A program made the translations under genes and the position numbers. A DNA stretch of 64,000 nucleotides from an uncultured Candidatus Saccharibacteria bacterium (GTDB lineage Bacteria > Patescibacteriota > Minisyncoccia > Phycocordibacterales > CALRHW01). The notes beneath the pieces were generated by a model. The model searched no databases and was not told the DNA's origin. It worked only from the letters and a program-made list of their open reading frames with translations. The first letter of the stretch is position 1; each line of letters starts with the position of its first letter. Shown here piece after piece: positions 1-64,000 of this stretch. Location of the stretch: the NCBI GenBank assembly GCA_964390845.1, contig CAYMIL010000001.1, forward strand, positions 11,307-75,306, read 5' to 3'.

Positions 1-104
1 GGTTACTGTACGCTATCTCGACAGAGCTATCGATGAGCCGTTTTCCGCACCACCAACGATAGAAAAAAATATTAAGCTTGTATTCAACTCACAACACAGG
101 GTAT

Positions 105-134
105 TTGATGTTGTACGATAAGCGGGAGTATAAT
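105..134 (+). promoter_or_regulatory. sigma70-like promoter TTGATG-N18-TATAAT; -10 ends 6 nt before ATG at 141 (possible leaderless start)
   Basis: hexamers read directly at 105-110 and 129-134. Confidence 0.3.
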
Positions 135-140
135 AGCCAC

Positions 141-605
141 ATGAATACGTACAAGCACAGTGTGAAAAAATTACTCATTGGCATTGTGTGCGCGGCAGTA
201 GTGGGTACTATCGTGTATGTTACAAAAACACCACCAGTCGTGCCAACTCTTTCACAAGAACAAGCACAGCAAACCTCAACGCAAACTACTTCTGGCACAC
301 CGACAACTCCAACGACTCCAAAGACCCCGGTAAAATCTCAAACCCCTACTACACCACCAGTGGTTCCTTCTGGTATCAGTATGACTCAAATTGCACTGCA
401 TAATTCTCGAGAGAGTTGTTGGTCTGCAATCAACGACTCCGTCTATGATCTAACAAGTTGGATTCCAAACCATCCAGGGGGCGAAAGTGCTATTTTAAGA
501 TTGTGTGGAAAGGATGGCTCAAGTGATTACAATGGCCAACACGGCAAGAGTACTCGTGTCGCGCGGATTTTAGGAGGATTTAAAATTGGCGCTCTCGCGC
601 AATAA
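141..605 (+). CDS. membrane-anchored cytochrome b5-like heme-binding domain protein (alternative TTG start at 78)
   Basis: N-terminal TM segment, Thr/Pro-rich linker (TPTTPTTPKTP), C-terminal HPGG motif (WIPNHPGGESAI) typical of cyt b5 heme-binding domains. Confidence 0.55.
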   Translation: MNTYKHSVKKLLIGIVCAAVVGTIVYVTKTPPVVPTLSQEQAQQTSTQTTSGTPTTPTTPKTPVKSQTPTTPPVVPSGISMTQIALHNSRESCWSAINDSVYDLTSWIPNHPGGESAILRLCGKDGSSDYNGQHGKSTRVARILGGFKIGALAQ

Positions 606-1020
606 CAATATGCATATGAATATACATACGCTAAAAGACATGTACGCACGTTTTCATCGGCCACTTGGTATGCATGTATTACGCCTCGGCCTCGCGTTTG
701 TGTTTTTGTGGTTCGGTTTTTCTCAGTTGTTTGATAGTCTGACATGGGTTTCGCTTGTACCAGACTGGGCTGTTGCGTTGTTGCACCTACCACCCGCAAT
801 GATTGTGCTTGCAAACGGTGTGTTTGAGGTCACTCTTGCTACGTTGCTTGCGGGAGGATTCTTTGTCCGCACTATTGCCTTCATTCTTGCGCTTCATCTA
901 TTGCCCATCACACTTGATTTTGGTCTTATTCCGACGGGCGTTCGAGATTTCGGTTTGGTGGTTGCTGCGTGCGCGCTTGCTCTTGTGTATGAACCTCATT
1001 CTAAAGAAGAAATACGCTAA
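586..1020 (+). CDS. DoxX-like/DUF417-like small integral membrane protein, paralog 1 (true start probably near 610)
   Basis: four predicted TM helices; LRLGLAFVFLWFG motif shared with ORF 3696-4130. Confidence 0.5.
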   Translation: MALSRNNNMHMNIHTLKDMYARFHRPLGMHVLRLGLAFVFLWFGFSQLFDSLTWVSLVPDWAVALLHLPPAMIVLANGVFEVTLATLLAGGFFVRTIAFILALHLLPITLDFGLIPTGVRDFGLVVAACALALVYEPHSKEEIR

Positions 1021-1026
1021 ATATAT

Positions 1027-1797
1027 ATGAAAAAAACTATTGCGATTGTTGGTGTGCTCGTAGTAATTGCTCTTGTACTCATGGCGGGTGCAAAAAACAT
1101 GCTCCACAAGTCGCCGGTCGGACCTTCTGTGCCTACAGTGCCAGCAACAATTCAAGCTGTGTTTAATGGACCCAATGGAACCGTGTCTGCAATGTTTGAG
1201 CCGGGCTTTGTAACCTTTAGCTATGCAGATCTCGGGACTGTGAAATTGCCTCAAGTTGTGTCTGCAAGTGGTGCGCGCTATGCGAATACAGATGAAAGTC
1301 TTGTGTTTTGGAATAAAGGCAACGATGTAACCATTTATAAAAATAATACGCCGATATTTGCGGGAAGTGTCGGGGGTGCATCTAGTGAAGTGCAAACGAT
1401 TCCGTCGGCAACTCCCAAACTGCCCGCGGGGAGCCCTGCGCCAGGAACAGCCGATATGCTTCGCAAGGGTACATGGGTATGGAAGAGCGCTCAGTCTGCT
1501 GGTGTTTCTCTTACACCACAAAAACCAGACGTATTTATGATTACATTTTCTGCAGATGGCCATGTCTCTGGAAAAACTGATTGCAATAGCTTCTCCGGAA
1601 CATATCAAGTAGGGTCTGATGGTGTTCTCACGCTTGGCCCTCTTGCAAGTACGCTCATGTTTTGTGAAGGATCTCAAGAAAGCCAGTTTACAAGCCTTTT
1701 TTCTGAAATGTCGCGCTACGTTGTCTCTGACAGTGTGTTGACATTGCGAAAAAATGACGGTCTAAATTCAATGGTCTTTGTGAAAATGGTACAATAG
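1027..1797 (+). CDS. secreted MliC-like + META (HslJ-like, DUF306) two-domain protein
   Basis: N-terminal signal anchor; C-terminal half with W..W, DG.vSG..CN.F.G.Y, MFC..E pattern of META domains. Confidence 0.55.
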   Translation: MKKTIAIVGVLVVIALVLMAGAKNMLHKSPVGPSVPTVPATIQAVFNGPNGTVSAMFEPGFVTFSYADLGTVKLPQVVSASGARYANTDESLVFWNKGNDVTIYKNNTPIFAGSVGGASSEVQTIPSATPKLPAGSPAPGTADMLRKGTWVWKSAQSAGVSLTPQKPDVFMITFSADGHVSGKTDCNSFSGTYQVGSDGVLTLGPLASTLMFCEGSQESQFTSLFSEMSRYVVSDSVLTLRKNDGLNSMVFVKMVQ

Positions 1798-1804
1798 AGG
1801 GGCT

Positions 1805-2701
1805 ATGAAAAAGATATTTTTTGCACTTATCGTGCTCGTTCTCGCTGGTTTCGGTATTTACTACGTTATGGGTAATCGTGCGGCCGCTCCTGCGCCTGTG
1901 CAAGAGCAACCTCAACAAGTACAAGAAGAAGCAACAACAACACCCGTTGTGCAAACTGGTCCCGAATCTGTCATCGGTACGTCGGTAGAAGGCAACGATA
2001 TTATGGCGTATCACTTTGGAAGCGGTCCGCAGGAGGTGTTGTTTGTCGGAGGTATTCATGGTGGCTATGAATGGAATACCGTGTTCCTTGGTTTTAAGCT
2101 TGTCGATTATCTCAAAGAAAATCCAACACTCATTCCTGCAAATCAGAAGGTTACGGTAATTCCTGTACTCAATCCAGATGGTCTTAAAAAGGTAGTTGGT
2201 TCCGCGGGACGTTTCTCACTCGATGCGGTTCCTTCTTCAGAGAGCGCAACAGTTCCTGGCCGTTTTAATGGCAACAATGTGGACCTCAACCGAAACTTTG
2301 ATTGTGATTGGCAAGAATCTGGCGTGTGGAGAAATACACCGGTAAGTGGTGGTGCGTCAGCATTTTCTGAGCCAGAAAGTCAGGCGCTTCGAGATTATGT
2401 ACAAAACAATAAGCCTGTTGCTGTTGTTGCGTGGTACAGTGCTGCGGGTGGTGTCTTTGCCTCAAGTTGTCACAATGGTGTATCTGCTGAAACTCGCACA
2501 ATCTTGAAAGCATATGCAGATGCGTCAAAGTATCCTGCACACGACGATTTTGATTTCTATGAAGTAACGGGGGATATGGTAAATTGGCTTGCAAAAGTAA
2601 ATGTTCCCGCAATCAGTATTCTTCTTACAAACCACACAAGCATTGAGTGGGACAAAAATCTTGCCGGTATACAAGCTGTTCTCAAACACTTCGCTCAATA
2701 A
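1805..2701 (+). CDS. membrane-anchored M14-family zinc carboxypeptidase-like protein, tandem paralog A
   Basis: GGIHGGYEWNT, NPDG, DLNRNF motifs; N-terminal TM. Confidence 0.6.
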   Translation: MKKIFFALIVLVLAGFGIYYVMGNRAAAPAPVQEQPQQVQEEATTTPVVQTGPESVIGTSVEGNDIMAYHFGSGPQEVLFVGGIHGGYEWNTVFLGFKLVDYLKENPTLIPANQKVTVIPVLNPDGLKKVVGSAGRFSLDAVPSSESATVPGRFNGNNVDLNRNFDCDWQESGVWRNTPVSGGASAFSEPESQALRDYVQNNKPVAVVAWYSAAGGVFASSCHNGVSAETRTILKAYADASKYPAHDDFDFYEVTGDMVNWLAKVNVPAISILLTNHTSIEWDKNLAGIQAVLKHFAQ

Positions 2702-2707
2702 TAGTAA

Positions 2708-3577
2708 GTGATGACTCCTCGCGCCAAGATACTTGCGACGATAAGTGTGCTCGTGGTGTGTGTGATCGGCGTTTTCTTGTGGCTTAGCACAAGGACTCCC
2801 GCGCCAGTAGAGCCTGCGCTCGAAGCAGTACGCGCAGAACGTCGCGCCGTGATAGGTACATCGCAGGAAGGTCGGTCTATTGAGGCATACACATTTGGAA
2901 ATGGATCGAAGACTCTTTTGTTTGTCGGAGGTATTCATGGTGGATATGAATGGAATACTGTACTTCTTGCGTATCAGTTTATAGACTATCTTTCACAACA
3001 CGCATCAGATATTCCCGACACGCTCTCTGTTGTCGTTATTCCATCTGCTAATCCAGACGGTGTGTACAAGGTTGTTGGAAAAGAGGGAAGGTTTACGCAA
3101 GCGGACGTTTCTCCAGATGCTTCAGTACAAGCGTCAGGTCGTTTCAATGCTCGTTCTGTAGATCTCAATAGAAACTTTGAGTGCGCATGGAAACCAGAAG
3201 CGACATGGCGTTCAAAAACCGTTAGCGCTGGTAGCGCGCCTTTTTCCGAAGCGGAAACACAAGTCTTGCAACAATTTATTCTGACCACACAACCAGTGGG
3301 TGTTGTCTTTTGGCACAGTCAGGCGAACACGGTGTACGCCGGTGATTGCGCAGGAGTTTTTCTGCCGTTGTCGTTATCGATGATGAATGAATATGCGTCA
3401 GCGGCAGGGTATCAGCGCGCAGAAACATTTGATAGTTATCCTGTAACAGGTTCTGCTGATGGGTGGCTTACGACAATCAATATTCCATCTATTACTGTTG
3501 AATTGCAGACACATGAGTCTGTGGAATGGGATAAAAATCTCGCGGGCAGCAAGGCACTCTTTTCTCTATTTAAGTAA
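2708..3577 (+). CDS. membrane-anchored M14-family zinc carboxypeptidase-like protein, tandem paralog B
   Basis: same GGIHGGYEWNTV / NPDG / DLNRNF motifs; alignable along full length with 1805-2701. Confidence 0.6.
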   Translation: MMTPRAKILATISVLVVCVIGVFLWLSTRTPAPVEPALEAVRAERRAVIGTSQEGRSIEAYTFGNGSKTLLFVGGIHGGYEWNTVLLAYQFIDYLSQHASDIPDTLSVVVIPSANPDGVYKVVGKEGRFTQADVSPDASVQASGRFNARSVDLNRNFECAWKPEATWRSKTVSAGSAPFSEAETQVLQQFILTTQPVGVVFWHSQANTVYAGDCAGVFLPLSLSMMNEYASAAGYQRAETFDSYPVTGSADGWLTTINIPSITVELQTHESVEWDKNLAGSKALFSLFK

Positions 3578-3607
3578 TGTAATGTTTGTGAGATAATAAA
3601 GTGGTCT

Positions 3608-3691
3608 ATGACAAAAGATCTTACGATTTTGCTTGTTGTTGTTCTCACCATTTTTGCGGCGTGGATTATAGCTGTGGCACATCTTGTGTAA
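3608..3691 (+). CDS. possible 27-aa hydrophobic micropeptide (MTKDLTILLVVVLTIFAAWIIAVAHLV)
   Basis: short ORF below 60-aa track cut-off found by hand; single TM; ends 4 nt before DoxX-like start. Confidence 0.2.
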   Translation: MTKDLTILLVVVLTIFAAWIIAVAHLV

Positions 3692-3695
3692 TATC

Positions 3696-4130
3696 ATGAG
3701 GCGATTACTGTACAACGATGCATTTTTAAAAACATATGGAGATGCGCTTATGGTCGCGCTTCGTTTGGGGCTCGCGCTCATCTTTATCTGGTTTGGCGCA
3801 CTCAAAGTCTTTGGTTTCAACCCTGTGTTTGATCTCATCTACTATTCTATGGTGCCAGCGTTTGCACATGGTGTAGGTCTTTTGTGGCTTGGTGTTGCCG
3901 AGCTTTGTATTGGTGTGATGCTTGTTATCAATCGAGCGCTTATCTTCACGCATCTTGTGCTTCTCGGACATCTCATCGGCACATTTTCTACGTTTCTATT
4001 TGGCTGGCATGTTATCTTTGATCCGTATTTTCCAGTGCTATCTCTTTCTGGTGAATTCGTCGTAAAAAATATGGTGCTTGCAATAAGCGGTCTTGTGGTG
4101 CTTGTGTTTGAATTGCGTCGTAGTAGATAG
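3696..4130 (+). CDS. DoxX-like/DUF417-like small integral membrane protein, paralog 2
   Basis: VALRLGLALIFIWFGALKVFGF aligns with paralog at 586-1020; 4 TM. Confidence 0.5.
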   Translation: MRRLLYNDAFLKTYGDALMVALRLGLALIFIWFGALKVFGFNPVFDLIYYSMVPAFAHGVGLLWLGVAELCIGVMLVINRALIFTHLVLLGHLIGTFSTFLFGWHVIFDPYFPVLSLSGEFVVKNMVLAISGLVVLVFELRRSR

Positions 4131-4160
4131 TTGAAAGTGTATTGGGGTGATATGTAAAAA

Positions 4161-4188
4161 CGCGCGACCCTGTTGTGAGGGTCGCGCG
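4161..4188 (-). terminator. rho-independent terminator (11-bp perfect stem CGCGCGACCCT/AGGGTCGCGCG, loop GTTGTG, T-run on minus strand)
   Basis: inverted repeat read directly; on minus strand followed by TTTTTAC. Confidence 0.55.
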
Positions 4189-4301
4189 AGAAATGCAGCG
4201 AGATGCGGTCATGGCGTCAGTACGGCTTGTGCACCAAAGAACAGCGCGCCTACCGACAGTGCCGCGAGGATGCCGGCAAACGTGTCGTCGAGCATGATGC
4301 C

Positions 4302-4778
4302 TCATACGCCTGGGCATTTTTCCGCGGTCGATACTGGTACGGGCTTGAGGGTATCGAACACACGGAACATGATGAGTGCCGCCACAAGCCACCAGAACTG
4401 GAGCCACGCATCTCCAACGGGGAACAGGAACACGGCGAGCCCCGCGATTGCCTGACCGTGCACTTCATCGATGTTGGTCTCGTTGAAGTCGTGCGAGGTT
4501 TCTTCGCCTGTGTGTCGCTTGCGCTTGCCCCAGCGGGTTGCCATGAAGTGTTCGGCCGTGCCAACGAAGCACAGTCCGAGCATGAACGACGTCACGACGA
4601 GAACCAGCGAAGCGGTCCAGTCGTACCCCTGCCACACGAACATGCATTGGATGGCGAAGGCAACGAGGCTGCCCATGAGACCGCCGCCGGCTCCTGCCTT
4701 GCGGAGAATGATTCCTGGGATGAAGCCACTGAAGCCACCACTTGAAACTCCGATCGCACAAAGGGCGAGTATGTTCAT
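4302..4778 (-). CDS. pgpA: phosphatidylglycerophosphatase A (PgpA family), in ~62% GC island
   Basis: alignable to E. coli PgpA blocks (GSG..PGT.GSL, IDEVHG.., WLVAALIMFRVFDTLKPVPV vs WVAAGFVIFRILDMWKPWPI); GGAGGG SD before ATG (MNIL...). Confidence 0.6.
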   Translation of the reverse strand: MNILALCAIGVSSGGFSGFIPGIILRKAGAGGGLMGSLVAFAIQCMFVWQGYDWTASLVLVVTSFMLGLCFVGTAEHFMATRWGKRKRHTGEETSHDFNETNIDEVHGQAIAGLAVFLFPVGDAWLQFWWLVAALIMFRVFDTLKPVPVSTAEKCPGV

Positions 4779-4922
4779 ACGCGCACCCTCCTTTCTCTGG
4801 ATGTATATAGAACAATCCGACACAATGTACCATGATATTTTTATTTTGACTATGTTTCTATTGTCGATTAGTATTATTCACGGAATTAAGAACAACATCT
4901 GCGTCGTGCGCAAGGAGGCACC

Positions 4923-5222
4923 GTGAACCTTAGACTTGTGGGAACGAATCGTAGGAGGGCGTATTACCCACGACTTCTTCGCATATACCACCGTATTGCA
5001 TTTCAGGAACATGGACCCTGCATTCTTTGTAGGCACCCCATCAATCCTGGAGAGGAGTATTGTGGCGCTGTGTATGTTCAGAGGGGAAAATTGTGGGTCC
5101 TCAAGCAACACCTGTTCTGTATGGATGAATTTGACGATGAGATTGATAGACTCGATAACGAGATGCGAGAAGATGAAGATGAGCGTGGAAAAGTGAGTCG
5201 ATCCCATCGTCGAGTCGCCTGA
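4923..5222 (+). CDS. small Cys-rich (putative zinc-ribbon) protein with acidic C-terminus, GTG start
   Basis: strong SD AAGGAGG 5 nt before GTG; C-x2-C-x11-C plus extra Cys; DEFDDEIDRLDNEMREDEDE tail. Confidence 0.35.
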   Translation: MNLRLVGTNRRRAYYPRLLRIYHRIAFQEHGPCILCRHPINPGEEYCGAVYVQRGKLWVLKQHLFCMDEFDDEIDRLDNEMREDEDERGKVSRSHRRVA

Positions 5223-5279
5223 ATCACCCAAGGCCGATGCGAAAAGCGCAGCGGTCTTGTTTTTTAATCCATCTAGAAA

Positions 5280-7451
5280 CTATGCCGGCCACTTTTCTAC
5301 GATGAGTAGATTTTTTTCTGCCTGAGGAAGATGCGCCCAGATTTCTTCTGTTACAAATGGCATGAATGGGTGAAGAATGACGACGCAGTGTTTGAGAATC
5401 TTAAGAAGTGTTTGCTGTCGAGATAGTTTTGCTGTATCGTCTGTGCCCGAAAGTATCGGCTTACTTTCCTCGAGTATTTTGTCTGCGAAGCGGTCCCAGA
5501 TGTAATGATAGATTTTTTCAGATGCGAGATGGAAGCGGAATCCGTCGAGGTCTGACGTGATATCTTTTGTTATTGTTTCAAGCTCATCGATGAGTGCTTT
5601 GTCTGCGTCTGTCGTAATCTGTGCAGAGTTTTCTACAATCCCTTCAGTGTTTGAAAGCACAAACCGTGTGATGTTCCAGAGTTTGTTTGCAAAATTTTTG
5701 TACCCCTTTATCTTGCTTTCTGAAAGCGCGGTATCGCTTCCAGGCGGATTACCAACAACAAGTCCCATACGAAGCGCATCGGTGCCGTATTTTTCTGTCA
5801 TGTCGACAGGGTTTACCACGTTGCCCTTGCTCTTGCTCATCTTTTTTCCGTGAGCGTCGTTGACGAGGCCGTGGAGATACACATCGCGGAATGGTACGTT
5901 GCCCGCAAGATAGAGGCCGAAAATCACCATGCGTGGAATCCATTTGAAAATGAGGTCATAACCCGACTCCATGACGTCGGTAGGGTAATGTGCGCTAAAA
6001 TCTTTACCGTCTGGGTATCCTGTTGTGATAAGCGGCCACTGGCCAGAAGAAAACCACGTGTCGAATGTGTCAGTATCTTGTGTTACTGAGCCACCGCACT
6101 TTGGGCATGTCGTCGCAGTGTTTTCAAGGTCGGGGAAGGCGTGACCGCATGCACCTTTTTCGTTGGCACAGATTTTTGCAGGAATCTGAATACCCCACAC
6201 GATTTGTCGGGAAATATTCCAGTCGAGTGTGTTCTCCATCCAGTAGTTGAAGATTTTTCGGTAATTGTCTGGATGGAATGTGATGTTGCCCGCTTCTACG
6301 GCAGCGAGCGCCTTTTCTGCAAGCGGTTTCATTTTTACATACCATTGTGGCATGCGCCGCGGCTCAATAACTGTGTTGCATTTGTAGCATGTCGGTACAG
6401 GGTGTACGTAGTCTTCGGTTTTCTCGATAAGACCGAGTGCTTCGAGATCGGCGGCAACTTGTTTGCGAGCCTCGGCAATTTTAAGCCCGGCATATTTCCC
6501 AGTTTTCTCGTTTAGTTTTCCATACTTGTCGATAACCTCAACAGAAGGGAGGTTGTGTCGCGCGGCAAGCTCGAAATCATTTTTGTCGTGAGCGGGTGTG
6601 ATTTTGAGTGCGCCTGTTCCAAATTCTTTTTCTACCATCTCATCACCAACAACAAGGAGGTTCATGTCGCCGATAGGTGTTTGTACCGTAATAGTAGTAC
6701 CAATGAGTGATTTGTATCGCTCGTCTGTTGGATGTACTGCTACAGCAACATCACCGAACATTGTTTCTGGACGTACGGTGGCGACGGTGAGAGGGCCATA
6801 TTTCAAATAGTAGAGCTTGTCCGTCATTTCTTTTGTTTCAGTCTCTACATCGGAGAGGGATGTCTGGTGTTTTGTGCACCAGTTCACCATGCGGTCGCCA
6901 CGATAGACAAGGCCGTCATCGTACATTTTTTTAAATGTCTCCTGAACCTGACGAATAACTTTTTCGTCGAGGGTAAAGAGTTCACGTGACCAGTCGCACG
7001 ACGCACCAAGCATGCGCACTTGGTTTTCCATGGTCGCCTTGTTTTCTAGAGTAAATTTGTAGATCTCCTCATAGAGTTCGCGCGGGTCCATTTTGAAACG
7101 CGAACGACCTTCTTTTTCAAGTTTTCGTTCGTATACAATCTGTGTTTCAAAACCAGCATGGTCTGCACCGGGAATCCAGAGTGCACGAAAGCCCTTCATG
7201 CGTTTGTAGCGGGTGATGATATCTTCGACGGTGATAGCGAGCGCGTGGCCGACGTGGAGGTTGCCGTTGGCGTTTGGTGGGGGCATGACAATAGTAAATG
7301 CCTTAGCGTCGTCGTATCGAGCGGGGAGATTGTCGGGGTTGAAAAAGCCAGAGCGTTCCCACTCGGCGTAGATTGTCGACTCCGTACTCTTTGGGTCGTA
7401 TGGTTTTGTAAATTTCTCGTGAATATTGTGTATTATAGCGGTTTTTGGCAC
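5280..7451 (-). CDS. valS: valyl-tRNA synthetase (compact, 723 aa)
   Basis: class I HIGH-type NANGNLHVGHA, RPETMFGDVAVAVHP (ValRS signature), KMSKS. Confidence 0.85.
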   Translation of the reverse strand: MPKTAIIHNIHEKFTKPYDPKSTESTIYAEWERSGFFNPDNLPARYDDAKAFTIVMPPPNANGNLHVGHALAITVEDIITRYKRMKGFRALWIPGADHAGFETQIVYERKLEKEGRSRFKMDPRELYEEIYKFTLENKATMENQVRMLGASCDWSRELFTLDEKVIRQVQETFKKMYDDGLVYRGDRMVNWCTKHQTSLSDVETETKEMTDKLYYLKYGPLTVATVRPETMFGDVAVAVHPTDERYKSLIGTTITVQTPIGDMNLLVVGDEMVEKEFGTGALKITPAHDKNDFELAARHNLPSVEVIDKYGKLNEKTGKYAGLKIAEARKQVAADLEALGLIEKTEDYVHPVPTCYKCNTVIEPRRMPQWYVKMKPLAEKALAAVEAGNITFHPDNYRKIFNYWMENTLDWNISRQIVWGIQIPAKICANEKGACGHAFPDLENTATTCPKCGGSVTQDTDTFDTWFSSGQWPLITTGYPDGKDFSAHYPTDVMESGYDLIFKWIPRMVIFGLYLAGNVPFRDVYLHGLVNDAHGKKMSKSKGNVVNPVDMTEKYGTDALRMGLVVGNPPGSDTALSESKIKGYKNFANKLWNITRFVLSNTEGIVENSAQITTDADKALIDELETITKDITSDLDGFRFHLASEKIYHYIWDRFADKILEESKPILSGTDDTAKLSRQQTLLKILKHCVVILHPFMPFVTEEIWAHLPQAEKNLLIVEKWPA

Positions 7452-7477
7452 AATGTGAATACGTTACTATATATTAT

Positions 7478-7942
7478 ATGACACACAAACATATCACCGT
7501 ATTGCGCAAAGAGTCGCTTGTACAAATGATTAAAAACGCCCCTGGGACGCGTTTGTTCAACTCACTTATCGTGCGTCATGAAGATACGGGTCGTGTGGAA
7601 GATGTATTTCAAGATGGAAATCTTTCTTGTGCAGCATTTGTCAGTAGTTTGCTAACGCTCACGACTATGCTTTCCGAGCCACGAGCAACCGTTGCTTCAC
7701 TCCGCGCTGTTATAGAAGAATCTTCGCAATGGGAGTCTGTTGATGTGGCGAACGTAGAACCTGGAGATGTTGTGTTTTGGGCAACACAGCGTTTTGATAA
7801 CGGCGAAGATCACGCTCATGTTGGTTTTGTGTTGAATTCAGAGGAGGCGGTTTCTACCGACTACAAAGTTCGCGCTGTAGCGAAACATCCACTTGTGGGA
7901 ACGAGAGTAATCGACGCGGTGTTTAGGTATCGTGTTATCTAA
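7478..7942 (+). CDS. hypothetical protein, possible papain-like/NlpC-P60-like Cys-His fold
   Basis: conserved-looking LSCAAF ... GDVVFW ... HVGFV arrangement; no firm family call. Confidence 0.4.
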   Translation: MTHKHITVLRKESLVQMIKNAPGTRLFNSLIVRHEDTGRVEDVFQDGNLSCAAFVSSLLTLTTMLSEPRATVASLRAVIEESSQWESVDVANVEPGDVVFWATQRFDNGEDHAHVGFVLNSEEAVSTDYKVRAVAKHPLVGTRVIDAVFRYRVI

Positions 7943-7999
7943 AAGAGAAAGCCACCCAGATTCTTGCGAACCCAGGTGGCCTACGGGAGGGAAAAGCTC

Positions 8000-8431
8000 T
8001 CACTGTTTCGCGAGTTTCTGCTTGTGAGCCTCGGAAACAGACTTGTTGAGTCGTTCGATGAACGGCGCGGCACTTTCGGGCCACTTTCCGTCCGGATGCA
8101 CTTTGGTGTGGGTGAACACACCATTGCGATCTCGAAGTGAAAATGATTCCCATCGTCCATCTGCCTTGATGTCGCGCGCAGTGAGCAGGGTGAAGTCGGC
8201 GAACCTCATGCTCATCGGCGTGAGTATCACGACGCGGTCGTCGTAGCCCGTCTGCGAGTTGTAGTCCTCGCGCACGTTTACGGTACAACCGTCGTAGGAA
8301 CTCAGGTATTCCATGGGCGGATGTGGTGTCACATCGCCCTTGTTGTCTAGCCCGAGGAATACGAGCACCATGAGCGGGAGCGCTGCTGCGAAAGCAATCG
8401 CCCCACGAACCCTTGCGTATGTCCGAGTCAC
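8000..8431 (-). CDS. hypothetical secreted/membrane-anchored protein (high-GC island; GTG start with GGAGGAG SD; alternative ATG at 8485)
   Basis: N-terminal hydrophobic anchor AIAFAAALPLMVLVFLGL; GC-rich codon third positions. Confidence 0.4.
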   Translation of the reverse strand: MTRTYARVRGAIAFAAALPLMVLVFLGLDNKGDVTPHPPMEYLSSYDGCTVNVREDYNSQTGYDDRVVILTPMSMRFADFTLLTARDIKADGRWESFSLRDRNGVFTHTKVHPDGKWPESAAPFIERLNKSVSEAHKQKLAKQ

Positions 8432-8464
8432 GTCTTCTCCTCCATGAAAAGAGCTTGTTGACCT

Positions 8465-8520
8465 CTGGATTCCCCCGGAATCCATGACAAGGCCTTCACT
8501 ATTGATATTACCATATATGG
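8465..8520. promoter_or_regulatory. divergent intergenic region with two perfect palindromes: TGGATTCC-CCC-GGAATCCA (8465-8483) and ACCATATATGGT (8509-8520)
   Basis: read directly; lies between divergently oriented high-GC ORFs. Confidence 0.35.
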
Positions 8521-8570
8521 TAGAATTAAAAAGGATTTTGACATACCCTCATTTCGTGGAGACATCCACC

Positions 8571-9242
8571 ATGGATGGTCATTCCGTCGTTGCTGACGGC
8601 GTTTCTACGCACGCACCCCACATCAAAAAGAAGGAGGTTTCTTGTGGTGCTGAAGAAGCAGTGAATGCTTTTAAGCTCTACAGCATTTCAAAGCAGGTAG
8701 AATCGTTTGCTCGCCGTGGAGTTCGGAGGGGGTGTTCTCCCTTCGACTTCGAATGTCCGCGTGGGCATGGTATGCAAGGAAACATACTTGTTCCGAGAAT
8801 TGAGTTTCTCGGACGCAACAGAGAGGAGGCTGGTGTTCGGCTTGTGCGTGTGTTTGGAACCATGCTCAAGCATCGGTTTTCGAGCGTAGACCTGCGGGGT
8901 TCGACACTCGAAGACAAGACGACGCGCGGTCTTGCTCGTGTGCAGGAGTATCACATCAATCGAAACATGCAGTTCGTGGCACTGCCGGTACGCGTAGTGG
9001 TTGCTCAGTCTGACACACGCGACGACGAATTTGGCCTCGGCCTTGTCGAGACTATGTCGTTTGTGATGACCCATGTGCCTCGGTTGTGGGCACTTTATTC
9101 TGCCATTGGCACGTTTTCGATCCCGTGTCTTGGGGAGCGATTCTTCGAATTCGTCTTCCGTGATGGCGTGGTTGAGCTCGTTGCCTGTGAGCAGAATGCA
9201 GTGCTTCAGCGTGTGCATGTGTGGGCAACATGCTGGCGGTAG
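8571..9242 (+). CDS. hypothetical protein (high-GC island; ORF opens at 8484, ATG with GGAGA SD at 8571)
   Basis: long ORF with GC-rich third positions; no recognisable domain. Confidence 0.4.
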   Translation: MDGHSVVADGVSTHAPHIKKKEVSCGAEEAVNAFKLYSISKQVESFARRGVRRGCSPFDFECPRGHGMQGNILVPRIEFLGRNREEAGVRLVRVFGTMLKHRFSSVDLRGSTLEDKTTRGLARVQEYHINRNMQFVALPVRVVVAQSDTRDDEFGLGLVETMSFVMTHVPRLWALYSAIGTFSIPCLGERFFEFVFRDGVVELVACEQNAVLQRVHVWATCWR

Positions 9243-9263
9243 CGCGAGGGCTGTTCGTTGGAT

Positions 9264-9310
9264 AAAAAGGGGCCGGACGCGTTGCGCGTCCGGCCCTCTT
9301 CTTCTTTTTT
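9264..9310. terminator. bidirectional rho-independent terminator (GGGGCCGGACGCG-TTG-CGCGTCCGGCCC flanked by A-run and T-run)
   Basis: 12-bp GC stem read directly; convergent genes end on both sides. Confidence 0.6.
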
Positions 9311-10010
9311 ATAACCCCACCCCTTTCAAAAATTCTTTGAGTTCTTCACCTCGAACCTCTCGATATCCACCTTCCGGCGCACCTGAGAGTGTAAGGTTCA
9401 TCACTCGAGTTCGTTGCAAATCGGTAACATCATTAAAAAGTGCAACAACCATGCGTCGAATCTGATGCTTCTTTCCTTCGGTGAGCGTAATACGAAATGC
9501 GTGATCGTTGAGAATCTGTACCTTGCATGGTTTGGTGATGTGGTCGCCGATGTCTACGCCACCTTCCATTTTTTGTTTAAAATTTTTCCTAATTTTTTCT
9601 CGAGTTCGCACAAGGTATTCTTTTTCGTGCGCGCTATCTGGGTTGAGGAGGCGGTCTGTTACACGGCCATCGTTGGTAAGAATAAGAAGACCGCGTGAGT
9701 TTTTGTCGAGACGACCAACAGGAAATACATCACGCAAGCCCGAGGCCGTTCGTGCATCACGCTCACCCATTTGTGGGGAATGAGTGATAACACCCTTTGG
9801 TTTGTTGTATACGTAATATCTGTACTGCACAGGACCTGTCTTTCCGAGGCGCACCTCGACGACGTCTCGTTCTTGAACCTTGTCACCAAGTTGGGCGAGC
9901 TTGCCATTGATGAACACCTTCTTACGTTCAATAAGCTCGTCTGCGCCACGGCGTGTCGAGTATTTTTTGAGAGCGAGATATTTGTTTATTCGAATCGGGT
10001 ATTCCTCCAT
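9309..10010 (-). CDS. pseudouridine synthase, RsuA/RluB family (S4 domain + catalytic domain)
   Basis: IRINKYLA (S4-like), GRLDKNSRGLLILTNDG catalytic Asp motif. Confidence 0.7.
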   Translation of the reverse strand: MEEYPIRINKYLALKKYSTRRGADELIERKKVFINGKLAQLGDKVQERDVVEVRLGKTGPVQYRYYVYNKPKGVITHSPQMGERDARTASGLRDVFPVGRLDKNSRGLLILTNDGRVTDRLLNPDSAHEKEYLVRTREKIRKNFKQKMEGGVDIGDHITKPCKVQILNDHAFRITLTEGKKHQIRRMVVALFNDVTDLQRTRVMNLTLSGAPEGGYREVRGEELKEFLKGVGL

Positions 10011-10110
10011 GTGATGGCAAAACTATACTTCATAAAATATATTTTGTCAAAACACAGTACAAGACTTTTTTGCTATACTCTATACATTACTCATTAGAGA
10101 TTGTAATCGT

Positions 10111-10473
10111 ATGGGAATCGAATCTATATTGTTTTTGATTGGTCGAGCTGTTTTTGGAGGATATTTTCTCTTTAATGCGTACAACCATCTTGTGCATACA
10201 AAGCACCTTGCGGGGTACGCGCAGTTTAAGGGTGTGCCATCTCCGATGTTTGCTATCTTTGGCTCAGGTCTTTTACTCCTCATTGGTGGTCTTTCATATC
10301 TCACGGGTAGTTATATGCAATGGGGTGGCATCGCACTGCTCGCATTTCTCGTTCCGGTAACATTCAAGATGCACGCATTTTGGAAAGAGCAGGATCCACA
10401 ACAAAGAATGACAGAACGTGTCGCGTTTCTGAAAAATATTGCGCTTATGGCGGCGGTGCTTATGACATTCTAA
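10111..10473 (+). CDS. DoxX family membrane protein
   Basis: GRAVFGGYFLFNAYNHL ... typical DoxX 4-TM layout; upstream TGcTATACT extended -10. Confidence 0.6.
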   Translation: MGIESILFLIGRAVFGGYFLFNAYNHLVHTKHLAGYAQFKGVPSPMFAIFGSGLLLLIGGLSYLTGSYMQWGGIALLAFLVPVTFKMHAFWKEQDPQQRMTERVAFLKNIALMAAVLMTF

Positions 10474-10491
10474 CTGTGTGCAGTTGTAAAT

Positions 10492-11088
10492 ATGAACGAT
10501 TTTGGTTTTTCTTCAAAAACACCGGCATACGATCCCAACAAACCCCGCAACCGAGCCGACTATCTGAAGTGGCTTACGGATGAGGAGGTAAAAAAATATC
10601 TTGCAGAACGCAAGCTCAATTATGGCGTTATGATCGTCAATATTTTGTATGACAACAACGCCGGCAATATTGTGCGGAGTGCAAATGCATTTGGTGCAAA
10701 GGAAATTATTCTCTATGGCCATAAAACATTCGATCGACGTGCGAGTGTTGGCGCGGAGTTTTACGAGCATTTTCGGCACATAAAGTTTGTCGAAGACATT
10801 GATGCTGTATGCGCGGAATACGATGTGATTGTTGCTGTAGAAAATGGCGCACATCTACCGCAAGAAAAAGTTTCATCCCTTGCAGATTTCGCGTGGGATT
10901 CTTCGAAAAAGACTTTGATTATTTTTGGTCAGGAAAGTGGGGGAATACCAACAGAGATATTAAATAAGTGTCATCATGTTGTTGAGATACGACAGTTTGG
11001 TAGCGTCCGCTCTCTCAATGTTGCGGTTGCTGCAGGTATTGTGATGAATGATTACTGTACGAAGACTGCGCAGGGTGCTATAGTGTAA
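10492..11088 (+). CDS. SpoU/TrmH-family (SPOUT) RNA 2'-O-methyltransferase
   Basis: IIFGQESGGIP, SLNVAVAAGIV C-terminal SPOUT motifs. Confidence 0.65.
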   Translation: MNDFGFSSKTPAYDPNKPRNRADYLKWLTDEEVKKYLAERKLNYGVMIVNILYDNNAGNIVRSANAFGAKEIILYGHKTFDRRASVGAEFYEHFRHIKFVEDIDAVCAEYDVIVAVENGAHLPQEKVSSLADFAWDSSKKTLIIFGQESGGIPTEILNKCHHVVEIRQFGSVRSLNVAVAAGIVMNDYCTKTAQGAIV

Positions 11089-11102
11089 GCACTGTACTAC
11101 TT

Positions 11103-11125
11103 CACGATGCAACGTTGTCATCGTG
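11103..11125. promoter_or_regulatory. inverted repeat CACGATG-N9-CATCGTG (spacer contains CAACGTTG) overlapping the pilB GTG start
   Basis: read directly. Confidence 0.25.
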
Positions 11126-12265
11126 TCTGTCATAGAAATCGTCAACACACTCCTCGAGCGCGCGAGGCTCTCATGTGCATCCGATATACATCTTCAGCCT
11201 ACACACCACAATGTGCGTGTGCGTTTTCGTGTTGATGGCGTGTTGCGCGACGAAGATACTCTCGACATACAGACGTATCCGGAAATTGTGTCGAGAATAA
11301 AAATTCTTTCGCACCTGCGTACTGATGAAAGAAATGCTCCTCAAGATGGTCGTTTTTCCTATGGCGGAGGAGATGTGCGAGTGTCATGTGTGCCATCGCA
11401 TCATGGTGAGTGTGTGGTGCTGAGATTACTTATGTATACGATGGGTAATTGTTCGTTGGAAAGCATGGGTTTTTCAGAAGGTGATGTGCAAAAGATATAC
11501 AGGGCACTTCAAAAACAGTGGGGTATGGTGCTTGTTACAGGTCCAACGGGTTCCGGAAAAACAACAACACTTTATTCACTTGCAAAAATTCTCAACAAAC
11601 CAGATGTTTCGATTGTAACAATCGAGGATCCGGTCGAATATGCGGTGGATGGAATGAAACAGATCAATATCAATCCGCGTAGTGGTCTTACGTTTGCACA
11701 TGGACTTCGTTCGGTGCTGCGGCAAGATCCAGACATTATCATGGTCGGCGAAATTCGAGATACAGAAACTGCACACATCGCAACGCATACAGCACTGACG
11801 GGGCACATGTTGTTGTCTACGCTACATACTGTCGATGCATCTTCTGCAATACCTAGGCTCGTCGATATGGGCGTTGAACCGTTTCTGATTTCCTCGACAC
11901 TTACAATGGTGATTGCTCAAAGACTTGTACGAAAAATATGTCCACAGTGCAAAACGACGCGAACACTTTCTCAAGCACAACGCAATGCACTGATGGGTGC
12001 ATACGGTTGGGAGATATCGTCTGTATATTATGGCGCAGGATGTGACGTGTGTGGACGCTGCGGCTTTGTTGGGCGTGAGGTGCTCGCTGAGATTCTTGAG
12101 GTGGATCAACACATACGAGATGTGATTGTGCATTCCCACGATGCGTCACACGTTCGTGCCGTTGCGCGTGAACATGGCATGGTCTCGATAGCGTCTCAGG
12201 GATTGGGCAAGATTATGCAGGGAGTCACGACACTTGAAGAGGTGCTTGAGCTTCTTCACGAATAA
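11123..12265 (+). CDS. pilB: type IV pilus/type II secretion assembly ATPase, GspE/PilB family (short form lacking N1 domain)
   Basis: Walker A GPTGSGKTTTLYS, Asp/His boxes, C-terminal tetracysteine CPQC...CDVCGRCG. Confidence 0.8.
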   Translation: MSVIEIVNTLLERARLSCASDIHLQPTHHNVRVRFRVDGVLRDEDTLDIQTYPEIVSRIKILSHLRTDERNAPQDGRFSYGGGDVRVSCVPSHHGECVVLRLLMYTMGNCSLESMGFSEGDVQKIYRALQKQWGMVLVTGPTGSGKTTTLYSLAKILNKPDVSIVTIEDPVEYAVDGMKQININPRSGLTFAHGLRSVLRQDPDIIMVGEIRDTETAHIATHTALTGHMLLSTLHTVDASSAIPRLVDMGVEPFLISSTLTMVIAQRLVRKICPQCKTTRTLSQAQRNALMGAYGWEISSVYYGAGCDVCGRCGFVGREVLAEILEVDQHIRDVIVHSHDASHVRAVAREHGMVSIASQGLGKIMQGVTTLEEVLELLHE

Positions 12266-12269
12266 ACAG

Positions 12270-13313
12270 ATGAGTGGTCTCAAAAAACAAGCGCACATGA
12301 TGTCTCGGATGGCGTTTCTTATGCGTGCGGATATGTCTGTCATAGAAAGCATACGGCTTTTGTGTGATCAGGCTCGATCACCTCGAGAGCGTAGGTTATT
12401 TGAAGCGCTTATATCGGGTGTTGCACGCGGAGACGCATTCAGCGATTGTCTTACATCTATACAACCACCATTTGATACTCTTGCGATTTCTATGATTCGC
12501 ACCGGTGAACGTACGGGAACACTTGCGCATACATTGTTTCTTGTCGCCGAAGAGCTTACCAAGCGAGAACGTCTTCGAAGAAAAATGACGTCCGCATTTC
12601 TGTATCCAGTGTGTATTGCTGTTGCAACGCTTGGTATTGCGGGAACAATTGTTCTCTATGTACTCCCTAAAATTACGCCGATTTTTTCTGGTATGGGAAA
12701 AGAGTTGCCATTCACAACCCGAACACTGATTGCAATTCACCATATTCTGCAGATCTACTGGGTGTGGTTTGTGCTCGTTGTGGCGATGTTGTGCGTGACA
12801 TCGTGGTATGTTTGGAGCAAGACAAAACGCGCACGCATGGTAGTGGAGCAAGTGCTTGTGCGTGTACCACTGTGTGGCGGTATCCTGCGTCGATATGAAA
12901 TTATCAGAGCGTGTCGGACAATCAGTACAATGCTTTCCGCCACAATTCCTATAGAAAAAGTTTTTTATGCGACAGCAGAAAGCGCATCCTTTGTATTGTA
13001 CGCAGAAGTGTACAAGCATGCTGCGCTTCGCGTAACGTCTGGTGCGCCACTGTATGTAGCACTAGCTGATTATGCATATGTATTTCCAGATATGGTGGTG
13101 CCCATGGTGCGCGTCGGTGAATCCTCTGGAAGTCTGCGTGATGTCTGCGTGCACCTCGCTGATCTATATGAAAAAGAGCTCGACGATATTGTTAAAAATC
13201 TTTCGAGCGTGATTGAGCCGGTGCTTATGGTGGTGATGGGTCTTCTCGTGGGTTTTATTGCAATTTCTATTATTAGTCCTATATATGGGATCACACAACA
13301 GCTTAGGCGGTAG
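12270..13313 (+). CDS. pilC: type IV pilus platform protein, GspF/PilC family (two T2SSF domains)
   Basis: duplicated T2SSF-like halves, 3 TM; follows pilB by 4 nt. Confidence 0.7.
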   Translation: MSGLKKQAHMMSRMAFLMRADMSVIESIRLLCDQARSPRERRLFEALISGVARGDAFSDCLTSIQPPFDTLAISMIRTGERTGTLAHTLFLVAEELTKRERLRRKMTSAFLYPVCIAVATLGIAGTIVLYVLPKITPIFSGMGKELPFTTRTLIAIHHILQIYWVWFVLVVAMLCVTSWYVWSKTKRARMVVEQVLVRVPLCGGILRRYEIIRACRTISTMLSATIPIEKVFYATAESASFVLYAEVYKHAALRVTSGAPLYVALADYAYVFPDMVVPMVRVGESSGSLRDVCVHLADLYEKELDDIVKNLSSVIEPVLMVVMGLLVGFIAISIISPIYGITQQLRR

Positions 13314-13320
13314 GGCATTT

Positions 13321-13749
13321 ATGGTGGAGGGCTTTACTCTTATAGAAGTGCTTGTCGTTCTTGCAATAACAAGCATGTTGTTTTTATGCGCGCCATTTTT
13401 AGATATTTCTGCTGTCGTACATACGTCTCCGCGTGATGAGGCACGTATCTTTTCACATGCGCTCCACGTGGCGAGAACTGCTTCACTAAACGGTATCAAT
13501 AATGATGCGCATGGCGTGCACGTTGGAGATGGTGTCTTTGTTGTGTTTTCTGGTAGCCAGTATCGTGAAGGTGTAGATGTAGATATTGAGTTCCCAAGAA
13601 ATATGTCTATAGATGTAGAGCCGTCAAACATTGATACTGTATTTGAAAAAGGAACAGCAGTGCATGGTAAACGTACTGTTGTGATGTTTGGTCACGGTGA
13701 ACATGCTGTGGCTGTAACGATTGGCTATGAAGGAGGAATTGATTTTTAA
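13321..13749 (+). CDS. prepilin-type N-terminal cleavage/methylation domain pseudopilin
   Basis: GFTLIEVLVVLAI class III signal motif. Confidence 0.6.
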   Translation: MVEGFTLIEVLVVLAITSMLFLCAPFLDISAVVHTSPRDEARIFSHALHVARTASLNGINNDAHGVHVGDGVFVVFSGSQYREGVDVDIEFPRNMSIDVEPSNIDTVFEKGTAVHGKRTVVMFGHGEHAVAVTIGYEGGIDF

Positions 13750-15118
13750 ACATCGAGGATTTTCGACACTGGAAATTATTATCGCGGTGGCGATTGTGTT
13801 GATTGCGCTCGCTGTGGCGGCGAGCGCTCTCTTTTCTGTAGACCTATCTACACTCGGCGGCGAGCTATCCCTTGCCTCAGTCTCTACGCTTGAAAAATAT
13901 TTTATAGAAATTTCACAATCTTCGAATGATACTGTCTCAGTGGGCACAGATATTACACAGTGTATACAAAGGGTACACATAGAAGATGTGGGGCTTATAC
14001 GTGGTATTCCTCGCGCGGTATCCGCTGAGTTTCTTGTTGTCGATACACATTTCCCTGAGCAAATTAAGGAAAGTTGTTATGCTCCCGAACCACACGCGCA
14101 AGATTGGGCTGAGTATTCGGTGCAGTCTTTTTTGCTGTCAGATGTTGTGCACCAAGAAACGATTACTGATATTGATGTCGTGTCTGGTATCGCGTACATA
14201 TCTCTCACAAGTGATAGTCCCACAAGCACAGATTTGATTGTATTTGATACCGAGCAGGGTTCTGTGATTTCATCAACTGATATTGGGAAAGGAATTGTCG
14301 CACTTGATGCAATACAAGGTTATGTGTTTACTGCAAATGAAAGCTCAACAACACAGCTCTCTGTTATTCGTACAGACACACTAGAGCATCCCACTGTTGT
14401 AGCGGAGCGCGGCTTGCAAGGTGTCGACCCATACGGCTCTTTTCCGTATGGTAGAAGCGTTACGTATGTTGACGGTATCGTCTATGTTGGTACACGAGAA
14501 ACAGCTGGACCAGAATTTCACATGTTTGACGTGCACAACCTCGAGTCTCCCTATGAGGTTAGTTTTCTTGAGTTATCTCATAATGTTCACGATATCTCTG
14601 CAAAAAATGGCTTTGCATATCTTGCAACATCTGCGGACACAAAAGAAATTATCATTCTTGATGTACATGACCCATGGACGATACATGAAGTCGGGTCATT
14701 TAACGCAGGCACAAGCGCGAGTGCGGATAGGGATGCAATGAGTGAGTATCTCATTGGCACAACACTCTATGCTGGTCGTCGGCGCGGTAACGCGCAGACT
14801 CGAGAGTTGTATGCGATAGACATGGCTTCTTCAACGGCACCGTTGGAACGTTTTTCCGTGCGTGTACCACTTTCTGGTACAACACATATCAGTGGGCTCA
14901 TCGCGCAGGGAAATGTGCTGTTTGTATCGAGTACAGATCCAGCGTACGGTTTTAGTGTGTATGACATGTCAGATGTTGGGAATGTACGACGTTTAGAGAC
15001 TACCGTGTTTGCTGAAGCTATCGATGCACTTGATAGTGAAAATGGAGTGGTCTATGGTGTGAGTAATTCTAAAAAGAGTATCTATGTATTCAAACCATCG
15101 AGGGTTTACGCTCATTGA
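13721..15118 (+). CDS. large pilin-like protein: prepilin N-terminus fused to LVIVD-repeat beta-propeller-like domain
   Basis: RGFSTLEIIIAVAIV prepilin motif; at least 6 repeats of G(F/I/V)AY...(I/V)(F/L)D(V/T)..P type. Confidence 0.55.
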   Translation: MAMKEELIFKHRGFSTLEIIIAVAIVLIALAVAASALFSVDLSTLGGELSLASVSTLEKYFIEISQSSNDTVSVGTDITQCIQRVHIEDVGLIRGIPRAVSAEFLVVDTHFPEQIKESCYAPEPHAQDWAEYSVQSFLLSDVVHQETITDIDVVSGIAYISLTSDSPTSTDLIVFDTEQGSVISSTDIGKGIVALDAIQGYVFTANESSTTQLSVIRTDTLEHPTVVAERGLQGVDPYGSFPYGRSVTYVDGIVYVGTRETAGPEFHMFDVHNLESPYEVSFLELSHNVHDISAKNGFAYLATSADTKEIIILDVHDPWTIHEVGSFNAGTSASADRDAMSEYLIGTTLYAGRRRGNAQTRELYAIDMASSTAPLERFSVRVPLSGTTHISGLIAQGNVLFVSSTDPAYGFSVYDMSDVGNVRRLETTVFAEAIDALDSENGVVYGVSNSKKSIYVFKPSRVYAH

Positions 15119-15545
15119 GGTACTCATCTATATCGGTTTGCTGTCTGTCATACTTTCCGGCGTTTTTGTGACAGCTGTATATCTTATTGAGTACGGCGAT
15201 GCGCGTACTCGGAAGATTGAAACCTTGGAGGATAGTCAATTCGTGATAGAAAAAATACAATCTTTTCAAAATTTTGGTTTTGACGTGGTGGAGCCAGCGG
15301 TTGGTGCAACAAGCTCAAAGCTTATTCTCGAGCGTGGAGATGAGCGTGTGAGTGTGTACGCAAGCACTGGTGCTGTGTTACTGCAGAGAAATGATGGTCT
15401 ACCAGAAGCGCTTACGCGACGTGGTCTGTTTGTTCATGCATCGAGTACGCTCGAATTTTCTTTTCTTGAAGAGGGTGGTGTGTTTGTGTATTTATTCATG
15501 AATGGTTTGTTATCTACTACACATATATGGATGTATGGCGTATAA
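15084..15545 (+). CDS. prepilin-type pseudopilin
   Basis: MYSNHRGFTLIEVLIYIGLL. Confidence 0.5.
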   Translation: MYSNHRGFTLIEVLIYIGLLSVILSGVFVTAVYLIEYGDARTRKIETLEDSQFVIEKIQSFQNFGFDVVEPAVGATSSKLILERGDERVSVYASTGAVLLQRNDGLPEALTRRGLFVHASSTLEFSFLEEGGVFVYLFMNGLLSTTHIWMYGV

Positions 15546-15916
15546 GACAGGGGGGTTATATTGCAGTAATGTCGGCAGTAGTGCTGTCGGTGGTATTAAT
15601 GGCGCTGTCCGTGCGTCTATCTGTTGCAGGTCTTTCGACGAAGTGGGCTAGTGTGTACCATGAAGGGCGCGCACGCGCTCAATTTCTCGTGTATTCGTGC
15701 ATTGATGTCGCGAGGCTATTTGTCGCTCAACATAGTTCTTATGGTGACGTGTACACCGTGCCGGTGGGAGACGAGGAGTGCACAATAGCGTTTGTGCAAA
15801 GAGATGGCCAGTATATTGTGGTGGATAGTTCGGCACAGGTCTCAGAGAGTCTTTTGGGTGTACGAGTTTCTATCGACACCCATTCTCCCACCTATGAGTG
15901 GCATATCGTGCGCTGA
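15527..15916 (+). CDS. pilus-operon membrane protein (possible PilX-like minor pilin)
   Basis: N-terminal hydrophobic helix, position in pilin operon; no canonical G-F motif. Confidence 0.35.
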   Translation: MDVWRIRQGGYIAVMSAVVLSVVLMALSVRLSVAGLSTKWASVYHEGRARAQFLVYSCIDVARLFVAQHSSYGDVYTVPVGDEECTIAFVQRDGQYIVVDSSAQVSESLLGVRVSIDTHSPTYEWHIVR

Positions 15917-15935
15917 GTTTGATACAATACACAAC

Positions 15936-17177
15936 ATGAAGAAACAGAAAATCGTGATTCTCGGAGGTGGTTTTGGAGGTGTGTACTCGTACTTGTCGTT
16001 AAGAAAGTATCTTGGTCGCAATGAGGCTGAGGTTGTGTTTATCAGTAAGACAAACTATTTTCTGTTTACGCCACTTCTCCATGAGGTTGCAACTGGCGGG
16101 CTTGATGATGAAGAGGTTGTTGAGTCTATACGAAGTATTTCATACAAAACAGGCGCGGACGTCATGGTTGCTGATGTTGTGGGTGTCGATACGGAGCGTC
16201 GTGTTGTACGCACGTCTTCTGGAGACGTCTCATACGACTACCTCGTTGTTGCTCTTGGTGGTACGACAAATTTCTACAATATTCCCGGTGCGCAAGAACA
16301 TGCTTTGGTACTTAAAGATTTAGCAAATGCAGTCGATATTCGCAATCGATTCATTTCTACATTTGAAGAGGCATCCCATATTGAAAATGCAGAGACAAGA
16401 AAAAAGATGTTAAGTTTTGTAGTGGTAGGTGGTGGTCCTACGGGCGTAGAGCTTGTTGCAGAAATGGCAGATCTCTTTTTCAATGCGTTTCGTAAATATT
16501 ACAAAGGACATATCTGTGCGGGAGACGTATCTATTCACCTCATAAACAAAGGGCCAGAATTGCTCCCAATGTTTGATCCAGTGTTGCGGGCGCGCACACT
16601 CAGCGTACTTCGCGCAAAGGGTGTCGATGTGTTACTCAACAAAGATGTGTCGGAGGTTACAAAGCAAAGTGTGCGTTTGGCGGACGGTGAAGTGATTCCC
16701 GCATCGCATGTGTTGTGGGCTGCTGGCGTGATGCCTCAGCCTCTTGAGTTTGATAGAGAGGTCGAGCGTGACCGTGGAGGTCGGATTATTGTTGATGAAT
16801 TTTTGCGTGTAAAAAATACTGACACATTGTTTGCACTTGGAGATATTGCATCCTACACGCCAGATGCGGGAATGCCTCTACCAATGCTTGCGCAGGTTGC
16901 TGTTCAGCAGGGCGCTATTGTGGGGAAAAATATTGCCGCACATATACGGGGTCAACGTCTCTCACGCTTTACATATCACTCACGAGGAAGTCTTGTGTCA
17001 CTTGGTAAATGGCAGGCAGTAGGTAAGGTGTTTGGAACACTCTGGACGGGGCCACTTGGTTGGTGGATGTGGCGTACAGTCTATCTCTTCAATTTTGCAT
17101 CGTGGCCGAAGCGTATCAAGATTGCCGTTGATTGGACGATACACCTCTTTTACCCTCGAGATATTACAAAGGCATAA
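15936..17177 (+). CDS. ndh: type II NADH dehydrogenase / FAD-dependent pyridine nucleotide-disulfide oxidoreductase
   Basis: two Rossmann GxGxxG motifs (ILGGGFGG, VVGGGPTGVE). Confidence 0.7.
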   Translation: MKKQKIVILGGGFGGVYSYLSLRKYLGRNEAEVVFISKTNYFLFTPLLHEVATGGLDDEEVVESIRSISYKTGADVMVADVVGVDTERRVVRTSSGDVSYDYLVVALGGTTNFYNIPGAQEHALVLKDLANAVDIRNRFISTFEEASHIENAETRKKMLSFVVVGGGPTGVELVAEMADLFFNAFRKYYKGHICAGDVSIHLINKGPELLPMFDPVLRARTLSVLRAKGVDVLLNKDVSEVTKQSVRLADGEVIPASHVLWAAGVMPQPLEFDREVERDRGGRIIVDEFLRVKNTDTLFALGDIASYTPDAGMPLPMLAQVAVQQGAIVGKNIAAHIRGQRLSRFTYHSRGSLVSLGKWQAVGKVFGTLWTGPLGWWMWRTVYLFNFASWPKRIKIAVDWTIHLFYPRDITKA

Positions 17178-17325
17178 CCCATTGCGTCTTTAATATTTGT
17201 GTTGTACGATATTTCTTGGTAGTTCATCGTTGTGTTTTCGCGTTGGATTCCACTGTGCGTGTCCCTATGGATGGGGCTGCCTGTGCCCGACAGTTTTCGG
17301 GTAACATCGCGTTTGGAGAATTGTC

Positions 17326-17838
17326 TTGACCTCTTACCTCGAACACTACAAGAAGAAGTTGGCTCGCGATCGCAGCAGTCCTGCGATGCGACAGGCGCGG
17401 CGTCCGACCGGAGCTCCTCTCATCATCCCCGATGACGAGCAGAAGCGTCTGGATCGGATCAAGAAGCGCCGCGCTGCTGAGATCGCCGCGCGTAAGCGCA
17501 AGCTTGAGAAGCCGGACCCGCCTCCGCGCGAGCTCGGGTGGATGCGCTTCGTGCGCTACGTTGTCGATGGGAAGGAGATGTACTGGCCTTCTGGCGGCCC
17601 TGTGTGGGTTGCGTATCAGGACAACACGATGTTCGTCCTGCCGGAGGGCTGTCTGCTCTTTCACGGTCGCAACGTTGAGGATTTCGAGATTGAGTGCCGT
17701 GAGGGTGCTCGGGTTGAGCTCCCGTCGCTTCCCAACGTCGCGCCCGTGTCCGCAATGACTGCCGGACCCAAGGATTTCCGTGTCGTCGTGGAGGAATTCA
17801 CCATGCCCAAGGCAAGCAAGAAGCGTGTCGCGGCCTAG
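17326..17838 (+). CDS. hypothetical basic N-terminus protein in ~60% GC island (TTG start, GGAGAA SD)
   Basis: strong GC3 bias in this frame versus antisense ORF 17224-17901. Confidence 0.4.
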   Translation: MTSYLEHYKKKLARDRSSPAMRQARRPTGAPLIIPDDEQKRLDRIKKRRAAEIAARKRKLEKPDPPPRELGWMRFVRYVVDGKEMYWPSGGPVWVAYQDNTMFVLPEGCLLFHGRNVEDFEIECREGARVELPSLPNVAPVSAMTAGPKDFRVVVEEFTMPKASKKRVAA

Positions 17839-17873
17839 GCTGGGCATCAACAAGCGCAGAAAACACAATCCCT

Positions 17874-17910
17874 GGGGAGTTGGCTTACGCCGACTCCCCA
17901 CATTTTTTTC
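17874..17910. terminator. bidirectional terminator GGGGAGTTGGC-TTAC-GCCGACTCCCC + T7
   Basis: read directly; loop contains stop codon of minus-strand gene. Confidence 0.55.
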
Positions 17911-18256
17911 TATACAAAGCGTCTATTTTTTCAGCAAGAATAAAATCGTTTTCAGAAAGACTGTTGAGTGAGTGGGTGTAGAGGGTAAGTGTGACTTTGT
18001 TCCAGTCGTGCAGAGAGATGTTGGGGTGGTGCCCTTCAGCTTCTGCGATTGCACCAACATCATTTACAAAACCGAGTGCTTCAGAAAAATCTTTGAATTT
18101 TAATGTTTTTTCAATTCGAATATCGTCAATAAGGCTCCATTGGTTGAGCCCCTCTTTTAAATTCATCGCCGCTTCGATATCCAGAGCACCGTCCGCGTCT
18201 TCACAGGGTACACAATGTTTTTCTTCTCGTCGTTGAGAATTATTCTTTTCCGTCAT
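17885..18256 (-). CDS. pterin-4a-carbinolamine dehydratase (PCD/DCoH family)
   Basis: EAEGHHPNISL ... LTLYTHSLNSLSEND motif pattern. Confidence 0.65.
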   Translation of the reverse strand: MTEKNNSQRREEKHCVPCEDADGALDIEAAMNLKEGLNQWSLIDDIRIEKTLKFKDFSEALGFVNDVGAIAEAEGHHPNISLHDWNKVTLTLYTHSLNSLSENDFILAEKIDALYRKKCGESA

Positions 18257-18962
18257 ATGAGTATTTCAGGCCGTTGCGCACAGGTGCGTGTTTTATAATC
18301 TCGAGGATTTCATCTTCATTGTCGGTAATGGTGTAGAGGTTGATGTCTGCACGGTCTATTGTACCGAGGTCGAGTAGGTTTTTATGTATGAACTGTTCCA
18401 AGTCTTTCCAGTACTCGCTACCAACAAGAATAATAGGCACAGATCGGATTTTTCGAGTCTGAACGAGAGTGAGAATTTCAAAACATTCGTCGAGTGTGCC
18501 GAAGCCACCTGGAAAAAAGATGTATGCTTCAGCGCAAAATGAAAGACAGACTTTTCGCACAAAGAAATAATAGAGATCGAGGTGGTCGGTGAGGTACGGG
18601 TTCGTTGCTTGTTCGTGCGGGAGTTTGATGGTGAGGCCGACAGATGATCCATGTGCATCAAATGCACCACGGTTTGCCGCTTCCATGATGCCAGGACCTC
18701 CGCCAGTTACAATAGAGTAACCAAGCTCGCTTACAATACGTTTGCAGAGTGCTCGAGTTTTTTCGTAATATGGGTGCCCTTCTACAAAACGCGCAGAGCC
18801 GAAGACTGTAACAGATTTTTCGTAACGAGTAATAAATTCAAAACCGTCAGTAAACTCTTGTTTGATTCGAGAGACTCGCTGAGCCGCCGCTTCGCGGATT
18901 TCTTCCAAAGAAAGTGGGGTAATGGGAAGATTTTTTTCCGGGATGTTGAGTCTTTTTTTCAT
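18240..18962 (-). CDS. LOG family (TIGR00730) nucleotide 5'-monophosphate nucleosidase-like Rossmann protein
   Basis: GGGPGIMEA and PGGFGTLDE motifs. Confidence 0.7.
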   Translation of the reverse strand: MKKRLNIPEKNLPITPLSLEEIREAAAQRVSRIKQEFTDGFEFITRYEKSVTVFGSARFVEGHPYYEKTRALCKRIVSELGYSIVTGGGPGIMEAANRGAFDAHGSSVGLTIKLPHEQATNPYLTDHLDLYYFFVRKVCLSFCAEAYIFFPGGFGTLDECFEILTLVQTRKIRSVPIILVGSEYWKDLEQFIHKNLLDLGTIDRADINLYTITDNEDEILEIIKHAPVRNGLKYSYDGKE

Positions 18963-18997
18963 GGTATACTGGTGCTATTAGTATTTAGTATATCATA

Positions 18998-19492
18998 ATG
19001 AAGAAACTCTCTCGAAATCAGTGGATAGCCGTCGCCGTCGCGCTTGTCGTGGTGTTCTGGTTCTTCGCATGGAACTCCATGTCGATAAGTCTATTTGGTA
19101 AAAGGGATGACTCTATGATGGAAAATCGCATGGATTCAAACAATATATCAAAGGGTGATGGTTTGATTATCGAAGATATTGCTGTAGGAACAGGTGCTGA
19201 GGCGGTATCTGGAAAGACTGTGACGGTGCATTATAAAGGAACATTTATGGATGGAAAACTATTCGACTCTTCGTTTGGTCGACCACCATTTACCTTTGTG
19301 CTCGGTCAGCAAATGGTTATCAAGGGATGGGATGAGGGTGTTGCTGGTATGAAAGTTGGTGGAAAGCGTCGCCTTACCATTCCTTCAGATCTTGCGTACG
19401 GACCACAGGAGATTCGTGATGGGGCAGGGAATGTTGTCATTCCAGCGAATGCGACACTTATCTTTGAAGTAGAATTGCTTGACGTCAAATAA
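18998..19492 (+). CDS. FKBP-type peptidyl-prolyl cis-trans isomerase with N-terminal membrane anchor
   Basis: VTVHYKGTFMDGKLFDSS...IKGWDEGVAGMKVGGKR FKBP core. Confidence 0.75.
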   Translation: MKKLSRNQWIAVAVALVVVFWFFAWNSMSISLFGKRDDSMMENRMDSNNISKGDGLIIEDIAVGTGAEAVSGKTVTVHYKGTFMDGKLFDSSFGRPPFTFVLGQQMVIKGWDEGVAGMKVGGKRRLTIPSDLAYGPQEIRDGAGNVVIPANATLIFEVELLDVK

Positions 19493-20699
19493 TCGACCAA
19501 TTTCATTTACGATTCAAAAGAAGCTCGGCAACGGCCACCTTGGTCGCGCCGGGCTTCTTGAAACACCGCATGGGTCTATCGAGACGCCAGCGTTTGTTTC
19601 TGTGGGAACAAAAGCAACGGTTAAAGCAATTACTCCAGAGATGCTACGCGATCTTGGCGCTCAGGTGGTGCTTGCAAATACGTATCATCTATATCTTCAG
19701 CCGGGCGACGATATCGTACGCGATGCCGGAGGGTTGCATACATTTATGAATTGGAAGGGTCCCACAATGACCGATTCCGGAGGATTTCAGGTGTTTTCTC
19801 TTGGTGCGGCATACGGCAAGGGGATCAGTAAGGTAACAAAAGAAACAGACCCACAACTTCTCCTCGCAGAAGCACAGTCAGATCCCGAAAAGCCAAAGAT
19901 CGCTCATATCGATCCAGATGGTGTAACGTTTAAATCCCACCTCGATGGTTCGACGCACTATATTACTCCTGAAAAATCGATAGATATTCAGCATAATCTC
20001 GGTGCAGATATCATCTTTGCCTTTGATGAGTGCACATCTCCGCTTGAGCCGATGCACTATCAGCGTGAGGCACTCGACCGCACGCATCGATGGGCAAAGC
20101 GCAGTCTTGAGTATCATCGTTCAAAAGACAACGCAGAGCGCCAGGCGCTTTTTGGTATCGTGCAGGGTGGGCGAAGTGAGGAGCTTCGCAAGGAAAGTGC
20201 ACACGCAATTTCTGCAATGGATTTCGACGGCTTTGGCATTGGTGGCTCTTTTGCAAAAGAGGATATGACCACAGCGGTGCAGTGGGTCAACGAAATTCTT
20301 CCGGAAGAAAAACCACGTCATTTGCTTGGTATCGGAGAGCCCGAGGACTTATTTATGGGTGTAGAAAATGGAGTTGATTTGTTTGACTGCGTCGCACCAA
20401 CGCGCATGGCTCGCAATGGTATGGTCTACACAATGACTGGAAAAATTAACCTCACCAACGCGCAGTATGTGCGTGATTTTACACCAATAGACGCAACGTG
20501 CGGATGCTATACCTGTACACATTACACAAAAGGGTATCTCGCACACTTGTTTCGAGCAAAAGAAATGCTCGCGGGTACACTCGCTACAATTCACAATCTC
20601 TATTTTATTATCAGTCTCGTACACAGTATGCGTGTTGCGTTGCTTGAAGACAGCTTCCCGGAGTTTAAGGCTGCTTTTCTCGACAAATATCGTCCCTAA
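19479..20699 (+). CDS. tgt: queuine tRNA-ribosyltransferase
   Basis: LGIGEPEDL, FDCVAPTR, zinc site CGCYTC..H. Confidence 0.85.
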   Translation: MTSNNRPISFTIQKKLGNGHLGRAGLLETPHGSIETPAFVSVGTKATVKAITPEMLRDLGAQVVLANTYHLYLQPGDDIVRDAGGLHTFMNWKGPTMTDSGGFQVFSLGAAYGKGISKVTKETDPQLLLAEAQSDPEKPKIAHIDPDGVTFKSHLDGSTHYITPEKSIDIQHNLGADIIFAFDECTSPLEPMHYQREALDRTHRWAKRSLEYHRSKDNAERQALFGIVQGGRSEELRKESAHAISAMDFDGFGIGGSFAKEDMTTAVQWVNEILPEEKPRHLLGIGEPEDLFMGVENGVDLFDCVAPTRMARNGMVYTMTGKINLTNAQYVRDFTPIDATCGCYTCTHYTKGYLAHLFRAKEMLAGTLATIHNLYFIISLVHSMRVALLEDSFPEFKAAFLDKYRP

Positions 20700-20714
20700 C
20701 GATACCATGCAGGT

Positions 20715-22778
20715 ATGAAGAAGCCTCTGTTTACCCTCAACAGTGAATACGCTCCAGCCGGTGATCAGCCGAAAGCAATTGATGCGCTTGTGCGTGGCAT
20801 AGAAAAAGGTGAGCGTCATCAGACGTTACTCGGCGTTACTGGTTCTGGAAAAACATTTACGATGGCAAATGTCATTGCGCGCGTTGGAAAACCAACGCTT
20901 GTCATTGCACACAACAAAACACTTGCCGCACAGCTCGCACAAGAGTACCGAGAATTTTTTCCACATAATGCAGTGCATTATTTTGTATCGTATTATGACT
21001 ACTATCAGCCGGAGGCATACATGCCTACAACGGATACTTATATCGAAAAAGAGGCCCAGATCAATGAAGAGATCGATCGGCTTCGTCATGCTTCTACGCA
21101 AGCTCTTCTCACAAGAAAAGATGTAATTATTGTGGCGTCTGTGTCGTGTATCTACAATCTTGGAAGCCCTGTTGAGTATGAAAAAGTAAATATGAAGGTT
21201 GGCGTAGGAATGCAGATCGCGCGCGCAGACTTTATACGCAAACTTATCGACATACATTTTGAGCGCACAGTTGCTGATTTAAGTCCGGGTATGTTTCGGG
21301 CAACCGGAAACTCTATTGAAATTATGCCTGTTTCTGAGAAGTCTATTTTCAAGGTAGATATCGAGGGGGGTGTGATTGCACGTATTCAAAAAATAGATGC
21401 GATTTCTCGAACGATTGTTGAAGATGTCGATGTATTTTTCTTGTTTCCCGCAAAACACTTTATTACAGAAGCGGATCAAGCTGAGTGTGCGTTTAAGGCA
21501 ATCAAAAAAGAGCTCGATGCACGTGTTAAAGAGCTCACCGATGCGGGAAAAATTCTTGAGGCTGACAGAATCAAGCGACGTACGTCCTACGATCTCGCAC
21601 TGATTCGAGAGATTGGGTATTGTAACGGTATTGAAAATTATTCCCGACATTTTGCTGGAAAGACAGAGGGTGAACCACCGGAAACACTACTTTCATATTT
21701 TCCACACAAACCAGATGGCACACCAGATTTTCTCACGGTTATCGATGAATCTCACGTTACAATTCCACAGATTGGAGGTATGTATGCCGGCGATAGGTCT
21801 AGGAAGGAGACGCTCGTTGAGCACGGCTTTCGTCTGCCGTCCGCAAAAGACAATCGCCCTCTTACATTTGAAGAGTTTGAAAAACGTGTAGGGAATTGTG
21901 TCTACACATCGGCAACCCCAGGTGTGTATGAGCGTGAGCATAGTACGTCGGTTGTTGAGCAAGTTATTCGACCGACGGGCCTCGTTGATCCTGAAGTAAG
22001 TGTGCGCCCGATTATTGAACGCTCGGAAGGTGGTGTTGCCACGTATCCTGGGCAAATTTTCGATTTTATTGCCGAAACAGAAAAGGTTATCGCAAAAGGT
22101 CAGCGCACTATCGCTACAACACTGACAAAGAAAATGGCGGAAGATTTGAGCGCATATCTCAAAGAGCGCGGTATAAAAGCCGAATATCTCCATAGTGATA
22201 TCAAAACTCTTCAACGTATAGAGATTTTGACGGATTTTCGAAAAGGGAAATTCGACTGTCTCGTTGGTGTTAATTTGTTGCGAGAAGGCCTCGACCTGCC
22301 GGAAGTTGCTTTTATTGGCATTTTGGATGCAGACAAAGAGGGTTTTTTGCGTTCAGAGACGTCACTTATTCAGATTATTGGTCGTGCAGCACGAAACGTA
22401 GAGGGACGCGTGGTGCTGTATGCAGAAAAGCCGACTTCAGCAATGGAGCGAGCAATTTCAGAAACAAATCGTCGTCGTCAGATTCAGCTTGCGTACAACA
22501 AAGAACACGGCATCACACCAAAAACAATTGTTAAGAAAATTCAGGACATCACCGATCAGTTGCGTAGTGAACATGAAAAAACAGTTGCAACATTGCTCGA
22601 CCTCGATCGCGTCGCTTTTGAGAAAAATCCAAAAGCGTTGATACAAAAGAAAGAACGTCAGATGAGTGATGCGGTGAAGGTGCTCGATTTTGAAACCGCG
22701 GCGATTGTGCGCGACGAGATTCGTGCTCTACAAGAAAAACTCGACGGAACTCCACAAAAAAAGACTAGAAAGAAATAG
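20715..22778 (+). CDS. uvrB: excinuclease ABC subunit B
   Basis: GVTGSGKTFTMANV Walker A, helicase motifs, C-terminal UVR domain. Confidence 0.9.
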   Translation: MKKPLFTLNSEYAPAGDQPKAIDALVRGIEKGERHQTLLGVTGSGKTFTMANVIARVGKPTLVIAHNKTLAAQLAQEYREFFPHNAVHYFVSYYDYYQPEAYMPTTDTYIEKEAQINEEIDRLRHASTQALLTRKDVIIVASVSCIYNLGSPVEYEKVNMKVGVGMQIARADFIRKLIDIHFERTVADLSPGMFRATGNSIEIMPVSEKSIFKVDIEGGVIARIQKIDAISRTIVEDVDVFFLFPAKHFITEADQAECAFKAIKKELDARVKELTDAGKILEADRIKRRTSYDLALIREIGYCNGIENYSRHFAGKTEGEPPETLLSYFPHKPDGTPDFLTVIDESHVTIPQIGGMYAGDRSRKETLVEHGFRLPSAKDNRPLTFEEFEKRVGNCVYTSATPGVYEREHSTSVVEQVIRPTGLVDPEVSVRPIIERSEGGVATYPGQIFDFIAETEKVIAKGQRTIATTLTKKMAEDLSAYLKERGIKAEYLHSDIKTLQRIEILTDFRKGKFDCLVGVNLLREGLDLPEVAFIGILDADKEGFLRSETSLIQIIGRAARNVEGRVVLYAEKPTSAMERAISETNRRRQIQLAYNKEHGITPKTIVKKIQDITDQLRSEHEKTVATLLDLDRVAFEKNPKALIQKKERQMSDAVKVLDFETAAIVRDEIRALQEKLDGTPQKKTRKK

Positions 22779-22815
22779 TGCGCGTGATACAATACATGTG
22801 TAACACGGTGTCACT

Positions 22816-24240
22816 ATGTTCTCTCAGCTCATCTACAGTAATTATTTTGAAGCAAACCGTCGTCTCGTTGTGGCGCGATGGTTTTATGTGCCAGCTATAT
22901 TTCTCATTGGCGCTCTCTTGTCGTATATGGGTAGTTCGCTTCCACTCCCGCTTATGTTGGGTGTGTGTTCTGCGTATGTTCTCGCAAATATTTTTTTTAA
23001 AAAATCAATCGCGTATGCAGAGCTTCATCACGACGAAAGACTCATTCGATACATTAGTATTGGTCAGATAGCTCTGGAGCTCGTCTGTTTTGTACCGTTG
23101 CTCTATTTTTCAGGAGGTGACAGAGGTGTTATCACTACACTCTTCTTTATTCCAATTGTATCGTCGATGGCGTTGTTTGATATTGTCGGTTCTCTTGTGG
23201 TCGCGTTTGTGTGCGCACTATGTATCAACGCGGTGTTGTTGTTTGAGTATCGAGACTATATAGGGTATATGCTCGGGTACGGTGGTAGTGTTTCTGTGCA
23301 TACAGCCTCCGAGCTTATTCTTCGCTTGATGTCGACAGTAACAAATACTTCCGCCTTTTTTATTGTTGGCGCGTTGTCGAGCTTTATTGCCTCGATGCTT
23401 CGCAAGCGGGATTATCAGATTTCCGATGAGCACAAGCGTAAAAAAATGCAGGCCGACCGATTGCGAGCGCTCAACAATGAATATAATACATACGCTCGTA
23501 TGCTTGTTCGCAATCACCTTGGCACACCAAAGGCTACTCGTGATGGTGTACAGCTTGAAAAAGAGCGTTCGGAATTTATTTCAACTGTTGCACACCAGCT
23601 CCGCACGCCGTTGTCGGCTATCAAATGGACGCTTGATTTGCTGCTCAAAGGGGAGGCGGGGACACTTAGTGGCGAACAGCGTGCGCTTATTATGAAAGCG
23701 CATGAAAGTAATGAGCGCATCATCAATCTCATTAAAGATATGCTTGGTGTCGACCAGATTGAGTCTGGGGGCGCGGATTTTTCTTTTGCTCCCACAGATC
23801 TCGCTGCGCTCTTACGTCTTGTGGTAAAAGAATTTGCTCCCCGCATCGAAGAGCGTCGCATTGCCCTTCATGATGATATTGATTCGGCAATGCCACGAGC
23901 AATGGTTGACCCGCAAAAAATGCGCATGGTATTCCAAAATCTTTTAGAGAATGCAATAAAATACACGGGAAGTGATATTTGGATAAGTACAAAACGAAAC
24001 GACGACTCAATTGTCATCTCTGTCCGAGATAATGGCATTGGTATTCCTGAGCGCGACCACAGTGATGTCTTCAAACGTTTTTTCAGGGCGGAAAACGCAT
24101 CAACGCGCGACCCAGAGGGCTCAGGACTCGGTCTTTTTATTGTTCGTTCCGTTCTTCAGCGCCATGGGGGTGATGTATCTTTCGAAAGTAAAGAGCGGAG
24201 CGGTACGACATTTACCTGCACAATACCATTGCGGCACTAG
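22816..24240 (+). CDS. intramembrane-sensing histidine kinase (about 6 TM, HisKA + HATPase_c)
   Basis: H-box STVAHQLRTPLSAI; N, G1, G2 boxes. Confidence 0.75.
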   Translation: MFSQLIYSNYFEANRRLVVARWFYVPAIFLIGALLSYMGSSLPLPLMLGVCSAYVLANIFFKKSIAYAELHHDERLIRYISIGQIALELVCFVPLLYFSGGDRGVITTLFFIPIVSSMALFDIVGSLVVAFVCALCINAVLLFEYRDYIGYMLGYGGSVSVHTASELILRLMSTVTNTSAFFIVGALSSFIASMLRKRDYQISDEHKRKKMQADRLRALNNEYNTYARMLVRNHLGTPKATRDGVQLEKERSEFISTVAHQLRTPLSAIKWTLDLLLKGEAGTLSGEQRALIMKAHESNERIINLIKDMLGVDQIESGGADFSFAPTDLAALLRLVVKEFAPRIEERRIALHDDIDSAMPRAMVDPQKMRMVFQNLLENAIKYTGSDIWISTKRNDDSIVISVRDNGIGIPERDHSDVFKRFFRAENASTRDPEGSGLGLFIVRSVLQRHGGDVSFESKERSGTTFTCTIPLRH

Positions 24241-24269
24241 TTTAAGCGTTATACAATAAACACACTATC

Positions 24270-25049
24270 ATGTCTAAGATTCTTATTGTCGAGCAGGATA
24301 GTTTTCTCGCCAACGTTCTCGATGAGCGTGTTCGAAAAGATGGCCATCAGACGTTGATTGTAAAAAATCCCGCTGTTGCTGTTGAGCAAATGGGTCTCTA
24401 TAAGCCAGATCTCGTTATTTTTGATGTTGATATGCCAGCAGGTTCTTCCGCGTCTAAACTCAAAGCACTTGCTCAAAAAAGCACGACACCGTTTGTGCGA
24501 AACATACCTGTTGTAATGATATCTCCGACAGGTGATCTCAACGAGATTCATAAAGCTGTTGAGCTTGGTGTAAAAGAATATGTTGTAAAAACGCATCTCG
24601 ACCTTGATGATTTGATGAAAAAGGTTTCAACACAGCTTGCAAAGGCACCGCAAACAACGGGTGCGCTTATTGGTAAAAAGATAATGTGGGTCGAGGACGA
24701 TCAATTTCTCAGCGATCTCATTTCTCGAAAGCTTTCTAAGCAGGGGTGTGATTTACTTTATGCGCGTACGGGCGAAGACGCTCTTTTGTTGCTCGAGCGA
24801 GAAACCCCCGATATTCTTTTACTCGATATCTTACTTCCAGGCATCACTGGTTTTGATGTCTATGAACATATGAAAACAGTATCTCGCTTGAAAACTGTTC
24901 CTGTTATTGTACTTTCCAACTTCTCCGACCAAGAAAAAGTAGAGCGAGCAAAGCAGATGGGCGCGGCGCGGTTCTTGGTGAAGGCGACCATTGTGCTTGA
25001 TGACCTTGTGCGAGAGATTGTGGCGGTGCTTTCAGAGAAAGGAAGATAG
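24270..25049 (+). CDS. response regulator with two tandem receiver (REC) domains and no output domain
   Basis: two CheY-like folds with phospho-acceptor Asp (FDVDMP; LLLDILLPG). Confidence 0.7.
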
Positions 25050-25126
25050 TGTACCTTGAGGCCCAGACCTGATATACTGCTCCTGTATAACCCCTTGGAC
25101 CCGTCCGAGGGGCTGTACTGCTATAT

Positions 25127-27742
25127 ATGGCTGAACAGAAAAAAACAAAAGAAAACTCAAAAGACCAGATAATTGTGAGGGGTGCTCGTACGCACAATCT
25201 CAAAGATATTACGGTCGAAATTCCCCGCAATACCATGACGGTGTTTACTGGCTTGTCTGGTTCTGGAAAATCGTCTCTTGCTTTTGATACGATTTTTGCC
25301 GAAGGACAGCGTCGATATGTTGAGTCGCTTTCCTCGTATGCTCGGCAGTTTTTGCGACAAATGCAGAAGCCAGATGTCGATGAAATCGTCGGTCTTTCGC
25401 CGGCAATTTCAATCGATCAAAAATCTCGCTCAAACAACCCGCGTTCAACGGTTGCCACAATTACCGAAATCTACGATTATCTGCGTATTCTTTTTTCTCG
25501 TATAGGTCGTCCGCATTGTCTCGTCTGTGGCAATGAAATCGAGCGACTCTCAAATGAGGAAATAAAAAACCTTATTCTTGAAAAGATTGAGGCAAAACAA
25601 AAAGACGTGCAGGGTAAAAAGCTCGGTCTCCCTGTATACGCAGAAATTTTTTCACCACTTGTTCGAGGTAGAAAAGGTGAATACTACCAGTTGCTTTACG
25701 ACCTTCTCGGAAAGGGCTATACGGAAGTACTCGTCGACGGCGAGCGCAAAAAACTCCGCGACCAGATTATTTTGTCAAAAAACAAAAAGCACGAAATCGA
25801 TGTATTGGTCGATCAGATCAATGTACTTGAGTTTGGGACAAACAAAAAAGACGCCGAAGAGCGTTTGAGTGAAGGTCTTGAGAAAGCTCTTGAAGAATCA
25901 GACGGCTTGGTCAAGATTGTATTTCGAGACATGTCAAAAGAAGAGGACCCAAAGAGTCGTGAAGAGTTCCTCATGTCCTCAAAGTTTTCGTGTCCGCGAG
26001 ATGGATACTCGTATCCAGAAATTGAGCCTCGTCTGTTTTCATTCAACTCTCCGTACGGTGCGTGTCCTGAATGTAATGGCTTGGGCACCCGACATTTTTT
26101 TGGAGAAGAACCGTGTCCAAAATGTAAGGGCGCGCGATTGCGAGAAGAGGCGCTTCATGTGCTTGTTGGAGGTATCAATATCGTTGATTTCGTAAATCTT
26201 TCAATTGCCGATGCGGATGCGTTTCTCAAAAAACTTAAACTCTCCGCACGTGAAAAAAGTATTTCAAAAGTTGTCATCAAAGAGATAGAGGCACGACTCA
26301 GGTTTATGATAAACGTAGGTATCGAGTATCTAACGCTCAATCGTCGTGCACACACGCTTTCTGGTGGTGAGGCTCAGCGTATTCGTCTTGCGTCTCAGCT
26401 TGGCTCTGGCCTTGTGGGTGCGCTCTATGTGCTCGATGAGCCAACAATCGGTCTCCATTCCCGCGACAACGATAGACTGATACAAACTCTTCTTCATTTG
26501 CGAGATTTGGGGAACACAATTATTGTTGTCGAACACGACGAAGATACCATTTATTCGTCGGATTATATCGTCGATATCGGCCCAGGGGCTGGAGTGCATG
26601 GCGGACATGTTGTGGTGTCTGGGTATCTCGATTCATTACTTACCGCAAAAAAGAATGATTCAGGCTCGCTGACACTGGACTATTTGCGGGGTGATAAGAA
26701 GATTGAAACACCAGAAGCTCGGCGCGACACACCAAAGGGAGAGATCAAGATTCGTGGTGGAAAAATATTTAATATCAAAAATCTCAACATAGATATTCCT
26801 CTCGGGCGCCTCATTACTGTCACGGGAGTTTCTGGTTCTGGAAAATCAACGTTTTTGTATGAGATTGTACACAAAAATCTACAAGCGCGATTTGATAGGC
26901 GTTATCGAAGCGCTGAGGTGTTCAATTGTGGTTCATTTGTTGGTACTGAATATTTAGGTCGAGCTATTTTGATAGATCAATCACCAATTGGTCGTACGCC
27001 TCGTTCAAACCCCGCGACATACACGGGCGCTTTTACCTTTATCCGTGACCTCTTTGCCGAAACGGCCGAAGCTCGCGCTCGTGGCTGGAAAGCAAATCGT
27101 TTCTCATTCAACGTAAAAGGTGGTCGATGCGAAACGTGTCAGGGTAATGGAGTAATAGAAGTCGAGATGCACTTTTTGCCGACAGTGTACGTGCCATGCG
27201 ATGTGTGTTCTGGAAAACGATTCACTAAAGAAACACTCGAAGTAAAGTACAAGAAAAAGAGTATTTATGATGTATTGCGCATGACAATCGAAGAAGCCCT
27301 CGATTTCTTTGAAGATATTCCAGCTATTTATGATCGTCTTAAAACAATGGAAGAGGTGGGTCTGGGGTACTTGGAGCTTGGGCAATCTGCGACAACCCTT
27401 TCTGGTGGTGAAGCTCAGCGTGTAAAAATTTCCGCTGAGTTATATCGTCCGCATGTCCAAAAAACAGTCTACCTTCTCGATGAACCAACAATCGGTTTGC
27501 ATTATGAAGATGTGCGTAAGCTTATTGAAATCCTCCAAAAGCTTGTCGATAAAGGCAATACGGTTATTGTTATTGAGCATAATATCGACCTTATAAAAAG
27601 CTCCGATTTTATCATCGACATTGGCCCAGAGGGTGGTAGTGGTGGCGGTCAGATTGTTGCAAAAGGTACACCCGAAGAGGTTGCAAATAATCCAAAATCA
27701 CACACAGGCCACTATCTCAAGAAGGCGCTTAAAAAGGGATAA
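25127..27742 (+). CDS. uvrA: excinuclease ABC subunit A (compact, 871 aa)
   Basis: two ABC cassettes (GLSGSGKSS / GVSGSGKST), zinc-finger Cys pairs. Confidence 0.9.
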
Positions 27743-27745
27743 CCT

Positions 27746-29011
27746 ATGAAACAGCACTATCCGCCATCTGTACAAAAAACACTTGCCGGACTACCGGATA
27801 CTCCCGGTGTATATTTTTTTAAAGGACCACAGGGGAATATTTTGTATGTAGGCAAAGCAACATCATTGCGCGACCGTGTTCGTAGCTACTTTAGCGCGGA
27901 TCTAAGTCGTACACGCGGTCCACTTATCCAAAAAATGATGGAGGAGTTTGCGTCGATTGATGTAACAACTACCGATTCTGTGCTCGAGGCCCTCATTCTT
28001 GAAGCCCATCTCATAAAGCAACATCAGCCCCTATACAATTCTCGCGAAAAAGATAATAAAAGTTTCAATTATGTTGTCATTACAAAAGATCCATTTCCAA
28101 AGGTGTTGATTGCGCGTGGAAGAACAATAGCCTCGGTGTTTCCAAAAGAACACATGTTGCATATGTTTGGCCCGTTTCCTCATGGAGCGCAACTCAAAGA
28201 AGCACTCGCTATCGTGAGAAAAATTTTTCCATATACCGATACAAAATGCGTGCCCGCAGATGAACAGCGTGCGAAAGGTAGGGTGCCGCGCCCGTGTTTC
28301 AATCGTCAGATAGGTTTATGCCCAGGGGTGTGTACAGGGGAAATAAGTAAAAAAGAATATGCGCGCACTATTCGCCAGCTCGCTTTATTTTTTCAAGGCA
28401 AAAAGAAAACATTGCTCCTTGATCTGCAGCGACACATGAAGGCGTATGCAAACGCGCATGAATTTGAAAAGGCGGATATGATAAAACGTCGGATATTTTC
28501 TATCACACACATACACGATGTTGCACTCTTAAAGCGTGATGTTGGTGCGCCCCAAAACGGAGCGGCGCATTTCCGCATCGAAGCGTATGACGTCGCACAT
28601 CTTCAGGGTTCTGACATGACCGGTGTTATGGTGGTGGTAGAGGACGGCGAGGCGACATCTTCTGAATATAGAAAGTTTAAAATCAAAAATGTGTCCGGCA
28701 TCAACGACATCGCCGCACTCAAGGAAGTGCTTACTCGTCGACTTGGTCACACAGAATGGAAGTTGCCCAATCTTATCGTTGTAGATGGTGCGCAGGCGCA
28801 GATCAACGTGGCACAAGAAGTGCTCGCTGAGCGAGGCATTTCAATCGATGTGGTGTCTGTCGTCAAAGATGAAAAGCATAAAGCTCGTGAGGTGCTTGGC
28901 GACAAGCGCCATGTCCTTGAGCATGGTAGCGCAATACTTCTTGCAAACGCTGAGGCCCACCGTTTTGCAATCAGTTATCACCGTTCATTGCGAAACAGGA
29001 ATATGATTTGA
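27746..29011 (+). CDS. uvrC: excinuclease ABC subunit C, short form (GIY-YIG + UvrB-interacting + Endo V-like; no C-terminal HhH pair)
   Basis: GVYFFKG...ILYVGKA GIY-YIG motif. Confidence 0.8.
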   Translation: MKQHYPPSVQKTLAGLPDTPGVYFFKGPQGNILYVGKATSLRDRVRSYFSADLSRTRGPLIQKMMEEFASIDVTTTDSVLEALILEAHLIKQHQPLYNSREKDNKSFNYVVITKDPFPKVLIARGRTIASVFPKEHMLHMFGPFPHGAQLKEALAIVRKIFPYTDTKCVPADEQRAKGRVPRPCFNRQIGLCPGVCTGEISKKEYARTIRQLALFFQGKKKTLLLDLQRHMKAYANAHEFEKADMIKRRIFSITHIHDVALLKRDVGAPQNGAAHFRIEAYDVAHLQGSDMTGVMVVVEDGEATSSEYRKFKIKNVSGINDIAALKEVLTRRLGHTEWKLPNLIVVDGAQAQINVAQEVLAERGISIDVVSVVKDEKHKAREVLGDKRHVLEHGSAILLANAEAHRFAISYHRSLRNRNMI

Positions 29012-29028
29012 TGATATACTAAATCATC

Positions 29029-30009
29029 ATGAGTCATTCTAAAGGTAAAAAAAGAGTTGGCGTACTGCGTGGTGGACCCTCTGGAGAATACGAAGTATCT
29101 CTAAAAACAGGCAACACTGTGCTTGCGCACTTGCCCCCACACTACGAACCAATTGATATCCTAATAGATAAAAAGGGAGTGTGGCATGTCGGTGGTCTCC
29201 CAAAGTCTCCAGAAAGTGTACTGCGTCTCGTCGATGTGGTGTTCAACGCGCTTCATGGCGATTATGGCGAGGATGGAAAGGTGCAACAGCTTCTCGATGC
29301 ATTTGGTGTTCCGTATACAGGTTCTGGTGCCGTTGCGTCTGCGCTAAGTATGAACAAATACCTTACAAAAAAGGTGTACATTGCGCGTGGTCTACGCACG
29401 CCTCATTTTGAGATTCTTCGTCGAGAAGACATCGAGCGCCCAAAATTATTTGGCGTATTTGCAAACCTCAATAAACCACTTGTAGTAAAGCCGGCATCGG
29501 CAGGTTCTTCGCTTGGAGTAACGATTCTTGTTGATTGGGAAGAGTTTACACCTGCTGTTGAGCACGCACTTGAGTTTTCTGACACGGTGCTTGTGGAAGA
29601 GTTTGTAAAGGGAATAGAGGCAACGTGCGGCGTACTCGATAGCGCGACAACAAAAGGTGAGATATATGCGCTTCCACCTGTGGAAATTGTAAAACCAGAA
29701 GAGAGTCCCTTCTTTAATTACGATGCAAAGTATAGCGGTGCATCTCAAGAGTTCTGTCCTGGTCGTTTCAACCCTCACCAAACAAAAAAAATTCAAGAGA
29801 TGGCAAAGGAAGCACACCGCGCGCTTGGGTTGCGTCACTATTCTCGCTCCGACTTTATCGTCGCTGATGATGATATTTACATTTTGGAGACCAATACATT
29901 GCCCGGCCTTACGCAGGAGTCTTTGTTGCCAAAGTCGCTCCTCGCAGCCGATTGCTCACTGCCAGACTTTCTCGATCACGTGATTATTTTGGCAATTGAA
30001 GGGGATTAG
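29029..30009 (+). CDS. ddl: D-alanine--D-alanine ligase
   Basis: ATP-grasp motifs, RVGVLRGGPSGEYEVS N-terminus. Confidence 0.85.
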   Translation: MSHSKGKKRVGVLRGGPSGEYEVSLKTGNTVLAHLPPHYEPIDILIDKKGVWHVGGLPKSPESVLRLVDVVFNALHGDYGEDGKVQQLLDAFGVPYTGSGAVASALSMNKYLTKKVYIARGLRTPHFEILRREDIERPKLFGVFANLNKPLVVKPASAGSSLGVTILVDWEEFTPAVEHALEFSDTVLVEEFVKGIEATCGVLDSATTKGEIYALPPVEIVKPEESPFFNYDAKYSGASQEFCPGRFNPHQTKKIQEMAKEAHRALGLRHYSRSDFIVADDDIYILETNTLPGLTQESLLPKSLLAADCSLPDFLDHVIILAIEGD

Positions 30010-30017
30010 ATGGTGCC

Positions 30018-30046
30018 TTGATTTTCTACCGTGTGTCCCATATAAT
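30018..30046 (+). promoter_or_regulatory. near-consensus sigma70 promoter TTGATT-N17-TATAAT for tRNA-Ala
   Basis: read directly; tRNA 5' end 30 nt downstream of -10. Confidence 0.5.
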
Positions 30047-30076
30047 GTAGCGCACGGTTTAGTTTGGTAAGTAGAC

Positions 30077-30149
30077 GGGCCCTTAGCTTAGTTGGTAGAG
30101 CGCCTCATTTGCAATGAGGAGGTCATCGGTTCGAATCCGATAGGGTCCA
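30077..30149 (+). tRNA. tRNA-Ala(UGC), CCA not encoded
   Basis: cloverleaf folded by hand: 7-bp acceptor with G3:U70, anticodon loop TTTGCAA, T-arm GGTTCGAATCC. Confidence 0.85.
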
Positions 30150-30851
30150 CAACACATTGTTCCATGCCTCCAAAGTTAGTTTTCCTGAGTCTTCATTTTT
30201 TGTATATATAGTTACACTAGCATTTTTGGGTGCATTTTTTCCTTTCAGAAATTCTTCCATTTCCTCCCACGTCATCTCGTCTAAGATAAATCGAAAACAT
30301 TGGATGATTCGCCCATGTGTAACTAGCACTACGGTTTTGTCTTCGTAGGTGGTATAGAGTTCTTTAAGAAATGGTTTGAGGCGCTGTTCGATAACATCCA
30401 TCAAACTTTCACCGCCAACTGGTCGTGCAAACAAACCTCCAACAATGTCCCAATAGTGTTGTATGTAGGGAAAGTAAAGATTCTTGTCAGCCTCAAGGAG
30501 TACGTGGGTGTACCCACTTTCTCGTTCCCTGAGCGATAAATGTTCCTTAATCGGGATAGAGTTATTTTCATATGCGGTTAGTAGTTCTGTCGTTGTCTGT
30601 CGGGTTCTTTGATAACCAGAGTGGAACAATACATCTGGAGTGCCAATAAGTTCTTTGAGATGTTTAGACGTTTCTCGAGCCTGAAGAATTCCTGCGTTGG
30701 TAAGATTGATTTTATGATCCGGAATTTTTGAAAGAGACTCAAGTCCAGACGGGTCTTCGGTAAATAGTGCGTCGTTTGCTGCCTTATTTTTTTCTGATTC
30801 CGCGTGACGAATGAGGATAAGTTTTTTTGGAGTTCCTGACATATTTTTCAT
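30123..30851 (-). CDS. histidine phosphatase superfamily (phosphoglycerate mutase-like) protein; 3' end overlaps tRNA-Ala antisense by 27 nt
   Basis: LIRHAESEKN (RHG-type) and VLVTHG motifs. Confidence 0.55.
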   Translation of the reverse strand: MKNMSGTPKKLILIRHAESEKNKAANDALFTEDPSGLESLSKIPDHKINLTNAGILQARETSKHLKELIGTPDVLFHSGYQRTRQTTTELLTAYENNSIPIKEHLSLRERESGYTHVLLEADKNLYFPYIQHYWDIVGGLFARPVGGESLMDVIEQRLKPFLKELYTTYEDKTVVLVTHGRIIQCFRFILDEMTWEEMEEFLKGKNAPKNASVTIYTKNEDSGKLTLEAWNNVLWTLSDSNR

Positions 30852-30961
30852 GCTAGCACAGGTTGTGTATTGGTGCACGACTATGCTATAAATTTATGCA
30901 TATCAGCGTGGGTCGAAACTCGCGCGCAGTTCTTTGGGGAAACAGAAAGAAGGTGATAGCT

Positions 30962-31573
30962 ATGACGTGTCGTTCCGTTCCAACCTCAGTCGTCATCGTT
31001 GGTGAGGCGGGGACGGGAACGTCCTCCCTTCTCAGTGCGCTTCACAGCCAACTCAGTTTCAGGTGCCGTTCGGCGGGTAGTGAGGTGCGCAGGGCGCTTA
31101 TTCAGCGCAATGTCGACATCAACAACCCGGGCAGTCTCTATGAGACCGACGAGGAGTTTGACCTGAGGATTGACAGAGCGAATCGAGAGTTCATTGCCGA
31201 TGACGGCACCGCTCTCGACTGCCGACTCGGCCTGCTTGCGACAGAGGGCATGAGTCACGTGCTCAAGGTCAGACTCATCTGCGATCCGGAAGTGCGCTAC
31301 CAGCGCATCGCCGCACGCGAAGGGATTGCCCTCAGCCAAGCGGCAGAGCGAACGAAGGCTCGCGACGAACGCGACCTCAGGCGCCTCTCGACCATCTACA
31401 AGAAGACCCGCCAGGAGATCTACGGACTTCATCACTTCGATCGGGTGTTCGATACCACGGATACCTCGACGGAAGTGTGTGTTCGCGTGATCCAGAGCCT
31501 GTGCGCGCTCCCTCTCTTCGATGGGACCACCGTTCCCATGACCTGCTGTGGCCGATGTGCCAACGGCCGGTGA
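30962..31573 (+). CDS. P-loop kinase resembling archaeal-type (type 2) cytidylate kinase, in ~58% GC island
   Basis: IVGEAGTGTSSL Walker A; LKVRLICDPEVRYQRIAAREG...ERDLRR lid/C-terminal pattern; GAAGGTGA SD. Confidence 0.45.
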   Translation: MTCRSVPTSVVIVGEAGTGTSSLLSALHSQLSFRCRSAGSEVRRALIQRNVDINNPGSLYETDEEFDLRIDRANREFIADDGTALDCRLGLLATEGMSHVLKVRLICDPEVRYQRIAAREGIALSQAAERTKARDERDLRRLSTIYKKTRQEIYGLHHFDRVFDTTDTSTEVCVRVIQSLCALPLFDGTTVPMTCCGRCANGR

Positions 31574-31593
31574 ACAACGCCCCCCCCAACTAG

Positions 31594-31637
31594 CCCTGTG
31601 CACCGCCCTCAAGGTGGTGTACGGGGTTATTTTTTTG
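31594..31637 (+). terminator. rho-independent terminator (CCCTGTGCACC...GGTGGTGTACGGGG with G:U pairs, then TTATTTTTTTGTTG)
   Basis: folded by hand. Confidence 0.45.
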
Positions 31638-31654
31638 TTGTAAAATAAGCTGTA

Positions 31655-31678
31655 ATGACGGGTCTGTATATCCGTCAT
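31655..31678. promoter_or_regulatory. palindrome ATGACGG-N10-CCGTCAT 6 nt upstream of ECF sigma start
   Basis: read directly. Confidence 0.3.
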
Positions 31679-31683
31679 ATTCT

Positions 31684-32196
31684 ATGGATTCGCGCACAGA
31701 GGCACAATTTCTTGAGTCATATAAGGAACACGCTGATGCTTTGTTCCGATATTGCTACTTTAAGACCCTTCAGCGAGAAGAGGCAAAAGACATGCTTCAG
31801 GATGTATTCGTAAAGACATGGGAATATATCAACAAGGGAGGTGAGGTAGAAAATATGAAGGCATTTTTGTATCGAACAGCTCACAATATAGTTGTCGATC
31901 ACTATCGCAAGAAAAAGACCGTCTCGCTAGACGACCTCGCAGATCAGGGTTTTGATCCTGGCGCGGATACCACACAAGAACTTGAAAACCAGATAGATGG
32001 CGCGCATGCGATTTCTCTACTCAACAAAATTCCCGATGCGTATCGCGATGTGATTTTTATGCAGTATGTTGATGGTCTCAGTGTAAAAGAAATTGCAGAT
32101 ATTCTTGGAGAAACACCAAACAATGTCTCAGTAAAAATTCACCGAGGACTTGAAAAGTTGCGAAAAGTATACAACGACAATGGATCCAGAAATTAA
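31684..32196 (+). CDS. ECF-subfamily RNA polymerase sigma-70 factor
   Basis: sigma70 region 2 and region 4 (GLSVKEIADILGETPNNVSVKIHRGLEKLR). Confidence 0.8.
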   Translation: MDSRTEAQFLESYKEHADALFRYCYFKTLQREEAKDMLQDVFVKTWEYINKGGEVENMKAFLYRTAHNIVVDHYRKKKTVSLDDLADQGFDPGADTTQELENQIDGAHAISLLNKIPDAYRDVIFMQYVDGLSVKEIADILGETPNNVSVKIHRGLEKLRKVYNDNGSRN

Positions 32197-33463
32197 AAAA
32201 GTAATACAGAGTATTCGAAAGATTTCTCTTTCTTCTAGTGAAAAGAGGGCTCTTTTGAGTGAAATAACATCGCGTATGCGGGCAGATGCTCCGTACGTAT
32301 CGGCGCAGTCGCCTGTACGTCGCCCGATACTTTCCCCATATTTTTTCCACGCTCAGCGTTACGCGGTCTTTGCGTTCGTTGCTGTGTTTGTCGTGTTGGG
32401 TGGTAGCGCCTCTGCTCTCGCGCAGTCAGCGCTTCCGGGTGATGTGCTCTACACCGTAAAGGTCAACATCAACGAAGAAATTCGTTCTATGTTTGCATTT
32501 AATGCAGAATCAAAAGCATATTTTGAAACACAGCGCGCGGGAGAACGCCTTGAAGAAGCAAAAACACTTGCGATGAAGGGCGAGCTCACGAGTGACACTA
32601 AGGCAGAAATCCAAAAGAATCTTGCTAAGCATGTTCAGAAAGTTCAGGAGCAGATTCAGACAATCGAGGCAGGCAACAATCTTCCAGCCGCTATTAAAGT
32701 AAGTGAAAATCTAGAGCAATCGTTGCGTACGTACACAAAGCCACTTGTTCAACTTGAAGAAACTCGCAAAAGTGCACGGGTTGTAGCATCTCGCACATCG
32801 ACTCGTTCTACTGCAAAGAAAGTACCACAGGAAAGCACTGAGGCTCCTGTTGCTGTGTCCGCATCTATCGCGTCTGAGCCAGCTTCAGAGTCCGTTTCAG
32901 AGCCTGTCGCACTCATGGCTGAGCCTGTCGTAGAAGATGTATCTGAGCCAGCCGTGTCTGCATCTCTCGCATCCGAGCTTATTCCTGAAGAAATTTCTGA
33001 TGTTACTGCGATGGTAGAAAGCACTGAATTGACTGATATTGTAAATAGTGTTCAGCAAAGTATTAGTACGGCAACACAGGTTCGCGAAGAAGTAGAACAA
33101 AAAATTCTTACCGCAACAGGTGATGTTCAGCGTGCGATTGCCGAAGAAAAACGTGCTATTGCTCTTACTCAAATAGAGCAAGCTCGTTTTCTTGCGTTCG
33201 GCACATCTACACCGCCAATTGTCGCTACAAGTACAAAAAATATGAACGCCTCGACAACACTTGCGCTTGCGTATGATTTTATTGCACAAGGCGATACTTC
33301 TTTTGCTACGGAAGCATACGTAGACGCGTACACATTGTTTAAGAAGGCGCTTGAGTCTGCGACAGCTATTGTCGAAGAATACACCCCTGCAGTTTCAGAG
33401 GGTAAGGTCCTTGGAGATAGCACGGTAGAGGTGGGCACTTCAACTCCTAAAGTTTCGAAATAG
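32180..33463 (+). CDS. putative anti-sigma/partner membrane protein with Ser/Glu/Pro-rich repeats (SEPASESVSEPVALMAEPVVEDVSEP)
   Basis: overlaps sigma gene end; single TM after cytoplasmic N-terminus; low-complexity acidic repeats. Confidence 0.4.
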   Translation: MDPEIKKVIQSIRKISLSSSEKRALLSEITSRMRADAPYVSAQSPVRRPILSPYFFHAQRYAVFAFVAVFVVLGGSASALAQSALPGDVLYTVKVNINEEIRSMFAFNAESKAYFETQRAGERLEEAKTLAMKGELTSDTKAEIQKNLAKHVQKVQEQIQTIEAGNNLPAAIKVSENLEQSLRTYTKPLVQLEETRKSARVVASRTSTRSTAKKVPQESTEAPVAVSASIASEPASESVSEPVALMAEPVVEDVSEPAVSASLASELIPEEISDVTAMVESTELTDIVNSVQQSISTATQVREEVEQKILTATGDVQRAIAEEKRAIALTQIEQARFLAFGTSTPPIVATSTKNMNASTTLALAYDFIAQGDTSFATEAYVDAYTLFKKALESATAIVEEYTPAVSEGKVLGDSTVEVGTSTPKVSK

Positions 33464-33487
33464 TCAGTACTGCGATATAATTTTCGC

Positions 33488-34729
33488 ATGCCTGATAATT
33501 CAAATCCTTTCGCTAACGCGATTTCTCAATTGGAGCGCGCCGCTTCAGTTGCGCAAGTAAGTCCGGCGTTTATTGAGCGCATGAAGTTTCCGGATCGTCA
33601 TGTCGAGGTAAGTATTCCTGTGCGCATGGATGATGGAACAGAGCGCATCTTTCAAGGTTTTCGAAGTCAGCACAACAATGCCCGCGGTCCATACAAGGGT
33701 GGTATCCGCTTTCATCCCAATGTTGATCTCGACGAAGTTCGCGCACTCAGTTTTTGGATGACTTTTAAAACAGCGGTCGTTGGAGTGCCGTTTGGTGGTG
33801 GTAAGGGTGGTGTTGTGGTAGATCCAAAAACCCTGAGCGCTCGGGAGCTTGAAGCGGTCGCGCGTGGATATGTGCAGAAAATGTATCCTGTGCTCGGGCC
33901 AGAAATCGATGTTCCGGCACCCGATGTAAACACAGGTGAAGTCATTATGGGATATATGCTCGATGAGTATGAGCGTATGGTACAGAAAAAAGCACCCGCA
34001 ACGTTTACGGGAAAAGCTGTCTCAAATGGCGGGAGCGAGGGGCGTACTGAAGCAACTGGTTTTGGCGGTGGTGTTGTGTTGAGAGAGATTATGCGCGCAG
34101 GGTTCCTTCCTGCTGTAGAAAAACCCCGTGTTGCGATTCAGGGTTTTGGAAATGTTGCGACATATATGGCAGAGAGTGCGGTACAGCAGGGAATGTCTGT
34201 CGTTGCATTATCTGACAGTTCTGGTGGTGTATATGCCTCTGGTGGTATTGATATCGCTAAAGCATTGGCGCACAAAAAGCAGACAGGATCGCTTGCTCAT
34301 CTTGAAGGCACAACACCTATTTCAAACGAAGAATTGCTCGCATCCGATGTGGATATTCTTATTCCATCAGCTCTTGAAAATGTTCTTACGGGGGAAAACG
34401 CGAGTGCTGTGCGTGCCCGACTCGTGCTTGAAATGGCAAATGGTCCGACAACACAGAAGGCAGATGATGTGATGCATGAGCGTGGTATCGTGGTTGTGCC
34501 AGACATTCTCGCAAACAGTGGTGGTGTCGCAACAAGCTATTTTGAATGGTATCAAAACATGCACAACGAGCGTTGGACTCGAGAAGAAGTGTTGCACAAA
34601 CTCGATCAGCGTATGACGGAAGCTGTTGCGGCAGTGTGTGCGATGCGAGCAAAATACAACACCACACTTCGAAATGCCGCATATATTCTTGCTGTAGAGC
34701 GCATACAAGAAAAAATGAATATCGTATAA
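33488..34729 (+). CDS. gdhA: NAD(P)-dependent glutamate dehydrogenase
   Basis: GPYKGGIRFHP, VVGVPFGGGKGG active-site blocks; Rossmann GFGNVA. Confidence 0.85.
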   Translation: MPDNSNPFANAISQLERAASVAQVSPAFIERMKFPDRHVEVSIPVRMDDGTERIFQGFRSQHNNARGPYKGGIRFHPNVDLDEVRALSFWMTFKTAVVGVPFGGGKGGVVVDPKTLSARELEAVARGYVQKMYPVLGPEIDVPAPDVNTGEVIMGYMLDEYERMVQKKAPATFTGKAVSNGGSEGRTEATGFGGGVVLREIMRAGFLPAVEKPRVAIQGFGNVATYMAESAVQQGMSVVALSDSSGGVYASGGIDIAKALAHKKQTGSLAHLEGTTPISNEELLASDVDILIPSALENVLTGENASAVRARLVLEMANGPTTQKADDVMHERGIVVVPDILANSGGVATSYFEWYQNMHNERWTREEVLHKLDQRMTEAVAAVCAMRAKYNTTLRNAAYILAVERIQEKMNIV

Positions 34730-34736
34730 TACACGT

Positions 34737-35705
34737 ATGGAAGAAGCTCTCAAAAATTTTGCACAACAATTTGCGTGGAAACCTATAATTGAGCACGAGG
34801 ATGCTTTGCCGCGCGAACGAAGAAGTGTTGTGCTTTGTGGTATGGGTGGTTCACACCTTGCGGCGGATATTTTGAAGATGGTGCGACCAGAGACTGATAT
34901 ATACATACATCGAGATTATGGCTTGCCTGCACTCGATGACGCGAAATACAGTACGGCACTTCATATCGCAAGTTCTCATTCTGGAAATACAGAAGAAGTC
35001 CTCGACTTTGTGAGTGAAGCGCTAAAACGCGGTCGGTCTGTCGCTGTCATTTCTTCTGGAGGTGCTCTCATAGACGTTGCTCGCACACATTCATTGCCCT
35101 ACGTACTTTTGCCAGACGGTGGGATACAGCCTCGTGTTGCTATCGGCCATGCACTCGTGGCGCTCGGTGCACTTTTGGGAGATACTCCTCTTCTGCAGGA
35201 GCTAGGGCGGCTGGCTGTCGAGTGGAAACCCTCGGAGATAGAAGCAGAGGGAAAAGCGCTTGCATGGAAAATGCAAGGGAAGATTCCGCTTGTGTATGCT
35301 TCTCGAGCTCGTAGCGCACTCGCAATGAATTGGAAGATTCGTTTTAATGAAACGGCGAAAATCCCTGCATTTCACAATGTGTTTCCCGAGCTCAATCACA
35401 ACGAAATGGAAGGTTTTGATCTGATGAATCAAATGGAAATGTCGACAAACATTTTTCATTTCATCTTTCTCTTTGACAAAAACGACCACCCACGTATTTC
35501 TCGTCGAATGATTATTACTCGAAAATTGCTTGAAGCTCGAGGTTACACCGTGTCTGTTGTTGAGAGTGCAGAAAAAAATCCTTGGATCAACGCATTTCAT
35601 TTGTTACTTCTTGCCGACTGGACAGCAGTGCATATTGCTCAGGAAAACGATGTTGACCCCGAGCAGGTGCCAATGATTTCAGAATTAAAAGAAAAACTTT
35701 CCTAA
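34737..35705 (+). CDS. SIS-domain bifunctional phosphoglucose/phosphomannose isomerase family
   Basis: VLCGMGGSHLAADIL SIS motif. Confidence 0.6.
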   Translation: MEEALKNFAQQFAWKPIIEHEDALPRERRSVVLCGMGGSHLAADILKMVRPETDIYIHRDYGLPALDDAKYSTALHIASSHSGNTEEVLDFVSEALKRGRSVAVISSGGALIDVARTHSLPYVLLPDGGIQPRVAIGHALVALGALLGDTPLLQELGRLAVEWKPSEIEAEGKALAWKMQGKIPLVYASRARSALAMNWKIRFNETAKIPAFHNVFPELNHNEMEGFDLMNQMEMSTNIFHFIFLFDKNDHPRISRRMIITRKLLEARGYTVSVVESAEKNPWINAFHLLLLADWTAVHIAQENDVDPEQVPMISELKEKLS

Positions 35706-35706
35706 T

Positions 35707-36531
35707 ATGTACCTCTTGTTTGATATTGGTGGCACTCGTACACGCGTTGCGTATTCAGCCGATGGGGCAACGATCGGAGATCATGTATCGTTTGAAACTC
35801 CAGCACACTGTGCTGAGGGTGTTGAGGCGATTGTGCAGGCTGCGCACTCTCTGGGTGCATTTGGAAACATTACCGCGGCGTCTGGAGGGGTGCCAGGAAT
35901 TCTTGATGAGAAAAAAGCAGGGCTTCTTTCAGCACCACACCTTCCTGCGTGGGCGGGAGAGCCGTTTGTAGATTTGTTGTCTACAGCGCTTGGTGTGCCA
36001 GTATATATAGAAAACGATGCGACACTAGCTGGCCTCGGAGAGGCACACCATGGTGCTGGTCGTGGTGTGGGTATTATGGAGTACATTACGGTGAGCACGG
36101 GCGTTGGTGGTACTCGGATTGTAGACGGTCGCATTGATGAAAAGGCACTTGGTTTTGAGCCGGGCAAAGAAATACTTTCCTTTGAAGCGGGTAGTGTCCA
36201 CACGTTTGAAGATGCGGTGTCGGGCACTGCACTTGAGAAAAAGTATGGGAGAAAACCCAAGGACATCCATGAGCCAGAAGTGTGGGAAGAACTCTCAGTA
36301 CTTCTTGCTCGCGGACTCTACAACACCATACTCCTGTGGTCTCCTGATGTGATAGTATTGGGTGGTTCGATGATTACTGGTAATCCCGCGATTCCACTTG
36401 AGAGAACAAAAGCTCATATGATGGACACAGCCTCAGTGCTTCCGCGGGTGCCGGACATTCGAAAGGCAGAACTCGGTGATGTGGGAGGTTTGTGGGGTGC
36501 ACTTGAATATATAAAACAATATACACACTAA
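35707..36531 (+). CDS. ROK/BadF-type sugar kinase (putative glucokinase)
   Basis: LLFDIGGTRTRVA actin-fold phosphate-1 motif; position after isomerase. Confidence 0.55.
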   Translation: MYLLFDIGGTRTRVAYSADGATIGDHVSFETPAHCAEGVEAIVQAAHSLGAFGNITAASGGVPGILDEKKAGLLSAPHLPAWAGEPFVDLLSTALGVPVYIENDATLAGLGEAHHGAGRGVGIMEYITVSTGVGGTRIVDGRIDEKALGFEPGKEILSFEAGSVHTFEDAVSGTALEKKYGRKPKDIHEPEVWEELSVLLARGLYNTILLWSPDVIVLGGSMITGNPAIPLERTKAHMMDTASVLPRVPDIRKAELGDVGGLWGALEYIKQYTH

Positions 36532-36533
36532 CT

Positions 36534-36758
36534 ATGTCGATTAAAGATTTTTTTATGAGAAAGATTCTTGCGTCAAAGCTCAAGAATGTTCCAGAAGCTC
36601 AGCGCAATCAGATGTTGGATATGATTCAAAAAAATCCTGAACTTTTTCAGCAGATTGGCCGTGAGGTGCAAGAAAAAATGAGTCATGGCATGGACCAAAT
36701 GGCGGCAAGTATGGAGGTAATGAGAAAATACGAGGGAGAACTCAGAAAAATAATGTAG
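36534..36758 (+). CDS. small helical hypothetical protein (74 aa)
   Basis: ORF begins 3 nt after ROK kinase stop; no identifiable domain. Confidence 0.3.
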   Translation: MSIKDFFMRKILASKLKNVPEAQRNQMLDMIQKNPELFQQIGREVQEKMSHGMDQMAASMEVMRKYEGELRKIM

Positions 36759-36857
36759 TTGCTTTTGGGTCGTGTTCGCTGTATTCTTGTAGGTAGAAAG
36801 CGTGCCGTATCACGCAATCACTGACACTCTTGAAAACCAGAAAGGAGGTGATGAGTC

Positions 36858-37187
36858 ATGAACAGCAAACAGCCTGTTCGCGGACTGAAGTACGAGGGCC
36901 TCGTAGAGCTTCAACTTAAGCGACTTCGTTTTCTCGAAGGAGTGCGCGAAGCGTGTAAGGGGAAGCCTGGCGGTATTGGGGTTCGGAAAAACTGGACCCC
37001 CGAAGATCGTCAGACGCACAAGGAGCACAAGGCTCGCATCCATGCTCATCGAGAGCTGTATAAAATCGATGATGCCATGGCGCAGGATGCCCTCGACGAA
37101 GCCGTGAAGCGCCATGAGGAACTCAAGGTGCTTCAGGACATTCCAGAAGATCAGCAAGAAGGAACAAGCCATGCAGATGCAGCGTGA
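36858..37187 (+). CDS. hypothetical protein in ~55% GC island (AAAGGAGGTGA SD)
   Basis: strong SD, GC3-rich frame, own terminator. Confidence 0.4.
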   Translation: MNSKQPVRGLKYEGLVELQLKRLRFLEGVREACKGKPGGIGVRKNWTPEDRQTHKEHKARIHAHRELYKIDDAMAQDALDEAVKRHEELKVLQDIPEDQQEGTSHADAA

Positions 37188-37213
37188 AAGCTGGCATGAG
37201 TTGTTCGCCAGGT

Positions 37214-37268
37214 AAGGCGTCGTTCGGATGAAATTCGATCGACGCTTTCCTTTTGTCTTTATTTTTTA
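37214..37268 (+). terminator. rho-independent terminator (AAGGCGTCG...CGACGCTTT + T-rich tail)
   Basis: folded by hand. Confidence 0.45.
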
Positions 37269-37281
37269 TACTCTATACACC

Positions 37282-38379
37282 ATGTCGTTATCAGTCGGAA
37301 TCGTTGGTTTGCCAAATGTGGGAAAGTCCACACTCTTCAATGCTCTTACAAAAAAGAGTGTTCTTGCCGCGAATTATCCCTTTGCCACAATCGACCCATC
37401 CGTGGGCGTGGTAGAGGTTCCCGATGAACGTCTCTGGAAACTTTCTGCGTTTTCCAACACGCAAAAGACAGTGCCTGCCGCGGTGGAATTCGTAGATATT
37501 GCGGGGCTTGTAAAAGGCGCGTCGGAAGGCGAGGGCCTTGGAAATCAATTTCTCACAAATATTCGCGAAACAGATGCTATTGCTCAGGTTGTACGTATTT
37601 TTGAAGATGAAAATATTATTCATGTCGATGGAAAAATACATCCAGTAGGGGATATTGAGGTAATCAATCTTGAGCTTATTTTGGCTGATTTACAAACAGT
37701 CACAAAGAGACTTGGCAATTTGGGGCGCGATGTGAAGCGTGGAGACAAAACAGCGCTTCTTGAGCACGACGCGCTCATTCGTATTGAAAGCGCCCTCAAG
37801 GATGGTAAGCTTGCATCGTCTGTTGCACTCAATGATCTAGAAAAGCCTCTTGTGAAGCAGCTTCACCTCCTTACCTCAAAACCAATGATGTATGTGCTCA
37901 ATAAAAAAGCTGGGGGGAAAAATCTTGATGAAATAAAAGATGAACGATGGGACGCCCTACTCACATTTCTTAATAACTCTGGCGCAAAATGGGTAGTTGT
38001 TGACGCGCGCATCGAAGAAGAGCTCAAGGATATGTCTGGTGAAGAAAAAACGATGTTTAGAGGTGAGCTCGGAGCGCACGATGACGGTATCAACAATCTG
38101 ATTCGTACTGGCTACGATTTGCTCAATCTCATTACATATTTCACGACAGGCGAAAAAGAAACGCGGGCATGGACTATTGTGCGGGGATGGAATGCACCAA
38201 TGGCGGGAACAGCTATTCATACAGACTTTAAAGATAAATTTGTGCGCGCAGAAGTCGTAGAGTGGGACAAACTCATTGAAGCAGGCTCATACGGCGCCGC
38301 TCGTGAAAAAGGCCTTGTGCGAACTGAAGGAAAAGAATACATCGTCAAAGACGGTGATGTGATTGAGTTTAAGATTTAG
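37282..38379 (+). CDS. ychF: ribosome-binding ATPase YchF (Obg-family GTPase fold + TGS)
   Basis: [19 protein letters not shown]1, C-terminal TGS-like domain. Confidence 0.85.
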
Positions 38380-38392
38380 CTCAGGCGTAAGG

Positions 38393-38421
38393 GTTTAAAT
38401 TTGCCCAAAAACTGGTATAAT
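38393..38421 (+). promoter_or_regulatory. sigma70 promoter TTTAAA-N17-TATAAT with TG extension; ATG 9 nt after -10 (leaderless-type)
   Basis: read directly. Confidence 0.35.
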
Positions 38422-38429
38422 GCGCGCAT

Positions 38430-38996
38430 ATGAATCAGAAAAAACCAGCCGTTGTAAAGTGGGCTCTTATCATAGGTATCACTATTGTTCTTAACCTCTT
38501 TTTCAATTACGCCGCGTCGCTTGTATTTACACAGCCTGAATATAATAATTTCTGCCCTCAAGCTCAGGTGATGCAAGCATTGTCTGACGAGCGTGCGTGT
38601 GTGCAAGCTGGTGGTCAGTGGAATGGATACGCAACGCCTGTTATGGAAAAATCTGCAACGGGACAAACTGTTGCTGTGAGTGGCTATTGCGATCCGCAGT
38701 TTACATGTCGACAAAATTTTGATGCCGCACAAAAAACATATGACAGAAATGTGTTCGTGACACTTGTTGTGCTTGGGGTTCTCTGTATCGCGTACGCTCT
38801 TATTTCCAGAAAAAATGAAGTATTGGCTACAGCGCTGTCCTTTGGAGGTGTGTTGTCGTTTGTTATTGCTTCGATGAGATATTGGTCCCACGCAGACAAC
38901 ATCCTCAAGGTCGTCATTCTTGGTCTCGCGCTTGCGATACTGGTTGGTATTACACTTCGAACATTTAAAGATAGCAGTGAAACAGTACGATCATAA
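38430..38996 (+). CDS. hypothetical membrane protein with Cys-containing extracytoplasmic loop
   Basis: TM at N-terminus and 2 TM at C-terminus. Confidence 0.4.
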   Translation: MNQKKPAVVKWALIIGITIVLNLFFNYAASLVFTQPEYNNFCPQAQVMQALSDERACVQAGGQWNGYATPVMEKSATGQTVAVSGYCDPQFTCRQNFDAAQKTYDRNVFVTLVVLGVLCIAYALISRKNEVLATALSFGGVLSFVIASMRYWSHADNILKVVILGLALAILVGITLRTFKDSSETVRS

Positions 38997-40830
38997 AAAA
39001 GTAGAAAAAAAGTGGCAGGGATTGTGGGAGAAGAAGCAACTTCACGTGGTGGATGATGCTTCAGTCAAACCAAAGTTCTATGCACTCATGGAGTTTCCGT
39101 TTCCTTCTGGAGATGGTCTTCATGTTGGTCATGTACGAGGAAATGTAGCTATGGACGTTGTGGCGCGTAAGCGTCGAGCAGAGGGGTACAACGTACTCTT
39201 TCCGACAGGCTGGGATGCTTTTGGTTTGCCGACAGAAAACGCGGCAATAAAAAACAAAGTATCACCGCAGAAGATTAGTAAGCGCAACACGACAAACTTC
39301 AAAAAACAAATGAAGCGACTCGGGCTATCGTTTGATTGGACACGAGAGATCAATACAACGGACCCCGCATACTACAAGTGGACCCAGTGGTTGTTTCTTC
39401 AGTTTTACAAACACGGCCTTGCATACAAGGCAAAAATGACAATCAATTGGTGTCCGAAAGATAAGATCGGGCTCGCAAATGAAGAGGTGGTTAACGGTTT
39501 TTGTGAGCGTTGTGGCACTGCGGTAGAGAAACGCGATAAAGAACAGTGGATGCTTGCGATTACGAAGTATGCAGACCGACTTGCAAAAGACCTTGATCTT
39601 ACCGAATTTCCAGAACATATAAAAACTCAACAGAGGCACTGGATTGCTGGTCTTCGAGATTGGGTATTTTCTCGTCAGCGATATTGGGGTGAACCTATTC
39701 CAATGGTGCATTGTGAGGCGTGTGGGTGGGTTCCTGTGCCAGAGCAAGAGTTACCCGTTACTCTTCCGCGCGTCAAAAAATATGAGCCGACAGATACCGG
39801 TGAATCTCCACTGGCGGCTATTTCTTCGTGGGTGCAGACAACATGTCCGACATGTGGAGGGAAAGCACAGAGAGAAACAGACACGATGCCAAACTGGGCT
39901 GGTTCAAGCTGGTATTTCCTCCGTTTTATTGATCCTAAAAATACAAACACATTTGCTGATACGGGAAAGCTTGAGCGATGGATGCCGGTGGATTGGTACA
40001 ACGGCGGCATGGAACACACAACATTGCATCTGTTGTACTCTCGATTCTGGAATAAGTTTTTGTTTGATTGTGGTCTTGTGCCCACGACAGAGCCATACAA
40101 ACGTCGCACATCTCACGGCATGATTTTGGGTCCGGATGGAGAAAAGATGTCAAAATCTCGAGGCAACGTCATTAACCCAGATGAGGTGATTATGCATGTT
40201 GGTGCTGATACGTTGCGAGTCTATGAAATGTTTATTGGTCCTTTTGACCAGGCGGTGTCGTGGAGTACCGATTCCATCGCAGGTTCGCGACGCTTTTTGG
40301 AGCGCGTGTGGCGTTTGCAAGAACACGTTTCAAAAGACAATATTTCCGTGTCTGATGCTCTCAACGGATCTGTAGCTAAGGCAATCAAAAAAGTATCTGA
40401 CGACATTGAGCGCGCGGCCTTTAATACCGCAATCTCTGCGCTCATGATTTTGACAAATGAATTTGAAAAAGAGATAGGTGAGGGGAAGAATATTTCTCGT
40501 ATGCAGTATGAAACGCTCTTACAGCTTCTTGCTCCGTTTGCGCCACATATTACCAATGAATTATGGTCGTTGCTTGGCAACAAGACACCACTTGCTTTTG
40601 CGCCATGGCCACAGGCACAGGGAGGGGCGTTTGAATCCCAGACAAAAATGATTGCCGTACAGGTAAATGGTAAGGTGCGAGCCGAGGTAGAGGTGGCAAA
40701 AACAGAGACTGAAGAAGAAATAAGGGCTAAAACACTAGCGTTGCCCGCAGTGTCTAAGTGGCTTGAAGGTAAACAGGTGGTAAAAGTTATATATGTAAAA
40801 GACCGTTTGGTCAATATTGTGCTTCAATAA
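38977..40830 (+). CDS. leuS: leucyl-tRNA synthetase lacking the CP1 editing domain (GTG start; ORF opens at 38920)
   Basis: HVGHVRGNVAMDV, zinc knuckle CERCGT, KMSKS; HWIAG immediately followed by LRDWVFSRQRYWGEPIP. Confidence 0.75.
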   Translation: MKQYDHKKVEKKWQGLWEKKQLHVVDDASVKPKFYALMEFPFPSGDGLHVGHVRGNVAMDVVARKRRAEGYNVLFPTGWDAFGLPTENAAIKNKVSPQKISKRNTTNFKKQMKRLGLSFDWTREINTTDPAYYKWTQWLFLQFYKHGLAYKAKMTINWCPKDKIGLANEEVVNGFCERCGTAVEKRDKEQWMLAITKYADRLAKDLDLTEFPEHIKTQQRHWIAGLRDWVFSRQRYWGEPIPMVHCEACGWVPVPEQELPVTLPRVKKYEPTDTGESPLAAISSWVQTTCPTCGGKAQRETDTMPNWAGSSWYFLRFIDPKNTNTFADTGKLERWMPVDWYNGGMEHTTLHLLYSRFWNKFLFDCGLVPTTEPYKRRTSHGMILGPDGEKMSKSRGNVINPDEVIMHVGADTLRVYEMFIGPFDQAVSWSTDSIAGSRRFLERVWRLQEHVSKDNISVSDALNGSVAKAIKKVSDDIERAAFNTAISALMILTNEFEKEIGEGKNISRMQYETLLQLLAPFAPHITNELWSLLGNKTPLAFAPWPQAQGGAFESQTKMIAVQVNGKVRAEVEVAKTETEEEIRAKTLALPAVSKWLEGKQVVKVIYVKDRLVNIVLQ

Positions 40831-40870
40831 TTTGTGTGGACTTGACAAGTTTGCGCAATTAGATTAATAA

Positions 40871-41947
40871 TTGTGTTACAACGTTTACACGATGACAGCA
40901 AAACGTACAAAAGAAAAAGGTCCATCACTCTCCTTCAACCCTAAGCAGGCGACAAAACGCCTGCTTGGCGTATTAGCGGAGCGCGCACGTGATGTTGTCG
41001 TCAACCGTTACGGACTCAGTACCGACCCTCGCAAAATGACACTCGAGGCAATTGGTAAAAAATACGATATTACTCGAGAACGTGTTCGACAAATCGAAAA
41101 CTATTCCCTCGCAAATATCCGAAAATCCAAAGAATATGCTCGAGAAAAGAAAACATTTGACGAGCTTCGAGAATATATCAAACAGCTTGGAAGCGTTGTG
41201 TCTGAACACGACATCCTCGAGCACATGTCGAAAGATAAAAGCGTTCAAAATCACGCACATTTTCTTCTTGTCGTCGGTGAGGAATTTAAAAAAGAAAAAG
41301 AAGACGATGAATTTAAACATCGATGGCATATCGACTCTCGTCTTGCAGACAAAATCCACGAGTCTCTCCGCAAACTTTACTCAAGTCTTTCAGACGATGC
41401 TATTATCCCTGAAGCAGACATGGTTACCGCTTTTCTCGATCACATTAAAGATGTGAATGAGGAATACAAAAATGAAGAAGTGATCAAGCGATGGCTCGGT
41501 CTTTCAAAAAAGCTTGGTAAAAACTCTTTGGGTGAGTGGGGACGCGCACAATCATCAAATATCAATGCAAAAGGTATGCGAGATTATGCATTCTTGGTTA
41601 TTCGAAAGCACGGATCGCCGATTCATTTCCGTGAAGTTGCAAATTCAATCGAAAAAATCTTTAAAAAGAAAGCACACGTCGCAACAACTCATAACGAACT
41701 CATCAAAGACCCTCGCTTTGTGCTCGTTGGACGCGGTCTCTACGCGCTCGCGGAGTGGGGCTACATGAGCGGTGTCGTGAAAGATGTCATCCGAAAGATT
41801 CTCGAAAAGGAAGGACCGCTTACTCGGGAAGAGATTATCGATAAGGTTCTCAAAGAACGATACGTCAAAGAAAATACAATCCTCGTCAATCTTCAGAATC
41901 CAAAATTCTTTAAGAAAGACAAGCAGGGAAAATATAGTATCGCGTAA
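40871..41947 (+). CDS. sigma-70 region 4-like HTH domain protein plus winged-helix-like C-terminal domain, hypothetical
   Basis: LGVLAERARDVVVNRYGL...ERVRQIENYSLANIRK matches sigma70_r4 pattern. Confidence 0.45.
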   Translation: MCYNVYTMTAKRTKEKGPSLSFNPKQATKRLLGVLAERARDVVVNRYGLSTDPRKMTLEAIGKKYDITRERVRQIENYSLANIRKSKEYAREKKTFDELREYIKQLGSVVSEHDILEHMSKDKSVQNHAHFLLVVGEEFKKEKEDDEFKHRWHIDSRLADKIHESLRKLYSSLSDDAIIPEADMVTAFLDHIKDVNEEYKNEEVIKRWLGLSKKLGKNSLGEWGRAQSSNINAKGMRDYAFLVIRKHGSPIHFREVANSIEKIFKKKAHVATTHNELIKDPRFVLVGRGLYALAEWGYMSGVVKDVIRKILEKEGPLTREEIIDKVLKERYVKENTILVNLQNPKFFKKDKQGKYSIA

Positions 41948-41958
41948 CATCCCCTTCT

Positions 41959-43233
41959 GTGGGGATGTTTTCGTATGGTAGAATATATGGCATGGATGTA
42001 CTGATACATATTTTACGTTCAGAAATATTGTGGAGCATATTGTCGTGGATATACACGCTTACTCCGTTATGGCTCCCCATCGTTCTCCTTATTATATTTT
42101 TTAAAAAATGGATTGCTCTTATTCAGACACAGTTTATTGAAAAAGAGGGTTCTGTATTGCTTGAGATTAAGCTCCCACAAGAAATTACAAAATCTCCTGC
42201 GGCGATGGAGCTTGTATTGCTCTCAATGCACCAGCTCGCGAAAAATAACCTCATCGATGCATATATTACTGGCAAAACTCGGCCATGGTTTTCTCTTGAG
42301 CTCGTATCAATTGGCGGTTCGGTAAAGTTCTTCATCTGGGCGCGCAAACGCTTCCGCAAGATGGTTGAGACACAGATTTACGCCCAGTATCCAACAGTCG
42401 AGGTGCACGAAGCGCAAGACTACGCGATGGAAGTACATCATCCGGGAAAGCTTACGCGTAAAGACCTGATGCCGTTTTGGGCAGGGCATTTTGTACTCAC
42501 AAAAGATGATGTGTATCCGATAAAGACATATATCGACTACGGGCTCGATAAAGATCCAAAGGAAGAGTACAAGATTGATCCAATGACACCAATGCTCGAG
42601 TATCTTGGTTCACTAAAGCCGGGGGAACAGGCGTGGGTGCAAATTTTGATTCGAGCACACCGAAAAGAAGGCTTTACAGACATCCGTCTTTCTAAAAAGC
42701 CAGATTGGACTGATGCTGGCAAGAAAGAGATCAAAGAAAAGATGGAAAAGTTGAAAGAGGAAGGGGAAAATGGTTCTCGAACTCGTCAACCTACAAAAGT
42801 TGAGGCCGATGTTATTACCGCGCTTGAGCGAAGTCTCACAAAGGCACCTTTCGAGGTGGGTATTCGTGGTTTTTATATCGCGCCCCCAGATGTATTTAAC
42901 CCAGCAAATATTCCGGGTATTATTGGAAGCTTCAAACAGTACGGCTCAGAGCATCTCAACGGCTTTAAGCCATCAAAGGCGACGACATTTGATTTCCCAT
43001 GGCAAGATTTCGGACGCCGCAAACAAACTAAAAACGAAAAAAAAATGCTTGAAGCATATAAGCGCCGATCATTCTTTGAGATACCGTTTAAGTTTTACCG
43101 CGTTGACCCCTTTATCCTAAATGTTGAAGAGCTCGCGACAATTTTCCACTTCCCAGGACGTGTTGCGACAACACCTACAATTCAAAAGACAACCTCAACA
43201 AAGGGTCAGCCTCCACCAAATCTTCCTGTATAG
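41959..43233 (+). CDS. hypothetical membrane protein (N-terminal TM pair, large soluble domain)
   Basis: 12 nt after upstream gene, 4 nt before mltG. Confidence 0.4.
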   Translation: MGMFSYGRIYGMDVLIHILRSEILWSILSWIYTLTPLWLPIVLLIIFFKKWIALIQTQFIEKEGSVLLEIKLPQEITKSPAAMELVLLSMHQLAKNNLIDAYITGKTRPWFSLELVSIGGSVKFFIWARKRFRKMVETQIYAQYPTVEVHEAQDYAMEVHHPGKLTRKDLMPFWAGHFVLTKDDVYPIKTYIDYGLDKDPKEEYKIDPMTPMLEYLGSLKPGEQAWVQILIRAHRKEGFTDIRLSKKPDWTDAGKKEIKEKMEKLKEEGENGSRTRQPTKVEADVITALERSLTKAPFEVGIRGFYIAPPDVFNPANIPGIIGSFKQYGSEHLNGFKPSKATTFDFPWQDFGRRKQTKNEKKMLEAYKRRSFFEIPFKFYRVDPFILNVEELATIFHFPGRVATTPTIQKTTSTKGQPPPNLPV

Positions 43234-43236
43234 TCG

Positions 43237-44223
43237 ATGGATCCAGAACAGACACAGCAGAATACACAGTACGCTCGAGTGCGCGCCCATACTCGTTTTA
43301 TCTACGGTATCGGTGGGGCAATTATTTTTCTCACACTCGTCTACGTTGCATGTTGTCGGCCGCCAAAAGATTTTCCCGTCGGTACTACGTACACTGTCGA
43401 AGAGGGAATATCTCTCTCTCGTGTCGCGCAAGACCTTGCAAATCATCATGTCGTGTCTTCTCCGTTTATGTTTACACGTTTGGTGGTTGCGCTTGGTAAG
43501 GAAAATAATATACAGGCGGGGGACTATATGTTTGAAGAGCCTCTCACAATGTTTTCTGTTGCTCTGAGGCTCGTTACGGGCGATCACGGCATTACACCTG
43601 TGCGAATTACGATACCCGAAGGATACAATGTGTTTGAAATAGCGGATCTGGCGCGTCAGGGCCTCGATTCTTTTGACCCAAAGCGTTTTATTGAGATTGC
43701 GCAAGAAGGGTATATGTTTCCTGATACATATTTGTTTCGTCCTGATAGCACCGAAGAAGATGTCGCTGAACGTATGGAGAAAAACTTTGAAGAAAAAATT
43801 GCCACACTTTCAGATGATATTCACGCGTTCGGTAAGCCACTTAAAGACGTACTTATTATCGCGTCCATTCTTGAAGAGGAGGCGCGAACAACAGAAAGTC
43901 GGGAAATTATTTCTGGTATTTTATGGAAACGACTCGAGCTCGGTATGCCTTTGCAGGTTGATGTGACGTTTAAGTATATTAATGGGAAAAATACGTACGA
44001 ACTTTCACAGGATGATCTTGAAATTGATTCTCCATACAACACGTACAAATATGCTGGTTTACCACCAACACCTATCGCAAATCCTGGCTTAGATTCTTTG
44101 CGCGCGGCAGTACATCCACGAGAGACTCCGTATCTGTATTTCCTCTCTTCAAAAGAGGGCGCGATGTACTATGCCAAAGATTTTGAGGGGCATAAACGTA
44201 ATCGTGCGCTATACTTAGACTAA
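43237..44223 (+). CDS. mltG: endolytic murein transglycosylase MltG (YceG family)
   Basis: YceG-like blocks incl. LQVDVTFKY, DSPYNTYKYAGLPPTPIANPG. Confidence 0.75.
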   Translation: MDPEQTQQNTQYARVRAHTRFIYGIGGAIIFLTLVYVACCRPPKDFPVGTTYTVEEGISLSRVAQDLANHHVVSSPFMFTRLVVALGKENNIQAGDYMFEEPLTMFSVALRLVTGDHGITPVRITIPEGYNVFEIADLARQGLDSFDPKRFIEIAQEGYMFPDTYLFRPDSTEEDVAERMEKNFEEKIATLSDDIHAFGKPLKDVLIIASILEEEARTTESREIISGILWKRLELGMPLQVDVTFKYINGKNTYELSQDDLEIDSPYNTYKYAGLPPTPIANPGLDSLRAAVHPRETPYLYFLSSKEGAMYYAKDFEGHKRNRALYLD

Positions 44224-44224
44224 T

Positions 44225-45055
44225 ATGACCAAACAGAAATTCGTAGTAAAAGCAGATGGCACAAAGGAAGTATTTGATGGCAACAAGCTTGAGCAGTCGT
44301 TGCAACACTCAAAAGCATCTCCGCATGTTGTGAGGCTTATTGTTGAACACATTGAAAAAGAAATTGGCGAGGAAACAAAAACAGTAGACATTTTTGAACA
44401 CGCCTCAGCACTGCTTAGAAAATTTGAGCGACCTACGGCATTTCGATATTCACTGAAGCGCGCGATCATGGACCTTGGACCAACAGGTTTTCCATTTGAA
44501 GATTTTGTCGCGGAGATTTTTAAAGCGCGTGGATACACCACGCTCACAGACCAACGTGTACTTGGTAATTGCGTGGAGCATGAAGTCGACGTTGTTGCAT
44601 ACAACGACGACAAGTTGATTATGACTGAGGTTAAGTTTCATAATGAACCAGGGCTTCGCTCCGACCTTAAAGTGGCGCTCTATGTGAAAGCACGTTTTGA
44701 TGATCTCTCAGATAAAGAATTTGAAGGGTATGGGAAAAAACGCACACTCACAGAAGGATGGCTTGTTACAAACACAAAATTTACTTCAACAGCAATTCAT
44801 TATGGCCTGTGCAAAGGTATCCACATGATTGGTTGGAATTATCCCGATAAAGATAATCTACAGACACTTGTTGAGCAGTACGCACTGCATCCAATCACGT
44901 GTCTGCGCTCTCTTACACAGACACAGATGAGACAGATTGTTGCTGAAAATGTTGTGTTGTGTAAGACGCTTGCGGAACGCACCGACCTCATGAAATCTAT
45001 CGGGCTAACAGACGACGAAATACACGCTGTTGTTGAGGAAATTAATATTTTGTAA
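44225..45055 (+). CDS. ATP-cone domain fused to Mrr-like PD-(D/E)xK restriction endonuclease domain
   Basis: N-terminal VKADGTKEVFDGNKLEQSL (ATP-cone pattern); central EHEVDVVAY...EVKF PD-(D/E)xK core. Confidence 0.55.
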   Translation: MTKQKFVVKADGTKEVFDGNKLEQSLQHSKASPHVVRLIVEHIEKEIGEETKTVDIFEHASALLRKFERPTAFRYSLKRAIMDLGPTGFPFEDFVAEIFKARGYTTLTDQRVLGNCVEHEVDVVAYNDDKLIMTEVKFHNEPGLRSDLKVALYVKARFDDLSDKEFEGYGKKRTLTEGWLVTNTKFTSTAIHYGLCKGIHMIGWNYPDKDNLQTLVEQYALHPITCLRSLTQTQMRQIVAENVVLCKTLAERTDLMKSIGLTDDEIHAVVEEINIL

Positions 45056-45064
45056 TATACACAT

Positions 45065-45571
45065 ATGCACGTATTTATTTACCCTTATATTATCCCGTTT
45101 CTTCAGTTGGTGTTGGCGATGTTGCTCGGCGCGCTTTTGGGTTTTGAGCGTACATTTGCAGGAAAGACTGCAGGGGTTCGTACATACGGTCTCGTATGCA
45201 TGGGGTCATGTTTGTTTGTGGTCATCTCAACACTCGTATCGGGTATGTTTGTACACTCTATCGACTTTGACCCACTTCGCCTTGCGGCGGGAGTGGTAAC
45301 GGGTGTTGGTTTCTTGGGTGCTGGCCTTATTGTGTTTAAAGACTCAAAGCTCAATGGCCTCACTACCGCAGCTGGTTTGTGGGTATCTTGTGGTATCGGT
45401 ATGGCGGTTGGCTTTAAGCTATTCGCGGTAGCGGTTTTTGCAACGATTCTTACGTTCGCAACATTTACTGTATTGTGGTCTCTTGAAGATAAAATAAAAG
45501 ATGCGCTCAAAGATGATCTCCTTCCCAACGATTCCGACGATACAACGCGCCCTACTCATAACGTCGCATAA
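45065..45571 (+). CDS. MgtC/SapB family membrane protein
   Basis: LLGALLGFERTFAGKTAGVRTYGLVCMGSCLF. Confidence 0.7.
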   Translation: MHVFIYPYIIPFLQLVLAMLLGALLGFERTFAGKTAGVRTYGLVCMGSCLFVVISTLVSGMFVHSIDFDPLRLAAGVVTGVGFLGAGLIVFKDSKLNGLTTAAGLWVSCGIGMAVGFKLFAVAVFATILTFATFTVLWSLEDKIKDALKDDLLPNDSDDTTRPTHNVA

Positions 45572-45576
45572 GATTA

Positions 45577-46326
45577 GTGGCTGAATACGGATACAAAAAA
45601 AGAAGTGCGTCATGGAATTATGGTGGACCACAGTGGAAATTGAGTCGATCAAAAATCGACCTGTTCCTCAACTGTCCTCGTTGTTTTTATCTAGATAATA
45701 AACTTGGTATAAAACGTCCAGACACCCCACCGTTTACACTCAATGTTGCTGTCGATGCATTGCTCAAAAAAGAATTTGATATACACCGCGCCCACAAGCG
45801 ACCTCATCCGCTTATGGATACCTACGGAATAGATGCGGTGCCTTTTTCACACAAAGATCTTGAAGCGTGGAGGCACAACTTTACAGGAATCCAGCATATA
45901 CATAAGCCAACAGGACTTCTTGTGTCGGGTGCTGTTGATGATATTTGGGTCAACCCAGCAGGAGAGCTGATTGTTGTTGATTATAAAGCAACAGCAAAAG
46001 ATGGCTCCATCGACAAGCTCGAAGATACAAAATGGCACAACCAGTATCGTCGCCAGATGGAGGTGTATCAATGGCTACTTAGGGGAAAGAAGTTTTCTGT
46101 GTCGGATACTGGATATTTTGTGTATGTAAATGGAAAAACAGATAAAGAGTCGTTTGATGGAAAGCTTGAGTTTGATGTGACTATTATTCCGTACACTGGC
46201 TCTGATGCCTGGATTGAGGATGTGTTGTACGATATTCACACGTGTCTGGAAAGCGACACCCCTCCGGTACCCACAAAAACCTGTGATTATTGCTCGTATA
46301 TTGAAGCGATGTCCGACGTGGTATGA
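45577..46326 (+). CDS. Cas4-like/RecB-like PD-(D/E)xK nuclease with 4-Cys cluster; no CRISPR nearby
   Basis: N-terminal CPRCFYL, core ELIVVDYKA...Y.QMEVYQWLL, C-terminal C-x2-C. Confidence 0.5.
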   Translation: MAEYGYKKRSASWNYGGPQWKLSRSKIDLFLNCPRCFYLDNKLGIKRPDTPPFTLNVAVDALLKKEFDIHRAHKRPHPLMDTYGIDAVPFSHKDLEAWRHNFTGIQHIHKPTGLLVSGAVDDIWVNPAGELIVVDYKATAKDGSIDKLEDTKWHNQYRRQMEVYQWLLRGKKFSVSDTGYFVYVNGKTDKESFDGKLEFDVTIIPYTGSDAWIEDVLYDIHTCLESDTPPVPTKTCDYCSYIEAMSDVV

Positions 46327-46333
46327 TGTCCGC

Positions 46334-46603
46334 ATGTCAGAGGACACATTTACTCGTAGGGTATTGTCGATTGTGCGCGATATTCCTCGTGGTTCTGTGA
46401 TGACCTACGGTCACGTTGCGAGCCTCGCCGGTAGCCCTGGCGCTAGTCGTGCGGTGGGCAGTATTCTTAAAAAAAATTATAATCCCGATATCCCGTGCCA
46501 CAGAGTCATCCGTTCAAATGGTACACTTGGTCGTTACAATCGCGGTGATGCAAAAAAAGCTCAACTACTTGCCTCGGAGGGTTATTGCAACTACACACCA
46601 TGA
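46334..46603 (+). CDS. MGMT-family methylated-DNA-protein-cysteine methyltransferase DNA-binding domain protein
   Basis: PCHRVI active-site motif. Confidence 0.6.
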   Translation: MSEDTFTRRVLSIVRDIPRGSVMTYGHVASLAGSPGASRAVGSILKKNYNPDIPCHRVIRSNGTLGRYNRGDAKKAQLLASEGYCNYTP

Positions 46604-47196
46604 ACGACAAGAGAGAAAAAATGAAACAGGTCCGAGACGATGTCTTTGCACTCGAAGCCTCTCCACTCTATGCGGTTCGTGTTGCGCATAAGACATTTCC
46701 CGTAATTGGTGAAGGAGACCACGACGCGCGGATTATGTTTATCGGCGAGGCGCCAGGAAAAAATGAGGCAGCAACAGGACGTCCGTTTGTTGGCGCGTCG
46801 GGTAAAATTTTAAACGAGTTGCTTGAGTCAGTTTCTATTGCCCGCGAAAAAGTGTACATCACAAACATTGTAAAAGATCGTCCTCCACAAAACCGCGATC
46901 CATTGCCAGAAGAGATAGACATATACGCACCCTTTCTTGATCGACAAATAGATATTATTCAGCCGGCTGTAATAGCAACACTCGGCCGCTTTGCGATGAT
47001 ATATAGTATGAAAAAATTTGGTCTTGAGGCACAACTGGAGCCAATTTCCAAACTGCACGGCAGGGAATTTACCGTGCAAGCATCCTATGGTCCTATCACA
47101 CTACTTCCTCTGTACCACCCAGCGGTTGCCGTGTATAATTCGACCACAAAAGACATGCTCAAAGAGGATTTTAAGATACTCAAAAAATATTTATGA
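46600..47196 (+). CDS. uracil-DNA glycosylase, family 4
   Basis: GEAPG motif; ATGA start/stop overlap with upstream gene. Confidence 0.7.
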   Translation: MNDKREKMKQVRDDVFALEASPLYAVRVAHKTFPVIGEGDHDARIMFIGEAPGKNEAATGRPFVGASGKILNELLESVSIAREKVYITNIVKDRPPQNRDPLPEEIDIYAPFLDRQIDIIQPAVIATLGRFAMIYSMKKFGLEAQLEPISKLHGREFTVQASYGPITLLPLYHPAVAVYNSTTKDMLKEDFKILKKYL

Positions 47197-48986
47197 CCAC
47201 ACAAGACACACGGTATCCGTACCCAACAGAATGGAATGTAACTCTTCTCTATTCATCGTTTAACGATCCGCAATTTGAAAAAGATATGCGTGCATATGAG
47301 CGTGCGTATGCGCAGTTTGAGAAAAAATATAAAGGAAAAACTGATTGGCTAAAAAATAAAAAGAAGTTACTCACGGCACTTGGTGATTGGCGTGCACTGA
47401 GTGAAACGGTTGGTTCTCTAAAACCGATGGTGTATGTCCATTTGCGAGCGAGCGTCGATAGCTCAAACGAAGAGGTGCAAGCGCGTGTCAGCGCTCTTTC
47501 ACAGCGCATTACAAACACAGCAAATAAAATTGTATTTTTTGGACTCGCGCTTGGTAAAATACCCGCACCATTTCAAAAAAGTATTCTTGCAGATAAGGCG
47601 TTTACACACTACGCGCACCTCCTCAAACACATATTCAACACTAGCAAGTACGATTTGTCCGAATCTGAGGAAAAAATCTTAAACCTCATGTCGTTGCCCG
47701 CGTACGACTTATGGGTACGTGGCGTAGAGAAGGCACTCAATGAAAAAACAGTGATACACAAAGGCACTACTATGCCATTGTCTGAAGCAATGAACAGCAT
47801 TCACACCCTCAAGACAGAAGATCGATATGCACTTCACGACAAGGTCATGAAAGAGCTTGTGCGCGTGGCGGATTTCAGTACCTCAGAAATAAACGCGATT
47901 TATACAGACAAAAAAATTAGCGATGAACTGCGTGGTTTCAAAACTCCCTATGCTGCCACACTCCTGTCTCACGAAATTTCAGAAAAAACGCTCAAGCAAC
48001 TGCTTTCAAGTGTGAACAAGTATAAGCGAGTGAGTCATAATTTTTATGCCGTGAAGGCACAACTTCTAAAGCTCGATACGCTTCGATACCCCGACCGTGC
48101 CGCGTCTGTTGGAAACACGTCAGAGAAGATTACTTTTGAAGAAGCTGTTGCGCTTGCTTCTGCTGGTTTTGAAAAATTCGGCCCATGGTATAAAGAAACA
48201 TTCCAGACTTTTTTGCGCAATGGTCAGATTGATGTGTTTCCACGAAAAGGTAAAGAGGGTGGGGCATTTTGTTGGGGTGGTCTCAACAGGCCAACCTTCG
48301 TGCTTCTCAACCATATCGAAAACCTCGATTCCGTACTGACACTCGCGCATGAAATGGGGCATGCATTCCATACAGAATTGAGTAAAAAACAAGATGTGTT
48401 GTATCAGGGATATTCAACAGCTGTCGCTGAGGTGGCGAGTACGTTTTTCGAAAATATTGTGTTTGAAGAGGTGTTTAAAACACTCTCAAAACGTGAGCAG
48501 GTTATCGCTCTCCATGACCGCATCAACGACGATATTCAGACAATCTATCGTCAGATAGCTTGCTTCAACTTTGAGCTCGACCTTCATACGGCAATTCGCA
48601 CAAAGGGAAATGTGTCGACCGCAGAAATTGCAGACATGATGAATGCGCGCATGCGGGAGTATCTCGGACCACTCTTTTCGCTTACAAAAGAAGACGGATA
48701 CTTTTTCATCACATGGTCGCACATCAGACGATTTTTCTACGTGTATTCGTATGCGTACGGACAGATCATCAGTAAGGCGCTCTATAAGAAATATGTTGAG
48801 CAACCATCGTTTGCAAAAAAGATTGAGGAGTTTTTGAGCGCAGGAGGTAGTGCTACGCCAGAGCGTATATTCAAAAAAATAGGCATAGACACTACAAAAC
48901 CAGGCTTTTTTGAAGAGGGTCTTAAAAGCATTGCCGAGAACATCCGTAGGCTTGAGGTGTTAGCAAAGGAAGAGAAATTGATATAG
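47193..48986 (+). CDS. pepF: M3-family oligoendopeptidase F
   Basis: HEMGHAFH zinc motif and downstream E. Confidence 0.75.
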   Translation: MTTQDTRYPYPTEWNVTLLYSSFNDPQFEKDMRAYERAYAQFEKKYKGKTDWLKNKKKLLTALGDWRALSETVGSLKPMVYVHLRASVDSSNEEVQARVSALSQRITNTANKIVFFGLALGKIPAPFQKSILADKAFTHYAHLLKHIFNTSKYDLSESEEKILNLMSLPAYDLWVRGVEKALNEKTVIHKGTTMPLSEAMNSIHTLKTEDRYALHDKVMKELVRVADFSTSEINAIYTDKKISDELRGFKTPYAATLLSHEISEKTLKQLLSSVNKYKRVSHNFYAVKAQLLKLDTLRYPDRAASVGNTSEKITFEEAVALASAGFEKFGPWYKETFQTFLRNGQIDVFPRKGKEGGAFCWGGLNRPTFVLLNHIENLDSVLTLAHEMGHAFHTELSKKQDVLYQGYSTAVAEVASTFFENIVFEEVFKTLSKREQVIALHDRINDDIQTIYRQIACFNFELDLHTAIRTKGNVSTAEIADMMNARMREYLGPLFSLTKEDGYFFITWSHIRRFFYVYSYAYGQIISKALYKKYVEQPSFAKKIEEFLSAGGSATPERIFKKIGIDTTKPGFFEEGLKSIAENIRRLEVLAKEEKLI

Positions 48987-48995
48987 TATTGGCGT

Positions 48996-50798
48996 ATGAA
49001 TTCACAGCAGATTCGAAGCGCATTTTTGGCCTTTTTTAAAGAACGCGGACACGCCGTGTTGCCCTCAGCATCTCTGGTTACGACTGATGAAAAGGGTGTA
49101 ACAGACAATACACTTTTTAATACGGCGGGTATGCAGCCGCTTATTCCGTACTTGCTTGGCGCACAACACAAAGAGGGTACGCGTCTCGCAAGCTCACAAA
49201 AGTGTTTGCGCACAACTGACATCGACAGTGTTGGAGATAATACGCACGCAACCTTTTTTGAAATGCTCGGCAACTGGTCGCTTGGGGATTATTTTAAAAA
49301 AGAGGCAATAGAGTGGAGTTTTGAATTTCTGACATCAAAAGAAAAAGGTCTTGGCTTGGATCCGCGCCGTTTGTATGTGACGGTGTTTGAAGGAGATGAG
49401 AATGCACCAAAAGACGAAGAGTCGTATGTGCTATGGAAAGATATATTTGCTCGGCACAATATTTCTGGTGAGCGAATCTATTACATGGGCGCAAAAAGTA
49501 ATTGGTGGAGTGCTGGAGACAACGGTCCATGTGGTCCCGACACTGAGATGTTTTATGATCTTACAGGTACGCTTCTTGATGGTATGACGCGGGAGGAGTA
49601 TATGCGTGCTGACGATGAGCAGAAGGTTGTCGAAGTTTGGAATGACGTCTTTATGGAGTATGAAAAGAAAGATGGTCGGGTTGTGGGTAAGCTTCCGCGA
49701 CACAACGTCGACACAGGTGCTGGCCTCGAGCGCTTACTTGCTGTGCTGTCTGGTGCGCGGTCTATTTTTGACACAGACGTGCTTGCTCCGCTTGTGCGTG
49801 TGGCCGAAAAAATAGCGGACACAACTCGAGCACAACGTATCATTGCTGACCATATTCGCACCTCAGTATTTCTTATCGCCGACGGCGTTACGCCCTCAAA
49901 CACAGATAGAGGCTATATTCTTCGCCGACTTCTTCGTCGTGCAGTGCTCAATACACGCACACACAACATAGATGCAGGTACATTGAGTGAATTTCTCGGG
50001 CATGTTTCCACGGTATATGGCACAGAATATCCAGAAATAACAGCACAGCGTGCATCGATTGAAAGTGTTATACATCAGGAGGTGGAAAAATTTAGAAAAA
50101 CGTTGTCTGACGGTATAAAGCAGTTTGAGAAAATAATATCGCAATCACAAGGCACCATTTCTGGCACCGATGCATTTGTGCTTTTTTCTACGTATGGTTT
50201 CCCAATAGAAATGACACAGGAACTTGCTCAAGAACGAGGGGTGAAAGTCGACATGGAGAGTTTTAAAACTGAGTTTTCACAACACCAAGAACGCTCTCGC
50301 GCGGGTGCTGAGCAAAAATTCAAGGGAGGTCTTGCGGGGACAGACGACATGTCTGTGCGGTACCACACTGCTACACATTTGTTGCATCAAGCGCTTCGGG
50401 ATGTTCTTGGCGAGCATGTAGAACAGCGTGGTTCAAATATTACTCCTGAGCGATTACGATTTGATTTTACGCATCCTCAAAAAATGACAGACGAAGAGAA
50501 GCGTCGAGTTGAAGAAATTGTAAATCAAAAAATTACAGCATCTCTCCCAGTACACTGTGTTGTGTTGCCAAAAGACGAAGCACTACGCACAGGTGCACGA
50601 CACCTTTTTAATGAAAAATATGGAGATGAAGTGAGTGTGTATATTATTGGCGACACACTCGACACGGCATATTCAAAAGAATTTTGTGGTGGACCACATG
50701 TAAACAATACACGTGAGCTTGGCGTCTTCTCAATCGTGAAAGAAGAAGCAGTTTCTTCAGGCGTTCGACGCATCAAGGCAATTCTTTCTGTGGTATAA
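48996..50798 (+). CDS. alaS: alanyl-tRNA synthetase, short form (catalytic + editing, no C-Ala domain)
   Basis: class II motifs, editing HxxxH (HTATHLLH) and CGGPHV. Confidence 0.85.
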   Translation: MNSQQIRSAFLAFFKERGHAVLPSASLVTTDEKGVTDNTLFNTAGMQPLIPYLLGAQHKEGTRLASSQKCLRTTDIDSVGDNTHATFFEMLGNWSLGDYFKKEAIEWSFEFLTSKEKGLGLDPRRLYVTVFEGDENAPKDEESYVLWKDIFARHNISGERIYYMGAKSNWWSAGDNGPCGPDTEMFYDLTGTLLDGMTREEYMRADDEQKVVEVWNDVFMEYEKKDGRVVGKLPRHNVDTGAGLERLLAVLSGARSIFDTDVLAPLVRVAEKIADTTRAQRIIADHIRTSVFLIADGVTPSNTDRGYILRRLLRRAVLNTRTHNIDAGTLSEFLGHVSTVYGTEYPEITAQRASIESVIHQEVEKFRKTLSDGIKQFEKIISQSQGTISGTDAFVLFSTYGFPIEMTQELAQERGVKVDMESFKTEFSQHQERSRAGAEQKFKGGLAGTDDMSVRYHTATHLLHQALRDVLGEHVEQRGSNITPERLRFDFTHPQKMTDEEKRRVEEIVNQKITASLPVHCVVLPKDEALRTGARHLFNEKYGDEVSVYIIGDTLDTAYSKEFCGGPHVNNTRELGVFSIVKEEAVSSGVRRIKAILSVV

Positions 50799-52000
50799 TG
50801 TACGGCATGTCAGAGGTAAATCTCGTACTCGACATCGGAAACGGTAGTGTCGGCGCGGCACTTGTCGTCTTTGCGCGCGGCGCGAAACCCCGTATGGTGT
50901 TTACTCACCGAGCACCTCTCTCTATTCCTATACAACCAGACTCAAAACATCTCTCTGCGGTGATGCTCTCTGCGCTTGAGTCGGCGGTTTCGCATGTGGC
51001 AGAGCAGGGCCCACACGTTCTCCACTCGCTTGGCATAAAAAACGAAAAAGTTCGTCACACATTTTGTATCTTGGCATCACCATGGTATGCCTCAAAAACA
51101 AAAATTGTTCACATCGAAAATAAAGATCCTATTTTTATTACAAAAGGTTTTGTACGCGAGTTGCTCGACAAAGAAGAAGGGTTGTTTGAAGAAAATCTAC
51201 TCGTACACAGCGAAGGTGTTTTTTCCAAGGGCGACTTTAAGGTAATTGAGAAAAAAGTAATTCATACAACACTCAATGGTTATAGCACATCGAGTCCGTA
51301 TGAAAAACGAGCTGAGCATATTGAGCTTGCTATCCACCTAAGTGTCGCTCCTACGAGCGTTGTCGATGCGATCGAGCGCATTGTGGGCAAGTTTTTCTAT
51401 GCAAAACACATGCTTATTCACTCGTTTCCTCTAGTGGGGCAAAGCGTAGTGAGCGACCTAGCGCCATCAGAAACAAATTTCCTCTTTGTTGATGTGTCTG
51501 CTGAAGTGACAGACGTTTCTTTTGTTGAAAACCATGTTCTTATGGAAACTGCGTCATTTCCTATGGGTAGAAATCATTTGGTGCGGGAGATAGCAAAGGC
51601 ATTTGATGTAACAACAGACATCGCGATGTCATTTGCGAGTTTGCACGCACACGACAACGCCGAGCGTGCTGTTGCGCAAAAAATTGATGCAACATACGCA
51701 GAGGCACACACTGTGTGGGGAAATTATTTTTCGGGAGTAGTGAGCGACATGATACGGGAGCGCGTACCCGCAAAAATATTTGTGACAGCAGATGAAGAGC
51801 TCGCTCCTGTGTTTGTATCATGTATCAAAAAAAATCTCGCCCCCATGGCGCAAGGCACGATCAATTTGCAGGGAACACCTGTGGTACTTCTCGACACACA
51901 AGCGCTCTGTGCACTTGTCGACACTGATGCGCATACAGCGCACGACCCATTTTTGGCAATCGAAAGCATTTTCTTTTCAAAGTTGTTCAATGAGCAATAA
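50798..52000 (+). CDS. FtsA/PilM-like actin-fold protein with degenerate phosphate-binding motifs
   Basis: LVLDIGNGSVGAALV (phosphate 1-like), FVDVSAEVTDVS in place of DxGGGTxD, adenosine-like MGRNHLVREIAKAF. Confidence 0.4.
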   Translation: MYGMSEVNLVLDIGNGSVGAALVVFARGAKPRMVFTHRAPLSIPIQPDSKHLSAVMLSALESAVSHVAEQGPHVLHSLGIKNEKVRHTFCILASPWYASKTKIVHIENKDPIFITKGFVRELLDKEEGLFEENLLVHSEGVFSKGDFKVIEKKVIHTTLNGYSTSSPYEKRAEHIELAIHLSVAPTSVVDAIERIVGKFFYAKHMLIHSFPLVGQSVVSDLAPSETNFLFVDVSAEVTDVSFVENHVLMETASFPMGRNHLVREIAKAFDVTTDIAMSFASLHAHDNAERAVAQKIDATYAEAHTVWGNYFSGVVSDMIRERVPAKIFVTADEELAPVFVSCIKKNLAPMAQGTINLQGTPVVLLDTQALCALVDTDAHTAHDPFLAIESIFFSKLFNEQ

Positions 52001-52076
52001 CAACTGTTGTTTACAGTGTGAGTGCAATCGTATACAATAGTCTGTATACTTTGAAATTTTCTAGACGCGTACACAT

Positions 52077-53423
52077 ATGATCAAAAAAATTGTGCAGGAT
52101 GTAGTTCCTCCCGAACAAAAAACGATCAGAAACATTCCGATTCCAAGTCGGAGAACACGAGCTCGTGCAAGTGTTTCTTCTACAGCCACACCGACACCAC
52201 CCTCATCTTTTGAAACACCTCGAGTTGAAAGCTTGAGTCGGCGGTATGACACATCTTCTTTGGTTACACCACCACGCCGACATGGTCCTTCAAAAAAAGG
52301 TTTTTGGAGTATCGTCGTTGCGTGCGTCCTTCTTCTTGTGTACGGGATTTCCTTTTTGTTTGTCAGCGCTGAGGTAACCATCACTCCAAAGACAGAAACA
52401 GCAAATATTAACGCCGCACTTGTTGCGAAGAAAAGTGCCGATGAGGGTGTGCTCGGATACGATCTCGTAACTGTTTCAAAAGAGCTCGGAAAAACAGTTC
52501 CGGCACAAGGCGAGGAGTCTGTTGAGAAAAAGGCGTCTGGAAAAATTGTTATTTACAATAAAAACAGCGCTACAAGTCAGCGACTTATTGCAAACACACG
52601 ATTTCAGACTCCCGGCGGCCTTATTTATCGCATTACCGATGCTGTTGTTGTGCCTGGATACACCAAAAAGGGTAGTGATATTACCCCAGGTAGCATATCT
52701 GTAACGGTATATGCGGATAAGCCAGGCGAGACATACAATATCGGCTTCTCAGACTTCACTATCCCAGGCTTTAAGGGTGACCCTCGCTACACAACAGTCT
52801 ACGCTCGTTCTGAAACACCAATGCAGGGTGGCTTTGTCGGAAAAGCAAAAAAAGTAACCGATAGCACTCTTGAGGCTACCGAAGATGAGCTCGAAGCACA
52901 GCTAAAAGAACAGCTTATGATAGAGGCAACATCTCAAATCCCTGATTCATACATTTTGTACCCAGGAGCTGTATCTTATGTTTTTGAAACTATGCCCCAA
53001 ACAGAGACCACAGACACTACCGTTAAGATCAACAAAAAAGGCACCCTCACTGGTATGATAATCGACAAAAAGTCACTCTACGCGGCACTTTCAGAGGAAA
53101 GACCGATCAAAACCCATGATGGGGAAGTATACGTAGCACACCCTGAAAACCTAGAGTTTTCCCTTGGTGCGAGCGAAACCCTTACCCCTGCCACGGTAAA
53201 AGATGTCTCGTTTACCCTCCGCGGACCAGCAAAGTTTGTATGGGTTTTTGATGAGCAGAAGGTCAAAAAAGACCTTGCGGGTAAGCCAAAAAGTAGCCTA
53301 AGTTCGATTCTTTCCTCGTATTCTTCACTGGAGAAAGCAAGGGCGGTGGTAAGCCCAATCTGGAAGAGGTCGTTCCCTAAAGATACTGATAAAATCACTA
53401 TCCGGACAATAGGTGTTGACTAA
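52077..53423 (+). CDS. hypothetical bitopic membrane protein (disordered basic N-terminus, 1 TM, about 350-aa beta-rich ectodomain)
   Basis: follows actin-fold gene; no known domain recognised. Confidence 0.4.
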   Translation: MIKKIVQDVVPPEQKTIRNIPIPSRRTRARASVSSTATPTPPSSFETPRVESLSRRYDTSSLVTPPRRHGPSKKGFWSIVVACVLLLVYGISFLFVSAEVTITPKTETANINAALVAKKSADEGVLGYDLVTVSKELGKTVPAQGEESVEKKASGKIVIYNKNSATSQRLIANTRFQTPGGLIYRITDAVVVPGYTKKGSDITPGSISVTVYADKPGETYNIGFSDFTIPGFKGDPRYTTVYARSETPMQGGFVGKAKKVTDSTLEATEDELEAQLKEQLMIEATSQIPDSYILYPGAVSYVFETMPQTETTDTTVKINKKGTLTGMIIDKKSLYAALSEERPIKTHDGEVYVAHPENLEFSLGASETLTPATVKDVSFTLRGPAKFVWVFDEQKVKKDLAGKPKSSLSSILSSYSSLEKARAVVSPIWKRSFPKDTDKITIRTIGVD

Positions 53424-53443
53424 ATCCCGTATTTTGTTAGTAT
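53415..53443 (+). promoter_or_regulatory. sigma70 promoter TTGACT-N16-TAGTAT upstream of infA/ribosomal protein block
   Basis: read directly. Confidence 0.35.
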
Positions 53444-53465
53444 ATTCCGCATTGCTAATATTGTA

Positions 53466-53684
53466 ATGGACAAGCATAACGAAAAGAACCAGGTTACCGG
53501 CATAGTCACTGAGGCATTGCCGAATACCTTCTTTAAAGTTAAACTTGAAGGCTCCGAAGAGGAAATCCTTACATATCTTGCAGGGAAGATGCGGCTTCAT
53601 CGAATCCGTGTCCTTATCGGCGACAAAGTGGTTGTCGAGCTTGACCAATACGGCGGGAAAGGTAGGATAGTAAAACGTTTATAA
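53466..53684 (+). CDS. infA: translation initiation factor IF-1
   Basis: S1-like OB fold, 72 aa, conserved GKMR..RIRVL.GD.V. Confidence 0.85.
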
Positions 53685-53706
53685 ACGAAAAACACACGAA
53701 ATCGTA

Positions 53707-53823
53707 ATGAGAGTTCGAGCATCAGTAAAAAAAATCTGTTCGAAGTGCCAAGTTGTCCGACGCAAAGGATACGTGTATGTCGTATGTAAGAGTAATCCTC
53801 GTCACAAACAGCGCCAGGGCTAA
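53707..53823 (+). CDS. rpmJ: 50S ribosomal protein L36 (38 aa; below ORF-track cut-off, found by hand)
   Basis: [39 protein letters not shown]-x2-C...C...H zinc ribbon. Confidence 0.8.
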
Positions 53824-53841
53824 TCCATTTTTCATATATCC

Positions 53842-54222
53842 ATGCGTATCCTAGGTATTACAATTCCAGAAAATAAGCGAATCGAAATCGGCCTTACTAC
53901 CCTCTATGGTATTGGTCGCCCGCTCGCGCACAAGATTCTCGACGAAGCAAAGATTGAATATGGCAAGAAGCCAAAGGATCTTTCTGTTGATGATGAAAAC
54001 AGAATCCGTTCAATTATTGAGCGATTCAAAATTGAGGGTGATCTCAAACGAGAAATTGCGGGTAATATTAAGCGCCTCAAAGACATCAAGGCGTACCGAG
54101 GTACACGACACGCTCGTGGCTTGCCTACTCGGGGCCAGCGCACAAAAACCAACTCTCGAACTCGACGAGGAAACGTCCGAAAGACCATGGGAAGCGGTAA
54201 GCGAACAGTAGAGAAGAAGTAA
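53842..54222 (+). CDS. rpsM: 30S ribosomal protein S13
   Basis: MRILGITIPENKRIEIGLTTLYGIG. Confidence 0.9.
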   Translation: MRILGITIPENKRIEIGLTTLYGIGRPLAHKILDEAKIEYGKKPKDLSVDDENRIRSIIERFKIEGDLKREIAGNIKRLKDIKAYRGTRHARGLPTRGQRTKTNSRTRRGNVRKTMGSGKRTVEKK

Positions 54223-54237
54223 TACACACATACCACA

Positions 54238-54666
54238 ATGGGAAAGAAACGAATTGTTAAAAAGGCAGAGGGTGGAGCAGAAGGAACACAAAAGTCCTCT
54301 GGTTCTTCTTCTAAAAAGAAGGTAGATACGGGTATTTTGTATGTTCAGTCTACATACAACAATACAAAAGTTGTCCTTACTGATGCAAAGGGCAACACTC
54401 TTTGCTGGTCTTCAAGCGGTTCTCTTGGCTTCAATGGCGCAAAGAAAGGTACTCCATTTGCAGCTGCAAAAATCGGCGAAACTCTTGCCGCAAAAGCTCA
54501 AACTATGGGCGTTCGCGAAGTTGCTGTTGTGGTAAAGGGTGTCGGATCAGGACGAGAGTCTTCGATTCGAGGTTTTATTTCAAAAGGTATCAATATTTCA
54601 TCAATAAAAGACGTGACTCCGGTTCCACACAACGGCCCGAAGCCACCTAAGCCACGACGAGTATAA
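54238..54666 (+). CDS. rpsK: 30S ribosomal protein S11
   Basis: GILYVQSTYNNTKVVLTD..., GSGRESSIRGF. Confidence 0.9.
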   Translation: MGKKRIVKKAEGGAEGTQKSSGSSSKKKVDTGILYVQSTYNNTKVVLTDAKGNTLCWSSSGSLGFNGAKKGTPFAAAKIGETLAAKAQTMGVREVAVVVKGVGSGRESSIRGFISKGINISSIKDVTPVPHNGPKPPKPRRV

Positions 54667-54671
54667 AACAT

Positions 54672-55283
54672 ATGATTATCGGACCAAAATACAAAATTGC
54701 GCGACGACTTGGAGCACCTGTGTTTGAAAAAACGCAGACTCAAAAGTACGTCCTCTCTCAGACAAAAAAGACGAAGACGAAGCGTGGTGGCCCAAAGCAA
54801 CGCACAGACTTCGGCATGCAGATGAATGAGAAGCAGAAAGCACGATTCTCATACCTCCTCTCAGAAAAGCAATTTTCAAATTACGTAAAGAAAGCACTCT
54901 CAGCGCAGGGAACAGACAATGCGGGTATGTTGTTCGAGATCCTCGAGCGACGCCTCGACAACGTTGTCCTTCGAGCTGGTTTCGCACACGCTCGCGGTCT
55001 CGCTCGCCAGATGGTTTCTCACAACCACATTCAGGTAAATGGAAAGACAGTAAACATTCCTTCATACCGAGTGTCCGTTGGAGATGTAATCACGGTTCGA
55101 GAGGGAAGTTCAAAGAAGCCTCTTTTCAACAACCTTGAAGAGCGACTTCAGGCGAAAACAGCGCCATCATGGATCAAAGTTGACGCTTCACAGAAGCGAG
55201 CAGAGGTTCAGGGTGCGCCGAAGGTAGATAAGGGGGAGCTTTTGTTTGATCTCAATTCCGTTATTGAATTTTATAGCAGATAA
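54672..55283 (+). CDS. rpsD: 30S ribosomal protein S4
   Basis: S4 domain FAHARGLARQMVSHNHIQVNGKTVNIPSYRV. Confidence 0.9.
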   Translation: MIIGPKYKIARRLGAPVFEKTQTQKYVLSQTKKTKTKRGGPKQRTDFGMQMNEKQKARFSYLLSEKQFSNYVKKALSAQGTDNAGMLFEILERRLDNVVLRAGFAHARGLARQMVSHNHIQVNGKTVNIPSYRVSVGDVITVREGSSKKPLFNNLEERLQAKTAPSWIKVDASQKRAEVQGAPKVDKGELLFDLNSVIEFYSR

Positions 55284-55303
55284 CAAACACCGTTGGACGC
55301 ATA

Positions 55304-55327
55304 CGTCGGCAATACCGACGTTTTTGC
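55304..55327 (+). terminator. intra-operon hairpin + T-run (CGTCGG-CAATA-CCGACG-TTTTTG) between rpsD and rpoA
   Basis: folded by hand. Confidence 0.4.
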
Positions 55328-55345
55328 GTTCCCTCCCACGCCTTA

Positions 55346-55373
55346 TTGCCAGATTTCAAAATTAATGTATAAT
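55346..55373 (+). promoter_or_regulatory. sigma70 promoter TTGCCA-N16-TATAAT upstream of rpoA
   Basis: read directly. Confidence 0.4.
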
Positions 55374-55395
55374 TTACGAATTAACTAAAAACCAT

Positions 55396-56352
55396 ATGGT
55401 ACACCACAGCATCGTTTTGCCTTCGAAACCAAAAATCGTTTCTGAGAACGGATTTTCTGCCGTATACGAAATTGACGGGTTGTATCCTGGCTATGGCCAC
55501 ACTCTTGGCAACTCCCTCCGCCGAATCATCCTCTCATCCCTTCCTGGAGCAGCGATCACATCGGTGAAAATCAATGGCGTGAGCCATGAATTCTCCGTTA
55601 TGGACGGTGTAAAGGAGGATGTTATTACCATACTTCTCAACCTCAAGAAGGTACGCATTCAGATGCATTCTGATGAGCCTGTTACTCTCAACCTCAAGGT
55701 AAAGGGTATTCAGGAAGTTACAGCAAAGGACATTATTGCTCCTGGACAAGTATCTGTACTCAATCCAGATCTTGTTATCGCACACATCACAGACAAGAAC
55801 ACGGAGCTTTCTATGGAAATGCTTGTGGAGAAGGGTCTTGGCTATGTGCCAAAGGACATGATTCAGAAAAACCGAGTAGACATCGGTTCAATCACACTCG
55901 ACGGTGTCTTTACTCCTATCCGACGCGTAAGCTATGAGGTAGAAAACATGCGAGTTGGCGATCGAACAGACTTCAACCGCCTTCGAATCGCAATTGAGAC
56001 TGACGGAACAATCGCTCCTACAGAAGCGCTTTCAAAATCTATTGAAATCATGATCAATCAGCTTAAGGCTATTGTTGGTTTCAAGGAAGAGGAAGTTCTT
56101 GAGAGTAAACCTGTAGAAGCAGAAGACGCGGGCGAGAAAAAAGAGCTCGACCCTGAATTCCTCAAAACTCGAATTGAGTCCCTCAATCTTTCAGCACGAA
56201 CAATGAACGCACTTACTGGCGCAAATATCCGAACAGTTGGTGGACTTGTTCGAAAGAAGGAAAAAGATATTGCTGAAATCGAGGGCATGGGCACAAAGGG
56301 CATTTCAGAAATCAAGAAGGTTCTCGCTGAGTTTGGCGTAACCCTCAAGTAA
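55396..56352 (+). CDS. rpoA: DNA-directed RNA polymerase subunit alpha
   Basis: N-terminal dimerisation domain, C-terminal alpha-CTD. Confidence 0.9.
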   Translation: MVHHSIVLPSKPKIVSENGFSAVYEIDGLYPGYGHTLGNSLRRIILSSLPGAAITSVKINGVSHEFSVMDGVKEDVITILLNLKKVRIQMHSDEPVTLNLKVKGIQEVTAKDIIAPGQVSVLNPDLVIAHITDKNTELSMEMLVEKGLGYVPKDMIQKNRVDIGSITLDGVFTPIRRVSYEVENMRVGDRTDFNRLRIAIETDGTIAPTEALSKSIEIMINQLKAIVGFKEEEVLESKPVEAEDAGEKKELDPEFLKTRIESLNLSARTMNALTGANIRTVGGLVRKKEKDIAEIEGMGTKGISEIKKVLAEFGVTLK

Positions 56353-56367
56353 TACTGTTGTAATACC

Positions 56368-56715
56368 ATGCGGCATCACAAATCTACAAAGAAATTCGGA
56401 CGACCTAAGAACCAGAGAAATGCTCTCGTTGCATCTCTCGCGCGTTCTCTTATCATCAACGAGAAAATTAAAACGACAGAGACAAAGGCAAAGGCACTCC
56501 GACCTGTCATCGAGCAGATGGTTACACGAGGTAAAAACAAGACTGTTGCTTCTCAGCGACTTCTTTCGGCTCGTGTTGGTGCTGAAGGCGCAAAGAAGCT
56601 TGTTGATGTTATCGGTCCTCGATACAAAGACCGAAAGGGTGGCTACACTCGCATCATCAAGCTCGGCAACCGACCAAGCGACAGAAGTGCGATGGCTCAG
56701 ATAGAATTCGTATAA
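56368..56715 (+). CDS. rplQ: 50S ribosomal protein L17
   Basis: MRHHKSTKKFGRPKNQRNAL. Confidence 0.85.
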   Translation: MRHHKSTKKFGRPKNQRNALVASLARSLIINEKIKTTETKAKALRPVIEQMVTRGKNKTVASQRLLSARVGAEGAKKLVDVIGPRYKDRKGGYTRIIKLGNRPSDRSAMAQIEFV

Positions 56716-56719
56716 ATCC

Positions 56720-57064
56720 ATGAAACACACGATTGACGCACAGGACAAAAAGCTCGGACGAATCGCAAGCGAAGCGGCTAAGATTCTCATGGGCAAGCAG
56801 ACAACTCACTACGTAAAAAATACTGTAGAGCCTGTTACAGTGCATATTATCAATGCTTCAAAGGCAAAACTTGATGCAAAGAAACTTCGAGAAAAGGAGT
56901 ATGTTACATATTCTGGTTTCCCAGGTGGTATTAAAACATCTACCGCTTCACATGTTGTAAGCAAAAAGGGTTACAGTGAATTGTTCCGAGAAGCTGTCTA
57001 CGGTATGCTTCCAATCAACAAGTTGCGAGCAAAACGAATTCAGAACTTAATTGTGACCGAGTAA
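56720..57064 (+). CDS. rplM: 50S ribosomal protein L13
   Basis: WHIINASKAKLD.../YSGFPGG. Confidence 0.85.
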   Translation: MKHTIDAQDKKLGRIASEAAKILMGKQTTHYVKNTVEPVTVHIINASKAKLDAKKLREKEYVTYSGFPGGIKTSTASHVVSKKGYSELFREAVYGMLPINKLRAKRIQNLIVTE

Positions 57065-57071
57065 AACGTCT

Positions 57072-57479
57072 ATGAATACAGAAGATAACAAGCGATATAT
57101 TGAAACGATTGGCCGACGTAAAACGTCTGCGGCACGTGTTCGAATCACAGAGGCAGGGAAAACATCTATTACGGTAAACGAACGAGACTACACAGCATAT
57201 TTCCCGACAGATGCTCTCCAGATTGTAGTAAAAGAACCTTTCACAACATCAGCTATCACAGCAAAGTTTAAGGTTACAGCTGTACTTAAGGGTGGTGGTA
57301 TCAGTTCTCAGGCGCAAGCCCTCCGACATGGTATTTCACGAGCACTTGTTGCATACGATGCGGAGCTTCGAAAGAAACTCAAATCATCAGGACTTCTTAA
57401 GCGAGACGCTCGAGCAAAAGAACGCCGAAAGTTCGGTCTCAAGAAAGCTCGAAAAGCTCCTCAGTGGTCGAAGCGATAA
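57072..57479 (+). CDS. rpsI: 30S ribosomal protein S9
   Basis: GGGISSQAQALRHGISRAL...KFGLKKARKAPQWSKR. Confidence 0.85.
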   Translation: MNTEDNKRYIETIGRRKTSAARVRITEAGKTSITVNERDYTAYFPTDALQIVVKEPFTTSAITAKFKVTAVLKGGGISSQAQALRHGISRALVAYDAELRKKLKSSGLLKRDARAKERRKFGLKKARKAPQWSKR

Positions 57480-57490
57480 TAGAGCTTCCA

Positions 57491-57518
57491 AAAGAGTCCT
57501 GAACGGGACTTTTTTGTT
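57491..57518 (+). terminator. rho-independent terminator after rpsI (AAAAGAGTCC-TGAAC-GGGACTTTTTT)
   Basis: folded by hand. Confidence 0.55.
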
Positions 57519-57563
57519 TGGTTCTTGAAAGCAACACAACGTTTTGATAATCTATGTGTACCC

Positions 57564-58118
57564 ATGACAGAATCTAACACTAATGAAGACATTGTTTTTG
57601 AGCAGGACGCAGAATTTACAGAACGAGACCCTAAAGAAGCACTAGAGAAACTCCGGCAAAAACTAAAAGCGACCGAAGCGCAAAAACAAGAATATCTCGA
57701 CGGGTGGCAGAGAGCAAAAGCCGACTTCATCAACACCCGAAAGCGCGATGAGGAGCATCACGCACAGATGGTGAAGTTTTCAAACGAACAGCTCATTTCA
57801 GATCTCATACCGGTACTCGATAGCTTCGATATGGCGACCGCCAACAAAGAAGCATGGGAGAAAGCTCCAAAAGAGTGGCGCATGGGTGTCGAGTACATCA
57901 ATTCACAGTTACTCTCGACTCTAGGGCAGTACGGTCTTACGCAATTCAATCCCCTTGGGCAAGAGTTTGACCCAAAACAGCACGATGCTGTGGAAACCCT
58001 TGAAACAGACAAGAAAGAAGAGGATAATAAAGTGCTCGTAGTGCTTCAGAAGGGCTACAGTCTCAATGGGAAGTTGATACGTTCAGCAAAGGTAAAGACG
58101 GGTGTATACAATGCATAG
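57564..58118 (+). CDS. grpE: nucleotide exchange factor GrpE (ORF opens at 57525 but that ATG lies in a promoter-like TTGAAA...GATAAT element)
   Basis: coiled-coil N-terminus, conserved C-terminal beta domain. Confidence 0.75.
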   Translation: MTESNTNEDIVFEQDAEFTERDPKEALEKLRQKLKATEAQKQEYLDGWQRAKADFINTRKRDEEHHAQMVKFSNEQLISDLIPVLDSFDMATANKEAWEKAPKEWRMGVEYINSQLLSTLGQYGLTQFNPLGQEFDPKQHDAVETLETDKKEEDNKVLVVLQKGYSLNGKLIRSAKVKTGVYNA

Positions 58119-58155
58119 ATAGTAGTTTATTAATCTAATTCATTCACACGAATAT

Positions 58156-60042
58156 ATGGCAAAAATCATTGGAATCGATTTGGGAACCACAAATAGTGCT
58201 GTTGCAGTGATGGAGGCGGGAGGTCCAAAGATCCTAGAAAACGCTGAGGGTGCTCGCACGACGCCATCTATCGTCGCTATTTCAAAGAGTGGTGAACGAA
58301 CCGTTGGTCTACTCGCTAAGCGCCAAGCGGTTACAAATCCAAAAAATACTATTTTCGGCATCAAGCGCTTTATCGGGCACGAATTCGAAGATCAGGCAGT
58401 GCAAAAAGATAAAGCGACTGTGCCCTATGACATGAGTAAATCATCAAGTGGTGGGGTGCTCGTAAAAATGGGTGACAAAGAGTATCGACCGGAAGAAATC
58501 TCCGCAATGATTCTTCAGAAAATAAAAGCAGACGCGGAAGCAAAGCTTGGGGAGACGGTCACTGAAGCTATCATTACTGTACCCGCATACTTCAACGACG
58601 CTCAACGAAAAGCAACAAAAGATGCCGGCGCTATCGCGGGTCTCGATGTAAAACGCATCATCAACGAGCCGACAGCTGCGGCGCTTGCGTACGGTTTCAA
58701 TAAAAAGAAGGATGAAAAGATTGTCGTTTTCGATTTCGGCGGTGGAACATTCGACATTTCCGTGCTTGAAGTGGGCGGTGATGTTGTAGAGGTAAAGTCT
58801 ACCGATGGTGACAGTCATCTCGGCGGAAAAGATATTGATCAGAAAATCATTCACTTCCTCGCAGAGGAGTTTAAGCGTGAACATGGTATCGATCTCACAA
58901 AAGACGCGTTTGCCCTCCAGCGCCTCGATGAAGCGGCAGAGAAGGCGAAGATTGAGCTTTCTACGGCGATGGAAACAGAAATTAATATTCCGTTTATCAC
59001 ATCAGACGCGTCTGGACCAAAGCACTTTGTGATGAAAATGACTCGAGCAAAGCTTGAGGATCTCTGCGCAGAGTTTATCGACCGCGCAATGATGATCACA
59101 AAGCGTGCAATGGAAGCTTCTCCTTTTAAGGTTGCGGACATTCATGAGGTCGTGCTTGTTGGAGGTCAGACTCGTATGCCAAAGATTCAGCAGGCAGTAA
59201 AAGAGTTCTTTGGAAAAGAGCCGAACAAATCTATCAACCCAGACGAGGTGGTTGCTCTTGGCGCCGCGCTTCAGGGAGGCATCATCACGGGTGATGTAAA
59301 GGATGTGCTCTTGCTTGACGTGATCCCACTTTCTCTTGGCATCGAGACAATGGGAGGAGTCGCAACGAAGCTTATCGACAAAAACACAACGATTCCCGCA
59401 TCTCGATCTCAGATTTTCTCTACAGCCGCAGACAATCAGACATCTGTAGAAATCCATATTGTGCAAGGTGAGCGACCGATGGCTTCAGACAACAAGTCGC
59501 TCGGACGATTTATCCTCGACGGTATCCCACCAGCTCCTCGCGGTATGCCACAAGTTGAAGTTACCTTCGATATCGACGCAAACGGCATCTTGAGCGTGAA
59601 AGCAAAAGACAAAGCGAGCGGTAAAGAACAGTCTATCCGCATCGAGGCAAGCTCAGGTCTTTCAAAAGAAGACATCGAGCGCATGCAAAAAGAAGCTCAG
59701 ATGCACAGTGACGAAGATACAAAAAAGAAAGAGATGGCGGAGGCGCGCAATGTCTCAGAACAGCTTGTGTACACCGCAGAAAAATCTCTTCGTGATGCAG
59801 GCGACAAAGTGCCGGCGGATATCAAAAAGACAATTGAAGACAGCATTGCGAGCGTAAAGACAGCGCAGGCGGGTTCAGACAAAAACGCACTCACACAAGC
59901 AACATCCGCCCTCTCTACAGAGCTCCAGAAGATTGGCCAGTACATGAACCAACAGCAACCACAGGGCGGAGAGCAACCGAAAGCAGAGGACAACGTACGC
60001 GACGTTCCATTTGAGGAAAAGAAGGACGACCAAGCTAAATAA
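58156..60042 (+). CDS. dnaK: molecular chaperone DnaK (Hsp70)
   Basis: [18 protein letters not shown], full NBD+SBD. Confidence 0.95.
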
Positions 60043-60045
60043 TTC

Positions 60046-61128
60046 ATGGCAAAAGACTACTACGAAATCCTTGGTGTACAAAAAGATGCGTCGAAAGACG
60101 ATATCAAGAAAGCGTTTCGTAAGTTGGCGCATCAATACCACCCAGACAAAAAGGGTGGTGATGAAGCGCGCTTCAAAGAGGTCAACGAAGCATACAGTGT
60201 CCTCTCCGACGACCAAAAACGTTCCGAATACGATTCATATGGCAAAACATTTGGTGGCAATGGAGGTGCTGGCTTTGGTGGTTTTGGCGGGCAGGGTTTT
60301 GGCGGCTTCGACTTCAGTCAGTTTACACAGGGTGGTGAAGGCTTTGATCTGGGAGATATTTTTGGCGACATCTTTGGAGGCGGGCGCCGAGAGCGCGTAA
60401 AGCGTGGTCGCGATATATCTATCGACATTGAGCTCTCATTCCAAGACTCTATCTTTGGTGTCGACAGAAAAATTCTTCTCAACAAAGCATCGACCTGTAC
60501 ACACTGCAAAGGCACCGGTGGCGAGCCGGGTACGGAGATGAAAACCTGTGATACCTGCAATGGCAAAGGAAAAATTCGTGATGTAAAGCGTACAATTCTT
60601 GGCAGTATCGCAACAGAGCGCGTCTGTGAAGCGTGTCATGGCGCGGGTAAGATTCCAAAAGACCGATGTAAAGAATGTAAGGGTCTTGGGGTTACCAAAA
60701 AAGAGCAGGAGATTGCCGTCAAAATCCCCGCAGGTATTGATGATGGTGAGATGATTCGCCTTACAGGTGGCGGAGAAGCTGTGCCGGGTGGTGTTTCTGG
60801 AGATTTGTATATAAAAGTGCACGTGAAGCGTCATTCAACATTCCGCAAAGAAGGCAACAACCTCGTCATGGATCTCAATATTAAGCTCTCTGAAGCGCTT
60901 TTGGGTAGCACCTACACGATTGCAACGCTCGATGGCGACATTGATCTTAAAACGCCTGAGCACATCTCATTCGGCGAGATTTTGCGCGTGAAAGGAAAGG
61001 GGGTGCCGATTGGCGCGGGCAAAAACCAGCGTGGCGATTTGCTTATTAAGGTACATATTGAATTGCCGAAAAAGCTTTCAAAAGAAGCACGCAAACTCGT
61101 GGAACAATTGAGGGGGGAGGGGGTGTAG
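60046..61128 (+). CDS. dnaJ: molecular chaperone DnaJ
   Basis: J domain HPD, Gly/Phe-rich region, four CxxCxGxG zinc repeats. Confidence 0.9.
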
Positions 61129-61223
61129 TTTTTGTATCTTACTGACAACAATCCGCGTTACACATCCACACGAAGAATCAGCGACAGATGTGTATTTTTA
61201 GAAACTGTTTAGACAAACAAAAA

Positions 61224-61267
61224 CCCCGCAAACAACACGAGACACGGGGTCTTTGTTGTTTGCGGGG
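61224..61267 (-). terminator. 14-bp perfect-stem hairpin (CCCCGCAAACAACA...TGTTGTTTGCGGGG), immediately 3' of the minus-strand gene stop, T-run on minus strand
   Basis: read directly. Confidence 0.5.
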
Positions 61268-61274
61268 TTGCGGG

Positions 61275-61565
61275 TCACGAGCGAGGATCTTCTTCGGGCA
61301 GCTCATCATAAATCTGCTGCCCAGTTTTGCCATCGCCGACACGCAAGAGGTCCCAGTGCTTCTTCCATCGACCCCAATTCGTGAGGCTGATGTAGGCCGG
61401 GGTGATGATCAGGAAGATCCACCACCAGATTCCGTTCGCAATCGCCATCAAAGAGAAGAACACAATGCAGAGCAATGCCTCCACGATGGTCTCGATCATG
61501 CGATTGCGACGGACTTGACGCTTGCTGACAACGGGCATGTAGCTGATCATTCGGTTGGGGAACAT
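61275..61565 (-). CDS. small 2-TM membrane protein, hypothetical (high-GC island; AAGGAGA SD)
   Basis: hydrophobic core LLCIVFFSLMAIANGIWWWIFLIITPAYI; competing antisense ORF 61188-61661 rejected. Confidence 0.4.
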   Translation of the reverse strand: MFPNRMISYMPVVSKRQVRRNRMIETIVEALLCIVFFSLMAIANGIWWWIFLIITPAYISLTNWGRWKKHWDLLRVGDGKTGQQIYDELPEEDPRS

Positions 61566-61730
61566 GGTCAATCTCCTTATTCGCTAGAGCGATATTTCAA
61601 TCCATATCCCAATAAGGGGTATGGGTACGTAACTCTTAATATTAGAGCACATTTTATATGATAAAGTCAAGTATACGGCATCACCCCAATATCAGGATAT
61701 TTCGGTCCAAAAACACGAGCACTAATTGCC

Positions 61731-61760
61731 AAATAAAAAAGAAACCCCGCGCTAGCGGGG
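61731..61760 (-). terminator. hairpin CCCCGC-GCTA-GCGGGG containing stop codon of the 45-aa gene, T-run on minus strand
   Basis: read directly. Confidence 0.4.
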
Positions 61761-61886
61761 GAAGGGGGTGTCACAGAGGAAGAGTCGGATCATGAAGATG
61801 AGACTCACGATTCCGAACATGAGGAGAATGGCGAAGACATGCTCCTTCACGCTCATCTTGCGACGATGATTGCAGCGTCCCTGGTT
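61752..61886 (-). CDS. 45-aa single-TM peptide (MNQGRCNHRRKMSVKEHVFAILLMFGIVSLIFMIRLFLCDTPFPR), GGGAGG SD
   Basis: SD 5 nt before ATG; own terminator. Confidence 0.3.
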   Translation of the reverse strand, partial: NQGRCNHRRKMSVKEHVFAILLMFGIVSLIFMIRLFLCDTPFPR

Positions 61887-61980
61887 CATGCATACCTCCC
61901 TGGAAAGTGCGACTCGTTGTATATAATACGACATGAATAGTATTTGTCAATTATACCTTCCGTCTGTTATGATTTTCAAC

Positions 61981-62967
61981 ATGAAATCAGGAAAAAAAAT
62001 CCTAGTGTCGGGTATTCAACCGACTGGACGACCACACATTGGTAACTATTTCGGCGCGATGAAGCAAATGATTGATCTGCAGGATGAGCACGACTGTCAT
62101 ATATTTATTGCAGATTTACACGCTCTCACGGGCGTAAATGATCCAGCACAACTTTCCCAAAACACCCTCGACCTAGCCATCGACTACCTCGCTATTGGCC
62201 TCGACCCGAAAAAGGTCACAATATACAAACAATCCGACATACCTCAGACAGCAGAGCTAGCTTGGATTTTCAACTGCATCACTACGATGCCATACCTCAT
62301 GCGCGCACATGCTTTCAAAGACGCCGAAGCAAAAAATCATGAAATAAACGTCGGAGTTTTTGATTATCCTCTACTAATGTCAGCCGATATTTTGCTTCCA
62401 GAGGCAGACGTAGTGCCTGTAGGCGCTGATCAAAAACAGCATATAGAAATAGCACGCGATACGGCAGAAAAATTCAATCGACTTTTCGGCGAGACTTTTA
62501 AAATGCCTGAAGCTTTGATTGTAAAAGACGTCATGACTGTCCCGGGCACAGACGGACAAAAGATGAGTAAAAGCTATGGCAACACTATTGGCCTTTTTGC
62601 TAGCGATGATGAGATCGTGAAGGCTGTAATGAAAATTCCGACAGACTCAAAGGGTGTAGACGAGCCAAAAAATCCTGATGAATGCAAAGTTTTCGCACTC
62701 CACAAACTTTTTGCCAGCGCAGATGAGCTCGCAGATATTCGTGCACGATATGAAAAAGGTGGACTCGGCTATAAGGAATCAAAAGAAATTCTCGCGCGTA
62801 ACATTTCAGCGTTTATCACACCGCTTCGCACAAAACGCGAGAAGATAGCGCAAGACACAGAATTTATCATGGACATTTTGAAAGATGGAGGAAAAAAGAT
62901 GCACATGCACGCAGAAAAGAAAATGGGGGAAATACGGGCAAAGGTGGGATTGGCTTTTAAGCAATAG
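61981..62967 (+). CDS. trpS: tryptophanyl-tRNA synthetase
   Basis: class I HIGH-type (TGRPHIGNY), KMSKS. Confidence 0.85.
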   Translation: MKSGKKILVSGIQPTGRPHIGNYFGAMKQMIDLQDEHDCHIFIADLHALTGVNDPAQLSQNTLDLAIDYLAIGLDPKKVTIYKQSDIPQTAELAWIFNCITTMPYLMRAHAFKDAEAKNHEINVGVFDYPLLMSADILLPEADVVPVGADQKQHIEIARDTAEKFNRLFGETFKMPEALIVKDVMTVPGTDGQKMSKSYGNTIGLFASDDEIVKAVMKIPTDSKGVDEPKNPDECKVFALHKLFASADELADIRARYEKGGLGYKESKEILARNISAFITPLRTKREKIAQDTEFIMDILKDGGKKMHMHAEKKMGEIRAKVGLAFKQ

Positions 62968-62972
62968 TTGCT

Positions 62973-63503
62973 GTGTGCAAAGTTTATTTTATTTCTGGTG
63001 TTTCTGGTGTAGGCAAAACATCCACACTAAATCATTTAAAAAATATTCTTCATTCTAGTAAATATGACATTAGAGATCTTGACGAAAGAGGTGTGCCTGA
63101 TGGCGGTGGTTTAGATTGGCTAAATGGTGAGACGAGATACTGGCTTGATGTTGCCAAATTAAATGCTGAAAATGGGAAAAATACAATAATTTGTGGTTTT
63201 GCTAATCCAGATTTATTTAAAAACATATACAAAACAGGCGAGGATATTCCTGCTCAGCTAATACTACTTAATGTTTCTGATAAAAATCTTGAGTCACGTC
63301 TCAGGGGTAGGCACCTTACTCCTGAAAGTGTGAAAGAGATGGAGAGAGCAGCTGGAATTTCTTTGGAACAATTTATATTAAATAATATTGAGTTTGCTCC
63401 TAAACTTCGTTCTATTTTTGAGGGTTATGGATATCCAATAATCGAAACAGATAACAAAACACCGGAAGAGGTTGCCATAGAGATATCTAAGATTACCATT
63501 TGA
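62973..63503 (+). CDS. P-loop NTPase/kinase-like protein in AT-rich (~33% GC) segment
   Basis: Walker A GVSGVGKTS near N-terminus. Confidence 0.45.
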   Translation: MCKVYFISGVSGVGKTSTLNHLKNILHSSKYDIRDLDERGVPDGGGLDWLNGETRYWLDVAKLNAENGKNTIICGFANPDLFKNIYKTGEDIPAQLILLNVSDKNLESRLRGRHLTPESVKEMERAAGISLEQFILNNIEFAPKLRSIFEGYGYPIIETDNKTPEEVAIEISKITI

Positions 63504-63898
63504 AAAATTTAATAAAAAATAACCCCATGACCATCAAAAAAATAGGCCATTGTTGCCTCCTCATAAAAACAAACAACCTCACAATACTCACTGACCTCGG
63601 TGCTTTTTCTACAGATCAAAATACAATAACGGGAATAGATGTCATTCTCATCACTCATGAACACGCAGATCATTTGCACACTGACTCCCTAAAAGATGTC
63701 ATGAAAAATAATCCACAAGCACGCGTAATCACAAATACCGGTGTGGGTAAAAAGCTAGATGAGATAGGTCTGCCGTACGAGATTGTAGAGGGTCGAGCAA
63801 ATACTGATATAAATGGTCTGGTTATAGAAGCGTTTGATGGAAAGCACGAAGAGATTTTCCTCGAGATTGGTCAGGTGCAAAATACTGGGCACCAATAA
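63500..63898 (+). CDS. metallo-beta-lactamase-fold hydrolase (short)
   Basis: THEHADH motif. Confidence 0.5.
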   Translation: MKNLIKNNPMTIKKIGHCCLLIKTNNLTILTDLGAFSTDQNTITGIDVILITHEHADHLHTDSLKDVMKNNPQARVITNTGVGKKLDEIGLPYEIVEGRANTDINGLVIEAFDGKHEEIFLEIGQVQNTGHQ

Positions 63899-64000
63899 GA
63901 GGGCTAGTTCGAGCTCTCGAGAAGGATTGATTATGAATTTAGATCCAATTAAAAAAATAGTTCTTGATACTTGCATTATTATCTATTATGTAGATGAAAA

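Follow-up and report, generated by a model that had tools for sequence, protein, structure and literature searches.

An AF1548-like putative nuclease with an N-terminal ATP-cone, encoded in a conserved LeuRS-to-AlaRS gene block of Paceibacteria

The last of four forward-strand ORFs located at 40871-45055 of the window (that is, the whole 64,000-nt stretch of contig CAYMIL010000001.1 that was analysed) encodes a protein of 276 aa, here termed g4, in which an ATP-cone is joined to a PD-(D/E)xK (Mrr_cat) nuclease core and an AF1548-like helix-hairpin-helix tail. It is a member of a large, conserved and uncharacterised family, namely the AF1548 family with an N-terminal ATP-cone, and its gene is a syntenic, vertically inherited core gene of a housekeeping block reaching from LeuRS to AlaRS. 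That it lies so close to the three genes upstream (g1 to g3) stems from local chance in a genome that is very compact throughout, and not from a dedicated operon. Confidence in this architecture and in the rejection of the four-gene operon, taken together, is high. The functional and mechanistic reading, and this part alone, is put forward tentatively: g4 may well be an adenylate-gated, non-specific nuclease employed in nucleic-acid turnover or nucleotide salvage.

Domain architecture and conserved residues of g4

The g4 gene (44225..45055, forward strand) consists of three parts. Residues 1-85 (44225..44479) form the ATP-cone, as identified by Pfam, alignments and fold comparison; residues 86-205 (44480..44839) form the nuclease core, identified by Pfam, alignments and a PDB match; and residues 206-276 with the stop codon (44840..45055) form the AF1548-like C-terminal domain, a helical domain of the helix-hairpin-helix type that is a probable non-specific nucleic-acid binder. 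The fusion of an ATP-cone to a Mrr-type core had been put forward in the original prediction, and it is upheld by family-wide Pfam matches, the fold of the cone and the invariant catalytic residues. When searched singly, g4 is confirmed by HMM for Mrr_cat (PF04471; residues 88-194, 27.7 bits against a gathering cutoff of 21) but not for the ATP-cone (PF03477; 23.4 bits, just below the cutoff of 25.8, and covering only model positions 2-55 of 88), which is instead confirmed across the family: all 69 of 69 members match PF03477 at E <= 1e-3 (best 3e-9), and 66 of the 69 match Mrr_cat at the same threshold. AF1548-like_C scores 21.7 bits in g4 (cutoff 23.9), and the g4 sequence matches AF1548 itself (PDB 1Y88) with an E value of 2.6e-30. 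The AlphaFold model of g4 has a pLDDT of 92.4, and the N-terminus of the protein is a four-helix bundle with a beta-hairpin cap that superposes on solved ATP-cones.

The catalytic residues of g4 (E92, D122 and E135-A-K137) are invariant across 69 Paceibacteria sequences, as are C116, H119 and H139 of the core, with C196 nearly so. In 16 homologues from outside the CPR, the corresponding E88, D118 and E131-C-K133 likewise do not vary, and the D and ExK of the motif are present in AF1548. In the cone, K9, G12, K21 and Y75 are invariant; for K9, K21 and Y75 this holds across the 69 Paceibacteria members and, at the equivalent positions, in the 16 non-CPR members. T53 is strictly or almost strictly conserved, according to the alignment used, and H59 is almost invariant only within the CPR branch (the Paceibacteria members). 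We take the nucleotide-contacting residues of ATP-cones to be a Lys-Arg after the first strand, a second Lys and Thr/His in the helices. In the cones of ribonucleotide reductases (RNR) and NrdR, an Arg follows the conserved Lys (KR), judging from RNR structures, whereas g4 has an Ala at this position (KA, within K-A-x-G). The nucleotide preference of g4, whose nucleotide binding is putative, could therefore differ.

The family comprises 1057 clusters at 50% identity, and among the best 150 of these nearly all have a length of about 280 aa. Literature searches found no functional study of an architecture combining an ATP-cone with a Mrr-type nuclease, in agreement with the earlier statement that it has no established function.

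Conserved gene order in Paceibacteria

The comparison set was formed by 80 retrieved genome loci, all of them from Patescibacteria/Parcubacteria-type MAGs; these may be phylogenetically clustered, in which case the counts given do not represent independent events. Where the flanks suffice, the gene order is LeuRS-g1-g2-MltG-(MnmA)-g4-(MgtC/Cas4-like/MGMT/UDG)-AlaRS. With 44-57% identity to its orthologues, compared with 42-63% for LeuRS, g4 comes close to the neighbouring aminoacyl-tRNA synthetases in its degree of conservation. In the window, the tight run of forward-strand genes goes on past g4 with MgtC (45065-45571), a Cas4-like PD-(D/E)XK nuclease (45577-46326), a minimal MGMT (46334-46603) and a family-4 UDG (46585-47196), followed by an M3 peptidase and AlaRS. 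The genes from MgtC to UDG (45065..47196) are variable yet recurrent 3' neighbours of g4 in related loci. The shared gene order among Paceibacteria loci may reflect common ancestry, without any necessary functional linkage.

Homologues outside the CPR

Full-length homologues of g4 with about 40% identity were identified in Bacteroidota and Chlamydiota, where they lie in a different recurring cassette. Two are borne on plasmids, one of Pontibacter and one of Criblamydia, and the cassette there begins with the ATP-cone nuclease, followed by a beta-CASP MBL protein, a member of the thymidine/AMP-phosphorylase family and a PRPP-synthase-like protein. In metagenome loci whose downstream flank measures 1.5 kb or more, the beta-CASP gene directly follows the nuclease in 26 of 62 and lies within two genes in 34 of 62, the gaps between the two being -34 to 18 nt. 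A phosphorylase is located no more than five genes away in 10/42 metagenome loci, and Usp genes no more than three genes upstream in 25/59. The cassette phosphorylase is of the archaeal type (TIGR02645, 601 bits; AMP_phos, 506 bits with a cutoff of 535), and the beta-CASP protein resembles the ribonucleases aCPSF1 and Cas14. These non-CPR islands are rich in Usp and Hsp20 stress genes, with response-regulator/cNMP/Crp-type regulators also present, a composition that recalls the Burkholderia lxa locus (PMC3721108). An MBL/PRS/TP trio of Bradyrhizobium is induced by microoxia (PMC6515984), and an AMP-phosphorylase/RuBisCO nucleoside pathway is already known from CPR bacteria (PMC5113843, PMC6389311). 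In the 80 Paceibacteria loci, g4 nowhere adjoins the beta-CASP and phosphorylase partners, and the window lacks them altogether; a function carried over from the non-CPR cassettes would be extrapolated at an identity of about 40%.

Predicted function of g4

With the domain architecture, the intact catalytic motif, the synteny and the genomic context as observed starting points, we infer a ligand, a substrate, a regulation and a physiological role for g4 as follows. The cone would bind an adenine nucleotide (ATP/dATP), and binding would alter the oligomeric state or domain packing of the protein, as in ribonucleotide reductases and NrdR. In its altered state, the non-sequence-specific endonuclease would be switched either on or off, while the helix-hairpin-helix tail would grip the nucleic-acid backbone. 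In this organism, such an enzyme may well act in nucleic-acid turnover that supplies nucleotide salvage, or in processing linked to repair, in either case adjusted to the adenylate/deoxyadenylate pool.

A second reading, unlikely on balance but of some weight, is that g4 is a structure-specific nuclease of repair or recombination, comparable to Hjc, NucS or RecU and acting on branched or damaged DNA, with the cone coupling it to the availability of dNTPs for repair synthesis. Some sources name homologues of g4 'Holliday junction resolvase-like predicted endonuclease', a helix-hairpin-helix tail is typical of repair proteins, and the genes that recur downstream of g4 in Paceibacteria loci code for a Cas4/RecB-like nuclease, MGMT and family-4 UDG; these CPR neighbours point to DNA repair as much as to salvage. 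The adjacency of the repair genes is nevertheless weak evidence, as they differ between loci and lie within a long syntenic housekeeping block, and similarity at the level of the PD-(D/E)xK fold does not discriminate between substrates. The genes that recur beside the homologues outside the CPR encode a beta-CASP ribonuclease, enzymes of nucleotide catabolism and stress proteins, and they include no repair genes. An adenylate-gated nuclease of turnover or salvage remains the preferred reading.

Organization of the upstream genes

All four forward-strand ORFs are present as originally described. The first, g1 (40871..41947; 358 aa as the listed ORF), possesses a Sigma70 region 4 domain (Sigma70_r4, aa 31-85, E 9e-13; Pfam), as expected of the sigma70-region-4-like HTH protein that had been proposed, and additionally a HARE-HTH domain (aa 236-296, E 1e-9) that had gone unmentioned. 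With 58-83% identity to its orthologues, g1 exceeds all other genes of the block in conservation. No match to g2 (41959..43233; 424 aa as the listed ORF, 413 aa in the public gene call) was found in the local copy of Pfam; precomputed annotation assigns it to DUF8128 (PF26449), a membrane protein with N-terminal transmembrane helices and a soluble domain like the N-terminal domain of VirB4/TrwK and EccE. The product of g3 (43237..44223; 328 aa) is an endolytic transglycosylase of the MltG/YceG type (E 3e-73), in line with its earlier naming as mltG, with both PF02618 (247 bits, cutoff 32.4) and TIGR00247 (200.3 bits, cutoff 103.4) above their cutoffs.

The start of g1 is probably ATG 40892; the TTG with which the listed ORF begins (40871) overlaps the -10 element of the sigma-70-like promoter match that is best within 36.5-54 kb. 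This site, located on the forward strand in the LeuRS-g1 spacer (40842..40871; TTGACA, 18-nt spacer, AATAAT; 11/12 positions), is a consensus match only, in a region where the total of promoter-like sites equals the shuffled expectation. For g2, the start is probably ATG 41992, so that the real g1-g2 spacer would be 44 nt and would contain a GC-rich terminator-like hairpin that lies between the g1 stop and the g2 start (41947..41972, forward strand; (A)CATCCCC-TTCTGT-GGGGATG(T) followed by a T-run; dG -14.2 kcal/mol). Equivalent hairpins, unrelated in sequence, occur at this position in 30 of 52 related loci, compared with 2/45 loci for the LeuRS-g1 spacer and 0/54 for that of g2-mltG. The hairpin and T-run after g1, here and in these loci, indicate that g1 is probably a monocistronic transcription unit of its own.

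Gaps of 12, 4 and 2 nt had been taken to imply co-transcription of the four genes. The tight spacing stands; the figures are differences between coordinates, the untranslated spacers of the listed ORFs being 11, 3 and 1 nt. Co-transcription itself is not borne out. The genes are co-directional with short spacers, but such gaps are usual in the window (for its 51 same-strand neighbour pairs the median is 11 nt, and 26 of them are separated by 12 nt or less), a terminator-like hairpin intervenes, and adjacency of the four genes is not conserved: the gene immediately 5' of g4 in 70 of the 80 related loci from Paceibacteria is mnmA (Pfam E about 1e-72 to 1e-78), which stands between mltG and g4 and is often joined there by other genes. 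A dedicated g1-g2-mltG-g4 operon is rejected in view of the ordinary spacing, the g1-g2 hairpin and the mnmA gene found before g4 in relatives. Only in the window and in locus L036 does mltG adjoin g4; its adjacency in the window is due to mnmA missing from that position, and the unexplained coupling of nuclease to cell-wall transglycosylase that had been remarked upon is a local result of this absence. The only conserved tight pair is g2-mltG, whose spacer has a median of 3 nt across 54 related loci.

It is very improbable that the four genes form one module in which g1 is the regulator, g2 and MltG are an envelope machine, possibly for DNA uptake, and g4 processes the incoming DNA. Besides their common direction and minimal spacers, the order g1-g2-mltG...g4 is conserved across Paceibacteria; however, the conserved order takes in LeuRS and AlaRS as well, two genes whose functions plainly lie elsewhere, g2 possesses no ATPase domain, and the hairpin 3' of g1, the interposed mnmA and spacing that is ordinary for this genome all count against such a module.

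Comparison with known systems

The original prediction had also suggested an abortive-infection/defence or DNA-uptake role for g4. As an anti-phage effector, its cone would sense a nucleotide pool disturbed by infection and free an indiscriminate nuclease; the layout of a sensor with a PD-(D/E)xK nuclease parallels that of Can2, Card1, Cdn1 and NucC, all of which are among the fold matches, and two homologues are on plasmids. This role is nonetheless very improbable. The gene occupies a syntenic, conserved position in 80/80 Paceibacteria loci with conservation like that of an aminoacyl-tRNA synthetase, and the plasmid copies lie in metabolic cassettes. No restriction-modification, toxin or other defence genes were found among the annotated neighbours, whose roles are in housekeeping, repair or metabolism, no relative of g4 was matched in 50,697 phage records and none was confirmed in IMG/VR viral contigs, while the only PADLOC match is weak and partial (candidate PDC-S02, E 5.8e-5). 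A possible tie to DNA uptake or to the nucleotide pool, the other option raised originally, would fit this context better.

Nuclease folds are sometimes reused as DNA-binding modules, and the cone of g4 superposes best on those of NrdR, the repressor that represents the characterised role of ATP-cones outside ribonucleotide reductases, but a nucleotide-responsive regulator of this kind, whose nuclease fold and tail merely bind DNA, is hardly credible given that E92, D122, E135 and K137 are invariant in the CPR and non-CPR branches and in AF1548, which argues for retained catalysis, that g4 has no NrdR-type zinc ribbon, and that no RNR genes lie near g4 or its homologues in any locus examined. 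In NrdR and in RNR (NrdA, NrdD, NrdB) the cone is carried on a zinc-ribbon repressor or an RNR subunit, whereas that of g4 is N-terminal with a nuclease core behind it.

AF1548 of Archaeoglobus fulgidus, with the Pfam pair Mrr_cat and AF1548-like_C, is among the nearest known counterparts of g4. AF1548 has no ATP-cone, only about 22 residues preceding its nuclease core, and is a structural-genomics entry with no assigned function. The catalytic family Mrr_cat, for which g4 scores above the gathering cutoff, is shared with E. coli Mrr and other Type IV restriction endonucleases. These read modified DNA with an N-terminal winged-helix that g4 does not possess, nor does g4 have a restriction-modification or mobile-element context; its assignment as a Type IV (Mrr-like) restriction enzyme was rejected on the basis of the ATP-cone at its N-terminus and the syntenic housekeeping block in 80 loci. 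The ligand-gated PD-(D/E)xK nucleases of CRISPR and CBASS (Can2, Card1, Cdn1 and NucC) employ CARF or SAVED as sensor, where g4 has an ATP-cone, and g4 behaves as a core gene with no cyclase or CRISPR context. Its likeness to these nucleases is one of possible working mode and not of group membership.

Gene content and order around g4

The gene of main interest, g4 (44225-45055), encodes a predicted nuclease and follows three other genes on the + strand, g1 (40871-41947), g2 (41959-43233) and mltG (g3; 43237-44223), with untranslated spacers of 11, 3 and 1 nt at g1-g2, g2-mltG and mltG-g4, respectively. All four ORFs lie where the original prediction placed them. The genome sampled by the window is compact and of Patescibacteria (Paceibacteria/Parcubacteria) type. 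Its proteins are listed under such names in public databases, and the 80 related genome loci all come from MAGs of this type. Annotation (Pfam, NCBIfam and precomputed) identified Sigma70 region 4 and HARE-HTH domains in g1, DUF8128 (PF26449) with transmembrane helices at the N-terminus in g2, an MltG/YceG domain in g3, and ATP-cone, Mrr_cat and AF1548-like_C domains in g4. Among the mechanically called ORFs between window positions 10000 and 64000, 56 of 68 are carried by the + strand, an extreme strand bias, and cumulative GC skew rises monotonically along the window. UvrB, UvrA and UvrC are also encoded there; between UvrB and UvrA lie a histidine kinase gene and an ORF of 259 aa.

The four genes had been read as a single operon linking the cell wall, a regulator and a nuclease. 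Synteny in 80 genome loci, intergenic statistics and hairpin scans led to the rejection of this operon, because the spacing is ordinary, a terminator-like hairpin follows g1 and mnmA normally lies between mltG and g4; the arrangement is ordinary genome compaction. The median gap of same-strand neighbour pairs in the window (n=51) is 11 nt, with 26 of the 51 at 12 nt or less, and the tight run goes on past g4 through MgtC, a Cas4-like nuclease, MGMT, UDG, an M3 peptidase, AlaRS and beyond. The hairpin (CATCCCC-TTCTGT-GGGGATG, dG -14.2) is followed by a T-run and is located between the g1 stop codon and the g2 ATG; it was spotted by reading the sequence and confirmed with RNAfold, the automated terminator scan not having listed it. 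A GC-rich hairpin with a T-run, of unrelated sequence, occurs in the g1-g2 spacer of 30 of 52 related loci, and equivalent hairpins were found in the LeuRS-g1 spacer of 2 of 45 loci and in the g2-mltG spacer of none of 54.

Gene order in the 80 loci is LeuRS, g1, g2, MltG, a gap, g4, a variable set of MgtC, Cas4-like, MGMT and UDG genes, and AlaRS. The gap holds mnmA (tRNA 2-thiouridylase; Pfam tRNA_Me_trans, E 1e-72 to 1e-78), which directly precedes g4 in 70 of the 80 loci (median spacer 44 nt). This gene was found neither at the 44223/44225 junction nor anywhere in the 64-kb window, and mltG adjoins g4 only in the window and in one related locus (L036). Tight pairing is conserved for g2-mltG alone (median spacer 3 nt; 20 nt or less in 42 of 54 loci). 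That the products of g1 to g4, neighbours in the window, form a functional module is one of the less likely readings.

With a promoter-like site upstream (40842-40871; 11 of 12 positions match) and the terminator-like hairpin after it, g1 looks monocistronic. Because the mechanical ORF start, TTG 40871, overlaps the -10 hexamer of this promoter-like match, the start of g1 is probably ATG 40892. No other gene of the block is as well conserved (58-83% identity for g1, above LeuRS). The HARE-HTH part scores below cutoff against TIGR04567, the model for RNA polymerase delta, and g1 could be an RNA-polymerase-associated factor; a complete sigma factor was ruled out because region 2 is absent. The start of g2 is probably ATG 41992 (public calls are 413 aa, homologues 405-415 aa), and, when its sequence was searched against the PDB, only matches at chance level were returned. 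Open-access literature yielded nothing relevant on DUF8128 or on the combination of HARE-HTH and sigma domains.

LeuRS (38920-40830) is only 636 aa long and matches TIGR00396 (747 bits) in two stretches, appearing to skip roughly profile positions 225-410. No match to the LeuRS editing-domain model was found for it, and it appears to be devoid of the CP1 editing domain; in related loci the orthologous LeuRS ORFs vary in length between about 600 and about 1000 aa. Directly 3' of g4 (45065-47196) are encoded MgtC, a Cas4/RecB-like PD-(D/E)XK nuclease, MGMT and a family-4 uracil-DNA glycosylase. MGMT, whose start is likely 46334 and not 46205, is an 89-aa protein comprising the C-terminal domain only, with the active-site PCHR motif present. 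Just past AlaRS are two + strand ORFs, 50798-52000 (400 aa) and 52077-53423 (448 aa), for which no Pfam or NCBIfam match was obtained at E <= 1e-5.

Domains and conserved residues of g4

The proposal that g4 fuses an ATP-cone to an Mrr-type nuclease was borne out by Pfam matches, a structural match and invariant catalytic residues. The protein combines a sensor domain of the ATP-cone class with an intact PD-(D/E)xK core and a helix-hairpin-helix tail. Its Mrr_cat match passes the Pfam cutoff and its ATP-cone match is just under it (23.4 vs 25.8 bits); among relatives, the ATP-cone was matched in 69 of 69 and Mrr_cat in 66 of 69. Over residues 94-272 the sequence matches AF1548, whose structure is solved (1Y88; E 2.6e-30), and an AlphaFold model built from 69 sequences is confident (pLDDT 92.4, pTM 0.85).

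In ribonucleotide reductases and NrdR the ATP-cone acts as an allosteric switch, and a profile of the N-terminal domain of g4 retrieves the cones of NrdD and NrdR (E about 0.01). In the cone, no variation was seen at K9, G12, K21 and Y75 and none or almost none at T53; H59 is nearly invariant within the CPR (Candidate Phyla Radiation) branch. After the first strand g4 has K-A, where the cones of ribonucleotide reductases and NrdR have K-R. The nuclease is probably active, since its catalytic residues E92, D122, E135 and K137 do not vary. A structural metal site may be formed by C116, H119, H139 and C246, all invariant, and the nearly invariant C196.

Conservation and distribution of the g4 family

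Among Paceibacteria, g4 has the character of a core gene: it occupies a fixed position, and its identity to orthologues (44-57%) is comparable to that of LeuRS (42-63%) and AlaRS. The family is conserved across phyla, ranging over CPR, Bacteroidota, Chlamydiota and archaea, with 6214 matches in a 90%-clustered database and 1057 clusters at 50% identity, 424 of them at E <= 1e-30. Almost all of the best 150 of the 1057 clusters have a length of about 280 aa and contain all three domains; there are also a few forms of about 210 aa that lack the cone and resemble AF1548. Database names are 'ATP cone domain-containing protein' or 'restriction endonuclease', and nothing relevant on the ATP-cone and Mrr/AF1548 fusion was found in the open-access literature.

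Genomic context outside CPR

A tblastn search of plasmids returned two full-length homologues of g4 at 40% identity, one from Pontibacter (Bacteroidota) and one from Criblamydia (Chlamydiota). Each stands first in a cassette of the same composition, in the order ATP-cone protein, MBL-fold hydrolase, thymidine-phosphorylase-family protein and ribose-phosphate pyrophosphokinase. With the Criblamydia protein as query and a subsequent metagenome scan, 80 further loci were obtained. A beta-CASP MBL gene is the next gene in 26 of the 62 loci with at least 1.5 kb downstream, and lies within two genes in 34 of these (gaps -34 to 18 nt). A phosphorylase occurs within five genes in 10 of 42 loci with at least 4.5 kb downstream, and Usp genes, often four to five in tandem, within three genes upstream in 25 of 59 loci with at least 1.5 kb upstream. 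Cassette loci include L081, L082, L084, L088, L096, L098, L105, L115, L129, L132, L137, L139, L141 and L167, among others. PFK, 2-hydroxyacid dehydrogenase, GAPDH-like, AAA_28, CstA, Hsp20 and response-regulator/cNMP/Crp regulator genes are also recurrent, as is MgtC, here as MgtC-DUF4010. The cassette phosphorylase is of archaeal type (TIGR02645, 601 bits; AMP phosphorylase model, 506 bits vs a cutoff of 535) and the beta-CASP protein is similar to the ribonucleases aCPSF1 and Cas14. Outside CPR the family is genomically coupled to an RNA-degrading beta-CASP enzyme, nucleotide-catabolic enzymes and energy-stress genes, a context that is newly noted here. None of the beta-CASP, phosphorylase or PRPP-synthase partners was found in the window or the 80 CPR loci.

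In Bradyrhizobium, an MBL/PRS/TP trio is induced by microoxia (PMC6515984). The low-oxygen lxa locus of Burkholderia comprises six Usp genes, alpha-crystallin, a sugar kinase and acetate kinase (PMC3721108), and the non-CPR islands resemble such hypoxia/dormancy islands in composition; the paper on the locus makes no mention of an ATP-cone nuclease, MBL or thymidine phosphorylase, and the analogy applies to the island type only.

Possible role of g4

CPR bacteria are believed to rely on scavenged nucleic acids as their source of nucleotides, and we know of no described control over the breakdown of this material. As a widely conserved nuclease bearing the switch that controls dNTP synthesis elsewhere, g4 is a concrete, testable candidate for that control point. 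In the reading judged most likely, the cone would read ATP/dATP and gate a non-specific endonuclease, whose products would pass through exonucleolytic breakdown to NMPs and then to salvage of ribose-phosphate and base. In bacteria lacking de novo nucleotide synthesis, imported or own nucleic acid would then be degraded only when the adenylate/deoxyadenylate pool demands it. An AMP-phosphorylase/RuBisCO nucleoside pathway is documented for CPR (PMC5113843, PMC6389311), and the breakdown of nucleic acid there could be provided or controlled by g4. Elsewhere, in other phyla, this switch might head a stress-induced cassette converting RNA to NMP to ribose-bisphosphate by means of the beta-CASP RNase and the AMP-phosphorylase-like and PRPP-synthase-like enzymes. 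Taken jointly, a cone-gated housekeeping nuclease answering adenylate/deoxyadenylate demand in CPR and heading this cassette elsewhere is a tentative reading, possible and on balance doubtful. If true, this would add a new regulatory role for the cone and supply a missing upstream step of CPR nucleoside salvage. The interest of the locus rests on the function of this predicted cone-gated nuclease and on its non-CPR cassette, not on an operon.

The chief alternative, a nuclease acting in repair or recombination, is supported by the fold similarity of g4 to NucS and Hjc and by the Cas4-like, MGMT and UDG genes 3' of it in CPR. A role in defence or abortive infection, as originally suggested, is less likely and was set aside as leading explanation: PADLOC gave a partial PDC-S02 match only, tblastn against 50,697 phage records returned no homologue, and a pattern scan of IMG/VR gave no confirmed relative.

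Comparison with known systems

By sequence, g4 is a member of the already known, uncharacterised AF1548/Mrr_cat family with a genuine ATP-cone. AF1548 itself has a solved structure and no assigned function; with more than 1000 clusters at 50% identity, one biochemical study would annotate thousands of genes. Mrr-type restriction enzymes differ in that g4 has neither a modified-DNA reader nor a mobile context, and for this reason it is not considered one of them. Nor is it an NrdR, because it lacks the zinc ribbon, and NrdR-like regulation, which the shared cone might suggest, is likewise less likely. The CARF/SAVED nucleases form a further group to which g4 does not belong, although it may work alike.
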